From NCBI GenBank assembly GCA_003971905.1, contig RSEE01000092.1:124001-188000 (forward strand): DNA of 64,000 bases. The letters run 5' to 3'. Shown here piece by piece: positions 1 through 64,000 of this stretch (within the stretch, counting starts at the first letter, position 1; every line of letters begins with the position of its first letter). The DNA comes from Moniliella sp. 'wahieum'. Lineage: Eukaryota. A program made the translations under genes and the position numbers. The notes beneath the pieces were generated by a model. It ran no database searches, was not told the origin of the DNA, and saw only the letters and a list, made by a program, of their open reading frames with translations.

Positions 1-218
1 GTGTCGCTGCTTTCCACGCGCCCCGCCCCGCCGCCGATAAGCAGCGAGGCGGAGCACGTCCCCCTGCTGCTGACGTCAGCCACAGGGCACCGCGCCCGTG
101 TGGAGCGCGCCGCCCTTCTCGCTCCTGCCGTGGCTCTCACGCCCGCCGAGGCCATCGACATCGCATACCCCGCGCCCGCCCCCTCCGCCCACCGCGCCCT
201 ACCCCGCCCCCCCCCCCC

Positions 219-923
219 ATGGCCGCCCCGCAGACATTCCAGTTCAAGCTCGTCCTCCTAGGCGAGTCCGCCGTGGGCAAGAGCTCCCTCGTCATGCGCT
301 TCGTCAAGGACCAGTTCGACGACTACCGCGAGTCCACCATCGGCGCTGCCTTCCTCACCCAGTCCATCCGCCTCGACCCCGCCACCATTGTCAAGTTCGA
401 GATCTGGGACACGGCCGGCCAGGAACGATACAAGTCCTTGGCCCCCATGTACTACCGCAACGCCAACTGTGCGGTCGTCGTGTACGACGTCACCCAGCCG
501 GTACGTGCGCTGTCTCCCCCTGCCCTTGTTCGCTTCTCCGCTTCTCCGCTTGCTCCTCTGCTCACCTGCCTTCCTGCCTTCCTCCCGCCCAGTCGTCCCT
601 CGCCAAGGCCAAGGAGTGGATCGCCGAGCTGCACCGCCAGGCCGACCCCAACATTGTCATTGCATTGGCCGGCAACAAAGCGGATCTGGCCACCGACGCC
701 AAGGCAGTGCCCACCGAGGAGGCCGAGGCATATGCTGCGCAAGAAGGTCTGCTCTTCATTGAGACCTCGGCCAAATCGGGCCTGCATGTCACCGAGCTCT
801 TCCGTCTCATCGCCGAGAAGCTCCCTCGTACCCCCCTTCCTCGGCTAGTAAGCCTGCTCAGACCAGGGGCGGCGTGGATCTCAGGGAGGCGCCCAGACCG
901 ACTCGGACGCATGCAACTGCTAA
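219..923 (+). CDS. VPS21: Rab5/Ypt51 (Vps21)-family small GTPase; 2 exons (219-500, 593-923), with small indels in the C-terminal tail
   Basis: [10 protein letters not shown]-loop, Rab5 effector motif [30 protein letters not shown] and ETSAK boxes. Intron 501-592 (GTACGT...GCTCAC...CAG) joins the frames. Tail reads ...GAC TCG GAC GCA TGC AAC TGC TAA (CxC prenylation motif) after correcting indels. Confidence 0.93.
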
Positions 924-1010
924 CCGCACCTGTCTCTCCTGGACCTTTTCTCGCCCCCCTTTCGGCCCCCCTCCACTCCTTCGCCTGTCCCCTCTCCCCC
1001 CCTCCTTTCC

Positions 1011-1045
1011 CTCTCTCTCTCCTCCTCTCTCTCTCTCTCTCTCCT

Positions 1046-1100
<55 letters not shown>

Positions 1101-1108
1101 CTCTCTCA
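1011..1108 (+). repeat. (CT)n microsatellite in the 3' flank of the Rab5 gene
   Basis: Long imperfect CT dinucleotide run seen directly. Confidence 0.9.
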
Positions 1109-1707
1109 CTCTTCGCCCCCCCCCCCTCCCCACTCCCTTATCCCGCTTGGCTTTTGACCAACACCCCATACTCGTCCTCCTGTCTCTACCTCTTTGGCTG
1201 CGTCCCGGCCGATCATGATGTTTACCCTCTGTCCCTCTGTCTGATTCATACTTTGCCCCATTTTCTTTTATTCTCTGCTGTTCCACTTCTCCTTTCCCCG
1301 CAGGACCCCTCTGTCCGCATGCAGCGCCCCCGTCCTGCCCTATTCTCTCCTGCATGAGCCTCACTGGGCAGATCGTGATGCCCCGCGGCACTTGCGGCGA
1401 TGGACGTGGGCGTCTCCTGGAAGCAGGAAAGGCCTGGATCTGCCAGACCTTCTTGCCATTCTCCCATATGCAGTGAGGTGATACGCCACACCCCCACATA
1501 CACCCAGTTGCGGTGGCCACGCTCCCCCCCCCCGGACTATCCGGTGTTTTATTGGTGTAGCCAGCTAGCAGCCGTACAAGTCTCTTGAAATGATACAGCA
1601 GCAATCCCAATTCCAAGCGATGAAAATTGCAACCTGAACCACAGTGTCTGCGCTGTGCCCCCGTTCCACCAGCTACACCAACACCATCCGCGTCGCCGCC
1701 GCGCCTA

Positions 1708-4570
1708 TGCTGACCTTGCCTCGTGCGCTCGGCTATGGGGTTGCGGCACGAGCCAGGTGTCGGTGCATGCGAGTAGGTGGGCCTAGGTACAGGGCATGGG
1801 GACTGGTTCCGTATCCGCTGCGCCGCCTCTCCAGCGACGCAGATGGCCGGGACGACCCCCTTTCTTTAACCCCGATTGGCGATGACGACGATATTCTGTA
1901 CCTGCGTTGGCACCAGGTTCGAACACCGCCGTCGTCTCGCCCGCTCAAGCTACTGCCCATGCACTTCTCAATCCTTCCCCACGGACGGACCCTCTCCCGG
2001 ACAAGCCCGAGCCTAGGATAGAGGACGTCCTTCCCCCCCGCCTGGTCAGCGCTTCCTCCCTGAGGATCCCTTGGGGGATCCAGCATTTGGGCTGCAGCCC
2101 TGGTTGGTCCCGGCGTACCTGAGGCATCTGCTCCCAAAAGAGAAGGAGACTGCGCAGGAAGAAGCGCCAGCTGAACCCTCCAACCCAACGTCGGATGAAC
2201 CAAGACTGGACCAACCAAGAACGTTGGCTGATCCTACAGCTCAGCTGCAGCAGAACATCAGTTTCCTTCAGCAGCACGGCTACGTTCCTTCTGCATCAGC
2301 ATTGGACGGTGCGACGGCTAACGCGTTACCTGCCAAATCGGATGCGCAGACGGTGGCGCAGCTCCTTCGGTCCTTGTATGCCAATAGGAAAATGGGCGAG
2401 ATGCTGAAACAAGTGTCTAGCAAGCGCTATGCCAACGGTACGTGTGTTGTGTCTCTTTGCCGCACTAGGCCCTCCTAACTTATCTCTGCGCTAGACTTGC
2501 GCACGTTTGACTCGCCCCGCCCGCAAATGCTCGACTATGAGGTGGATGTTGGCTACACCGACTCGGACATGTGGGATGATTTGACCCCTTTGTTGGTTCG
2601 CGGGGAGAGCATCTCCGTCCCCCTTCCTCAGCGTCCGATGGGAGAACCGGGGGCGACCAATGGGCTCGGAGCTCAGGTCGACCTGCGCGGAAACTGACTG
2701 CTTCTGTGGATCGTGGGACGCCATCTTCCTCCGGCCTGGATGAATCCGAGGTGCGAGCGCCATTTGCTCTGGCGCAACAGGAGGTGTCGGATGTGCTGTC
2801 CGAGTCCGAGGAGGCAAGACGGCTCTACGACCCTCGTCTGGGCGGGCAAGAGTATCGTCCTGGCGCGCACAAGCCCAAGACAGCACCGCAAGCCCGGGCC
2901 GAGCTGCGCGCGTACATTTCCCATTTGATCCAGTGGCTGCTCACCACCACCCCGGCCCCCTACACTGTGGCGGAACTCAATGTGATTCTCGAACTGGGGC
3001 GCACACTCCGAGCGCAAACAGGCACGTGTCTCGGTCTCAAGGCCAGCTCGCTGTTCCACCATGCATGTGTGTCTTCCTCTCTTCCCGAACTGGGGCTTAA
3101 GGCGATTCTCGATCGCGTCCATACGGGTATCGATTATTCCCTACCGATTTGCCACATGCTCATGATGGGCCTGTACGATAAGATGTCAGCTCCGCTGCCC
3201 ACCTTACTTGTCTCGCTCTTCTTTGACCCGGTTCCGCAAACGCCGGGGGACCATCGCATCAAATGGCCAGCGTTTGCTCAGGCTCAACTCCGCGCTGCCC
3301 ACCCACCTTTGCCGCATGCAGTGGGAAAGACAAAGACGCCCGTTGCCGTGCTCGCGCCGTGTACCGTGTTGCGCGGTTCCAGCTCTGGCTGCGCATGCGG
3401 CTCTTGGTCCTCGTCAGTTCCTTGGCTACGGGACGCGTGATGGACGGGATGCTCTTGGCCTGCGTCGTGGGGGCAGCAATGCGCTTTCTGCACTTGGAGC
3501 CCTTGGTGTCAAGTCAAGGGATGAGTCGGTGCTGGACCCGGATTTGCTCCAGAGCCTGGACGAGACGTTCACTTTACTTGTTACCTCGTTGGAGGGGGGC
3601 GCACGCTGCACACAGTCCTCTCGGTCAGCTGCGCAAATCAAAAGCCTACGAGACGAAAAAGGTCAAGTCCTCGATCCTAATCTTGTCTTTTTCAATATGC
3701 ACGCCAAGCCGTATGGGGTGGAATGGGTTCGTGATGCAGCACGCTACTATGCGCTTCGTCGTGCTCCTTTCTTGTCCGCGGGGGAGGGGGGGAGGAGTGA
3801 TGTTGATAACCCACCGTTTCTTTCCCCATAACGGTCCGGCCGTCAGCACGACCCTGACGGCCTGCTTCAACATCTTCCTTCGCTCCAAACCAGCCTTTCA
3901 GGCCGCCAAGGAGATTCGCGCCCTCTTCACTCAGATGGGTCTGCTCGACGCCAGCCACCGTGAGGAGGACCGAATGAGACGGAGCACTACCTCTGTCTCC
4001 GTTGAGCCCGACACAACCAAGGTGACACCCCAACGTTCCAAACCATCTAGGCGCTTCGACAGCACCAAGTCCCGCACATCTACCAAGGACGCTAGGAAAG
4101 CCACGAAGGCCAAGGAGTCGCAGGAGCCCAAAGAATTCAAGGAACCCAGGAAGCCCAAGACGCCCAAGGAGTCCAAGAAGTTTAAGACGCCCAAGGAGCC
4201 GAAGACGCCTAAGAAGCCCAAAGAGCCCAAGGAGCCCAAAGAGCCCAAGGAGCCCAAAGAGCCCAAGGAGCCCAAAGAGCCCAAGGAGCCCAAGACGCCT
4301 AGGAAGCGTTTGACGCCCAAACACACTGAGCCGGCCATTCCCGCCAAATCGCTCAAGACACCCACGCCGTCCGAGACCTCCGCTGCGTCTCACGAACCCA
4401 CTGACAAGCCCGAGCTCAGCAGCAAGTCTGAAACTACCAGTCCTCTCCCACCCGCCCCCACATCGAAGCCCAAAAGCAAACCCAAGCCACCAGCCCATTC
4501 CACTCCACCCGCATATCCAAGGCCACCGCTAAATCCAAGTCGAGGAAATCTCAGACCCCAACTGCACTAG
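1708..4570 (+). CDS. Hypothetical, probably mitochondrial protein with a Lys/Glu/Pro-rich (KEP)n C-terminal tail; frameshifted, at least 1-2 introns
   Basis: Arg-rich, acid-free N-terminus (MLTLPRALGYGVAARARCRCMRV...RRLSS) resembles a presequence. Chained ORFs 1644-2021, 2071-2478, 2497-2697, 2706-3440, 3208-3831 and 3263-4570. Intron 2438-2494 (GTACGT...CTAAC...CTAG); probable intron starting 3711 (GTATGG). Family not recognised. Confidence 0.55.
4122..4305 (+). repeat. 9-bp coding tandem repeat (AAR GAG CCC) encoding KEP/KTP units
   Basis: PKEPKEPKEPKEPKEPKEPKEPKTP in ORF 3263-4570. Confidence 0.9.
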
Positions 4571-5202
4571 CACCTGCATCCAACCAACGCCCTGTTCCAA
4601 CGGAACAGTCCTCTCTCACCTCTGCATCTGAACCTACTCCTTCCCCCTCTCCCGCTCCTCTCCCTCCCCGTCTTCTTCCTCCTCTCTCTCGCCCTTTGCA
4701 CCATCGGCCAAACAGCTAGTCAAGGCCGAGTGCAACCGCCGGCTCGTCGGCCACGTGGACGGCCGCGCAAGAACCCGTTGCCAGTGCCCGAGCCTGAAGT
4801 GCCCATCATGTTTGTCCCGTTCCGCCGACAGAGGTGAGCGTGCGCAGCCACCCGCGTCAGCGGCGCAAGGTCAAGTCGCCGGTACTGGACATTACACTGG
4901 ACTAGTACTGGCATCCAATGGGTCCAAGCGGTCCCCGGTCGCCGGTCGCCAGTCGCGTCCAGCGACGGGACACCCCAGTGGTCTACTGGAAAGCGTGTGG
5001 GACAAGAACAGATTTAAGAGGAAGCGCATGGCGCATGACGCATGGCGCATGACGCGTGATGTGCAGGATGCATTGCATGACGCCGGACAAAAATATGCAT
5101 TTCTTTGCCCAGTCCGCCGTGCTGCGCCAGGCTGCTTGGTTGTAGGCTTTGTTGGGCGTGGGTCGGTATCTGTTCCGGTCTGTCCACCTTGCACGTGAAG
5201 TA

Positions 5203-5788
5203 TTAAGCCAGCTTGGCGAACAGCTTTGGCGCGGTGCACTCAGCTGCGCAGTGCGTCAAGTGGACTGCAGAAAGGACATGTCAGTTGGGCCGTGGATGGA
5301 GATGCAGGAGATACGCGGGAGAGATACGCACAGCTGGAGGGAAGATAGATGGGCAAGATGGCGAGCAAAGGGGGGAAAGGGAAGGGTGGGGGGTACGAAG
5401 CGCAAGAAAGCAAAAGGTTAGTACGTCAGGAACTGGGCTGAAATCAAAAAGAGAGGAGGGAAGGGCAAGGGAAAAAAGGGAAATGAGGTCACGTACAACT
5501 CCTCAATGCAGTCCTCGCCCTCGAACAGAAGCTTGCCAGCCTCGACACGGGTTTGGCATTCGTCAAAGTGGTGCTTGGCCGAGCTGCATTCCTTCTCCTC
5601 GCACGCAGCGTAGATCTCCTCGCGCGGGTCGACCGGCTCGTCGTCCTCCTCCTCTTCCTCCTCCTCACTCGCTTCCTCTTCCTCGCCTCCTCTTCCTCGG
5701 CGTGGAGGGTGGGGAAGAAGGAGGAGACGAAGCTGGTGACCGTGCCGAACACGCTGGGCTCCGACTCGCCAAAGGTAGTGAGAGACAT
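5203..5788 (-). CDS. QCR6: Cytochrome bc1 complex hinge subunit (Qcr6); exons 5788-5497, 5333-5332 (2-nt micro-exon), 5264-5203
   Basis: Acidic N-region, then DPREEIYAACEEKECSSAKHHFDECQTRV...EDCIEEFFHLTHCAAECTAPKLFAKLA*, a hinge-protein Cys pattern. Introns 5496-5334 and 5331-5265 have canonical signals. One indel near 5690 in the Glu-rich tract. Confidence 0.92.
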
Positions 5789-6144
5789 GGTCAGGGTGGT
5801 AGGGGCGGGAACACGCGCAGCCCACCAGCCGGCCACCCGGAAGCCCCCCAGCCTCTTCTGCCCAGCTGCCGGGGAGCCCATTTGTAAGCGCCCCGTTCCG
5901 CCCGCTGCGGCGGACTTTGCTTGTGAATCGCCAAAGGCAAGGTGCAATTTGAAATTGGCCCGGAGCGCAGCGTGTGCACGTGTGGCTCAAATTGTGAAAT
6001 TGTAAACGTGTGGACGTTTGAACATTTCATCGCCTCCTGTCTGTCGGCGGCCAGCATGCCACATGTCAGGCATGCCCAGCTGCACGGCTGCCACCGCCGT
6101 CCCCGTCCGCTCCTCCGCCGTCGCTCGCCACACGCTCGCCATTC

Positions 6145-6206
6145 CCCATCTCCATCCCCATCTCCATCCCCATCTCCATCCCCATCTCCATCTCCATCCC
6201 CATCCC
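6145..6206 (+). repeat. (CCATCY)n hexamer microsatellite in the divergent QCR6/TSC2 promoter
   Basis: Alternating CCATCT/CCATCC units seen directly. Confidence 0.85.
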
Positions 6207-6372
6207 CTCCACCCGCGCTCATCCCTCCCGCCTCATGGCTCTCTGAACCCTCCCGCCTCCCCCCGCCTCGTCTCGCTTCCCGTGCCCATTGCCCCAGTAC
6301 GCACGCCTCCTGCCACTCCCTTGTATGCGCAGCCCCCCGTCTGCCTTGCCTAACGCACCCCCCTCCGCGCAG

Positions 6373-9300
6373 ATGTCCGACCCTTCCCGCTCTCGTTCCA
6401 AACCCCCCCTCTCCCCGCGATTCAGCTCCAAAAGTTCGAGCCGTGGAGATGGTTTGGATGGTCCCGCGGAGGCCCGTCCTGGACCGCATCTGCATCCGCA
6501 TCCGCAGCCGCCGCCTCTTCCTCCTCCAGCGCCGCCCCCATTTCTGACCCTGCGTCTTCCCCGTCCGCTACGGCCGTGGCCAGCGAGGCAGCCTCTGCGT
6601 CCGAGCCCGTCCTCGCTCTGTTGGGCTTGCCCGAATGGTACCTGTCTTTGCTCGGCGCTTCCTCGGCCCAGGTTGCTAAGCTCGTACCCCAGTCAGACCA
6701 GGCCGCGCACAGCCTCTTGGCCCAAGTGTCTGCTCTGATAGGCGAGGAACCATTATCCTCGCCTCAGGCCAACACGGTGTCTAACATTCTCCTCGCTCTA
6801 TTGGTCCGCATAAACCAGTCGCTCATCCTCGAGACACGCGAAAATGTTCCTGCCTCTAGTGAGACCCAAGTCCCAGATCCTCCCACGCTTCCATTCGCAT
6901 TGTCGGACGTGTTTGAATTGGCACGGGCCTTGCTCCAGGGTGGCAGGACACCTCGTGACCCTCAGGTCCACTGAGCGCGGGTTCTACCTCGTCCTTGCCA
7001 ATGTCAGTTCCTTGGCTGCTACAGAGATCCTCATGTCCAGTATCAAGCTTAACGATGCTCGTCTTGCCATTTCTTCCACCCCAACCGTTCCTTCCTCCGC
7101 CCCCTTATCCTCGCTAAACCACCCCCTCTCACCCCCTCGCTCTCATCTCCCGAGAGGCGATCGTTCTATCTCCTTGTCCTCGCTTTACTCCCTCTCCCCC
7201 CTTCCATCACTACGGCAGGGCCAGTGCAAAAGGGGCCAGCACAGACATCCATTTCTGATGCCGAGCGTGTTTCAGATCCTCGTGCGCCCCATTTCTGTAT
7301 CCTCAACGCCCCTCTCTCCATCTTCCACCCAAGTGGACGCACTCCCACCAAGTACGGACGAACTGATCCCCCGGCCTGTGGTGCGCTCGTCCAAGTGCGT
7401 GCCACTTTGGTACTCACACGAGAAGGGAGGGACATCCTTCCGTTCCCAGAGTTACTCCAAACGGTGCACAGCCTCTTCATTGAGTCGTCTACAAACTTAT
7501 TTCGGGTGAGGGATGGTATGGAGACCTTGTCAGACACCGAACCTCCTTTGCACCATGACTTGCGGTACGACCCCATGTTGCAAGAAGAGCGAACATTTTC
7601 CTCGCTTATTGAGCTGTTTTTCTTCTGTCGTCGAGTTTAACTTCGCCAAGGTGCCGTTGGTGGCCGTCCAAGACATGTTGATGGCCATTTGTGCCGTTTC
7701 CAATCCTCAACGGTGTCCCCTTGCTCCACGTGAGTCCCTGCAAGGTATTGATCCGACCTCCCAGTCTCTGCCCCGGATGCCGCCCCGGTGAAGTCTCCTC
7801 TGTCCAATCCACTGTCCGAAAGGAGCGTAGTTCATGGAGCACCTTCCCTCATTCGGGTACGGGGAGCAGCCCTCGTCCCGGGCCCTCCTCCCTCTGCACC
7901 CGCTGTTGGCTCCCCTGGAACGCCCGCAGTGGCACTCCGCAAACGGAGTTCTAACATCTTTCAGCCCGCCCCCGTTGTAGCGCCGCTTCCGCACAATCAC
8001 CCCCAGGTTCTTTGAGTAACGCTGCCGCTGTCTCGCCCCCAACAGGCCCTACAACGCACCCACTCGCTATGTTCCCTAGGGAGCTACATCTTATCCTGTC
8101 ACTCTTCGAGATGGTTATTTCTTTCGGTATCTTTCCTCCTCCGACGTTGGCGCCGCTGTCCGTTTGTCTCTCCCGCATCTTGGGCGTGACCAGCTGGGTT
8201 TAGTCGATGACTCCTCCTTGTCCGCCAGGGTATATGCGATGGAAGATAAGCTGCTGTCTTCCTTCTATGGTAACTTAACTCTTCGTGCGGTGGTGGATCG
8301 ATTGGCGGGTATGACTTGTCTCTGTAGAGGAGCCCCTCTTGGAGCTTTCACTTGTTGTCGGCGGCCTTCGGTCATGATTCATGCGGCACGGTACGTGGAC
8401 AGCACATGCAAACCTCTACCATATCAGTCCCTTCGTCCCGGTCGTCTTCTGCTCAACGCGGACTGCCGGTCCTGTTAAGTTTACACATCCTCTCTCCTGC
8501 TCTCAAGACGTTGGCCTCATTGGGCGACGAATGGTGGATATGGAGATGATCTCGTTTACCGTTCTATCTTGCCTGTCGAAGCGGCAGGACCGGACGTGGG
8601 ACAACAAATGCCCCATGGTACGTGCAGGGTGCAGGCCGAATTGCAATGCCTCACTCCCACCACATGGTCCGATTGGGACATTGTCTTGACGCTCTTCCTC
8701 TCACCAACAAGCGGGCTCAGTCCCTGCGCAGTCCTATCAGTTGGCCACATCGACCGGCAACCCCACCGGTACGCCTGTATTAGGGGCGCTTGGAACAACC
8801 TCCCAACAGACCAAGTGGCTCGCCCCTAAACTCCAAGCCGATCGCGAACACCCTGTGGTGGAGGCGTTCCTGCTCTTGGTCAGCGAGTGCCGGTTTTCGA
8901 CGGATTACTTCCATTTTCCACCTTGCTCCTTCACCCCTTCCGCCCGCCGCTGTGACGGGGAGCGTACCCCAAACAGGGATGAAATACGTTATCCCCTGGT
9001 CTCAAGGCTGGGCTGATTTGCTCCTCCAACTCCTCTGGTCCTTCCCCGATGACGATGCAGAGCGAATGGTGCGGTATTATTACGAGCACAAGCTGGTCCT
9101 ACCTTGTTTCCCGCAGTGGATTCACAATTGGAACGCGCTCGTCTCGGCCTGCTCTACCGCATCGGTCCCTCCCCCCGTCCATTTGGTTCGGTACCAGCGC
9201 CCAAAGCACGCGCCTTGTTAATCGAGCTTCTCTTTGACCGAGTCTACCCCCCATTGCCGACTTGATCGAGTTTCACGTCCCCCTCATGACAGAAGTCATC

Positions 9301-12300
9301 CTGCCGTTGGCCGAAGAGGTTCTCCTCGGCACGCCAGACGACGTGCTCGTCCCTAAGGTGTTTGGAAACGCTCGCTTCATCGGGAAGCTTGATGGCAAGT
9401 CTGGCTGGCAAGCCTTCTGCCCCCTCTTCCGTACAAGCTCCAGGCACCCTCACTTCGTCTGAACCTCTCCCAATATGGAAGGGAACCCGATCAATCGTCC
9501 GCGGGAGACCGATCGGCCAGACTCCTCGAGGTACCGAACGAGGCAGAGCGCGTTTTCACTTCCATTCGCCTCTTACTCAACAAGGTGGTGCGCCAAGCCA
9601 AGGGGCCGAAAGAAGGGCGGTACGTCTTCTGTCTCCACTCCAACAACCGGGCTGAAGTGCCTGTCACGGTTCATGCAGTTTCGACCTTGATTGCGATCTT
9701 TCATCGCATCGCATTCACGGCGCAGTGGGAACCGTCTGCACCCCTCAGTGCGGCCGATCGGGATGGTGGTTTAGGCCTGGGGACGGACCAAGCGTTGGCA
9801 GCTCGCAAGTGTGCAATTCCTCTCTTTCGGGACATTGTCGAATCATTTCGCCCGCCCCCGTGTCGGCCGGGGCGAATGCCAACTCCAACGCCAACGCCCA
9901 ATGGGGGAAGACGCCATTGGAGCCCCGGTTGGTCGCTCTGCAGTGGGCCTTGCGTTTGCGTGCCGACAGCCAACACCGTCTGCATGATCCAGGACATTGA
10001 CGAGTTTATTGAGCCACATGCCCAGCTCATTGGCCGTGACCACACGGTGCACATTGACCTGACGACCCGGCTCCTCGAGTAGGCCGGACATCCGAGCGGG
10101 GATGGGAAGATGCACCCTCCAGTGTTGGCGGGACGAGCCGTGGTCGTTCGCCCGCACAGAGTCTTCTACCCGCCCGCACACGAGGGGTCTCGCGTCCGCG
10201 TCAAGCCCACGTCCGACTTGATCGGGAACGTACCCGCCTGCACTGGCATCTGCCCCAGCGAATTCACTTTGAGCTTCCGCCGCAATGGCACGTTCAGAGG
10301 TGGTCAAGACCAACTGCCCGATCCGCGCTCGGTAGACACGATGGCCGAGGATCGGGAGAAGACCATTTCTGACGGTGGGGGGCAGGCACTGCCGGTGAGT
10401 GAATTGTTGGCTGCTATCTCTTGATCTTGCAGGCGGAGGAGGACTGGGACTTGGTATCCTATGTCTTGGCTCATCTGCCGCACCAATTGACCAACTGCTA
10501 CCTCTTTTGCGGTCCGCGATGTGACCCAGAGCTTGCAGCGGCTCGGTACGTTGCTCGTCAGCCACCTCCCTCCGGAGAACAAGCTGGTGACGCAGGCCCA
10601 GCTTCCGTGGCAAGTCAAACGAGTCGATGTGACGGCGATTGGGTACGCTACGTGCAGGCACTGATTGGGTATCGAACCCTGTTTGCCCCGGCCCAGCGAG
10701 ACGAGATGGTATTGACCTTTGTCCATGGCCTTGGTCTTGCCGAGTCGGCGGCGTTGGCTTGTGCGCGTGGGCTCGCGCTCAGCGCTCTCCAACTTCCCCT
10801 GTCGTTTGCAGCTGTGCTGCCCACTGTTCTGGTAGCCTTGCAGCAGGCAGCAGGCAGCCTTGCCATGTCGGTCCACATTCTTGAGATCATGATCCTCATT
10901 GCCCATTCCCTGGGGCCTACCGCACGTTCAAGGAGGACGAGTACAAGCGCACCTTCTTGATCGCTTGCAGTTTTGCGCCGTCCCAGCCCACTGCCCTGGA
11001 GTCGGGCGCGTCGGCATCGTCACCTTCCGCAAGGGCGTTGACCCGGTATGTGGCGAGCCAAGCTCATTATGTCTTGACTCTGTTTTTCAATCGGGTCGAG
11101 CCCGCCGAACGGATCAAGTATGTCCCTTTTATCACAGACCGGCTACTGGCTACCAAGGCCAAGGAGGAAGAGACGATTGTCCTACTCGACTACATTACAC
11201 GAGCTACATTTGCCAATGCCCGTCCCTACCCAACGCGTTCCTTTATCAACACCACCTTGTTTGGTGCCCTGTCGGGACGGGAGCATCGGGCGGGCACAAG
11301 TGGGCAGCGGACAGGACAAGATGCGGCAGTGACCAAAACTTACATTTACCCTCACTCGACCATCACCATCTCGGCCTTGCAACGGAGGCGCTGGTGCGAG
11401 TCGTGATCCGTCGTCCGTCCGGCACCGAGGCGTTCCTTCTCAAGGTGGAGAACGAAGATTCGGATCCCGCCCTGCGCGACCCCGAGTTTCAGGACACACC
11501 CGAGCTGCTTCTCTGGCCAATCTGGGGGAGATCGGCCCATCTACCTCGCACCTTCCTTACCCTTCTCCGGAGTGGCCGCCGAGGGGAGGAGAAGGCGCGC
11601 ATCATTCGGCAGCAAGCCTAGATTGGAGGAACAGGGTGTGTTCTTCGTTCCAGAGAACAATTCGAGCCACCTGTTCATTCCTCCGTACCGGTCGCCCGGG
11701 GACAAAAAGTTGGCTCGAATCAAGGCGAAGGAGGGCGGTAAGGAAACTAGTTCGCGGTCCAAAGACAAAGAGGGCCACTTGCCCGCCTCGCCTTACGAGC
11801 CGCGTCCGGCTGGGGAGATCGACAACGTACGGGCGGTATTGAGGACGTGTTGGAGGCAGGGTCAAAGATGCCGAGTCACAACTGGTCTCTGTCAATTTAG
11901 TTTCTCATCGTGTTCTCGATCCGGCGTTTATTGAGCTAATCATGACGGCTACCCGATGTGGACGTGCAAAGTTGCCCGTGGCTGTGAGCGCGTCCAACTC
12001 GCTTGCCACATCTGCTCTCACTCGGCTGGACACGGCGCCCGTGTTGGACTCCAAGTCGATTGCCGTGCTCTTTGTTGGTTCTGGCCAGGCGACGCCAGAT
12101 GAGATCCTAAGCAACGTATGGCTCCACTGCTTATGCCCGCTTTGTTGCGCGCATGGGCAGCAAGTTGGTCAGTTGGACACGCCCGAAGCCAAACCCAAAA
12201 CACAGGCGGACTCAACGCTCACGACCATGGTCGGCACATGTACATGTGGGACGACGAGATGACCCAAGTCTTCTTCCATGTTCCAACCATGATGCCCAAC

Positions 12301-13073
12301 CTTCCCCCGCTCACTTTGCAACAAACTTTCCCCGTCCGCCATGACCTTGTGCACATTATCTGGAACGAGTCGGGACAAGAGTATCCGTTTGGATTGCTCG
12401 CCTCCCGCTACAGCCAGTACATGGTCAACATTGTCATTTCTCCCGACGCACGCGGTGGCGTGGACTGGGATCGGTCTCTCCTGGACATGAGAGTGGGATC
12501 CAGTCTTGTTCTTGTGCGTGTCCCCTACCCCCCCCCCCCCGCGCGCGCTCCATTTTGCTGTTTGATATTGACTGGGCTTGCGTCCTGTTCAGATCGCGTA
12601 ACGCTCCAACGGGCACAGGGTATGCCCAGCTTCTCCCCCGTGGGAGACGGCATAGTCATTTCGGAGGATAAGTTGCCCATGTTTGTACGCACCCTCGCCA
12701 TCAACGCTCACCTTATGGCGCTCATCTTTATGTCGGCCACCCGTGGGGAGACGTTCCAAAGCAGTACGTTTCGTTTCCTTTCGTTTCCTTTCATTTCCTT
12801 TTGTTTCGTTTGATGCCATTTGTTGGCTCTGCCTACGTATGGAGCAGCACTGACCAGTGGCCCTGTGTCTGCAGCTGGACCGCGCGCTTGGGTATGATCC
12901 ACGGCTGTACCAGCGGGTCGAAAAGGCACGCAGCCAAGGACCTTCGCCATCGGGCAAATGGGCTGTGTACGAAGCTATGCTACTCGCTTCGGGTGATGCA
13001 TGGCCTGTGCGTGGACTGGACACTTCTTTACATTGTCCTCCAAAAGAGAGAGAGCAATGGGGGGAGGAGGTAG
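6373..13073 (+). CDS. TSC2: Tuberin (TSC2) homologue with C-terminal Rap/Rheb-GAP domain; heavily frameshifted, ends approximate
   Basis: Tuberin-like segment EEDWDLVSYVLAHLPHQLTNCYLFCGP (~10430). RapGAP motifs SKSIAVLFVGSGQATPDEILSN, YMWDDEMTQVFFHVPTMMPN, VHIIWNESGQEY, VNIVISP, LPMFVRTLAINAHL and terminal WTARLGMI. Probable introns ~12492-12592 and 12764-12873. Confidence 0.82.
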
Positions 13074-14528
13074 GGGGGGGCTACGGTAGCCACTCTCCCT
13101 CTGTCCACAGTGGCACCCCCCCCACCCCCTATACCCCCTCTTGTCATCATGTCATACGGGAGAGTATGATTGTCTACCTGGGCCTCCACGGCCAGGACCT
13201 CCGAGTCTGTACCAATCTGTACCAATCCACTCTCCCTCGGGGCTTTCCTATCTGTTCTGAGCGTCGGGGGGGTCGTAGCTACTAAAGCGTGATGCATGTA
13301 TTCCAACGTGGGAACGTGGGCACGCACGAGGCGCCCGGGAAATGGGCTGGCATTGGGAGGTGCACAAGGGTGGTTTCGATTGGATGGGGGAGTACAGGGG
13401 ATGGATCGAACCATGGCAACATATCAACATGCAACATCGAAAAGCAAAACAGCAAAACATGAGAACCTTGGTCAAACATTGGGCACGGCAGCGGATGGTA
13501 TACTGTGGGACAGTCCCCGCGCGTCCTAGCAGTGGCGCGCCATCATCCCCGGTCTCATCATGCTGTGTATCATGCTGCCATCAGTTCTGGCGTCCTAACC
13601 CCCTAGTAACAACAGTAGTATCATCTTTGCCTTCTTGTGGTTTTCCACTGGGATCTGGCAGCTGAATCAGCCTGGTCTTATTTGCATCCCACAGACATGT
13701 CCCTGGCTGGTATCTTCCCTTGGAGGCCGTGGAATTATCGATTGGTGTATCAGCAGATCTTCCCGCGCTTTGACTCGCAATGCCCCCCCGGGATTCACGT
13801 TGGTTGTTCGTTTTCCGTTGTCTTCGCTGCCTCTGCAGTTTACTCGTGTGTGTGGGTGCCATGAGGTTTTACACCACCATCTCATGGTATCATGCCTGGC
13901 AATTAGTAGAAACCTGTTGATCTCGTTACAACTTCTTCGTTGGTATCCCCATGATGGTTGGATACTACTGAGACTGAGGTAGATGCACACTATATAGATG
14001 GTCATCTGTAACTAGTACTAGTACTTGGTAACTCTATAAGCTATCCTTCTCTCAGCCCCTCCCGTGTCGTGACCACCACACCCTCATCCTCTTCGCTCTA
14101 CTACATACTTAAACTCCTCACCGCTCTTATCGTCTGGTGTGCTACTCCCTACTATACGCAGCCGGTGTGTTGCTAGTGCCAAGTCCACGGCGCAGCAGTT
14201 CTCCCGGTCGGAGGGGTGACACGTGCGCTACATTCTGGTTACGGAAGCCGGGAGATGGGCTGATGATCGTCTCCTAGGGCGAGGGCAGACGGCAGACTTG
14301 GACTGGGCGAATCGGTTGGGGGTGCATTGGATGGTACCGATGCAACCACGGGTCTAGCCTACATAGGATTAGGTAGGTCCTCGGGGACGACATGAAGGTG
14401 ATGGAGAAAGGGGTCATTTACTGCGAAACAGGACGAAGAAAAGAATGGGGACCCTCCGACTCGTCAGGCGTCATGTCGGAAGGCTAGCATCAGAGCATAG
14501 CTGTCAGAGAGCGAGAGTGTGTTTGGAG

Positions 14529-14532
<4 letters not shown>

Positions 14533-14590
<58 letters not shown>

Positions 14591-14592
14591 AG
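14533..14592 (+). repeat. (GA)n microsatellite downstream of the sedolisin gene
   Basis: GA dinucleotide run seen directly. Confidence 0.9.
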
Positions 14593-14738
14593 GGAAAAAG
14601 GAGAGGTACGATTCAAGAAAAGAGTGTCCCTCGTTGAGTCCAACGAGTATATGTGATCAAGCATGTTATCCGACCGAGCGTCAAGAAAGCATTGATCATT
14701 GGTCCCGTCTTGGGCCGGTGCCGACTTCCTTGCCCCTC

Positions 14739-16565
14739 TTAAAGGTTAAAGGTGACGATCTTCTCCAACTTTTCGTAATCGGGGGTACCGAGGCCCGTGA
14801 CGGCGTCCCAGCCCTTTTTGGCCGGGAAGCCCTGGTTGGCCGGGGCGGGCAGCTCGGCGCACCCGGCCGACGAACCGGAAACAATGTCGTTCAAGCCGGC
14901 CTGGCCACGCTTGTAGAGCAACGGGTTGACAAACCCGAGCGAAGGGATGCCCTTGGCTGCACGAGCATCGTTCAACAAGGCCAACACACGGCTGCAAACG
15001 TCGGAGTGGCAGCGGACGTGCCACCGACCAAACCCACTTACCCCCAACTCGAATCAGGTACTTGGACCCTTGCGCCGATACGTCCGGCACACCCCGCCCC
15101 GAAGCATTGTAGTACGGTTTCAGCGCATCGTCCAAGCCAGCCACGTAGGCGCCCACAGCGGCTTCTTGGTACCACGGACGCTTGAAGAGACCAGTGGAGA
15201 ACCCACCGCCACTGTAGAAACCAGCAACGTCGGCGCCCACAGCCACCTCGGGCGCGTACGCTTGCGTCGCACCGACCGACAGGGCCCAGGGGCAGGTCGA
15301 AGGGAACTGCGGCAGGAACGTCTTCTTGCCATTGACCTCGCATGCGTCCTTGGCGCCCACACCATAGTCGCCCGAAGCAAACACGGCCGTGGTACCACGG
15401 ACCGTGACGAGGAGAATGTCCTGGCAAACACGCCGAGCATAGGAAGGCGCGACCGAGTACTCGTCGTCGTCGTACGAGTGGGAAACGACTTGCGGCAAGT
15501 GCTCATCGGGCAAGTTGAGTAGATGCTCGAGCAACGCTGCGTACGGCTCATTGGTGTTGCTGGGCGTGTCGGTTTGGTTGACCCAAGAACCGCGACCACC
15601 AACCGAGTAGTAGGTCGTTGGCACGGGGTAGGACAAGAGCGCAGCTTGAACGTCCAAGTTGGCCTCCACACCGGCCGCGGCAACCGACTGGTTGTTCGTG
15701 CCGCCGTTGACGGTGAGCGTCTTGTACGCAAACTGCTTGGCGTAGGGCGCGAGACGGTCCTTGAACTCAGCATAGTCCTGGTAGTTGGCCCACTCCTCGA
15801 GGAAACCCGCAATGGCCAATCGCGATGCGCCCGTCTTGGCTTGCAAGGTGGCGTTGGGGGTCTTGTACAGCTCCTGGACGCACGGGAGCGTGGTCGCATT
15901 CAGCTGGCACGAGGCCGGGGCGCCGTTCTGGCTCGACTGGGACGAAAGCGAGACGCGCGCCGAGTCAAACAGGTCACTTTCAAACCCATTGAAAATGTTG
16001 GTGGCGCGCTGGCTGCGCGGACGACCAAAGTTGGTGGAAGGGTAGACAACGTCAATGTGGTCAGCGACCGACCGGGGCAGGTTCACCTCCTCGGTCCGGA
16101 CCACCACCTCGCCCGTCTCGCGGTGCTGGTACGTGTGGAACTGGGAGCCGAGCAGGTCGCGCGCTTGGCCGTAGGTGGTGTGGACTGTAATGTAGTCGCC
16201 GGCCACGGAGCGACGGGCAACGTCGTCCTGCAAGCCGTGCTCGGCGAGCCAGTCGGCGACAGCAGCGCGAGCCTGGGCCGAAGGCGCCGTCAGCCCATCC
16301 ACCTCGTCCTTGCTGAGCCACTGGCCGTACTGGGCACTGTCGGGATCGCTCACTTGCTGGATCTTGGCTTCGAGCTGGTCGATGCCGCGGCGCGCAAGGC
16401 CGAGGCGGAAGGTGGCTGGCGTTTCGTCGGCGACGGCGGCGCGGCGCACCCAGCCACGGGAGCAACAACACGCTCCTTGAGCACCATGTCGCGCGGAATC
16501 GCAACGGCATCGACGCCGCTGGCGACGACGGCCAGGGCAAGCGCAACGAGGGGAGCAAGCTTCAT
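14739..16565 (-). CDS. Secreted S53 serine-carboxyl peptidase (sedolisin/tripeptidyl-peptidase/aorsin type); intronless, indels near 16450 and 15040
   Basis: Signal peptide MKLAPLVALALAVVASGVDA; prodomain VSDPDSAQYGQWLS; catalytic EANLD, oxyanion SGDYG, GRGVPDVSAQG, nucleophile GGTSAATP; LGFVNPLLY; Ca-binding GWDAVTGLGTP. Confidence 0.93.
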
Positions 16566-18684
16566 CGGTGGGGGCGTAGCCGGTTAGGGGGGGCGAGAGG
16601 CGGAAGGCAGGGGCGCGTCGGGGCGCAGAGGGGTTAGGCTGCTAGTATTTATGGCGCCGGGAGCAGGTCATCGGCCGGCGGCAGGGGGGCGCAGTGCGCG
16701 TCAGCGCTCAGCTGAGCCCTGCTGAGGCTGCCGCCACGGTCGATGATGCAATGGCCGATGATGGCATGTGCAGCGCAGGGGCAGTGTCCCAGCGCGGCCA
16801 CATGGTGAGGCCGGGGGGGACGACAGGACGCGACACTGGCGCCGTGCGGGCGTTGGGGGATGATCAGCGGGATATCCGAGTGCCGTGCCAAGCGCACATG
16901 GCGGCAGGGCGCCCGTGTCGCACGCATGATTCGACCGACGACAGGCGCTGTGCGGGGGGTGCAGCGTGCGGTGCGGGGCGGCACTGCCTGAAGCAGCAGG
17001 CTGCAGGGGGTGGCTCGTCACGCGTCACGCGTCACACGTCAGTGCGACAGTGCGCCCGTACGGAGCCGCAGACGAGGCACGGAGCATGCGCGGGTTCGGG
17101 GGCGCACAGGGCGAGTGTGCGGCTGCTGAGCTGAGCGTAGCTCTACGGAACGCTTCGCTTAGCGCAGCACTCGGAGTATGGATGGAGTATGGATCCCAGA
17201 TGGCCGATGCTCCTTCGGGCGGTTTGCCTTGGCTGGCTTGGCACCTTGGCTTCGCTTGGCTCCTCGGCATCGCCGCCATGGAGCATCGACGCACGCCTCA
17301 GGGCAGGAACGAGCGGAGGTCCATGCGTTATAGGCGGCGGAGTGGCCGAAGAGGTTGCTGGTCGAAGCAATGGAGCTTGCGCAGTCCCTACGTCGACGGA
17401 CCATGCGGTAGCCACAGCACCCCGCAGCCCCTGTGCCTTACTTGGTCACCGAGATAGTCCGTGCGACAGGTGCATTGTGTGTGGGTCTTGAAGCTTGTGG
17501 TGGTATATACGACACCTGTTGCACCGTGTGCTGGCCATCTGCACTCCCCCGTTGCTTCGGCAGACGTCATCTTCACTTGGCTCCAAGAGGACATGGGAGG
17601 CAGCATGGCAGATGCACATTGCATCGTGTATCCTCACCCTGTTACTCATCAAACCTCAGACCTCAGACGGATAGGATGGAGCGCACATGGTTGCTCGCTT
17701 GGGGCCCTCGGGCCTTGTCTCTAAAAAAGAAGAACAAGAACCTCTGTGCTGTGTCTCGTACCTGCCATATGCATACCACATGATCGATGAGCATCAATCA
17801 CCGGTCACCGGTAACCTCGCCCGTCCCCATCGAACGAACGACCTCAGGAGATGGCTCAGCCTCATCGATCATCGACCACATCCCCACAGCTCCTACTAGC
17901 TTGTGGAGCTAGGCTACTAGATACTTCTCCTAAGATACTTCTCAATCTCACACCGTCACCCCCTCCCACTTCGTGATACCCCCTTTTGTTGTGTCCAGTA
18001 CACACAGTCAAAGCCAGGAAGCACATTGCATCCAAAGTTTATCGAGTTCATCAAGCTCAAGCCTCGTCACATGTCACAGTCACACAAAACGTCAACCGTC
18101 GAAGCGATTGCGAGAGCCTGAAAACGGTCTGCGCTCTAGCCTCTGCTCTAGCATAACAGCTCAGCTCAGCCTCTGCCGAGCTCCTCCTCTTAGATCTTAC
18201 TGGTTTAGCCACTGCACTCCTCTTTTCTTCTTCCGCGGTCAATGCAAATGGGGAAGAGAGTATATCCCGGCAATGCATTATCATCCCCAGCTTTCTTGTC
18301 CCATGTCATACGGATAGAGATAAGATATGAGGGACGGGAACCAAGTGGGAGCATCCTGGTGGGATCGATAGTCTGCACCATACACTGTGGTGGTTAATAC
18401 GCAACCCTCTTCCGCCCCGAAGGAGGACCGCCGGGGGGGGGCGCATAACGTTTTGCTGGTTCCCAGCCTTACCCCCCCGGTCGCACAACCTGCATCAAAT
18501 GAACCCACACTAACCTCGTCGGGATCGTGTGGGCTCATAGGTCAGATGCATCAGGGGAGGAGGAACCAAGACCCATGTAGCGAGGCGCACCGATGTCGCT
18601 CTTTCGCTTCGCCAGTCCCACGTTGGAGGCAAAGAAGTTGGGGTTCAGTGGGAAAGAAGGACCCCCATCGCTCCATCCTCATCC

Positions 18685-18833
18685 TTCATCTTCATCTTCA
18701 TCTTCATCTTCATCTTCATCTTCATCTTCATCTTCATCTTCATCTTCATCTTCATCTTCATCTTCATCTTCATCTTCATCTTCATCTTCATCTTCATCTT
18801 CATCTTCATCTTCATCTTCATCATCATCTTCAT
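18685..18833 (+). repeat. (TTCATC)n hexamer microsatellite, ~24 units, just 3' of the TFIIIA stop codon
   Basis: Near-perfect hexamer array seen directly. Confidence 0.95.
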
Positions 18834-18852
18834 TCACAATAAACGTCATCCC

Positions 18853-20976
18853 TCACTTGCCTTTTTGATCGTACAGCACCTCCACCTCCTCCGGACTAAG
18901 CTCGACCCCATGTGCCGCACGCACGTGGCGCCGCACATCGTACAAACGCGCAAAACGGGCGTTGCACACCTCGCTCCCAGCTGGCGGCGCATCCTCCTCC
19001 TCCTCCTCTTGGTCCACTTCCTCCACTTCGTCCCCCTCCTCCTCCTCCTCAACTTCCCGCCGATGACCGTGCTTCTGCACATACTCGTCACCCCCTCCTC
19101 CTCCCTATCCTCCTCCTGATCCTCATCGGGGAGTTGCTGCTCTTGCCGCGGCTTGACTCGACCAGGTTGACCCGTACCTTCCTGCCCAGCTTGTTGGTCC
19201 ACACGAGCTCGCGTCCCGCGCAAAACAGGGACTCGCACTTGCGCCCGCAGCTGCCCGATCTGCGCCCAGGGACAAGCAAAGGTACGTACACTCGGTCGAC
19301 GTGTACGTCGGCGCTGGGGCAGCGGCGTGGTTTGGAACTGAGGACAGATTCGCTGGTGCTTGAGTAGGAGATGTTTGTGCGCAAATCGTTGCCCACAGCC
19401 GCGCTGTTCAGCCGGCTGCGAGGATGGCGGCACAGAGGGCGGTGGCGAGGCAGGTACAGCCGCAGAGGGAGGGTGGAAAGAGGATAAATATTTGGGCGAC
19501 GAGGATGTGGTAAGAGGGGTGGCAGGTGAGGGGTGGGACTGGGACTGGGGTTGCGATTGCGGTTGTGATGGCGGTTGCGGTTGCGGTTGCGGTTGCGGTT
19601 GGGCCTTGGCCAAGACGAGAGCTAAGGGATCGGGACCACAGACAAAAGGCCGGATTTTAAGGTGATGAACACGTACGTGCACATCCAACGCTTTCTTTGA
19701 CCCGTACCGCTTATCACACCCACTTGCTGCGTACATGCACGCATACCCTTCCAACTCCTGTGGTTGTTCTTGGCTTGTGCTTGTCCTGGGCCTAGTGCGG
19801 CGCCTGACCCTTGATCCTGGCCTGAGGGGACGAAGCAAGAGACGGCCGTCCCCCAGATGGATGGTGAGGCGCAGGTGCAGTATGCCGTTTCACATGCGCA
19901 TTGCGCGCTCCGCGCGAAGCAAATGTACGCCCTTGACATTGCGGGTACGGGCAGCGCGGGGGGTGGGCAGACTTCATGTGCTGTTGCAGAGCGCTCCAGG
20001 TGGGAAAAGTGAGAGTTGTACTACCCCTACAACTGGGGTTGGGGACCGCTGTGCCGCGACCAACCTCGGCGTCGGGCGCAGCCGGTGCCGATGCCGGTTC
20101 CGGTGCTGCATCGGGAGTTTTGGTATCGTCAGGAGTGTGGGGAAGGGCACAGGTGTACCGTCCTGGCTGGTGAGTTTTAGCATGCGCACGGCGCTTAGCG
20201 AGGGAAGGGAACAGTTTCCCACACCCGGCTCGGGACAGGGGAAGCCACCTACCGCCGACCCCACCTGTCCTGACGAGGACGCCGCGCAAGACCCAAGCGC
20301 GGCAGGAGACACGGCATGCGCATCCCACATGTGCGCACGCAGTCGTAGCCGCTTGGTAAAGCGCTGGTCACATTCCGTGCATGCGTACTTGGCCCCGCTG
20401 GGTCCCGGGCGCGAAGCGTCAGGTTCAGAGCCATGCACCTGCTGCATATGCGTCCGTAAGTGCTGCGCCGTTACAAAGCGTTTGCCACACGTCTGCACGG
20501 GCGGGCGCGCCGCCAGACGCGCAAGACCCACCGGTAGCACGGCAGGGAGCGGACAGATGTGTTCGCCACCCTGCTGGGCGCGGAGTCAGCGCGGCTGCTG
20601 GGCAGCCGGGGGGGGAGCAGGGCTCTTGCGGCGTGGGCGGTTGGCCAGCCGCGTCGGCCGCGGGGGCACCGAGGCAGAAACAGAGGCGGAAGATGAGGCG
20701 GGGTGCTTGAAGGCGGCATGGGCCTTGAGGTGCTCGTTGCGCTTGAACTGGGCGCCACACAACCCACACGCATATGGCCGCTCGCCGGTGTGGGTGCGGA
20801 GGTGGCGGGTGAGCTTGCCGCGGTGAGCGAAGCGTTGCTCGCAGCCTGGTTCGGGGCAGACGAGGATGGTGCGCCGGGGCGCCTTGGCCTTCTTGGCAGG
20901 CAGCAGAGGGGGCCTCCGACGGCGGCGGAGAGCGCTTGTGTGGGTGCGGCGACGTGGCGGGCGTGGCCGTCGACAT
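18853..20976 (-). CDS. PZF1: Multi-C2H2 zinc-finger protein, most likely transcription factor IIIA (5S rRNA gene factor); frameshifted
   Basis: About 9-10 fingers across chained ORFs: [34 protein letters not shown]...[52 protein letters not shown]...[26 protein letters not shown]...[13 protein letters not shown]...[40 protein letters not shown]. Finger count and the FPTWS.LQ.H motif fit fungal TFIIIA. Confidence 0.78.
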
Positions 20977-21129
20977 GGAGCGGAGGTGGCAGCGGAGACC
21001 AAGAGTGGCAGGCAGGTTGCGACGCTAGTAAGTGCACGTCGCGACGGACCAGCGCGACTTGTCGGTGTCATTGATTGTGCGGTAGGTAGTACCCAGCGCG
21101 CCGGTTGCACCGATCCTGCAAAAATTTTA

Positions 21130-21214
21130 CGCCCCACGTGGGACTCGAACCCACAACCGTGAGATGGACCTCCTGAATAAGAGTCTCAAATTCTACCGAT
21201 TGAAATAGCGAGGC
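21130..21214 (-). tRNA. tRNA-Lys(CTT) with 12-nt intron (21177-21166) and atypical D-arm
   Basis: Minus strand: GCCTCGC TA TTTC AATCGGTA GAAT T TGAGA CT CTT A [TTCAGGAGGTCC] A TCTCA CGGTT GTGGG TTCGAGT CCCAC GTGGGGC G. Mature length 73 nt, intron after position 37, intact B-box, T5 terminator 5 nt downstream. Confidence 0.88.
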
Positions 21215-21412
21215 TGTATGTGTGGAGGGCTGGAATACGGGTATCGACATGGGACAACTCTATGCCTGTCTCTTCTGCATCTAATGCCTGCTCTACTCTA
21301 TGTGTCACCGCCGTCAATGCCTCCCTCCCTCGCCTCCCCCTCTGCATAGCGCCAGAGGCGAATCTCACATGAACGAGCAAATCGAATACAACAAAAGCAC
21401 AGCCCTGCCGCC

Positions 21413-22280
21413 CTACTCCACCGCCTTCCACAGTTGGTCAGCCATGGCGAGCGGGGAGATATCCTCGCGGCGCATGTGGTCGGAGAGACGTTGACCAAGA
21501 TGGAGCTGTCACGCGACGACGAGGAGAGCGTCAGCTCATCAAACGTGCTGCCATCCGTCTTGTATAGTGGCCTGAATCCCATCTGACGCAAGATCTTGAG
21601 TGTGATCCTGCCGTTCATCGTGTCAAGTCAGTCCTCTTTATCTTACGTAGACGTATGTGTGTTGAAGGAGAGGGGAGGGGGGAGGGGGACGTACGCGTTG
21701 GGGTCTAGCTCGACACCTTCTGCTGGATCTTTCTGATCCAGCTGTTCTACCTGCTCCTCCATGGCATCTTTCGCTTGTTCCAGCCGTTCAATCTGTGCTT
21801 GCAAGTCGGCATTCGCTTTGGCCATGGCAAACTTTTCCGTGTGCAGACGATCAATCTCTTGCGCATGCATCTCGGCCGTACGCCAATCCCGAATACCCCG
21901 GGCGGAATTGGCCTTGATCAACTCGACTTGACGTTGCAGTCCATCGCGCTCGTCTCGCGCCGCTTGCAGCTCGGCTCGACGCGTCTCCTCAATCGTCTTC
22001 TTGGTACTCTTCAGCTCACGCAGCACATCCAAATCGTCCACACTTTTCAATCGCGACTTTAACGTGGGAAGCATCTCTCTTCATCCGCACCAAGGGTCAG
22101 CTCAGGCCGTTGGCTCTGCACGTTTTCACCCCCCCCCCCCCTTCCCCACCGCAACCAATGTGCGCGAGGAAAGGGAAAGGGAAAGGGAAGAAGAGCATGG
22201 GAGAAGAGAACGTACAGGACCTCGTCCAGCTCGCACATAGGCGCCTGGCGCGGCGCAGCTTCTGTCTCTTGTTTGGGCAT
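21413..22280 (-). CDS. SPC24: Kinetochore Ndc80-complex subunit Spc24-like protein; 3 exons
   Basis: Coiled coil followed by ITLKILRQMGF...ISPLAMADQLWKAVE*, resembling the Spc24 C-terminal domain. Introns ~22215-22079 and 21694-21608 (GTACGT...CTGAC...AG) join in frame. One indel in the last exon. Confidence 0.72.
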
Positions 22281-23801
22281 GAGAAGCGGTGGTGGTGGTT
22301 GGGTGCTCCCCGGCCAGCCACCTGCCCTCCCCAAGGTTGACGGCGTTGACCGTACGTCTACGCGCCGGTCACGTGCCATGATCGATGATCCAAGCGGCGT
22401 GCATCCGCACACAGGTGCAGCGCCAAATAAAGTTGTATAGTACTGCGGAACGGGAGGGGCGGAATAAAAAGCCGATCCCGGTGATTACTGGGACGCCCGA
22501 CGTGTGACCTGGTGAGGTCACCTGACCGGCCTGCCTAGCCGGCCGGTGACCGGATACCACGGCCCGGCCCCATGGACTATAGTATGTTCTTCTTTTTGGT
22601 TTCCGTTTTTTCTTTGACCAACACGGTACATTCGGCAACAAGTGTGAGCTCGCGCAGGCAAGTACGCAGCGGCGTGCTCGAGGTGGAAAGCAGTGGGATG
22701 ATTGACCCGCGCCAGGTATCCCCACCACCTTCGCCACCTTCACCACCTTCGCCACCTTCACCACCTTCACCATTCCTGTCCTCTCCTCTCTCCTCTTCCC
22801 CTCTTCTCTCTCCTCTTCTCTCTTCTCTCTCTCCTCTCCTCTCCCCGTGATGTTGCTGTGGTCCCAGTGAATGATACTCACCTATCCGTTGGACAAGGCG
22901 ATGGAGCTGCTGAAGAGCAAGTTGCCCAGTCCCTATATCTCCTTGTCCACCGTCCAGCGGTACGCGCTAGAAACTCTTTCTCCATCCGTGACCAGATCAC
23001 GATTACGGAGATCAACATTTTTTTTCGACGTGGGTGCACAACTTCGATGAATTTGATGGCAGGCGGCGGGGTATGCGTCGCTTGGCCGCAAATAACTGAG
23101 GTTTCCCGCGCCAAGGGCATGGAGCCTGCCGCTGCGACGGCGGCGCCCACGGCTACGGCTACGTTACCGACCGGCCTTGCCGGATATGGCAAGGTTAAGA
23201 ACGGACATGGTGGAAGCGTAATGCATGCATGGTGCATGGCAGAGGACAAGTGGCAACAAGTACAATAAGGAGTGGAATAGTAATAGGCTAACTAGTAACT
23301 GTTGTTAAGCATGCAAGAGCCCCGACCAAGCTTGCGTGCCTAGCGTGAAAGGATGGGCGGAGCGGAGCGGAGCTGGTACCTGACAATAAGGTAGTCTGCA
23401 GGGATAACGCGATAACGCGTATAACGCGTAACGCATAGTAACGATAAAAGATGGGTTATTTGCACCACCTATGTGAGGAGGGAAGAACGTGGGGAAAGCG
23501 GGGAAGAGTAGAGACCGGGAAATATGACATGTGACATACATATGCTACAGGAAGCCAGAGGACCTGCTCTAGAGGTTCAAGTTGAACGGAAAGAGGGGAG
23601 AGTTGGGGGACATCGAACGGATCAGATGCCACGCCAAAGGGAAGAAAAGGCCGCGTGTAGTGTCCAAACAATGACCGGTGATCAGTAATCGGTGACCCTC
23701 CCCCCGTTTCCTCTCAGATCTCATTCCGCTAGAGGAAAGGGGCAGGGACATATGCCGGCCGACGGCAGGGACCAACAAGCAGAACACAGCCCGGAGGAAA
23801 G

Positions 23802-24338
23802 TTAGGTCCACAACCGCTTCAAAGCCCGTTTCCAACGACTTTGCGGGGTGCCGGTCCGGAGCTGTGGTGTGCGCGAAGAGTTGAGGAGAAGGGGCGGGGG
23901 AGCGGAGGAAGAAAGGAGAGGGGGGCGAGGTGGTGCGGCCAGGAACGGGAAAGAGCAGTGAGACCGGCAGCCTGGTCCATCATCCGGTCCAACGCAGCCT
24001 CGGCGAGTTGGTCGGCTTGCATCTGAGCGCGCTGGGCCGGGTAGATATAGACAAACCCTCCACGTGCCGTGAGGGTAGGCGAGTCGGACCGAACTGATCC
24101 AACGAGCGTGGCAGTGTCCGCATCCCACTCTTCCGTCCTGGCCCTACGAGGGGGTGGAGGAGCGGCGGACCGGGGAAGGACAAGATAAGGTGCCCGGTAA
24201 ACCGCGGCCGGATTGCCGCGGTGGTGGAGCGTGCGCCAAAGCCGTCGGCACGGTCCAACTCTTCCCGAGTAACACGCTGGGACGAGAGGAGTGCATGCCA
24301 ACGGGGCGGCAGAGGGCGGGATGGAGAGCAGTGGCCAT
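23802..24338 (-). CDS. Small hypothetical protein (frameshifted)
   Basis: ATG at 24338 downstream of a TATATA element (~24452-24458). Protein-like segment EEWDADTATLVGS...QADQLAEAALDRMMDQ; possible end SRWKRALKRLWT*. No family recognised. Confidence 0.4.
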
Positions 24339-24578
24339 GGCGGTGTGGTGGTGGTAGGGGTGGTGGTGGCGGCTGATGGCTCCCCCAGCCGGGTTGCGGA
24401 TGGGCGGTGGCCGGTGGGCAGGCAGCAGCGGATATAGTAGGCAGTGTGTGAATATATAGATCGACCACCCTAGTGGGCCAGTAGGGTTCGCCGCTCCGTG
24501 GCGTAGGCGCTGGGGCACACTCCCCTTCCGATTGCCCGTGGGCTTCCCAAACCTTTCCCGATTATCGATTACCAGGTA

Positions 24579-24604
24579 TTACCCGTTGCTAGTTATGTTA
24601 CCCG
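24579..24604 (+). promoter_or_regulatory. Tandem TTACCCG (Reb1-type) motifs in the divergent intergenic region
   Basis: Two TTACCCG copies ~19 bp apart; another near 25412. Function inferred only from the yeast Reb1 consensus. Confidence 0.3.
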
Positions 24605-25805
24605 CGCTAACCAGCTCCTAGTCATCTAGTTGCTAGTTACCGGGGCCCGGTCGGGGGCCGGTGCAGCCTTCGGGGTTTAAGTTGGCCCTTGAAGCTTGAA
24701 GCTTGAAGCAATCTTGACCCCATCTTGGCGCCGGCCGGCTGGCCCTTAAAACTCTCAGACTGAGTCTCCTCGTTTATTAATTTTCGATGGCACACGTAGC
24801 TTCTCCGACAGAGACCAAACACGGCACCTTCACTTCGCTCAGGCATCCCGGCCTGCTCCAAGTACGCTAGGTACGTTGCAGCGATGGTGATGCGCATGGC
24901 GCGCGCGTCCCGTGACTCATGGGGCCCAAAACGCCAGAGGTGGACGCGGTGTGGATGGATGGGTTGCCTGTGATTGATCTGATCTTCCCACAGACCCAGC
25001 CAGCGCAGTTTGATCGATGAGATCTGAGAGGCATGGAGATGGTGGTAGTGGTAGTGCGAGAGCTATCCGGGGTTGGGCCTCTGCGCTGGCCTTTTCTGAG
25101 GCCGACGGGGTTGCCAAGCCTGATGCGTGACGAAGGGGCGCAGATTGCAGTGTGACTCGCGGCGCCGGTCAAGTCCAGGGACAACGTGTTCAGCCAGGTT
25201 GGCATCCAGGGCAGATGGCTTCGCGGACCCACATACGAGTGGCCAAAAACATTGCCTCTTCCCCCCAGCAGGATGGCATGTCTGACCCCCTCTCCTACGT
25301 CTGTGCCTCTCCGACTCGTCCTCGTCGGCTCCACTCGTAACATTGCCCGCGGGCCCTATTACTACCCAGACCCTCAAGGTCTCAAAGCTCAACGAGCAAC
25401 GCGCTTAGCGCTTACCCGTCAACCAAGTCCAACGCGGCGTTGGTCTGGGCGCTGCTGCCCTCGCTGCCCTCGCTGGAGTGGCGGGCTGCCGTTCGTTGGA
25501 TACAAGAGGTTTGGGGCTGTGCACGGCGGATGATGGATGATGCGATGACCAATGGTCAGCGCGTGGGGTATCAGTAGGGGGAGGCTGAGGGGGCAGTAGG
25601 GTTGCGATGCGCACGGTCCACGCAGCACGGCACGCCAGCTGCCGCTTGCTCGTGCTTGCTAGTAGCGCTGCCAGGGGCAGCCCCCGCTACGCCCGCAGCC
25701 CCCGGGGCACACACCCACAACACACACCGATCCCATCCACCCGATCCCGCCGTCGCGACACCGCATCCGCCCCCTGCGTGTCCCTCTCCTTCTCCGGCCT
25801 GCCTC

Positions 25806-26907
25806 ATGCCCCGCAGCAAGACCCTTTCGCCCGCCTCGCCCAGCGGCAAGCGCGGCAAGCGTGGCAAGCGCCCCGCCAAAGTCCGACGAGCTGGACACCG
25901 AGTCGGAGCAGAGCATGCCCAGCAGCCCGCCAGGACAGCCGAGCCGTCGCCGGCCTTGGTGCAGTTCGTGGAGCGCGACGGCCACTTTAGCCTGGTGCGC
26001 AACTTTCACCTGGCCGATGCGTTTACGCTGATGAATGGCTTTTGCGGTGCGCAGAGCATCTTTGCTTCCGGCCGCTACTTGCTCACCTCGGATCCGATCC
26101 ATATTTGGCATGCGCTCTGGTTCCCCCTGCTGGGCGCCGTGTTTGATCTGCTGGATGGGCGCGTGGCGCGGTGGCGTCGATCGTCGTCGTTGCTGGGCCA
26201 GGAACTCGACTCGCTAGCGGACTTGGTCAGCTTTGGCATGGCCCCTGCCTTCGCGGCGTACGCACTGGGCATGCGCACTTACCTCGACTCGTTGGTTGCT
26301 CACCATCTTTGTCTGCTGCGGCCTGGCCCGCCTCGCCCGCTTCAACGTCACGGCCGCCTCTCTGCCGCACGACAAGAGTGGCAAGCCAAGTACTTTGAAG
26401 GCTTGCCCATTCCTTCTTCCCTGTTGCTTGTGGGTGGGATGGCAGTGGCGCTTCTGTATGGTGCTGTGGATGCTGGTCCGGTCGGGCCGATCGAGAGCCA
26501 CCACAACAACTGTTTTCCGACGCGCCTTCCTCCTTGCTCCGGGCCTCACCCACCGCTGGACCGGGGCCGACCCCACCCTCTCGCGGTAGGTTGGTGCGGC
26601 GCGTTGGCCTCGGACGAGGCGTACCAATGGCGCGACGCGCAACGCCAAGCTGGTCACAGTGTTGTGCCAGGAGGCGTGGTGGATCTAGACCCAGGCCCGC
26701 TCTTGGTCTTTGTCCTGACCCACGTGGACCAACTGCGTGGCCACCTGGCGGCCAAATGGCCCGTCTTGGCCACCTGGTCCATCCCTACCACCTCCTTGGC
26801 CCTCTGCCCACACTCACCTCTCCTCCACCATCCATCGTCTCTCTTTTCCTATGGCTCTCATGGGCCATGGCGTTTATCTCCAAAACCCTCAGGTGCCCAA
26901 AACGTAG
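25806..26907 (+). CDS. CHO1: CDP-diacylglycerol--serine O-phosphatidyltransferase (phosphatidylserine synthase); frameshifted
   Basis: GHFSLVRNFHLADAFTLMNGFCG; CDP-alcohol phosphotransferase motif DLLDGRVARWRRSSSLLGQELDSLADLVSFG; CGLARLARFNVT; YFEGLPIP; C-terminal MAFISKTLR(V)PK. Confidence 0.93.
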
Positions 26908-29600
26908 TGTGCTGGTTTGGACCTTTGCCCCCCTTTGGACCTCGTGTGCTGGTGCTCCCTCGTCTGTGTTTTTTCTTTCGTGCTTCTACCCCGCTCCACC
27001 CCGCCCGTCCTTTCCTCTCCGCCCTTGTCTTCACTATAGAGACCTCTGGTCCCCTTCCTTTCCACCTTGGCCTGCAATTGAAACGAAGCTTTTGTTTTGT
27101 CCATGTCGGTGGGATGAGACCAGAACAAGGGTTCTGGCGAGTACATTTAGAGGCCGGTGAGGAAGCCCTGCTAGGACGTGGATTCGATTGGTCCGAGGGA
27201 CAGGCAGAAAGTAAGAAGAACGAGGAGCTGTTGTACCGCCGCTACTGTGCGGGACGCTGCCCTAGTCAAGAGGTTCGATCTAGACTTCAAAGCCTGCGCA
27301 GCGCTCCCACATGGCGCCTCCACCGTGTTACAATTGTAAGCTGCATGTATAGTAGACACCGCGGGCGCATTCCTCTCTTCCTTACCGTCCCACCCCTTCC
27401 CTCACTTCGTTACCGCGTTCTCGCTCATCTGCTTCTGGTAGCTCCGACAGACCGCACCGTCTGCCTGCCGTAGTCCGCCGCTACAGAGCTACGGATAGAG
27501 GTGCTTGCATCGCTCAGCCAACGTGCGAGATGGAAAGGACAACGTACGGATGAGCAGAGAAAGAGAAACGAATGAGAAAGGCAGGACAGAAGGAAGGAAG
27601 GAAGGGAAAGGGGGAGGGGGAGGGGGAGGGTACTACTATATGCAGTGCGCTGCCCCAGGTATATAGATCCCCTCTTGAGGCGGGAACGGAGGGCAAGCGG
27701 TTGATAGGGTGTGCGTGTTGTTGGAAACGGCCGGATGTCGACAAAGGCCCGCAGAGCTGTGCACACAATATGGACGATCCGCGTACCTCACACCAAAGTC
27801 GCCCGAGGGGTCCCTGTGACACCAATGTTTTGCTATAGTACGAATAGTGATCGATTGTGGTCTTGGCCTCCTTGCCTTCGAAGTTTTGCTCCACCAGTAT
27901 CCCCCTACCCCGCTTAACTGCTCGTATGCCTCGGCGGTGGGTCAAGGAGGATGATGCAATGCAACGCAATCCGCGGACATAGGCAGCCAGGGGGGCACAC
28001 ACATACACACTCGTACACACGCACCACACACACACAAGCCCCCCTCCACCCCTTTTCGAATGATTTTGCACTCTCGCCTGGCAAGTCGCTGGCCAAGATG
28101 AACACATACTAGTACTAAGCTCGCAGTGAAACCCACAGTCTAGAGGACGAGAAGAGCGAGGGTGTGTTGGTCCTTGGCTTTGGGGCCAAGCAAGCTTCCC
28201 CGGATAGTTAGCCTCTCAGATCTCAGAGGATCCCCACAGAATCTCTGCAGTGGCCCCATCTTTTTCTGGCGTGAGAGCCCCACTGCGTACAGTTCTCTTG
28301 TACCCATCATGCACATCATGCTTCCCTCTCATGCGATTCGTGTTTCAAGACTGGGCGGGAGTTGGAGAACGTATACCCTAAGCGCACTCGGTACCCCCAA
28401 CTGCAAGCACATGATGCATGGGACCTCTGAACTACGGCAGGCGTGCCAGGTCGGGCCTATACCTCTCCAACAAACTGAGCTCTGAAGAGGCCTCTCACAA
28501 AATCCCGGGGGCACCTATCTCCTATTTCCCTCGATTGGAAGCGTGGAAATGGTTCCACCCCCTCCCTCTACTGAGTGATGGTGAGGTCGTTGAGAGGTAG
28601 ATGTTCGAGGGCACCCATAAGCTCGCCGATGAACGAAGGGTGTTGAATGTAACAAACAAAGACGGTCATCGGATCGATCATCTCAACCACAGGTTAAGTA
28701 CACATCACTTTTGTAATCATATGGGACCGCAGTGCGGTGCGCCCCGGCGCAATCCCCCGCCATAGGATGTATGTGCGCGGTTCCAACGCAATTGGTCCGC
28801 TGTGCCGGTGTTCCAGCAGGTGTAGCGCGGGACTTCCATGCGTCTCAATCACCTCTTCCAGCTTCAAGCTTCCAGTCTCTTCGATCTTTCCTCCTCTCCC
28901 TTACCGCCTAAGGCCAAGCCCCCCTCCCCACACATCTATTTATCATCCTGAAGAGGAAAACTACTACTAATAGAGGGAAGGGGAGTCGAAGAGTTGAAAA
29001 CATCTCATGTCATGCAGTGACCACATTGCATTGCGTTTTCCAGAAGCGCCATTTTTGGAAAGTGGGTATTCAGCTTTTTTCCTCTACCCCCCGTCCTCTT
29101 ACCCTCTCCTCACCACGTTCTCATCCCCCCTGCTCACAGTATAGTTAGGCGGGCCCATAGGCTCTGATCCGGCATGTCGACCACGGGGAGACGGACCGCG
29201 TGAACTCGAATATACATGCACAATTTCTATGGAGGCATGGGGGCGATGTGCCGTGGGCGGGGTAACCGGTAATGGCCAGCTGCAGCGATAATACCGTAGC
29301 TCCTAAGATCCAAGTTCCACGCCGGGAGCGGTGAGTACTGTATGTATATGCACTCTCCCCAACTGGAGCCCCTCTGTGATCAGGCATGCCAGAGAGGTCG
29401 GCCAGCATGCCAGATCGTTGCCCCTCGGATCGATTTTCTTGGTGAGATGGGGTGCATGGACTTTTACATGTTCCCATGTTACCGGTTACCGGTTACTGCC
29501 AGTGATTGGTACGCGTTACACGTATACGCGTACGGATGGTCTTTTGGATTTGTGGCGCTTCTGTGCCCGAAGGCCGAACGCCCTCTGAGATCTGTGAGAT

Positions 29601-29678
29601 GTACCACAGTACCACAGTACCACAGTACCACAGTACCACAGTACCACAGTACCACAGTACCACAGTACCAGTACCACA
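29601..29678 (+). repeat. (GTACCACA)n octamer tandem repeat upstream of WC-1
   Basis: About 8-9 near-perfect copies seen directly. Confidence 0.92.
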
Positions 29679-31192
29679 GCAATAATACCACAGAGGACAC
29701 TGAGAACTACAGCTTACAGAGAGAACCACATATAATCACTGTCATGCATGCCACAGAAGACCACAGTCCCAGACTGCCTCCGACGGCAGGTTCCCGCCGG
29801 CTGACATGTGATGGATGTCCCTTGTTGGTGCGATGGATTATCGAAAGGTTCAGCACTGGTGCACCACTCATCTAAGGGAGGTGTTAGGTCTTAGACTGCG
29901 CGAACCTCTCTGTGCTGCCTCAGCGTTCGATTGGGGGCCATGGTGGGGCACGGGTACCAAACAGAAAAGCGAGAGAGAGAAGGGGAGAGGAAGAGGGAGA
30001 GGAGTTATCTGAATCTTGAATCTTGAAGCTTGAAGCTAGCTGGCTTAAAGTTCTTAAAAGAGAGGGAACTTGGCGTGTTTTGACGGATGCATTGGATTAA
30101 TAGTGTCTTGTCGACGCTTGAAGCTAGCTTGACGCTTGAAGCTTCAAGGGCAGGAGGAACAAAAGGCGGCGAGGGGGGAGCGGTGTGACATGAAATGTGG
30201 TGTTGGCAGGTGTTGCTTCTTGCATCTATAGGCGCAGAGATCGGCCGTATAGGTGCGCTCCCTATTGTCACTAGCGCCCGTAGTGACTATACGATGTCGA
30301 TGACGGTTGCGCAGCTCCCCGCGGATGGACAGAGGAGGATGGGATGGGATGGTCGTGACGCGTGTGATGAGCCCGACGCGGATGACGCGGATGACGCGCT
30401 GAGGGGGGGGTGGATGGTGTTGCAGCCCTGGGGGATGGCCGATGGCCGATGGGGGCATGCCGTCGTGCCTGCGACGGCTAGTAGTCACCAGTCACTGTGA
30501 CGAGTGAGCAGGTCACACACTGGGATGTGATGGGGTGACATGCGATCGATAGGCAGGCAGCAGGAGGGCGCGTGCGCTGGGGTACGTAATATGCGCCATG
30601 CGTCGAGCATCCCAAACAGCGCTCGCGATCGAGGGCGCATTCAGTACGTCCGTACTCACGCCGTACTCCCCGTCCTCGCCGCTGGGGGCCGAGTACGTAA
30701 CAGGCTGCCCCTCGCACCCACCACGCCTGGCCTGGCCAGCGACCGGCCTCCTCGCTCGCCCCCGCCGCCACCGCATCCACTCGCCCCACGCGCCTCTCCG
30801 TCGCCCCCCCGCCGCCACCGCCCGCCGCCCCTGCTCTTCTTGCCCGCGCAGCTTCCGCTGCCCTCGGGCTTGCTAGCACCTCTGTCCGCGCCCCGCCCCC
30901 TGCCTCCACTAGCGCACCGCCCCAGCCCACCCGTCGCGCCTTCGCGCGGCCCCTTCGCCTTCCCCTTCGCCCCCTCCCCTTGGGGTCCACGTCGTCACTT
31001 TCCTGACGCACGGTCCCCCGCTCGCATCGCTCCGTCGATAGCTTGAGCCCCCCTCCCCTCACCACACCCTTCGCGCCGCGTGTCTTCGGTGTCTCGCCTC
31101 CGTCTCCGTCTCCGTCCTCGTTTTCGTCCTCGTTTTCGTTGATCGCCCGGTAATTTTCCAGTAGAAAATACTCGACTCGCTTCGTCCTCCAG

Positions 31193-31248
31193 GTACGCAT
31201 CCCCACCGTTATGTCTGCCATGCCGTGCTAACCCGCTTCCCCGCCTAG
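31193..31248 (+). other. Probable 5'-UTR intron of the WC-1 transcript
   Basis: AG|GTACGC donor, GCTAAC branch point (31227-31232), CTAG acceptor; 56 nt. Confidence 0.6.
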
Positions 31249-31463
31249 ATTTAGTGGCAGCGTATATCCTGTCCTAGTGCTTCCCTCTTTCGCCACCTCT
31301 TACTGTGGCCCTTCTTTCTCCTAGCGTCCGACCGTTACGCTTCTCCCCCCCCCTCCCCCCTTGCTCCACCTTGTGCTCCCGCCCCACTGGCTGGTTGAGC
31401 CTTTCAGCTCCAGTCTGCACCTCTCTAGCCCAGCCTCGTTTCTCTTGACTCCGCGTCTCCAGT

Positions 31464-34400
31464 ATGGACACCCACCTTCCCAGTTTGGATGGGCAGGCGG
31501 CCGTGCCCCACCACCAATCCATCAGCCACGAAGAAATTCTTTCCCTGCTTACCGCCACAGCCTACGCTGATTTCCCCGTTCTCGACCCCCTGGCGCAGAC
31601 CCCCACGATGACTTCCCTTCCCCCCCCCACCTACTCTCCCATGCCTACCTCGGCCCGCTGGGTGTCGTTGGCCCCACCTCCTCCGACCCTGCCACTGGCT
31701 GGTTGAACGGCGCCCGCTTTGACTCCCCGTTCCTCTCCCGCTCCCCTCCCGTCCAGGCTTCGATCCTACATGACCTCTCCCACAACCACATGGACCAGCC
31801 GCCTCCTCCCGCCCTCGTCAGTAGTGGGCAGGACGGCCCTCTCGTCGATGGACCATTCCCTGGTGGTCATGGCCCGCGTGGTGTGGCCGACCATCATGGG
31901 AAGACCCATGTGGATGGCCAGCTCGATCCTGGTCCTTCTTCTGGCCCCAATGGCCACCTGGACGACCTCCCCTTTCCTCGTCCCGATGGGAACCAGGACA
32001 GCCACACCAATCTTGATGGCCACGCCAATGGCCATGCCGGCTCCAATGGCCTGGCGAATGGTAATGCCGATTCCCTAGGTATTGCCAATTCCAAGGCCCA
32101 GGCTCACCAGCACCTTGATACGCCTCCTTCTCTCACTACAGTGGATGGTAGCTTCCCCCTCAACGGAAAGCTCTCCGTCCCGCCGGCACTGGATCGGCAT
32201 ACCGCTCCAACGCAAGATGGCCATACCAGCTTTGATCGCACCTCGCTGGCGCGTCTTAATGGTGACCGCTTCGCTGATTCTACGGGCAAGTTCAGTCCGT
32301 TCCAGCCTGGACCTGATCAACAGGTGGTGCAGGGTAGGAGGGATGCTGCCTCAGAGCAAAGTAAAACCGCCAGTACAAATGGCGGTGGGAAGCAGCATCA
32401 TGTGCCCGCAGCACAGGGAGGGGCCGCTGCCTCGATATCAGGTGCAGATGGCCTGAATGGGCGGCCAACCCCATCTACGCGGACAATGAGCTTACAGTGT
32501 CTCCCTTCGAGTGTGCCACACTCTCAACAGCAAGTCCGTCAAGACCAGCACGTTCATCATCCTCCCCACTCTTATCCGCAGCAACACGCCTTCCTGCACC
32601 CAGAAGCCAGTGCCCATCCCAATGGACGCTCTCACTCTGCGACGAGCTACCGGGCTGGTATCATTGCCCACCACGAGGCGTGGATGCAGTCACACAAGCC
32701 CGGCCAGGCGCAAAGTCGCGACAACAGTGCTGTTACGGACCGGCCACCTCCTCGTCCTCAGCTTAACGGATACACCTCTATGGACGGTCATCTTGACCCG
32801 CACATTGACAATGGCGCCGCCTCGGACGATGAGGGGTACACCTCCATGGACGGCCATCTGGACCAGCACATGGCTGCCCCGGTGGTGGAAACATCCTAGA
32901 CGCATGTCGCTCGTCTCTTGACTCGGCGCCCACAGGGCTGGACACCATGGAAACCGAGCCCGTTGTCCAGCCTGCGCAGGCGGCCGGGTCGGTACCCCCT
33001 CAGGGCAGTAAAGCGAGCGAAGATGCATCCACCTCCACCCCCGCTCCCGCTGGAAAGCTGATCAATCGCCCCCGGTTGACACTGCAAGAGCGCCGCAAAA
33101 CTCATCCGTCTCCGTGAGGCGCGGGCCAAGTTGCGTGCTTCGCTACAGCCTCAGCCTCATGAGAGGAGGAGAGGCCATGGAGGCGCCGCCGAGCGTGGGC
33201 CCACGCTCAGCGCCGCGTGCCAAGCACAGTTATCGTCCTCGGCAACAATCGCCCTCGACGCCCTCGGCATCTGGCAGCGAGATGGTGCTCGGTCCGTCCG
33301 AACCTTCGTCCGGCCCAGTCCCGAGGCCCATCCCGCGCTCCTTGGGGCCTGTAGACCCAGTGCCGCCCGTGCAGCGCCTGCAGACCCAGCCGCCGTTGCC
33401 GTTGCTCCCGCCCCCGCCTCCGCCGCCAGCAGCCGAGCACGGCTGGGAGTCTGTCATCCCCCGCGCAGGAATGGCGACCCGCTACCCATCACGGCTTACA
33501 GCTCGACCGGGTTCGACATGCTTTCTGCCCTGCTGCGCGTCGCCTCTCGTCCCAAGCCCGTCATCTCCCTTGGCCCTGTTGACCTATCTGCCGCGTTCAC
33601 CGTGGCGGACATTAGCTGCCCGATTACCCTTGATCTACTGCAGTGATACGTTCCTCCTAACAGGGTATGAGCGGCACGAGGTGCTTGGGCGCAACTGCCG
33701 CTTCCTTCAAAGTCCCGAAGGGGTAATGGCCAAGGGCCAATACCGCGTTACCACCGACGAGGCGGCCGTTGCCCACCTGGCGCGCCATCTGAGCTCGCAA
33801 GAGGAATGCCAGGCGAGTCTCATCAATTACCGCAAAGGCGGCCAGCCGTTCCTCAACCTTGTTTCGCTCATCCCATCCCCTGGGGCACCGAGCCTGGAAT
33901 CAAGTACGTGGTGGGATTTCAGGTGGACCTGGCTGCGCAGCCGGGGGCCGTGCTGGAGCCTATGGATTCCGGTGGCGTGGCAGTCAACTACCGCCCGCCA
34001 GAGTCGCATCACCGCTCGCACGATGGAAGTTACCCTCGGTCTTTGGCCCGACTACGGTGACGGGCCCGTGGAATGCAGTGACGGCACTCCATGTGTCCGG
34101 GGGCATTCCTGACCCGATGATCCACCGTGCTCAGAAAAACCAGAACCCACGGCAAATGGCCAACGCACGTGCTATCATGCAATCCCTCTACCCTTCCTCC
34201 CCCAGCTCGGACGGAAGCGCCACTTCGCGTCCCGGGTCGCGCCGTTCGGATTGGGCACCAATCGTGCTGGACAACTTGCCGGATATCATCTATGTCTTGT
34301 CGCTCAAGGGGACGGTGCTGTACATGTCTCCGAGCGTGGAGCGGGTGGCAGGATGGAACCCGGGCGAAATGGTGGGCCATTCAATTGGCGAGTTTATTCA

Positions 34401-36299
34401 CCCGGCCGATGTCGTGCCTGTCTTCCGCGAACTGAAAGACTCCACTTCTACCGCTGCCATTCAGGCTGCCACACGAGCCGGCCAGGCCAAGATGAATGCG
34501 TCGCGTGCCCACGCCCAACGGCAGGAACAGCCTTCGTCTACAACCCGTCTCGCCGAAAGCTCAACCCCTCTGACTCGGGCGGAAACTCAAATGAGTATGA
34601 CAACGCCAACACCACCGCCAATGCCAGCGCCAACACCAGCGCCAACGCAAAGGCCAACGCCAAAGCGAATGGGAAGCAAAAGGACGCCCAACTGACCGGG
34701 CGGCAGAGCACCAACTCGGGCTCCCCTTCGACTTCGGCCATGGAAGGGGCGGAAAAGGCGAAGGATCGACCTGCCCGCCCGTCGCCGTTTGGTCGTTGGT
34801 CGGCCCCCACGGTGCACCTCCTATTCCGTATGCGGGTGAAAGACTCCCCACTGCACCGGTGGATCGAGTCGAGCGGGCGAATGCACATTGATCAGGGCAA
34901 AGGACGCAAAGTCGTCGTCTCTTCCGCCCGGCCGAGGACGGTGCACTTTGTTCCGGCCCGTTTTGAGCTCCATTACCTCCTCGTCCGAGACGGGCTTCTG
35001 GGCCCGGATGAGCAAGGATACGGGCGTCTTGTTGGCCATCACGGCTTCGGTTGTCCAGGTCTTGGGCATCACGGCGCACCAGTTGACGGGACAGTCGGTG
35101 AAGGATGTGAGTTCTGCCGAAGGTGCCGCCGCTTTGCTCACGGCTCTCCATGCGCCTCAGTCTTCCCTGGTCCTGCATTCGTTGCGCAACAGCATGGGCC
35201 ATGCTGTCATGGTCCTGACCCAACTGTATCCCACCGCGGCTCCTCCCCAGGCGGGTACCGAGGTACTCCCTGCCCAGGACGACGAGCCGCGGTGCGTGTG
35301 GGTCCAAGTCCGCCGTCTTCCGCCCACCGTATCGCTCGAGGCGAATGTGGTGTACATGACCGAGGCATCCGACGCAGCTCCGCCCGGGACCAATGCGAAT
35401 GCGGGACGAGGGGAAGAAGGTGTGTTTTCCGAGCTGGATCCACAACGGGCTGCTAGCTGGCAATACGAACTGCACCAACTCAAGCACCTCAACAAACGGT
35501 TACGGCAAGATGTGCAGCTGGCCTATACCAGGCGCCGAGGGCAGCCCGTTCATCTCTGGGACCCGGCTCGCCCCTCGGCTCGATCCAGCCGATTGAGCGA
35601 GACAACGGCCACAGGGCGCGACCGAATCCGCCCAGCCTCGAGCTTGTTTCCCGATAAGACCGATCCCGATGGCTCGCCCTCCCAGTCCTCGGCGGGCGAC
35701 CGCAACACCCCGGTCGATCGGCTGTTTGCGCCCAAGCGGATGAGGAAGGCGGGTCAGGCTCTGGCGAAGGCTCCAACGGGTCGGAATCGCGCGGGTCGGG
35801 TTCCCATGGCTCGGGCGAAGGTGGCGACGGCGCCGGTTCGGGGTCGGGGTCGGGGTCGGGATCTGGTTCAGGCTCGGGCTCGGGCTTGGGCTCCGGCACG
35901 GGATCCGGGTCCAACTCGGGTCCCGCCACCAGCTTGACCACGGCCGCCACGTCGCCCGGCGCCGATGGGCGTCGGACCATGGTGCATTCCTCCAAGGACA
36001 ACCAGAACAGCGGTGCGAGTCTGTTGAGCCATGACGAGGCGCCGCCGTCACCGAAATCGAGTGGGGCAGGGTCGTTGGCGCCGTTGGACCCGACCGGATC
36101 TTCCAATGGGTCCACTGGCCAGTCTAACCCCGCTTTGTCGGTGTCCTGGCTAGTTCCTCCCACTCGGCTTCTCTTTCGCCCGCACACGCGCCCACGCTTC
36201 GTTGGACCGGATCCCCCGCTCGCGCACGCGCCGCTTGGGCGCCCCGTCTACCGAGTCGGGCGATTCGGGCGACCGCGCAGATTCGTCCGGCTAGAATAG
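31464..36299 (+). CDS. WC-1: White collar 1 blue-light photoreceptor (LOV + PAS-B + PAS-C, no GATA finger: basidiomycete BWC1/Dst1 type); frameshifted, ends approximate
   Basis: YSSTGFDMLSALLRVASRPKPVISLGPVDLS N-cap; LOV signature GRNCRFLQSP (Cys codon 33696-33698); NYRKGGQPFLNL; YVVGFQVDL; PAS-B DIIYVLSLKGTVLYMSPS...HPADVVPVFRELKDS; WIESSGRMHIDQGKGRKVV; SWQYELHQLK. Confidence 0.93.
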
Positions 36300-37247
36300 G
36301 GTAGGGTAGAGTGCCCTTTACTTTTGCTCCGTCCGCCATTCGCCGTTCTTCTCGCCATTCAAACCCCTTCATCCCCTGTTCTCAACCCCCCCCCCCACCT
36401 CTCACCCTAACCCTTCTACATCTTACCTACCCCCCTCTTCCTTCTACCTTCTACCTTCTACCTTCTACCTTCTACCTTCTACCTCCTGCCCACCCTGTTT
36501 TCTTTTTCTGCTCTGGGAAATCGCAGTGCTTATCATCTTCTCAACTGCTGTTAGGGCCCGTTTGGAGATGAATAATACTGTAGGTGGGAGAGTGGATAGG
36601 ATTGGCGACTTTTTTAGTCGGAGCGACGCGGCACATGCATGTGCCACCCCGCACCTCGCTCTCGACCATCTTTTGCCCTCCGTGTGGGAAATGATGCAGC
36701 GAGGCCAAGGGTCCGATCAGGAAGCTTCACTAGGTTCACTGTCCGACCATCAGCGTTCGTTTGCGGATAAGGCCGGCGGAGAGGAGGGGCTGAGCGCTGA
36801 GCCTCAGCGCTGAGGGAAAAGTTATACAGAAGAAAGAATGCAAAGCAGGGCATAACGCGGTAGGCCCATCTTGTATAAACGGTAAAAGAGCAACACAGGG
36901 ATCGGTACCAGTAATCTCAGGGACAGCCTCGTGGCCCCAGGCTCTGCTCCATGCCATTGCAGGGAAGGTACCCTTTGGGCCCACCGGAATGGAGCATGGA
37001 CCATCCCATGGGGCATCTCTATGCTTTGCTTCCCGAGCCCAAAGGGGGAGGCTGTGGTAAACGTAGCGCGCGAATGCTCGGGATGGTTGGACTCACATAT
37101 ATCTAGCCCCCCGGGCTACTACGCCCAAAAGGCCACAGCCTGAATGCCCAGAAACCCAGAACGATGGTGAGGTACCTTTTGCCGATCAACTCTTCTCCCG
37201 GAAAGCCAGAGGTGAGATCGGCGGCTACCTCCGGTGACCCCCATCTA

Positions 37248-37300
37248 TACATCTACACCTACACCTACACCTACACCTACACCTACACCTACACCTACAC
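37248..37300 (+). repeat. (TACACC)n hexamer microsatellite between the convergent WC-1 and C2H2 genes
   Basis: Seen directly. Nearby are (CTACCTT)n at 36443-36484 and (CCTA)n at ~37445-37468. Confidence 0.88.
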
Positions 37301-37887
37301 TACACCTACCTATTCCTTTGTCCATCCTCCATCCTCCATCCGCACTGCGGAATGCTTAATCGTGAATGCAGTCTTGGATCCCCACACAGTTCCCCACGGA
37401 TGTGAGGGCAACGGGGTGCCGGTGGGGATTCTCCACACCACCTGCCTACCTACCTACCTACCTACCTACTTACCTTTCGCGCTGAGCTACCTGGTTGCGC
37501 CTTGGAAGTATGCTCCAAGCAAGCAGCATGCAATCCATGCCATGCAATAACAGTCCAGAATCCAAGCACGGGCACCAACCCCGCTGAGCCACGGGGGCTA
37601 GCACGGCACGAACGGTCCACGGCAGAGAGAGATAGTAGCGAGGGAGGGTACAGAGACGCGGAAGCAGGGGATACACATGAGATGAAGGTGGGGGGAAAGA
37701 GTAAGGGGGCCCAATGCACAGTTGGCCCGCCCATCCTACATCTAAGGCAGGGGAGCAGGCCATACCTGGCGGGCCCGACAGACAGGCCGAACAGAAAGAA
37801 GAAAAAGGAAAAAGAAACAGATCAAAAACTCCCAACGACGGTGTAGGGGCACGGTACCATACCGTACGGTACCGTCCTACCGTGGGG

Positions 37888-39935
37888 TTAGGCACCGGGA
37901 TCCGCCAAGGGAGACAAACGTCCGCGGGAAGAAGAGGTACAGGTGGAAGACTGCGACGGCGCGCAGCCTTGTCCAGCGTATGAACACGTTGATGTTGATT
38001 GAGATTGTCCCGACGGGAAAAAGTACTTGTTGCATCCGTCGTAGGAGCACTGAACGGACGCATTTCTGAATGAATCGAACGCAAGTGCCGATTCAAATGT
38101 TCTGACCGACGGAACATTTGCTACATCCAGGCACCTTGCACGCCCACACTCGTCGCCCTTGCCCAACTTGCCCAGCTGCGCCATCTCTTCCAACTTGGTA
38201 GGTACCGCTCGGCCCGCGTCGGACGTACGCGTAATGATCCCCGTTACCGGATCCACTTCCACCCGACGTCGACTGCCCGTACCAATGTGCGAAGGTAACG
38301 AACGCGCCATCGGTTCCGCCAAGACAACCGCCGACGTCAACGCGTACGACGCCGCCGATCCCGCGGCGTAATGGCCGGAACCGACGTCCCAAATGCTTCG
38401 GCATCCATCATGTGCGCAGGCACCGAAGAAGCAGGGATCGGACGGCCTGCCCAACGGTGAAGGTGCGAGCAACGGACTCGTCGCACTCCCGACTCACGCC
38501 GATGACGACATGGACGGCGACGACGGCGGCAACGTATCAAACGGCGAGCTGTCCAGCTCCAGACGCGACAAGAGCGACATGCTTCCCTCAAACGAGGGTG
38601 CGGTGGCGGTGGCGGGGGCGGGGGCGGACCCGGGTCCAAGGGCAGGAGACTGGTGTTTGAGCGTTTGTGGCGCCACCGAGTCGGGCAAGAACGCCGGAGG
38701 AGGATTGGCCTCCATCGCCGACGGTAGACCCGAGGCGTAAAAGGCTGGGAACGGGTTCGGAGCCGGTGGGTAGGCCGGGGTGGCCATAGGCGAAAAGCTA
38801 TTGGTGACCGACGCGTTGGGCACGGGTGAAAAAGCAGTGGCAGACGGGTTGAAGGCCATGGACAGACCCGATGGACCGCTGGTCGCTGCGGGTCGGCCTG
38901 ATGGCGGGGCAGCAAAACCCAGCGGGAGCGAAGCAGGGGGCAGATCGCGCAGCGAAGAGCCAAGGCTAAGGCTGTAGGAGGCTTGGTCCCGCACAGGACG
39001 ATGGGCAGCAGCGGCTGCTGCCAGAGGGGTACCACCCCCGGCCGTCGGCCATCCGTCGGCACCCCACCAGGGGATGGAGCCAAAGGCAAGCGGACCGTCG
39101 GGGGACGACAGACCCGAAGTGGGCGACATGGACAGACCCGAGGGCACAGGCGAGGTGGACATGGACAACCCCGACGGTACGGGGCTCATCGACGGAACCG
39201 AGACGGGACTGCGGATGGCGTCGGCGAGGGAGCTGTTGCCGATCGGGGGAAACGGCGGCTTGTGGATCTGGACGCTGGGCAGGAGGTGAGCGGGCTCGGG
39301 ATAGGAGCGCGATGGAGGCTGCTCGGGCGCTGCGTCGAGGCGGGGCGCAAAAGGAAGCAGCGAGATGGTCTGGCAGACCCAAGTCGGGCAAGGGCGGCTG
39401 GGCGGCTGGTTGGGGCGGAGCATGGGCGAGAGCGGGGGCAGGCATGGCAATGGGCTCGGTGGGGTCGGGGCCCGAGTAGAAGGGCGAGAGCTGCTCGAGC
39501 TCATCCGAGTCGAGTTCGGTGGTGGAGGAGGGCCCCGAGGGGGTCTGGGCCTGGGGGCTGGGCAGGTCGGGGGTGCAGTCGAGGCCAAAGTCGGGCATGA
39601 GGAGGCAGGCGCCCAAGTCGGAGGCGGCCGAGTCGGGCCAGAGGCCGAGGGAGGGGGTGAGGGGGCTGGGGGCGAGTGCGCTGATGGTGGAGGTGGCGGT
39701 GGCGGAGGTGGCGGTGACGACGGGCGGGCGGCGGCGCTGGGGGAGAGGGAGAGGTGGGAGCGGAGGAAGGGGCGGGCGAGGAGGGAGGGGGCCTTGGTGG
39801 TGGGGGGGCGGCGGCGTCGGCGAGGGAGAGGTGGAGGGGGCTGTCGGAGGCGACGGCGGTGCGGATGTGGGGGGGGAGGGGGGCGTCGAGCATGGGCGCA
39901 TACAGCAGGCTGCTGTTGGGGGCGAGCGACTGCAT
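37888..39935 (-). CDS. Msn2/Msn4/Seb1-like C2H2 stress-response transcription factor; frameshifted, 3' end uncertain
   Basis: Pro/Ser-rich N-terminus from ATG 39935. Reassembled fingers [56 protein letters not shown] match the Msn2 recognition helices (RSEHL.R / R.DNL.Q). Confidence 0.8.
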
Positions 39936-42931
39936 GGTGGTGGCAGCGGCGGCGGCGGTGGTGGTGGGAGAGAGCCAGGCGGGGGGGGGGGGAGGGGGCT
40001 GCGGGCGGGGCGTGGGCGCTGGGCGGGCAGGGTGGGCGCAGCGGGGCAGGGGCGAGTGTGCGCTGGGCCGTGGACTGCGGGAGCACGGGGGGAGTGCTGA
40101 TGCGTGCGCCGACGGGCTGCGATCGAGTGCTTTCTTGCCACCGGCACAGACGCAGTCTCCCGTCCGCAGGCAGCTGACGGCTGCGCCAGTGGGGACGCTG
40201 GCGCTGTGGGCGGTGCCCCCCGACATGCGGGAGGCGGCAGCCGGCGGGGCGTCAGCGCACGCAAGGGGTTCTGCGCTGGGGGCGTGGTGTGTGAGATGGC
40301 ATGCAGGGCGCGTGCCTGGCGCGTGCCGGAGATCGGAGAGCACGCATGGGATGCATGCGACATGGGATGCATGATGCATGGATGCATATATTGATGCATG
40401 ATGCGAGGGCGTGTGGGCGGCACGGGGGCACTGGAGCGTGGACGCACGGCGCCTGTGCTCAGCGCACGAACCCCCTGGCGTCGGCGGGTGGCTGCGCGCA
40501 GACAAGCTTTGGCGCCCACTCCGCCAGTAACCCTAATCCCCGCCTCTCCCACCAAAACGTCCCACGTCCGTGCCCACCCGACCCAGCCCACGCCTCCCCG
40601 CCCCCACCCACACCAGCGCCCCAGCGCCCGTCCTGCTGCCGTCGGGCGTCCGCCGAGAGTAGCCGTCGCAGAGGCATACGCCCGCCCCCACCATCCTCCC
40701 GCCCACCCCAATTCATATCCACACCCCTAGCAGACCCGGAACAGCAGCCGTGCTTCCGCCCCTCCCCCCCCCAGCCAACCGTGCCCTGCCCTGCCCTGCC
40801 CTGCGCCCTTCTGCCCTCTGCCCTCGCCGGCGGATTGATGTTGCGGAACCGGCGCCGAAAAACAGATAGCCATCGGAGCACACAGATAATTAAGCTTCCT
40901 CCGTCGTCATCGTCCGGGTCCTCGTCTTCATCCATCTCATCCATCATCCGTCCTCTCCTGCGCCGCAGACACATTCAGTGGCCTAGTAGCCGCTAGCTCC
41001 CATCATGCATCACACATCATGCAAGACGCTGTGAGGGCAAGATGGTCTTCTCCAAACGGCATATGCCACCAACATCCCCCCCCATGCGCCCACACTTGCG
41101 ACGTAACCTTGCCAATGTTGTTCACCGTCAACGAACGTCCAACGCACGCAAACGGCCAATGCGCAACGTGTCGGAAAGTACCGTCGTCGCATGCGACCCA
41201 GGATGTATGACCGCGTGACCGTCCGCCAGCAACCACCGCGACCGCATGGTAGGGGGCATCGACATGGATGCCACACAGTCATGCGGTCCTCCAGTTACTC
41301 CCGTTATGCACTGGTTCTACGAGTCACTATAGTCACAGATCGTTGCATTTTGCTTCCAAGATCCTCTTCGATCTTCGATCGCTGCATCTTGGTATTGGTG
41401 CATTAAGCTTTGCTCCGCCCAGATCCTCTCCCCCTCCCTCTCGACTGGGAACGGAGGAAGACCCGCCCCACACAGTACAGGCACCAGTCCGCACCTGTCT
41501 CCGAACGCCCCCTCGCCCCCACCCATCCAAGCATGCATGATGCAACGATCAAGGAGAGTCTCCCAAGTCCCAAAAATAACGTGTCCTCGCCGTTACGTTC
41601 GCGTTTTGACGATTAACTTTAACCCACCTCTCTTCTGCTGCAGCATGCGTTGGACGCCCTCCCTCAGCCCAAGGCACCGCTCACACCTAGCTATGCAAGC
41701 CACTCAAGCGGATCCGCACTAGTGATTAGATCGATTAGATCGATTACTAGTTCCTAGTTACGACGCTTGTCCCCCCATCAAACCCATTTTACATCGCTGC
41801 GCACCGCTGTTTGAAGCTTAAAGCTTAATGCCGATTACCGCATCGCGTGCAAGGACGAAAGAAACGCCCAGGTTCATTATGAATTCCAGCCTACGGACCC
41901 GTTTCCACCACGCCATGGCGTGCAAGGGCGCGCATTCGGCGTCTCGCCAAAGACACGATCGTGGCTTGTTGCTCCACAGGAGCGAAAAAAAATGGCGCCG
42001 CTGACTAGTGACTGCGCTGACTGTTTCGACAACGCTCAAGTTTAATGTTGCAGGTGGATCCACTCCGACTACCAAAGGGCTGTAGCCTGGGCGGTTCAGG
42101 CTTAGGCTCAGCGTTCCGCCTGGTTCAGCATGTTCAGCCACACTAGAGGGAGGCCCTGAACGTAGCCTGAACGTTACGTTGAACGCCAGAGCGGCTGAGT
42201 ATTGTCCACCAAGTCTTCGTACCGAAGAATATGAATACCGAGTATTGATTGGCGTTTAACGTTTAGCCGTTTCCTTCCATGTACCTACCAGGCACGCGGA
42301 CAGGCAAGAAATCCAAGGAGCGAGGGCGGTAAGGGCACCCTTTCGATCCTCTTGCATTTTGTGCCTTATCCTAACGTCCATCAGTCGTGCTGCATCATCT
42401 GCATCATCGACATCATCATCATCGTCATTATCGTTCTACTACGCCGGCGGCGCACGCGTGGCGCAGGGCAAGACACCAGCCCGGGCCCACCTTCCATGTT
42501 ACAGTGCTGTGGGCGAAACACATTACCGAAGGACCACGCACTACGATTGAGTTAAACTGATCGCCTCTTGTTGAAGCTGAACGCTGAACGATGAACGTTG
42601 AACGTATGCAGTGTGTTGGTATTGAACCTGTGAGGAAACTGTAGCTGGAGCCTGCTAGAGCAAGGTTGGAGAAGGCTACCACAAAGTCGAGCTAGTACGC
42701 ATTACGCGTTACGCGTTACGCGCCACCAATCAATGAATCATGGTAGCGTGTACCTTGCAAAGGTGCAGCTTTGTGCTGTATATACCAATGTTTTGTTTGG
42801 CATGGTCAGGCGCGGCGGTGGCGGGGATATAGGCCTTTGGCACCCCTGGGCAGGCGGAGTAAGCCAGGCATCAGGATGAGTCAGTTAAAAAGTTGTTAAA
42901 GCTTAGCGCTCCTGGCTTTCCTCGGATCTCT

Positions 42932-43154
42932 TGTTGAGCTAGGTGACTCGTGATTTGGCCAAAGTCCCTTCAGCTCCTCTCAGGCCTAGGAATTCCGCTG
43001 ATTCTCCTCTCCTGTTTTCCTCCTTGTCCCGCAGCTTAGCCCTGATGGCGACTCGCTGCTTGATGTTCCTCTGTAGGCATTGCTGGTTGCCACACCACCA
43101 CCACCAGTGCGATTGCATCACCCTCGAGGACCATCAGGACTCCAGGTCTCATCA
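42932..43154 (+). mobile_element. Dispersed repeat family, copy A (begins TGTTGAGC)
   Basis: Alignable by eye to 49988-50232 (+) and 55949-56189 (-), e.g. CGCAGCTTAGCCC...GGCGACTCGCTGCTTG...CAGTGCGATTGCATCA. Confidence 0.75.
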
Positions 43155-43426
43155 TCTCTTCAATGTCATATTTCCACGAATGACATCATGAGGCTATCCT
43201 CCTGAGGCAGGCCGGAGGCCTGAGGGGCCTCCAGGCGAGGATGTGTCTGCCGCAACCAGTCATTACCAGACGAGGTAGATTCCTACTGCAACACTCCGAT
43301 TGCACGCTATAACATCCACATGGGATGGCATGCTCCAACAGGACCAAAGATGCTCAAATCAGGCGATTTTTTGTGTGTGGGGGGGGGGGCGACAGGAGGA
43401 GGGAGGGGGAGATCAAAGTGGCTTTT

Positions 43427-43940
43427 TTAGTTGGTGATGATGCCCTCAAAGCGCTGGCGGAACCAGGCGGCCGTCTCCTCCTTCTTGACGCGGTGGGTGT
43501 ACCCGACCCGAGCGGTCTTTTGCTTCCGACGCGCCACACGTACCCCCGGACGCGTAATCACACAGAAAAAGTCCAAGCCGAAAATCCCAATCGAAGGATC
43601 GTACTTGATACCGAGATCAATGTGCTCGTTGATCCCAAACCCAAAGTTGCCCGTCTCGGAAAGTTGCGACGAGACAGTTCGTACTCCTTCACCTTCAACC
43701 CGCGCTCCAGAATCTCCTCGCCTTCGGCCCACGCACCGTCACATGCGCCGCAATCTTCTCGTTACGCGCCGAATCCCAAACCCACGCAACGTGTACCGCG
43801 CCTTGGACGTCACGGGCGTCTGGCCCGTAAGCTGTTCCAGCACCTTGCATGCACGCGTCAGCGGATCCCCCGACGCGCCCACCGAGCAGTTGATGACAAG
43901 CTTGTCAATCTTAAGGTCCTCATGGGTTCGTCGTCGACAT
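43427..43940 (-). CDS. RPL11: 60S ribosomal protein L11 (uL5); intronless CDS with a 5'-UTR intron (44065-43949); small indels
   Basis: [65 protein letters not shown]...[31 protein letters not shown] intron GTAAGC...CTGAC...CTAG. Confidence 0.96.
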
Positions 43941-45576
43941 GGTGAAGACTAGGCAAGCAAGAAAGGTAAAGTAGCGTCAGCCATTTGCGATCCCTTGGAA
44001 CACCTTGCTCGTGCAGGACTGCGCGCCTTCTGCCCCCACTCACGTCCCGAGACCAACGTGCTTACCTGGACTTGAACTCGACGGTCGTGATCGCCAAGTA
44101 GGACAAGGGTGGGGGGGAGGTGGGACGGCCGAAGAACGAGCATGCTCCGTAGCTAAGAATAGGGTTCGACCATGCGGCGGAATTAATTGAGCGACACTGG
44201 CGCCGTGGGACCATGAACTCAAGCTAGAGCACTAGGGTTTCACCCCCCTGCCGCCTGTTAACGGTTACCCTGCCCAGCGCCTGCTTTGGCCTGCATTGCT
44301 GAACGTTCGAGTTGAACGTTGATGAGGGACGGTCGGTGCGGGCGAGCGGCAGCAGGCCAGTCTGGCTGACATGACCACCTCGGCGCACCGCCGCCTTCAA
44401 AAATACACCTCCATCCCCCATGATCCCATTTCTTCTTTTTGTTGGCCAAACTCTGGCGGCTCCAAAGGGAGAAGAATACTTCTCTTTGTCTCCCTTGCCC
44501 AGTAGTCTGGGTTTTCCCCAAGTCCGGTCTGACTTGGCTAAACTACTGCTTTGCTGATCCCCAATTATTGACGCATGCAACCGCATAGTTAACGAACGAG
44601 AGGCACCGGAGTTATCAGCTGTGCCCGTAGAGTGGCACTGTGGCCGATACCCGCATTCCGAGTCGCCCTGCCACCTATCTGCGTAGCTGTCCTGCAACCC
44701 AATCCCCTGTTGGGAGCCTGAAGCCGACTAGGGCACCAATCAAGGGTATGCAGCAAGACTAAAGGTGGTCTTCCTGTCCACAAGCCGTCGTCGTACTAGA
44801 GTAACCGCTGTCATTGCACAGTACTTCAACGGGGATGGGGGGGCTCGAGGATAATATAGGAAGAGGGTCAAACCCACAGTGTGACCCAAATAACTCCGTA
44901 TCCCGCCCCTAAACCGTTGTACAGTGTTCAAGTTAGTCTGTGTGCAAAATGGCACCAGTATCGGACAGCAAACCAATGTCAAATCTGGTGCAGGAAGTTG
45001 CTGGTCCTCATGTTCAAAGCTGAGCATGTTCAAAGCTAACCCGCCAGAACGAGGAGGAGGCGGAGAAGGAGGAACAGGGGCCGATGCTTTCTATGTGCCA
45101 AGCCTTGTTCGTTGCCATGATGCATGACGGAGTGTAGGGTGTTGATCAGAGTGTCGTTCTTGTTGACGCGGCCGATCGAGCAAATGTTCTGCAGCAGCGG
45201 CAGGTTACGACACGGCTTAGTAGATCAAGCCTGACATGGGGGCTGTGCCAGGGGGCCTGATGCGTGGCATTCCGACGGAGATGGGCGTGTGAGAGGGGGT
45301 GGGGATGGGAAGTAGTAACATGGTGTGTGGAAGTGCATGTGCTTGAAACGCACAGAGCAGCTTTCGGACGTGACTTGACGGTGAAGCCTCAATGCGGTTA
45401 CTGCCGGTTACCTAAGAATTCGGATGTCCGTGCGTCGGCGCATTCTGGTTGGCCGGTGACGCGGTGACGCAGCAGATCCAGTGATGGGCCGGTTTGGAGC
45501 ACGGCGACATGCGTTTGGGGGGAAACGCATCTTGGCCTGCGTTCTTCTCCGCTGCCTCTTCCTCCCTTCCTCCACC

Positions 45577-47128
45577 ATGTTTGCTCTCCGTGCCCGTCCG
45601 CTACTGTCGTTGGCCTCCCCAGCCGCCGGCGTGCGCCATCTGTCGGCGACGGCGCTGCGGCGCCAGGCAACGCCTGCCTACGTGTGCGTTGATATCCACG
45701 CTCCCATCGCGCGCTTTCTGCCGGGCTGACTGCTTTCTTCTGCTCCATCCAGAACAAGGTTCTCTACGAGCCCCTCGCGAGGCCGATCCCGAGGTGGCAA
45801 AGCTGATCCAGCGGGAGACATACCGCCAGTTCCGCGGGCTCGAACTGATCGCGAGCGAGAACCTCACCTCTGCCGCGGTCATGGAGGCGTCCGGGTCGAT
45901 CCTCACCAACAAGTACTCTGAGGGCCTGCCCGGTGCTCGCTACTACGGCGGGAACGAGGTGATTGACGAGCTGGAGCGGCTGTGCCAGAAACGAGCCCTT
46001 GCCGCGTTCGATCTTGATCCGGCAGTGTGGGGCGTGAATGTGCAACCCTACTCGGGCAGCCCCGCCAACCTGGCCGCCTTCACCGCGCTCCTCCAGCCGC
46101 AGGACCGCTTCATGGGCCTCGGCCTGAGCCACGGCGGCCATCTGACTCACGGTCATTACACCGCCACCAAGAAGATCTCTGCCTCTTCGATTTACTTCCA
46201 GTCCTACCCGTATTCTGTCGACAAGGAAACGGGGCTGGTCGACTACGATGCGCTGGCTGCCACCGCGGCCACCTTCAAGCCCAAGATGATTGTCTGTGGC
46301 GGTTCTGCCTATCCGGCCGAGTGGGAGTACGAGCGGCTCGCCCAGATTGCTAAGGACGTTGGGGGCGCGTACCTACTGTCCGACATGGCTCACATCTCCG
46401 GTCTGGTGGCAGCCGGCGTGCAGCGCTCGCCGTTTGAGGTGTACGTGGTGACCACCACCACCCACAAAACCCTCCGTGGACCTCGTGCCGGCTTGATCTT
46501 TTTCCGCAAGGACCGGTACGATGGCGCCCTCGAGGACAAAGTCAACGCCGCTGTCTTCCCGGGCTTGCAGGGCGGCCCGCACAACCACGCGATTGGCGGG
46601 ATCGCAGTGGCGCTCAAGCAGGTGGCCACTCCCGAGTTCAAGGCCTACGCCACGCAAACCATCAAGAATGCCCAGGCGCTCGGAAAGCGTTTGGCGTCGT
46701 ATGGCCACAAACTCCAGACGGGCGGGACGGCGAACCACTTGTTGCTCTGGGACTTGCGCCCGCTGGGCCTGACGGGTAGCAAGGTTGAGAAGTTGGCGGA
46801 CTTGGCTCATGTGACACTCAACAAGAATGCCGTGTCGGGGGACGTGTCGGCAGTGACGCCGCGCGGCGTGCGGATTGGCACGCCGGCGCTCACCTCGCGC
46901 GACATGGTTGAGAAGGATATGGAGGTGGTGGGCGACATGCTGCATGAGCTGGTACAGATCGCTCAGGCACTCCAGGAGGAGGCGGGCAGTAAGTTGCTCA
47001 AAGCCTTCTGGGCTCAGGCCACTACTGGTAACTCGCCTGCGCGCACGCGTCTCCTCGACTTGGCCCGCGTCGAGGCGTTCGCTACTCAGTTCCCGCTTCC
47101 GGGGGTGAAGGAGGTGGTGAAGCCATAA
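45577..47128 (+). CDS. SHM1: Mitochondrial serine hydroxymethyltransferase; intron 45682-45752
   Basis: Presequence [85 protein letters not shown]-lysine motif [23 protein letters not shown]. Confidence 0.96.
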
Positions 47129-49987
47129 GCAGCCCGCGACTACTAAAGGGGTGGGGATGGACAGCCTTTGTTTGTTGGAATGTGTATACAGAGGCGCAAT
47201 GCAATTATGCCATTTTTCTGCGTATAGACCGAGACGCCGCAACACACTGCATGCCCACAAGCTCATGTGCATGGAGGTGTGGATTGTCGGCTTACGCCAA
47301 CCACCGCCGTATTATTGCCTCTCGAAGGCCATAAGTAGATTGTGGTGGTGCGCTGCGCGTCTGTCTTTCAGTTGCACTGCTCTTGTTCAGGCCAGTCCGA
47401 TCATGATACCCGGATGCAGAGCGCCGAATGTAATAGACATCTCATCCAAACAAACGCCACAGTCCCGTTAGACTGGCGAGAGAAAGCCAGCGCGCACCTT
47501 ATCCACTCAGCTCTTTGCGGCCAGACATGGTCGCATGGGGGGCTCATCAGTACGACGCTTGTGCCACCCTCAAGGCCTATCCGGAGGTGGCTTGGCCGCC
47601 AGCTATGGAGAAGGGCTCTGCAGAGCGCTGGCGTTCCGATAATTTGACCCGTGTATACATCGCCATATGTCCAAGAGGGCATGCTGGGGCGTGCTGTGCG
47701 TATATGCGGCGTTCCATGAAGGATGCGGCTGTGGGATTTGGGCCGGAAACGGTCGAGCCCCTGCATGCGAAGTACCCGGCGAGCCCGAAGAAGTTTGGTG
47801 GTTCGGGAGATGTCGGAGCGGGCCCCGCCTGGACAGGCGAGACTAGACTGCAACGAGACCGACGCCGGTGCGCCCCCAATGTTTTTTTGGAGTTGGATGA
47901 TAAGAACATCTATCGCGCGGCAAGCAGCTTCTCCCGAGACCTGGGGGGAGGTTTGGGCGGTTTATACCCGTCGCGCCCAGTCTTGGCAACCATTATTGAA
48001 AACATAATGGGTGGCGTTTTATCTTTTGTCTCCCTGGAAAGCTCCCACATCCTGTTTCTATCTATCCTGAGATCTGATCCCTTCTGAATAGTATAAGCAG
48101 CTCTGTCTAAGGCTCGCTATAGCTGTGAGTTTCTTATCGACCATCCGGATGCTTACCGGCCAATCTCTTTCTCTGCACCCCTGGTTTATTACACTTTGGG
48201 CACACAGATAGTCCGCCTTCTTCCTTCTTCAGCTTTGACTCCTTCAACCTTACGCTGACGGAGTTACGAGACTCACGTCGATCGTGGTTATCTTGTAATT
48301 AGTGCTTGCTCTTCACCTATGACTCCATCATCTGATTTCGACTATACGGCGTCGAGTGCTGCATAATTGTGAAGTATCCCACGTTTTACCTTGGAGTATA
48401 TGAGCCCCATTCATCAATCAGAGGTTTTGGCGACCGCTTCTATTGGCTCCTGGGAAAGCTTGAGCTACGGCCTTTTTGTACGCAGGCAGCCACCCAAACT
48501 AATATTGATCGAGTGTCTCTCCCTCGCATCTACACCCGCTTGGTTCCGCTTGGTTCCGCTTGGTTCGGCCTGGAAGATCCGGGGCTGTACCGCCAAAACT
48601 GTGGGTGGTTCCGATTGGCCGTCCAAGGGCTTGCGCCTCTAAACTACAGGGGCGGGTCCCACACCGGGGCTCGCCCCCCGGACAGCCCATGATGGCCTTT
48701 CATATCTGAATCTGAGGTCACCGTAAAGGATACCGAGAGGTGGTGGAGATGCGGATAGTAAGTGGGCTCGGTGTAGATTGTACAGTCCATCATATCTGAG
48801 CCCTTCCTTCCTCGCGGCCCGTTATGGCCCATTTCTCATCTCTAAGTTGGGCGCAGGCTGGAGAGACACCCCGTTTGAGCACGCTCGACAGGTCGCGGTA
48901 CAGTAGTGTGCCATGGGCTATAAGCGGATACAGAGACAGAGATAAATCATGAAAACCTCCCCCTCTGTTTGCAGCAGCTTTTGGTATGTTCTTCGGCCTT
49001 TTCGATCTTGAGCCGCCGCCTGCTGGTGCTCCAGCTTGTCCGGATCTCAGACCCACTTGATCACACCGTTTGATCACCAATTGGCTGGTTAATAGTAGTA
49101 TGCGCTACCGGCGCGGGCACAGTAGTGACGTAGTATGTGTCTGAATGAAGCCTTCCGGGTCGGCAAGGATGGGAAGTGACAGCGGACGCCAAAGGCTGCT
49201 AGAGCTGGGATTGGACTGGGACAAGATTCGATGTGGCCGGAAGAGAACACAGGCGACTTCAGTGAACAGCTAAAAGTTGAGAGACGTTGCCACGATGGGG
49301 CGAGAAGACGGCCATACGAGGTGGCGAAGTTCCTGTACTGATCAATCGGTGATGAGGACAGGGGGTGTGAAACTGAACATGTTGATGGATCATGGGGAAC
49401 AGTTCATCAATGCAAAAACGTAAACGACGGGTGGCATGTGCCGTCTATCGTCGCAAAGAGTAATGCCATTTCGATGGGACTATTGTGGCCACCAGCTCTC
49501 ACTGGGGCAGAAGGCGCATATATTGTCGCGCGCATTTGTAGGAGTGCTGATGACTTGAGCCACCAGAGACTGGCCCAGAGAAGAAGCACATATGGGGTGT
49601 TCTTGTGTATATACCGGAAATAGTTATGACGTTCGCACATGGGGACTACAGGTTGAACGATCAATGATGCGACCTCGCTTATAGTTAGAAGGTGATGAGG
49701 ATATGCGAGCAGACAAGTAAGAGGTGTTTTGGCGTGCAAAGGAAGTCTTGAGAAACCTTGCCGCTTAATAAGTTGAGGCCATTCTTCATGCCTTCAAAGT
49801 GGCGGAGAAGTATTGTGGAGTGGAAAGTTCATGTGGTTATCGGGCGTCAATGGGGAAATACTAAGCCTGAACGAGCAAGGTGGCTGACAATAGACTCAGT
49901 GGTTATTACATCAACTTTAATTTGCGCTAGATTCAGTAAGAGATCATCAGGAGGCAGAAGATATAACAGCAGCAAGGGAGCCGTGGC

Positions 49988-50232
49988 TGTTGAGCCATCG
50001 GGTGGCTCATGCTTTGGCCAATGTCCTTCAGGTCCTCTCAGGCCTGAGAGTTCCGTTGTTTTTTCTCTCCTGTTTTTTTCCTTGTTCTGCAGCTTCGCCC
50101 GTGGTGGCATCTCGCCGTTTGATGCTCCTATATTGGGGTTGATGGTTAGCTTGGACTGCTGACACCACCCGTGCGATCGTATCCCTCAAGGACATTCTAG
50201 GACCATGAGGGCGCCAGATATCATCAATGGCA
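49988..50232 (+). mobile_element. Dispersed repeat family, copy B (more diverged)
   Basis: TGTTGAGCCATCGGGTGGCTCATGCTTTGGCCAATGTCCTT is nearly identical to the reverse complement of 56148-56189. Confidence 0.72.
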
Positions 50233-50499
50233 TTAGTACCTGCCCATATTTTGGTGCGGTAACCCCAATAGACCCAAGGCACCCCCTTAACAGTTCAAAC
50301 ATAAATAATGACTCAATTGTAGTAGGTAGATCCAATCCGCTCCATTCTTTATAATGGGTTCATGCAGTTGAGCCTTGCCCGTTTACACCCAGCCCTACCA
50401 TCAGCACAAATTACATTTTTCCGAGATAAGAAAATTCCCTGAACTTGAAGTACGAGCCCGAAGTATTATCCTTAATTATTCTCGACAACCTGAAATGCT

Positions 50500-53460
50500 A
50501 ACCCCACATCCTTGTCGTGCCCAATTGAGCAGCTCACCCGAATTAACAAAGGCCTTTGCTTTTCTGTTTTAACCCTGGTTACGAAGTGAAACTGCTTACA
50601 TTTATTTACTGCAGTCATTCCATACTCTCGATAATGAGAACAGTTGCTCTAGTGTCCAGCTACCATGACGCTGTCGTTATAGGGTAGGAAGAGGAATGCA
50701 CAGTGATTGATTTGGGATGTCAGCATGCGACTTCATGAGATCGGGTGTCCATCGGGAATGACAGAAGATGACCTGTACACGGATGGTCTAAACCTGCTAT
50801 AATGCAGTATCAATAGTAAGCGATACAGACATGTCAGAGTTTAGTTTAGATCACTAAATGCAGGCGTCTTCAAAAAAGTATCGGTTAATGTGACTTGGAG
50901 TAGAACCGATCTTGCGGGTGATGCAAAATCCTGATAAAGGTGGTAGGGTTCGGGTGGAAGTGGCGACGGTGGAACGGTGGCGAAGGTAGCGACGCAGCAC
51001 CATAGCGGTTCAAAGCCCCAGCAGACCTTAGCGTTACTTTCGAAGATTAGATTGCTCGAGGTGCCCGGGTTAAATTTGTCCCCTTGAAACGATAACACAT
51101 TCAAGTCGTCTATATGGGACTGTAGTACCAGCACAGACAGCTGAATAGGTATCCCTCCAGAGCAGCTATCCATCCAAAACAGCCATAATGTTGTCACCTC
51201 ACTGACAGCACACCACCTAATGCGACGCAGAACAGGTAATGGCTTTTGTGGTATCTGTCAGGCTCTCGGATGAGTGTCATAGCTCACACCAGTGGTGACG
51301 GATGGCAAACAACCTAACATTTCGATTACAAGCGATCATCTTTTCATCAAAGCAAAATGCTGATGAGAATAAATTCGACCACGTGGTAGCAGCTACACTC
51401 AGTGAATCGAGATGGTTCCAACTGTGGCCATTAACAATATCTCTTCCGTACGTCACCCACGAATACAAGTGGCAGTGTCGCAGCTGCAGTGAAGTGACGG
51501 AAACCAAGGTTGCTTACAAACGACAGGAGGAGAGCAGAAAGACGATTACAAGGGAGCACAAGGGTCATACAAAAAAGGAAAGAGGGGGATGACTGTGATC
51601 CTACATTAAGGACATGAACGAGTTAGAAGTAAGAAATTGATCCAGGACGATGGTAATCAGGTAAATGACGCCCTTTAGCAATGACTTATTCAGAATGGTA
51701 AGTGGGCTATCGGCTCTTGCTCTGCTTGAGCAAACACAGTTACAATTTGATCCACCTGGAAGGGGGGCCCTCTTGAAGCAAGCTCACCCCTATATAAGCC
51801 GAACATGCCCAAGCTAATGTTCAAGCCCAAGACATACCATTACCGACACGAGCGGCATACTTACCATCATAAAATTGACTCCACCCACGATGGGGAAACT
51901 CGTCTCTCATAGATGGGTGAATACTTTTAGGGACAGCATATGAGGAAACGAAACATGTCCTGGCATCGTCAACGAGGCGCAATCGCTGCAGCGAGATCGG
52001 CGCAAGTGAATCGCAGAAAGCGGGGGGCGACTGCTCATCAAGCGCCCCATCCATGGCTACAGGTACAGCATTGCCAATTTATCCAGGGCAAAGAAAGAAA
52101 GATTGGAGGGAGGTGGTCACCCAATTTTCTCCACTCTTTCAACAACAAACAAAATCAAAAACGTATTAACTGATGGTTGACGCATAGCGGCCGTTCATTC
52201 CCCATACCCCACGGATCGCACTGGTACCAGGCATTTGGAACCAAATAACTACCAAACAACTACCAAACGCATCCTACTGATGCCCACTTGCTTTGGACCA
52301 CATTTACTCTTAAGTCCCTTTTTCTTTCACTACACCTATACTGGCGCTTTTTTACTTTTGTCTACCAAACGACATTGGGGCGCAATCCCTATTGTTTTTT
52401 ACTTCAAAGACTTCCAAGCCTCTGGCGGTCGCATGATGCATCAATCATGCGCTCGGCTCGTCCAGTTGTCATCCTGGACAGCAGGGGTGTTGGCCAGTAG
52501 TGTGACCGTGCACAACTCTTCCAGACAGGCTATTCGTCCCAGCAGCCACTCATATTCCTCACTCTCCACATCCTGACAGAAGATCATCAATCCACAACCC
52601 GAGGTCTCCGGGTTCCATGGCAAGCGGGGAAGCTCACTGTGATCCTCCGGCTCTCACAGCGGATCACGAAAAGACATCTTTTATGTTTAAGATGTAAATA
52701 CCTTCAACAATGTAGGAGGAGTAATTTGCCATGGGTGAGGCAATTCTGTCAGCGTGCTGCAGATCAGTGACGTCGTCGATGTCACCACCCTGAAAGTCAG
52801 ATATGTCCTCGATGTCACCCCCTTGAACATCAGAAACGTCATTGACGTGCCCGTGGGCGACGTATCTGACGAATCTGATCTTCCTATGCTCGCTCTCCCT
52901 GAGTTACTATTGCTATTACACTTTATACTACTACTCATTTTAGCACCATCAAATGCAGTGCAATCGTCTTCGAGGGTACTTTTTTGCATTGCGATGGGTC
53001 AATATGGACTTGGAGGCTTGCCATGGAGAGGTCTTTGAAATGTATAGGCGCCAAATCACTCTTCAGTCTCTGAGTCGTCTATGTGATCGTCGTCCTCGCC
53101 ATCTGTGCCCTCTGCGCCAAAGAGATTGACTGCAGTGCCTTCGATGTCCCGTGCATCCTCCTCGTCTGTTATTTATGCCCGGGTTACTGCGATGTGACGG
53201 AGGTGGGTGAGTTGTACACGGGTCGCACGCCAGGCGATACAATTTTCAGGGTAACCTTGCGGAAGATGCGTGTCCGCAATGGCCTCGAAATTCTCCCATG
53301 CACTCGTCCAGCCCAGTAGATAGCTTGCGGGGCGATGAGTGAAAAAAGTCAGATGACCTGCTGGACGACAACGGGGTGGGGACGTACTTATGATCGGACA
53401 AAGAGACAGTGATGGCACTGAAATGTCACCGCAGCGGTTGCTGCTGTTCAGACTCCGGTT
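50500..53460 (-). pseudogene. Decayed, lower-GC coding-like sequence, probably a transposon relic
   Basis: A minus-strand frame with acidic segments (TDEEDARDIEG...EDDDHIDDSETEE; QGGDIEDISDFQGGDIDD) is interrupted by in-frame stops. Visibly more AT-rich than the genes. Family not identified. Confidence 0.35.
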
Positions 53461-53468
53461 GAGCAAAC

Positions 53469-54179
53469 TGTGACGGGCGAGCGCTGGCTGGCGGGCCGGC
53501 GGAGCGCGCCGATCCCCTCTAGTCACCCCAAGTCCTTGTACTCGTCAGTGCGAGCGAACGTTGGCAGGCGGGCCAGCGGAGCTTGTACCCTCCCCCAAGT
53601 CCTAGCAGAGGCGAGAGCGCCTCTACCCCCTCCGTCTCCCTGCTCCCAAGATGACTTTGTCTCGCACCCCCGACGAAGGAAGGAAGGAGGGGCGTGCGAA
53701 TGAGAAGAGACTGTGGCTCGTACCCCCGACACTCGAAGGAAGGAGGGGCGTATGAGCAAGAACCCGTTTGAGTGGCATGCCCAACGACTGAAGGAAGGAG
53801 GGGCGTGCCGAGTATTCAAGTACCAAGCCCCCGTTCCAAGTTTGGTTCCCTCCCCCGTCGTTGGAAGAGAGGAAAGCCGCTTCCTGTAAGGGTGAGGACA
53901 CGCTTGGTGAGAAGAGGAGCGTGTTTTCACGGGCCAAGACGGGATGGAAAGCCCAGCGGCACCTATGTGCGTCCTCCGTCATCCTATTAACCCCGTCCCA
54001 GCTTGAGCTCGCTCCCAAGTCTTATTCCAAGTCCACCGCGCAGTGGTTGTGATGGTGCAAACGCCACAGCGCGATTATCAAGTCTACGTATCCAGCGACA
54101 ATAGTCGCCTTGTGCCTGAGTGAATTGAGAACCTCTCAGTTTCGTCGCTTCCCGCTCCCCCGTTGTGTTTCTTGCGACA
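53469..54179 (+). mobile_element. Putative LTR (TG...CA) with internal ~55-bp repeats
   Basis: Abrupt start TGTGACG (53469), candidate end TGCGACA (54179), TATTAA at ~53985, three GAAGGAAGGAGGGGCGT copies. No TSD found; alternative end CATGACA at 54930. Confidence 0.45.
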
Positions 54180-55381
54180 CTAGTCGCCTCGTACTTGTTG
54201 ATCTTTAGTACTTCTCTGCTCTGATAGTAACCCGAGCGACGCTAGTCGCCCCATGCCTGTTTCCCTTACCGTTCTACGTCTCCCTCTGTTGCCTTGTTTC
54301 CCTTTTAGTCCTCCTGCCTGTTAGCAATGGTTCGTGGCTTTCCCCCACGGTCCATCTTCGTCGCTTGTCCTCTTCGTCACCCCTTGTCTTTCGTCTTCGT
54401 TGCCCTTGTCTCCTTGCCTGTTCACCCCTTCACACCCTGCCCGCTTCTCGCCAATTGATTCAGTGCAGGCAACTCCTCCCGCTCTTACTCGTCTTTCTAC
54501 TCCCGGCGTAGACCGCCAGCCCTCGTCCTCAGTCCTCAGTACTCCTAGTTTCCCCCCGCCCGCGTGAGCCCTCCTCGTGCCACGCCTCGGTCCAGCCCAG
54601 TTAAGCCGCGTGTGATACTGTCCTTTGCCACGCCGTTCCCCGTCTCAGCCCAGCCTCAGTTCAGCAGCGTGGGTCCTCCGCTGCCTTCCCCTTCCCTGAT
54701 CCCGAAGGCTTCAGACACGCTACTGCCGCCCAAGCCGGTGCTACGCAGCCTTGCCACACTTGCAGCCGCCTCTGCTATACGCCGAGAGGCCTCTCCTTGT
54801 CCCTAGCCCCGCTGCGGACGCACCAACCAGCCCAAGCGCGTAACTACCGTGAGTCGTCCTTAGGACCCCAAGGGATTGTACCCCTTAAAACCCCCGGGGC
54901 GGGCTCCCTGGCGGCGCCCGCCCCATGACAATAAGCGGGCTATAAGCGCCAAGGCAGGCAAGATGTTGTTCAGACACAGCCGAGCGCACGTGAGCGCGTC
55001 TTAATTTAACAACCCCACACGCATCGCAACCCTATACCCCTATCCGGGGAGGTTACGTTACCCGGTTACGCCCCGGCGTTCCGTGTTCCTCCGGCCGTCC
55101 CGCCATCCCCCGCGAGTGCGAGCCCCAGCGAGCCCCCTCGGCGCGCGCGAGCGCATCACTTGCGACGCTCCGTCCGACCCGCCGCCCGTATCAGTCCACC
55201 ATGACTCTCCCGCGCTGACGACGGATGCATTTCTTACCACCACCATCCCTGTCTGCGTCCAGTCCCCACACATGCACCCCTCCGACCGCACGTCCTTGCC
55301 CGCAGTATAATATCCCTCCCAATCCAGACCGTCTTGCTGACACGGCTTGCCTTTTCGCCCTCGCCTTCCACAACGCCGGCG

Positions 55382-55846
55382 TCAGTGACGGGCTACGTGT
55401 GAACTGCGTTTACGGCCCGGGGCCACAGTTGTCCCACGTGCCACCACTCGTCCAGCAAGTTCAACCCAGCTGCGCCGTCCTAAGTCTCTTGATGGGCTTT
55501 CACCAAGCAGAAGGGGAGGCATGTCTTCCAGCTTGGGAGCGTCCTGCTCGTTGGCCAAGTCGGCGACACGTCTGCGTTTGCGCGCTCTCTCTTGGCACAC
55601 GTCTTTCATTGCCTGCAATTCTGATAATTTCTTGGCTTCAAGCTGTTCCCTGATCTGATGTTCGTGCAACCTCTTGGCCCTTGCGTGCTCGGCGTTGTTC
55701 TTGACGTGCCTGTAGATAGAACTCAAGAGTATCGGGGAGGAATTTTGGCACGGCACACATTTATAGCGTACGGTGTCATCGATGGTGACGGGGTACCAAT
55801 GGTTTCGGTCTCCCGGATCAAGTTCTGGGTTCTGGCGATAACGCAT
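55382..55846 (-). CDS. Small zinc-finger + coiled-coil ORF, probably the N-terminus of a transposon-encoded protein
   Basis: YKCVPCQNSSPILLSSIYRHVKNNAEH (C-x2-C-x13-H-x6-H), coiled coil, RKRRR NLS-like motif; lies inside the mobile-DNA island. Confidence 0.45.
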   Translation of the reverse strand: MRYRQNPELDPGDRNHWYPVTIDDTVRYKCVPCQNSSPILLSSIYRHVKNNAEHARAKRLHEHQIREQLEAKKLSELQAMKDVCQERARKRRRVADLANEQDAPKLEDMPPLLLGESPSRDLGRRSWVELAGRVVARGTTVAPGRKRSSHVARH

Positions 55847-55948
55847 GCCGCTGGCAGATTGTGTGATTTGGGGAGATGGAGATGGAGTCCTTGTAGGAGA
55901 GTTCCTCAGCTAGGTGAACAGGCGTCTCTGTCCGGATTGGGCTTGAAC

Positions 55949-56189
55949 TGATGAGACTTGGAGTCCGGATGGTCCTTGAGAGCTTGAGGATGATGCAATC
56001 GCACTGTGGCGGTGGTGGTGGTCTAAGCCAACCAGCAACACCTACAGAGGAACAGCAAGCAGCGAGTCGCCACCAGGGGCTAAGCTGCGGAACAAGGAAA
56101 AACAGGAGAGAGAAAACAACAGAACTCCCAGGCCTGAGGAGGAACTGAAAGGACATTGGCCAAAGCACGAGCCACCCGATGGCTCAACA
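55949..56189 (-). mobile_element. Dispersed repeat family, copy C (inverted)
   Basis: Reverse complement begins TGTTGAGCCATCGGGTGGCTCGTG and aligns with copies A and B. Confidence 0.75.
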
Positions 56190-57018
56190 TGAACTGTCTG
56201 TCCCTTTTACCTATTCTCCGCATGTCAGGCAGTAGGCAGTATGCGGGTCTTATTTCGTACGGGTGTGCGCCCGCTGAGCGTCCACCTGAGCGTGAAGGCT
56301 GAGGTTAACCGTACGCTTACTGGTGACCGGTGGCCGGGCCCGTTTTGCCGGGGGACCGGTTACCGGTTACATCTCTAATTCTACGAGGAGACCACCTTCC
56401 TACGGCCCGGCCAGCTTGCTGGCCCATCGTCGCCACCGTTCCACCGTTGCCACCGTAGAAATAATATCACCGATACTTGCTGGCTGCGGGTGGCGCGGAA
56501 CGTGGCACGCGCTAGCTTGTGTAAAAGTGTGGAGCTTTTCCTATTTCAGTATAATATGAGCTTAAGAGTGGGACAGGGAAACGCTACGCCTAAACCGGAC
56601 CGTTCATCTTCAATGCGTGTGTTGCTTGGTAGCGCCACCCTTATTATGAAGGAACCAGGGGAATCGGAAGGATATCAGGACCCTCTGGTGCTCGCCATCC
56701 GTTCCCATACCCGAGGTAGTGCGTGTAGACATGGATGAACGTGATAGACATCCGAGTGAGGAACCGTTTCCATTGAGATTCAGTAGTCAAATCCTTCCAG
56801 TGCGCACCAGACAGCCTACTCTATATTCGAGACGTCGTCACATTTTGCCACGAGTTAACAATGTATTGGTTTGTATCGTAATGCCACACGGTCAATTTGA
56901 GGGGGGGTAACTTTTATGGAAGAACAGAAAGGGATTGGGGTACCAATCAGAAAGAAACAACAACACACGAGTCAGGGTAATAGGGAGTGAAAAGTGAGTC
57001 AGAAGGACGGTGTGGTAG

Positions 57019-57182
57019 TTAGGAGTGAGTCAGGGCGGTGGTAGTAGTTAGGAGTGAGCCAGGGTCATAGGTAGTTAGGAGCGTGTCAGGGTCATAGGTA
57101 GTAAAGAGTGAACCAGGGTCATAGGTAGTTAGGAATGAGTCAGGATCGTAGGTAATTAGGAGTAAGCCCGGGTCATAGGTAG
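57019..57182 (+). repeat. 27-bp minisatellite, ~6 units, consensus TTAGGAGTGAGTCAGGGTCATAGGTAG
   Basis: Units start at 57019, 57048, 57075, 57102, 57129 and 57156; partial copies near 56970 and 57372. Confidence 0.9.
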
Positions 57183-57610
57183 TTGAATAAGAAGAAACGA
57201 TGCGAGGATGCAGAAGGCGGGAAGGATGCGTTACAGTCCAGCATCCTGGGTAGTATGGCACCGCCAGTCAGTATAGGGATCTGGATCAGTGTGTGGGGGT
57301 GATCAAGGTGAAGTAATAGGCAGGCATCAGGGTAACAAAAACCAAAAAGAGACAACAAAACGCATCCACGCGAGTCAGGGTTATAGGTAGGTAGGAGTAA
57401 GTAGAAACTGCGCGAGGACGGCTGAACAGCGGCCGGCGCAAATCCGTATGATGGCAGACGGGGGATCATGCTGACGCTGACGCACGTCCAGCACGATTCA
57501 TAAAGTAAGGGTATGCCGGAGCCGGAAGTGGGATGATGAGACGACTGGGACGACTGGGACCGGGAAATTAAACGGGGGTCGGACCGGGAATCGGACAGGG
57601 CATTATATCG

Positions 57611-57678
57611 AGACTTGGAATTGGACTTGGACTTGGACTTGGACTTGGACTTGGACTTGGACTTGGACTTGGACTTGG
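57611..57678 (+). repeat. (GGACTT)n hexamer microsatellite
   Basis: About 10-11 units seen directly. Confidence 0.92.
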
Positions 57679-58052
57679 CAAGCCTATTCACATACTGGGA
57701 GGTCAAGCTCTCAGAGATCGCGTGCGTGCGTTGAATGCGACAAGTGGGAGTACGCGCCGCACGACCCCGCCGGGCTGTGGCGTGCCAGAGGGACGGAGAA
57801 GAGGAGGGGCTCGACGCCGTCATTCAAACCGGCACGTTGCACAGGCCCATCGGATTGAAGTGAGTGAGGCGAGACGGGGGAGTGGCTAGCGGTGCGATAC
57901 ATAGAGTGAATGCGAACAATGGCTCCGTCGTCAGAGTCGGGGCTGGAACGGCGGGCAGATTCGGGGGTGGCATGTCCGACGGTGGCAGGTTTGGAGGTGT
58001 CAGGTTCGGAGGAGAGATGATACGGGGAGGAGTTGAGCACTGGCTCGAGAAG

Positions 58053-59676
58053 TCACAGGCGATGGGGCATATTCAGGTCGACCCAGGAGGGAGGCCACGA
58101 CGGTGAAGGCTTGGTCCGGGTCAAGAAGTCATCGGCACACAGCTGACAGCGCATCGCTTCCGGTATGCCCCGAATAAAAGACGAAGCCAGATAGGTCTGG
58201 TTGGAATTACCCACCAATGCGCGTTCCATGCCCATGCAGCGCTGCCAGAACATAACGAGCGACTCGGTGCGGGTATCCCATGGTTTGTTAACGGTCGAAC
58301 TCAACTCGGCGGGTGAGGGACGAGCTAAGTTCAAGTCCAAAAGCGTGAGAACGCGGGGAAGATCCCCTCGTAAGGCAGCAGCACGGAAGCTGTCGTGCTG
58401 GGTGGCTGCATCGCGAACGGCGGGGGGCACATTGGCGATGACAAAACGGGTAAGAACGTATCGCCCCAAAAATCGCGCAGATTCCAGACCCTGAAAAAAA
58501 GTCGCGCAGAGCCCACCAGGAATCACCGAAGGGCTTGAGAATGCGCGCAAGATTCGTCCGCGTCTGCTCGGGAGGCTCGTAGTTCTCGTTAGCCTCTTCC
58601 CACGGTCCGGGTGCCACCACGGGAGCGACGTCGGCTTCAAGCCACTTGGAATCCACGGGCGGAGAAGCAGTGCTTGAAGGAGGGGAGGGCTGCGGGGTGA
58701 CAATGTGCGGTAGGCGCGGCTTCGAGGAGGCGGACGCGTTACTTGCCGGGGTTTCCGATACGAACGAGGCTGGTTCACTCTGAAGAATGACCGGGGATGA
58801 CTGGGACGACATTGGCGACGTTTGGACGCGGTCGTGGGACGGGGGGACTGTGGCATCGCTGCAGCCGTCGGCAAAGTCAGTGTCGTAAAGCTCGGTGGAT
58901 TCCGTCGCTGCTGCGGCCATATCGTCTGGCTCAGACGGCGTTGAGGGCGACTGCTTCACGTGCAGCTCCAGAGCGGCGAGCGCTTCTTCGACCTCCAGGC
59001 AGCGCTCCTCAATCGTTGTGCAGTCCAACGTGAGTTGTAAGACACGGCGGGAGGTGAGCGCGATTTCCTCCGGGTCAAGGCTACAGGTGTGCTGGTGGAG
59101 GGAATCGGTCTGGGCCTCGAGGGAGGCCAGGCGCTCTTCGATCGGCTCGAGCCGGCATTCAAACGTATCCATGCGCCGGGAAAGGGATTGGAGCTGTTGT
59201 CCGTGATCCTTCAGGTCGCAAACGACCGATGCCAAGTCAATGCTATCGTTGGACGTGACCGCGTCGAGTTGCGTCTGGAGGACAGTGACTTTGCGCGCAA
59301 AGGCGGCGAAAGCAGCACCAAAGCCGTCATCCTTGTCACCAGATACGATGCTTTGGGAAGCGCTTCCGCAAAAAGACTCACAGGCGCTGGTGGTATCATT
59401 CGGCGAGGTGGGGGTGAGCATACAAGCACTGGGGGAATCGGCACGAGGCTCTTCCGGCAGCGGCGTCAGGGCGGGAGGGAGGGTAGCGGGAATTGCGAGC
59501 GTTGATCTTTGCACGTGCGCGCGCCATCTGCAGGTGGCTGGTCGGGGTGGGGCTGCTGGGGTTGGAGCTGGAGAGGAGGGAAGCGTCTGAGGAAGGCATG
59601 GAGGCGGCAAGCAAGGCAAGGGTGGTGGTGGTGGTGGGTGGTGGGGGTGGGGTGGGGTGCATTCAGGCGAGCGCAT
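58053..59676 (-). CDS. Retrotransposon Gag-like protein (coiled coil + capsid-like domain); one frameshift at the T7 run 58500-58494; no pol
   Basis: Heptad region (LQSLSRRMDTFECRLEPIEERLASLEAQ...), Ser/Pro linker, then LKPFGDSWWALRDFFQGLES...ESLVMFWQRCMGMERAL...LASSFIRGIPEAMR. This resembles the Ty3/gypsy capsid pattern (ES..Y..RF...F..GL). Confidence 0.55.
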
Positions 59677-60113
59677 GCGCTTAAGGGCCCAGGAGCTGCG
59701 AGGGGGCGGTGAGAGCGAAGTTGAAATTGCAACCACCAACACATCATCAAATTTCAAACGCGGGCGCCTCCACGTTGTTCCGCGCTGTTCCTTTCAGAGG
59801 ATGGGGATGCGTACAGGGACGGTGGTGTCTATCTGTGGGTTAGAAGCGGGGTGGCAGCAGCACCAGACTGCGCCCAACACGCCCAGTCGTGTGCGCTGGT
59901 CGTCGTGTTCCTGCTCCGAGGAACGCGCACGGCAGGTTATGAGGTGCGGGCGCCTCGATCCGGGGTGCGAAGAGCGTGTTACGTAACCTGCACGTGCCCC
60001 CGGCGCCGCGGGGGGACGCCTGGGCGGCGCGCAACACACTCGGCCCCAACCCACCTCCGCCACGGCCGAGCTGCCCCCCCTCCGCCACCGCCACCGCCGC
60101 CTCCCCCCCCGCC

Positions 60114-62910
60114 ATGGCCTCGCCCGGCCTCGACGTCGGCACGAGCGTGCTGATCGATGTTGCTGGGCGCGAGGGCGCGGTGTTGTGCGCTACGCTGGCC
60201 CTGTCGCGACCCGGACCGGATTCTGGATCGGGATTGAGCTCGACGCGCCTTCCACGCGCATGGGTCTGGGCCGCAACGACGGTGTGGCATTTGGCACGCG
60301 CTACTTCACCTGCCCAAGGGTGCTGGGCTCTTCCTTCCGCCCACACGTGTGCGTGCGCCCCGCCCCCTCGGCGCGACGTTGAGTCCAGCGCGGCCTTCGC
60401 CTTCCCCGCTCGGCACGCGGCTCACGCCTTCGCCTCGCCGCAGCGAGCTGCCACGGCCTCCTTCGCGCTCCAAGACCCCGACGCGGATCGCGTCGGCGTC
60501 CGTGTCGGTCTCAGCGTCGTCCGCATCAGCTTCTGCCCGCCGGCCACTCTCGCGTCCGACCGGCCCATCACACCGTCCACTCCACGGCCCACGAGCGCCG
60601 CTTCGGCCCACGCCTCTGCCGGCCGCACCTCGCCGCTACGTCGTCCGCGTCCCAGCGCGCTGATCCAACCCCGCGCCACCGGTTCTTCGCATGCGGCCAA
60701 ATCCGACGCCAGTTTGTTATCGCAACCCCGTCGACCCAGTACGTTGCCCAGTTCCGAGGCGCGATCCTTGTCCTCCAAAGCACGTAGGACCCATACCCCT
60801 CACCCCCCCGTGCCGAGCTCGACATGGACAACGCAAGACGGACGCGCGCCCTTGGCCCCGCTACCCCCGCCGCCGAGCCCCGAACGAATCCGCGCACTGG
60901 AATTGGCCGCGGCGGAGCGTAGCACGAGCCCAAGTAAACAGCGCGGACCAGAGTGCCCAACCTTCTTTACCGCACCGACCTCCGCCATCCCCCCTTCCCG
61001 CCTTGGCGTCCGAGAAAAGCCCGCGTACCTCTGCTCCGGTCCCCGAGCCAGTCCCGGACCAACACGTCCCCATCCATCCCCCCGCCCCCGCCCCGCACCC
61101 GCCCCCGAGCCCGGTGGCGAGCCCGTTCGGAACCCTATCGTGGCTAGCCCGCCACCGGCGTTGCCTCCTCTGCCTACGTCTTCCAATCCCCGCGTTCTGC
61201 CGGGCCGTCGAATTGGTTTGGACCGCGTCGGAGTGGAGCCGGCTCGCCGACGCGGGCGCGTACGCCCCATCCGGCCTGAGGACGCGCCGGTGGTGTCCCC
61301 GTCTGAAGCGAGGGGGCACGGTAGGAAGGCGCGGCTGGGAGTGCGCGGCGGAGGTGAGGGGTCGAAAGGGCAGAGGAATGGGATGGCGAGTTGGTGCGGA
61401 GCCAAACAGTGGCATTGTCAGTGTGCTACGGGGGTACGAGCAACTGAAGACGCGCTACCACGAGGCGACCACGACGTGCCGAACGTTGCACGAGCATCAC
61501 GAGCATGCGCTGGTGAGGAACGGGCGCGCTTTGACCGGGACCGAGCCAGGCTCGAGGCAGAGCAGAAAGCTACGGTGGAGACGTTGCAGGCTACTCTGAC
61601 CCAACGGGAACAGGCTTTGGAGGAACGGTACGAAGCACGCTTGCATGAGCTCGAGGAGAGTTACCGTACACGGCAGCGGGTTCGCGAGGAGGAATGGAAT
61701 CAACGTGAATTGGACTTGGTTGCTACCGCGACTGCGGCCGTTGAGCAAGAGCAAGAGCAAGAACGAGAGCAAGGGCAAGGGCAAGAGCAAGTGCAGGGAC
61801 ATCATCCTCAGCAGCAACAGGAGCGAGGCCAAGACCTGGGCCGGATGGACCTCTATCCCGGCCGGAGACAACTTCTTCTGTGGGAAGTGGGACAGCACGT
61901 GCCGTGTCGGCGGTAAGCACGGCGAGTGCACGAGTGCCGCGATGGATGTGGCGGCGCTAGAGTCGTGTGGACGCGCTCGAGTCGCGTTTGGCCCTTGCGC
62001 TGGCTGAGGCCGAACGGTTGCAGGAGGAAGTGGTGGTGTCGCGCGCTGCGGCCGAAAAGGCAGAGCGGCAGCTGCGTTGGCCCAAAGTGAAGCTGAGCAC
62101 CTCATGCTCGTTCGACGGTCGAGATTGAGGCTGAACGGGAGCGACGAAGTCAGTTGGAACGCGTGGTGCGTGGATTGGAAGGCGAATGCGAGCGGTATCG
62201 CCAACAGGTACGTTTTTTCGTTTCGTTCGTTTCTTTGTCTAGTGGTGGTGGTGGTGGCTGTTTTTCATGGCTGGAGAGGGGGGGGGGGTCCTCTCACGTG
62301 CGATGGGCTTCTGACATTTATCTTGTTTGGCAGTTGGAAGATGCGCAGCTGGATGGTCCTGATCACGGCCTCCAGCTTGGGGAATGAGTGGAATGAGTTG
62401 GACGTGCCAAATCCGACACACTGGGAGCGGCGCTGGAGCGAGCGCGACGTCAAGTGTCAGACGAGGCGCAGGATACGTGTGACGACTGTGGTGAACGGTA
62501 CGTGGCTTGCGTCTCTTTACTGTTTGCACTCACTCCGTGTGCAGTGGAACGAGGTGGGGAGCAGAAAAAAAGCTGACTCCAGATCAGAGGACATCGACTG
62601 GAAAATTGTCCGTATGCACAGGTATTTTGATCGTTCGATACGGGGTGAGTTGTTGCCGACCGGACCAAGTCCAAGCACCGAGGACGTAGTGCAGTGCGCA
62701 TGTGCTTTGGTCAAGGCCGTCGTTGGTCTCTTGCGGTGTGTTTCTTCAAGCCTCGCGCTTGTAATAGCTTGCAGCTTCACCTCCGTGGCTGCTGCCGGAC
62801 CCTGTGCGGGAGGAGGGGAGGCGTTGGCACTCCCGGCGTTATCGGCTATTTTCCTTCCTGTTTGTCGGGCTTTGCAGTCTCGGCCCCGTTTTCATGGGAC
62901 ACCGCGGTAG
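60114..62910 (+). CDS. CAP-Gly domain microtubule plus-end protein with C-terminal coiled coil (Bik1/CLIP-170 or dynactin p150-like); frameshifted, 3' end uncertain
   Basis: DVGTSVLIDVAGREGAV.RYAGPVATRTGFWIGIELD...GRNDGVAFGTRYFTC (CAP-Gly, GKNDG variant); Ser/Pro/Arg linker; coiled coil EERARFDRDRARLEAEQKATVETLQATL...; intron 62208-62333 (GTACGT...CTGAC...CAG). Confidence 0.75.
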
Positions 62911-64000
62911 AGAAATTCATCGGATTAGGAATCTGCAGTGCCTGTCTTCCCCTTCCTACTTAGTGGTGAGAGCAAGTGCTCGTAGCCTGGTATAATCGAT
63001 ACTGATGTATTATTGCTCAAACCGCTGCCTTCAGTGCCTCTGGCCGTGGCAGGGCGCGCGTGGGACCAGCGCTGAGCGAGGCCATAGGCAGGTTGGGCAC
63101 GGCATCATTGTACCACCCAATCGTGAACCAGTGTGGGGACAAATGGTGAATGCGCGTCCGTGCAGTGAAGACCCCAACGAGCGGACAGTGCACCGCGGGA
63201 CAAGACAAACAACTACCAATGGCTACCCCGGAGACACTACCACTGGGAGCTACAACGGGGGGAGGATGGCTCTGGTTGGATGAAATACGTCGCGCTGCGA
63301 CGGAAGGGGGCACTGGTCAGTGCTAGTCACCAGAGCTGGCCAGAACAAGCCAGAACAAGCCAAGAGGGCGGGACGGCAGGAGGGCAGGAGGGCAGGAGGG
63401 AAGGAGGGCACTAGGGATGGGACGGGACTACGACGACCACAGAGGGGAGGGGGTTCAGGTGTCGAAACTCCGAATCCAGAGATCCAGAGGTGGAGAGGTA
63501 GAATGGGAGATGGAATGGGCAATCACGATGGAGCTGCGATTGTATGTGGACGCAAGAGCAAGAAGAGCAGGAAGAGCAGGAGCAGGAGCACCACACCATC
63601 GTAAACCCAAGCCAGGGTAAAGCCAAAGAAGGCAACCCCCGGGGAAGGCAACTCCCCAGGGAAAGCAAAAAAAACTTAGACAAGGCCACCCCCCCCCCCA
63701 GGCGGAAGAAAACGCCAGAGAAAAGAGAAACAAATCATGTGCTTCTTTCAATCCAACCCTTGGACCCTCCACCCTCTACACTTGAGCCATGAGCCTTGAG
63801 CCTCGAGCCTTCCCCTTTGCACCTTCGTCGCTTGGCCCTTTAACCCTTGTTGGTTCACCAGGACCTAAGCGCACATCCAGCACCGAAGCAAAAGACGGGC
63901 GCTAGACGCGCACCCCCCCCCCACCCTCAACCTCGAGCCTCACTTCCCACACAACACCCCTCACCCTCACCGCGCCTGCTTGCTTTACCACCCCTCGGCT

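What the first reader, a model, noticed from the sequence alone, without database searches (positions are those of the whole stretch)
5265..5496. A 2-nucleotide micro-exon (CT) is required to build QCR6
Seen (minus strand): exon 1 ends ...GAG GAG TT|GTACGT (donor 5496). A perfect TACTAAC branch point (5423-5417) is followed by an ~80-nt AG-free pyrimidine tract ending CCTCCAG (5335-5334). Then come just CT (5333-5332), a second donor GTGCGT (5331), a CTGAC branch point and CTGCAG (5265), then exon 3 TC CAC TTG... Joining exon 1 directly to exon 3 (TT+TC) is out of frame. Including CT gives TTC TTC = E-E-F-F-H-L, matching the yeast Qcr6 motif EDCVEEFFHL (established). An exon this short is far below normal exon-definition size, implying ordered or nested splicing. 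The distant strong branch point may enforce the order. Skipping would frameshift the C-terminus, so it could act as a regulatory switch. Automated annotation would miss it.
Basis: partly seen in the sequence, partly recalled or inferred. Interest (0 to 1): 0.82.

Follow-up and report, generated by a model that had tools for sequence, protein, structure and literature searches.

The report
Two-base exon in fungal QCR6
A respiratory-chain gene of a smut-related fungus reads correctly only if a two-letter exon between two ordinary introns is spliced in; such tiny exons are already known in fungi, so this is a credible but unsurprising example that gene-finding software tends to miss.

Summary
The minus-strand gene is QCR6, the hinge subunit 6 of the cytochrome bc1 complex (Pfam PF02320), in a basidiomycete of the Ustilaginomycotina.

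Exon 1 ends in phase 2 (TT|GTACGT). The last exon starts AG|TC-CAC. Exactly two residues must lie between EE and H, as in 112 of 141 homologues. The CT at 5333-5332, flanked by CAG and GTGCGT, supplies the missing bases. That model scores best of 191 splice models (102.8 bits; best single intron 76.9; skipping 62.8).

AG-NN-GTRNGT arises in 0.08% of composition-matched resamples of the interval. Read-through homologues from relatives show the same donor/acceptor phase clash and compatible AG-CT-GT sites. One homologue carries exactly the frameshift expected from skipping the CT.

There is no RNA evidence. No orthologous DNA could be fetched.

Two-base exons are already documented in fungi: 57 in Coprinopsis. 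This is a new member of a known kind.

The "regulatory switch" and "enforced order" ideas have no support. A second gene in the window has one too.

The parts
5497..5788 (-). QCR6 exon 1: ATG at 5788-5786, N-terminal segment, acidic run, first helix of the hinge domain. It ends in codon phase 2 (..GAG GAG TT).
   Evidence: Pfam UCR_hinge profile positions 1-44 of 65, 39.8 bits against a cut-off of 27.2. The N-terminus closely matches the start of homologue P0123.
5684..5698 (-). Zone of an apparent one-base frameshift inside exon 1. The ATG frame and the hinge-domain frame differ by one base. The most likely site is between GC (5686-5685) and GAGG.
   Evidence: Frame translations. The homologues P0122, P0123 and P0124 have one continuous ORF here. 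No credible intron restores the frame. The zone lies in an imperfect 14-nt tandem repeat at 5644-5699.
5334..5496 (-). Intron 1, 163 nt: donor GTACGT (5496-5491), acceptor CCTCCAG (5340-5334).
5417..5429 (-). Branch-point region of intron 1: CTGAC (5429-5425) and TACTAAC (5423-5417; branch A at 5418, 84 nt before the acceptor G).
   Evidence: One search lists these as the only CTRAY motifs in intron 1.
5334..5416 (-). An 83-nt, 83% pyrimidine tract free of AG except for its last two bases (an AG-exclusion zone between the branch point and the 3' splice site).
   Evidence: No significant RNA structure (z = +0.88).
5332..5333 (-). Two-base micro-exon CT. It supplies the third base of the first Phe codon and the first base of the second.
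   Evidence: It restores the frame and the EEFFHL motif. Best of 191 splice models.
5265..5331 (-). Intron 2, 67 nt: donor GTGCGT (5331-5326), branch CTGAC (5284-5280; branch A at 5281, 16 nt before the acceptor G), acceptor CTGCAG (5270-5265). No internal AG.
5203..5264 (-). Last exon: TC + H L T H C .. K L A + TAA (stop at 5205-5203). This is the second helix of the hinge domain.
   Evidence: Pfam UCR_hinge profile positions 46-64, 25.3 bits. It aligns to the C-termini of homologues.

Best explanation
The locus is the nuclear gene for QCR6 (cytochrome bc1 subunit 6, the hinge protein) of a Ustilaginomycotina fungus. Its coding sequence is interrupted, inside the two Phe codons of the conserved C-x-E-E-F-F-H motif, by two separate ordinary U2-type introns. 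These are 163 and 67 nt long and lie only two bases apart. A two-base exon (CT) must therefore be kept in the mRNA.

Shown here:
- Both introns carry their own donor, branch motif and acceptor.
- Only inclusion of CT gives the conserved protein.

Inferred, step 1: each intron is recognised across the intron (intron definition) and removed in its own reaction, in either order. After either removal the other intron is flanked by a normal-sized exon.

Inferred, step 2: the unusually long, AG-free pyrimidine spacer places the branch-site complex of intron 1 84 nt before its acceptor. It is thus well away from the U1 site of intron 2, which would reduce steric conflict.

Inferred, step 3 (evolution): intron 2 occupies an old basidiomycete intron position (T|TC of the second codon). 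Intron 1 is a later addition two bases upstream, in one subgroup of Ustilaginomycotina.
For: Family and spacing:
- Exon 1 matches Pfam UCR_hinge positions 1-44 and the last exon matches 46-64. Exactly two residues must bridge EE and H.
- 112 of 141 homologues have exactly two residues there: FF 102, LF 6, MF 3, FL 1.
- Solved fungal bc1 subunit-6 chains show EDCIEEFFHL.

Splice models:
- CT inclusion gives ..EEFFHLTHC..; skipping gives a stop after 10 codons.
- An HMM was built from the 112 homologues. The CT model scores 102.8 bits, the best of 191 models: 12 single-intron, 174 two-intron and 5 named.
- The next model scores 96.5 bits and uses weak donors and a 4-nt exon. The best single intron scores 76.9, skipping 62.8 and read-through 63.5.

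Signals in the interval:
- It has only four AGs and three CTRAY motifs, placed as two introns need.
- AG-NN-GTRNGT arose in 0.08% of resamples. About 0.02 are expected per 232 nt at the window-wide rate.

Relatives:
- 8 of the 29 non-standard homologue tails can only have a donor after the second base of the first codon, as here.
- All 7 tails that reach the C-terminus are compatible with AG|TY-CAY.
- The close relatives P0122 (89% identity) and P0123 (85%) each hold two sites compatible with AG|CT|GTRNGT. Shuffles reach this in 1.0% and 0.6% of trials. One site sits at the same offset, 194 nt, in both.
- Two controls with the other donor class have none. A third has one, at chance level.
- In a shifted frame, the tail of P0126 can read 17-18 of 20 positions of a true QCR6 C-terminus, stop included. 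It is the TT+TC join.

Precedent:
- 57 two-base exons in Coprinopsis cinerea from long reads (passages of PMC12230235).
- One-base exons in Fusarium CYP621A and in Arabidopsis APC11 (abstract).
Against: - No transcript was seen. No orthologous DNA could be fetched, so all evidence from relatives is degenerate back-translation of read-through proteins.
- The sequence is not error-free or not intact. Exon 1 has a one-base frameshift, and the SHMT gene at 45485-47128 has another.
- A loose whole-intron pattern is not enriched in the window: 23 found against 31.7 expected. The genome looks intron-poor, so two introns 2 nt apart are unlikely a priori.
- The 84-nt distance from branch point to acceptor is long for fungi (recalled, not measured here).
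- Donor 1 could instead pair with branch 2 and acceptor 2, which is skipping.
- The source of P0126 is unknown. If it is a transcript rather than a gene model, it would show real skipping in a relative.
- P0122 can also be read with a weaker donor two bases downstream, which would need no micro-exon.
Confidence: 0.78

Rival explanations
1. Sequence error. The true gene has one 232-nt intron, and the phase clash comes from miscalled bases at the exon edges in this assembly.
For: Two one-base frameshifts were found in the two genes examined closely: QCR6 exon 1 and SHMT. Both lie at GC^GAGG. Indels therefore exist in this window.
Against: - One indel cannot fix the junction. TT+TC is 4 bases: 5 bases is still out of frame, and 3 bases would lose a residue that 112 of 141 homologues keep.
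- Two precisely placed errors would be needed.
- Independent relatives show the same TT|GT donor phase (8 tails) and the same AG|TY-CAY acceptor (7 of 7 tails).
- The internal AG|CT|GTGCGT and its own branch site are unexplained by this idea.
Confidence: 0.04
2. Dead or decaying copy. The exon 1 frameshift is real, the gene is a pseudogene, and the splice architecture is a relic that no longer yields protein.
For: As assembled, the ATG frame runs into a basic nonsense peptide and a stop. The frameshift lies in an imperfect 14-nt tandem repeat prone to slippage.
Against: - Everything else is intact: splice signals, all conserved Cys, the stop codon, and 85-89% identity to relatives.
- A second conserved gene shows the same kind of single-base defect, which points to sequence quality.
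- This rival does not contradict the micro-exon architecture itself.
Confidence: 0.08
3. The CT is skipped in most transcripts. Donor 1 is joined to acceptor 2, giving a C-terminally truncated protein or an unproductive mRNA. Inclusion is minor or regulated, as in the reader's "switch".
For: Donor 1, branch 2 and acceptor 2 form a legal 232-nt intron. P0126 is exactly such a join in another species, and its origin is unknown.
Against: - The skipped product loses the second helix and its conserved Cys residues, and scores 62.8 against 102.8 bits.
- The strong TACTAAC is followed by an AG-free tract that ends at the first acceptor. That fits use of that acceptor.
- The CT-compatible motif recurs in relatives.
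- There is no evidence of regulation.
Confidence: 0.06
4. A different two-intron solution is used, for example a 4-nt exon CTGT with donors GTGACC and GCGTAT. This would give EELYLFHL.
For: Second-best model (96.5 bits).
Against: - It needs two weak donors, one of them a GC donor, while perfect GTACGT and GTGCGT donors lie beside them.
- It inserts two residues where 112 of 141 homologues have none.
Confidence: 0.02

Closest known systems
Two-base (and 1- and 3-base) internal exons in Coprinopsis cinerea, found with long-read transcripts (PMC12230235; passages read)
   Same: - A basidiomycete fungus.
- Internal exons of 2 nt (57 in 50 genes) between ordinary introns.
- Omitting the tiny exon often breaks the reading frame (an alternative stop in 63 of the 89 gene models with an exon of 3 nt or less), and annotation tends to miss it.
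   Different: - Those exons are backed by transcripts; this one is not.
- Coprinopsis is intron-rich, whereas this genome looks intron-poor.
[quoted passage not shown]
One-base exon of Fusarium CYP621A genes (PMC12940212; abstract, Results and Discussion read)
   Same: - The same logic: incompatible exon phases inside a conserved motif.
- An over-long "intron" that holds AG-N-GT.
- Conservation across orthologues, and a frame restored only with the tiny exon.
   Different: - 1 nt rather than 2, in an ascomycete and a P450 gene.
- Supported by SRA reads and by 20 orthologous genes at the DNA level, which could not be done here.
Single-nucleotide exon of Arabidopsis APC11 (PMC4674806; abstract read)
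   Same: A constitutive ultra-short exon between two canonical introns. The original annotation was wrong.
   Different: A plant gene, with a 1-nt exon, proven experimentally with reporter constructs.
Stwintrons and stwintron-mediated intron shift in Pezizomycotina (PMC5587772; abstract read)
   Same: - Two splicing reactions are needed to clear one intervening region.
- Orthologues carry discordant intron positions a base or two apart. Here donors lie either after base 2 of codon 1 or after base 1 of codon 2.
   Different: - In a stwintron the inner intron interrupts a splice signal of the outer one, and no exon bases lie between them.
- Here the two introns are independent and 2 nt stay in the mRNA.
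Recursive splicing at AG|GT ratchet points (PMC6224609; search listing only)
   Same: A 3' splice site sits immediately next to a 5' splice site, and a long intervening region is removed in steps.
   Different: A ratchet point leaves no bases behind. Here CT is retained and is coding.

Membership tests
QCR6 / UCR_hinge (Pfam PF02320), subunit 6 of the cytochrome bc1 complex | Profile match above the curated cut-off | tested here: met
   Exon 1 alone scores 39.8 bits against a cut-off of 27.2 and covers profile positions 1-44 of 65. PDB bc1 subunit-6 chains match the homologue P0125.
QCR6 / UCR_hinge (Pfam PF02320), subunit 6 of the cytochrome bc1 complex | Second helix with conserved Cys, placed at the correct spacing after C-x-E-E | tested here: met
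   The last exon matches profile positions 46-64 (25.3 bits). With CT included, the model scores 102.8 bits against an HMM of 112 homologues.
QCR6 / UCR_hinge (Pfam PF02320), subunit 6 of the cytochrome bc1 complex | Acidic N-terminal region before the hinge domain | tested here: met
   A run of Glu/Asp precedes the domain in the translation, as in the homologues.
QCR6 / UCR_hinge (Pfam PF02320), subunit 6 of the cytochrome bc1 complex | One uninterrupted reading frame from the ATG through exon 1 | tested here: not met
   The ATG frame and the domain frame differ by one base near 5686-5684. No credible intron repairs this. Relatives have one ORF here.
Ultra-short (3 nt or less) internal exon between two U2-type introns | A canonical acceptor directly before the exon and a canonical donor directly after it | tested here: met
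   CCTCCAG|CT|GTGCGT at 5340-5326. The motif is rare by chance.
Ultra-short (3 nt or less) internal exon between two U2-type introns | Each flanking intron is complete on its own (donor, branch motif, plausible length) | tested here: met
   Intron 1 is 163 nt with GTACGT and TACTAAC. Intron 2 is 67 nt with GTGCGT and CTGAC 16 nt before its acceptor.
Ultra-short (3 nt or less) internal exon between two U2-type introns | The flanking exon phases clash without the exon and are restored with it, keeping a conserved motif | tested here: met
Ultra-short (3 nt or less) internal exon between two U2-type introns | The same tiny exon is present in orthologous genes | tested here: inconclusive
   Only protein-level inference was possible. 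Compatible AG|CT|GTRNGT sites occur in P0122, P0123 and P0147. P0126 has the skip-type frameshift. Donor and acceptor phases are tabulated. No orthologous DNA was obtainable.
Ultra-short (3 nt or less) internal exon between two U2-type introns | Transcripts that contain the exon | not testable with these tools
Stwintron (spliceosomal twin intron) | An inner intron interrupts the donor, branch or acceptor of an outer intron. Its removal creates the outer intron's signal, and no exon bases lie between them. | tested here: not met
   No contiguous deletion with canonical ends restores the conserved frame: the best of the 12 in-frame single-intron models scores 76.9 bits. The two introns are separated by coding bases.
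Recursive splice site (zero-length ratchet point) | AG directly abuts GT, and nothing is retained in the mRNA | tested here: not met
   Two bases lie between AG (5335-5334) and GT (5331-5330), and they are needed for the frame.

The most novel reading that the evidence does not exclude
The CT exon is not a one-off. It may be a conserved feature of QCR6 across a whole subgroup of Ustilaginomycotina. On this reading it arose when a second intron was inserted two bases upstream of an ancient basidiomycete intron. The long AG-free pyrimidine spacer would then keep it spliceable by holding the upstream branch-site complex away from the downstream 5' splice site.

The locus would then be a natural example of a two-intron stage behind the apparent 2-nt intron 'sliding' between orthologues. 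It would also be a simple model for how intron-defined spliceosomes cope with a 3' and a 5' splice site that almost overlap.
Probability: 0.35. Interest if true: 0.55.

Novelty: new member of a known kind. Interest (0 to 1): 0.4.

Why it matters
- Practical value: gene callers are likely to truncate, frameshift or read through QCR6 here and in related fungi. Several such models are already in public protein sets. Comparative studies of respiratory complex III subunits in these fungi therefore inherit errors.
- Biological value: the locus adds a housekeeping-gene example, in an apparently intron-poor lineage, to the short list of exons of 1-2 nt.
- Evolutionary value: relatives show both neighbouring donor positions. 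The locus therefore offers a tractable case for asking how introns come to lie a base or two apart.
- It does not overturn anything known about splicing.

Tried and rejected
- Orthologous DNA. No fungal genome or RNA-seq collection is on hand, so orthologue DNA and transcripts stayed unchecked.
- Cluster look-up. It was meant to learn the sources of the unnamed homologues, but the shared database was switched off. The origin of P0126 (gene model or transcript) therefore stayed unknown.
- First word-based protein search. It found only one distant hit. The exhaustive search and the profile search were needed.
- Loose whole-intron pattern (GTRHGT..CTRAY..YAG). It is not enriched over a Markov background: 23 found against 31.7 expected. 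It was dropped as evidence.
- An intron to repair the exon 1 frame. All GT/GC..AG pairs of length 3n+2 were listed. None has a good donor, a branch site and a homologous product. Rejected.
- GC3-based scan for further frameshifts at GCGAGG sites. Too noisy to use.
- RNA structure across both introns. Not different from shuffles, z = +0.88.
- Rfam on 4900-6100. Nothing near any gathering score.
- Pfam on the antisense ORF and on the three intron-spanning ORFs. Nothing found.
- Stwintron and recursive-splicing readings. Rejected (see the membership test).
- Literature. A search for QCR6 with intron, basidiomycete and microexon found 9 papers holding at least 3 of the 4 terms. The 8 listed hold no occurrence of QCR6. 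The 5 text supplements of PMC12230235 do not mention hinge, QCR6 or PF02320. Its micro-exon gene table may not be among the files held.

Full report
**What is in the sequence**

- Exon 1 ends GAG GAG TT, followed by GTACGT (5496-5491).
- CTGAC (5429-5425) and TACTAAC (5423-5417) follow.
- Then comes an 83-nt tract (5416-5334) that is 83% pyrimidine. Its only AG is its last two bases.
- Then CT (5333-5332) and GTGCGT (5331-5326).
- CTGAC (5284-5280) lies 16 nt before CTGCAG (5270-5265).
- The last exon reads TC CAC TTG ... TAA (stop at 5205-5203).

The two putative introns are 163 and 67 nt. The 232-nt interval contains only four AG dinucleotides: two before the first branch region, one at each proposed acceptor. 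It contains only three CTRAY motifs: two in intron 1 and one in intron 2.

**What the gene is**

Exon 1 matches Pfam UCR_hinge (PF02320) over profile positions 1-44 of 65, at 39.8 bits against a cut-off of 27.2. The last exon matches positions 46-64. The gene is therefore QCR6, subunit 6 (hinge protein) of the cytochrome bc1 complex.

The serine hydroxymethyltransferase gene at 45485-47128 has its best named relatives in Violaceomyces and Malassezia, at 71% identity. The best named QCR6 relatives are Tilletiaria, Violaceomyces and Acaromyces, at 67-69% over the hinge region. The organism is thus a basidiomycete of the Ustilaginomycotina without a close named relative in the searched sets.

**Why two extra bases are needed**

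The Pfam alignment leaves exactly two profile positions between the EE that ends exon 1 and the H that starts the readable part of the last exon. Of 141 homologues collected, 112 have exactly two residues there: FF 102, LF 6, MF 3, FL 1. The other 29 are truncated, read-through or mis-spliced at this point. Solved fungal bc1 structures show EDCIEEFFHL.

Exon 1 contributes TT and the last exon contributes TC. Joining them directly gives a frameshift and a stop after 10 codons. Adding CT gives TTC TTC, that is Phe-Phe, and the normal C-terminus.

**Ranking of alternatives**

I listed all in-frame, stop-free splice models that reach the stop codon. There were 12 with one GT/GC-AG intron and 174 with two introns and an internal exon of 1-40 nt. 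I added five named models: micro-exon, skipping, read-through and each intron retained. All were scored against an HMM built from the 112 well-formed homologues.

| Model | Bits |
|---|---|
| CT micro-exon | 102.8 |
| Next best: 4-nt exon, donors GTGACC and GCGTAT, two inserted residues | 96.5 |
| Best single intron | 76.9 |
| Read-through | 63.5 |
| Skipping | 62.8 |

The top-scoring model is also the only one that uses two strong donors.

**Chance**

AG-NN-GTRNGT occurs 23 times on both strands of the window, against 11.87 expected. That is about 0.02 expected in 232 nt. In 20,000 resamples with the interval's own AG-poor composition, it appeared in 0.08%. The full set-up (second exon base T, plus a branch motif 5-40 nt before the final AG) appeared in 0.01%.

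As a caution, a loose whole-intron pattern is not enriched in the window: 23 found against 31.7 expected. I do not use it as evidence, and the genome looks intron-poor.

**Evidence from relatives**

No fungal DNA could be fetched. Many homologues, however, are read-through ORFs whose residues constrain the underlying bases. I tested compatibility by degenerate back-translation.

*Donor and acceptor positions.* Among the 29 non-standard tails:
- 8 can only have a consensus donor after the second base of the first codon. This is the position used here.
- 11 fit a consensus donor two bases further on, after the first base of the second codon. In 5 of these the first position is impossible.
- 4 are ambiguous.
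- All 7 tails that run on into the C-terminus are compatible with an acceptor AG|TY-CAY, as here.

So two donor positions 2 nt apart exist among relatives, while the visible acceptors are all of one kind. A gene with the upstream donor therefore has the same phase clash as the window.

*Compatible micro-exon sites.*
- The closest relatives are P0122 (89% identity) and P0123 (85%). Each holds two sites compatible with AG|CT|GTRNGT inside the read-through.
- Shuffles reach two sites in 1.0% and 0.6% of trials. In both proteins one site implies a first intron of 194 nt.
- Two controls of the other donor class have no such site. A third has one, at chance level.

*The skipped join in another species.* The annotated tail of P0126 (63% identity) follows EE. 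Read in a shifted frame, it can encode 17-18 of 20 positions of genuine QCR6 C-termini, including the stop. It is the direct TT+TC join. Its source could not be looked up. It is either a gene model that missed the tiny exon or, less comfortably, a real skipped transcript.

*A short case.* P0147 has only 62 nt between the two exon edges, with one compatible site that splits it into 23 + 2 + 37 nt. That is too short for most fungi. It is conceivable where introns average 30 nt, as in the curated Malassezia sympodialis annotation (Table 2 of PMC5389616). I leave this case open.

**Likely mechanism**

- Shown: two complete, independent introns flank CT.
- Inferred: each is recognised across the intron and removed separately. 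Whichever goes first, the other is then flanked by an exon of normal size, so no fixed order is required and nothing is nested.
- The strong branch motif 84 nt upstream of the first acceptor, followed by a tract without AG, fits use of the first AG after the branch point.
- It also puts the branch-site complex of intron 1 well away from the U1 site of intron 2, which overlaps the first acceptor. I propose that this spacer is what makes the arrangement workable. This is inference. That 84 nt is long for fungi is recalled, not measured here.
- The region has no significant RNA structure (z = +0.88).
- Nothing supports regulated skipping.

**Caveats found on the way**

The ATG at 5788-5786 opens a frame whose first 34 residues closely match the start of P0123. 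The hinge domain lies in another frame. One base appears to be missing near 5686-5684, and no credible intron repairs this. The site lies in an imperfect 14-nt tandem repeat.

The SHMT gene has the same kind of defect. Nine residues match homologues in one frame and the continuation lies in the next, at about 45777. Both defects sit at GC^GAGG.

So the window contains indels, or the genes are damaged. This cannot explain the junction, for three reasons:
- One indel leaves 5 or 3 bases instead of 6.
- Independent relatives share the same phases.
- The internal splice signals would remain unexplained.

**Comparison with what is known**

- Exons of two bases are documented. The long-read annotation of Coprinopsis cinerea reports 57 in 50 genes, plus 13 of 1 nt and 27 of 3 nt.
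- A one-base exon was inferred by the same phase logic in Fusarium CYP621A and confirmed with SRA reads.
- Arabidopsis APC11 has one proven experimentally.
- The locus is not a stwintron or a recursive splice site (see the membership test). The coexistence of two neighbouring intron positions does recall the stwintron-based one-base intron shift.
- I found no paper linking QCR6 with a micro-exon.

**Verdict**

The interpretation that a CT micro-exon is required is well supported in silico (confidence about 0.78), but it lacks RNA proof. The switch and ordering ideas are unsupported. It is a new member of a known kind, of moderate interest.

Noticed in passing
window 5684-5698 (minus strand), inside QCR6 exon 1: The ATG frame and the hinge-domain frame differ by one base. 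As assembled, the gene would translate into a basic nonsense peptide. Relatives have one ORF here. The site lies in an imperfect 14-nt tandem repeat (5644-5699).
   Followed up: partly
window about 45753-45800 (plus strand), 5' part of the SHMT gene (45485-47128): There is a second apparent one-base frameshift. Residues matching homologues (NKVLY.PLA) lie in one frame and the continuation (EADPEV) in the next. The sequence context, GC^GAGG, is the same as at the QCR6 defect. This suggests systematic indel errors in the assembly.
   Followed up: partly
window 45684-45752 (plus strand): A likely 69-nt intron in SHMT carries GTGCGT, CTGAC and CAG, the same signal types and size as QCR6 intron 2. 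The exact donor (GTGTGC or GTGCGT) was not settled.
   Followed up: partly
homologues P0137, P0140, P0146, P0147, P0185, P0226 compared with window 5600-5625: Several relatives carry a read-through insertion after I-Y-E-G. This implies another intron upstream of the hinge domain. The window's gene reads straight through this point, so that intron is absent here.
   Followed up: no
Tilletia homologues P0177, P0224, P0233, P0237; Pseudozyma hubeiensis P0185; Mycena latifolia P0256: Named public gene models that are frameshifted, shortened or retain intron sequence at this same QCR6 junction. The junction is an annotation trouble spot well beyond this genome.
   Followed up: partly
window 6143-6207: A tandem repeat of a 12-nt unit (5.4 copies, 94% matches) lies in the region upstream of the QCR6 start.
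   Followed up: no
window 5024-5055: A short 7-nt / 14-nt tandem repeat (GCGCATG) lies just downstream of the QCR6 stop.
   Followed up: no
window 4122-4307 (plus strand), within ORF 3227-4570: A 9/18/27-nt in-frame tandem repeat encodes a long Pro-Lys-Glu repeat. The ORF has no Pfam match.
   Followed up: no
window 37257-37296 (minus strand): A hexamer repeat (AGGTGT) accounts for six of the 23 AG-NN-GTRNGT matches in the window.
   Followed up: no
window 48001-52000: G+C drops to 0.49 here, against about 0.6 elsewhere in the window.
   Followed up: no
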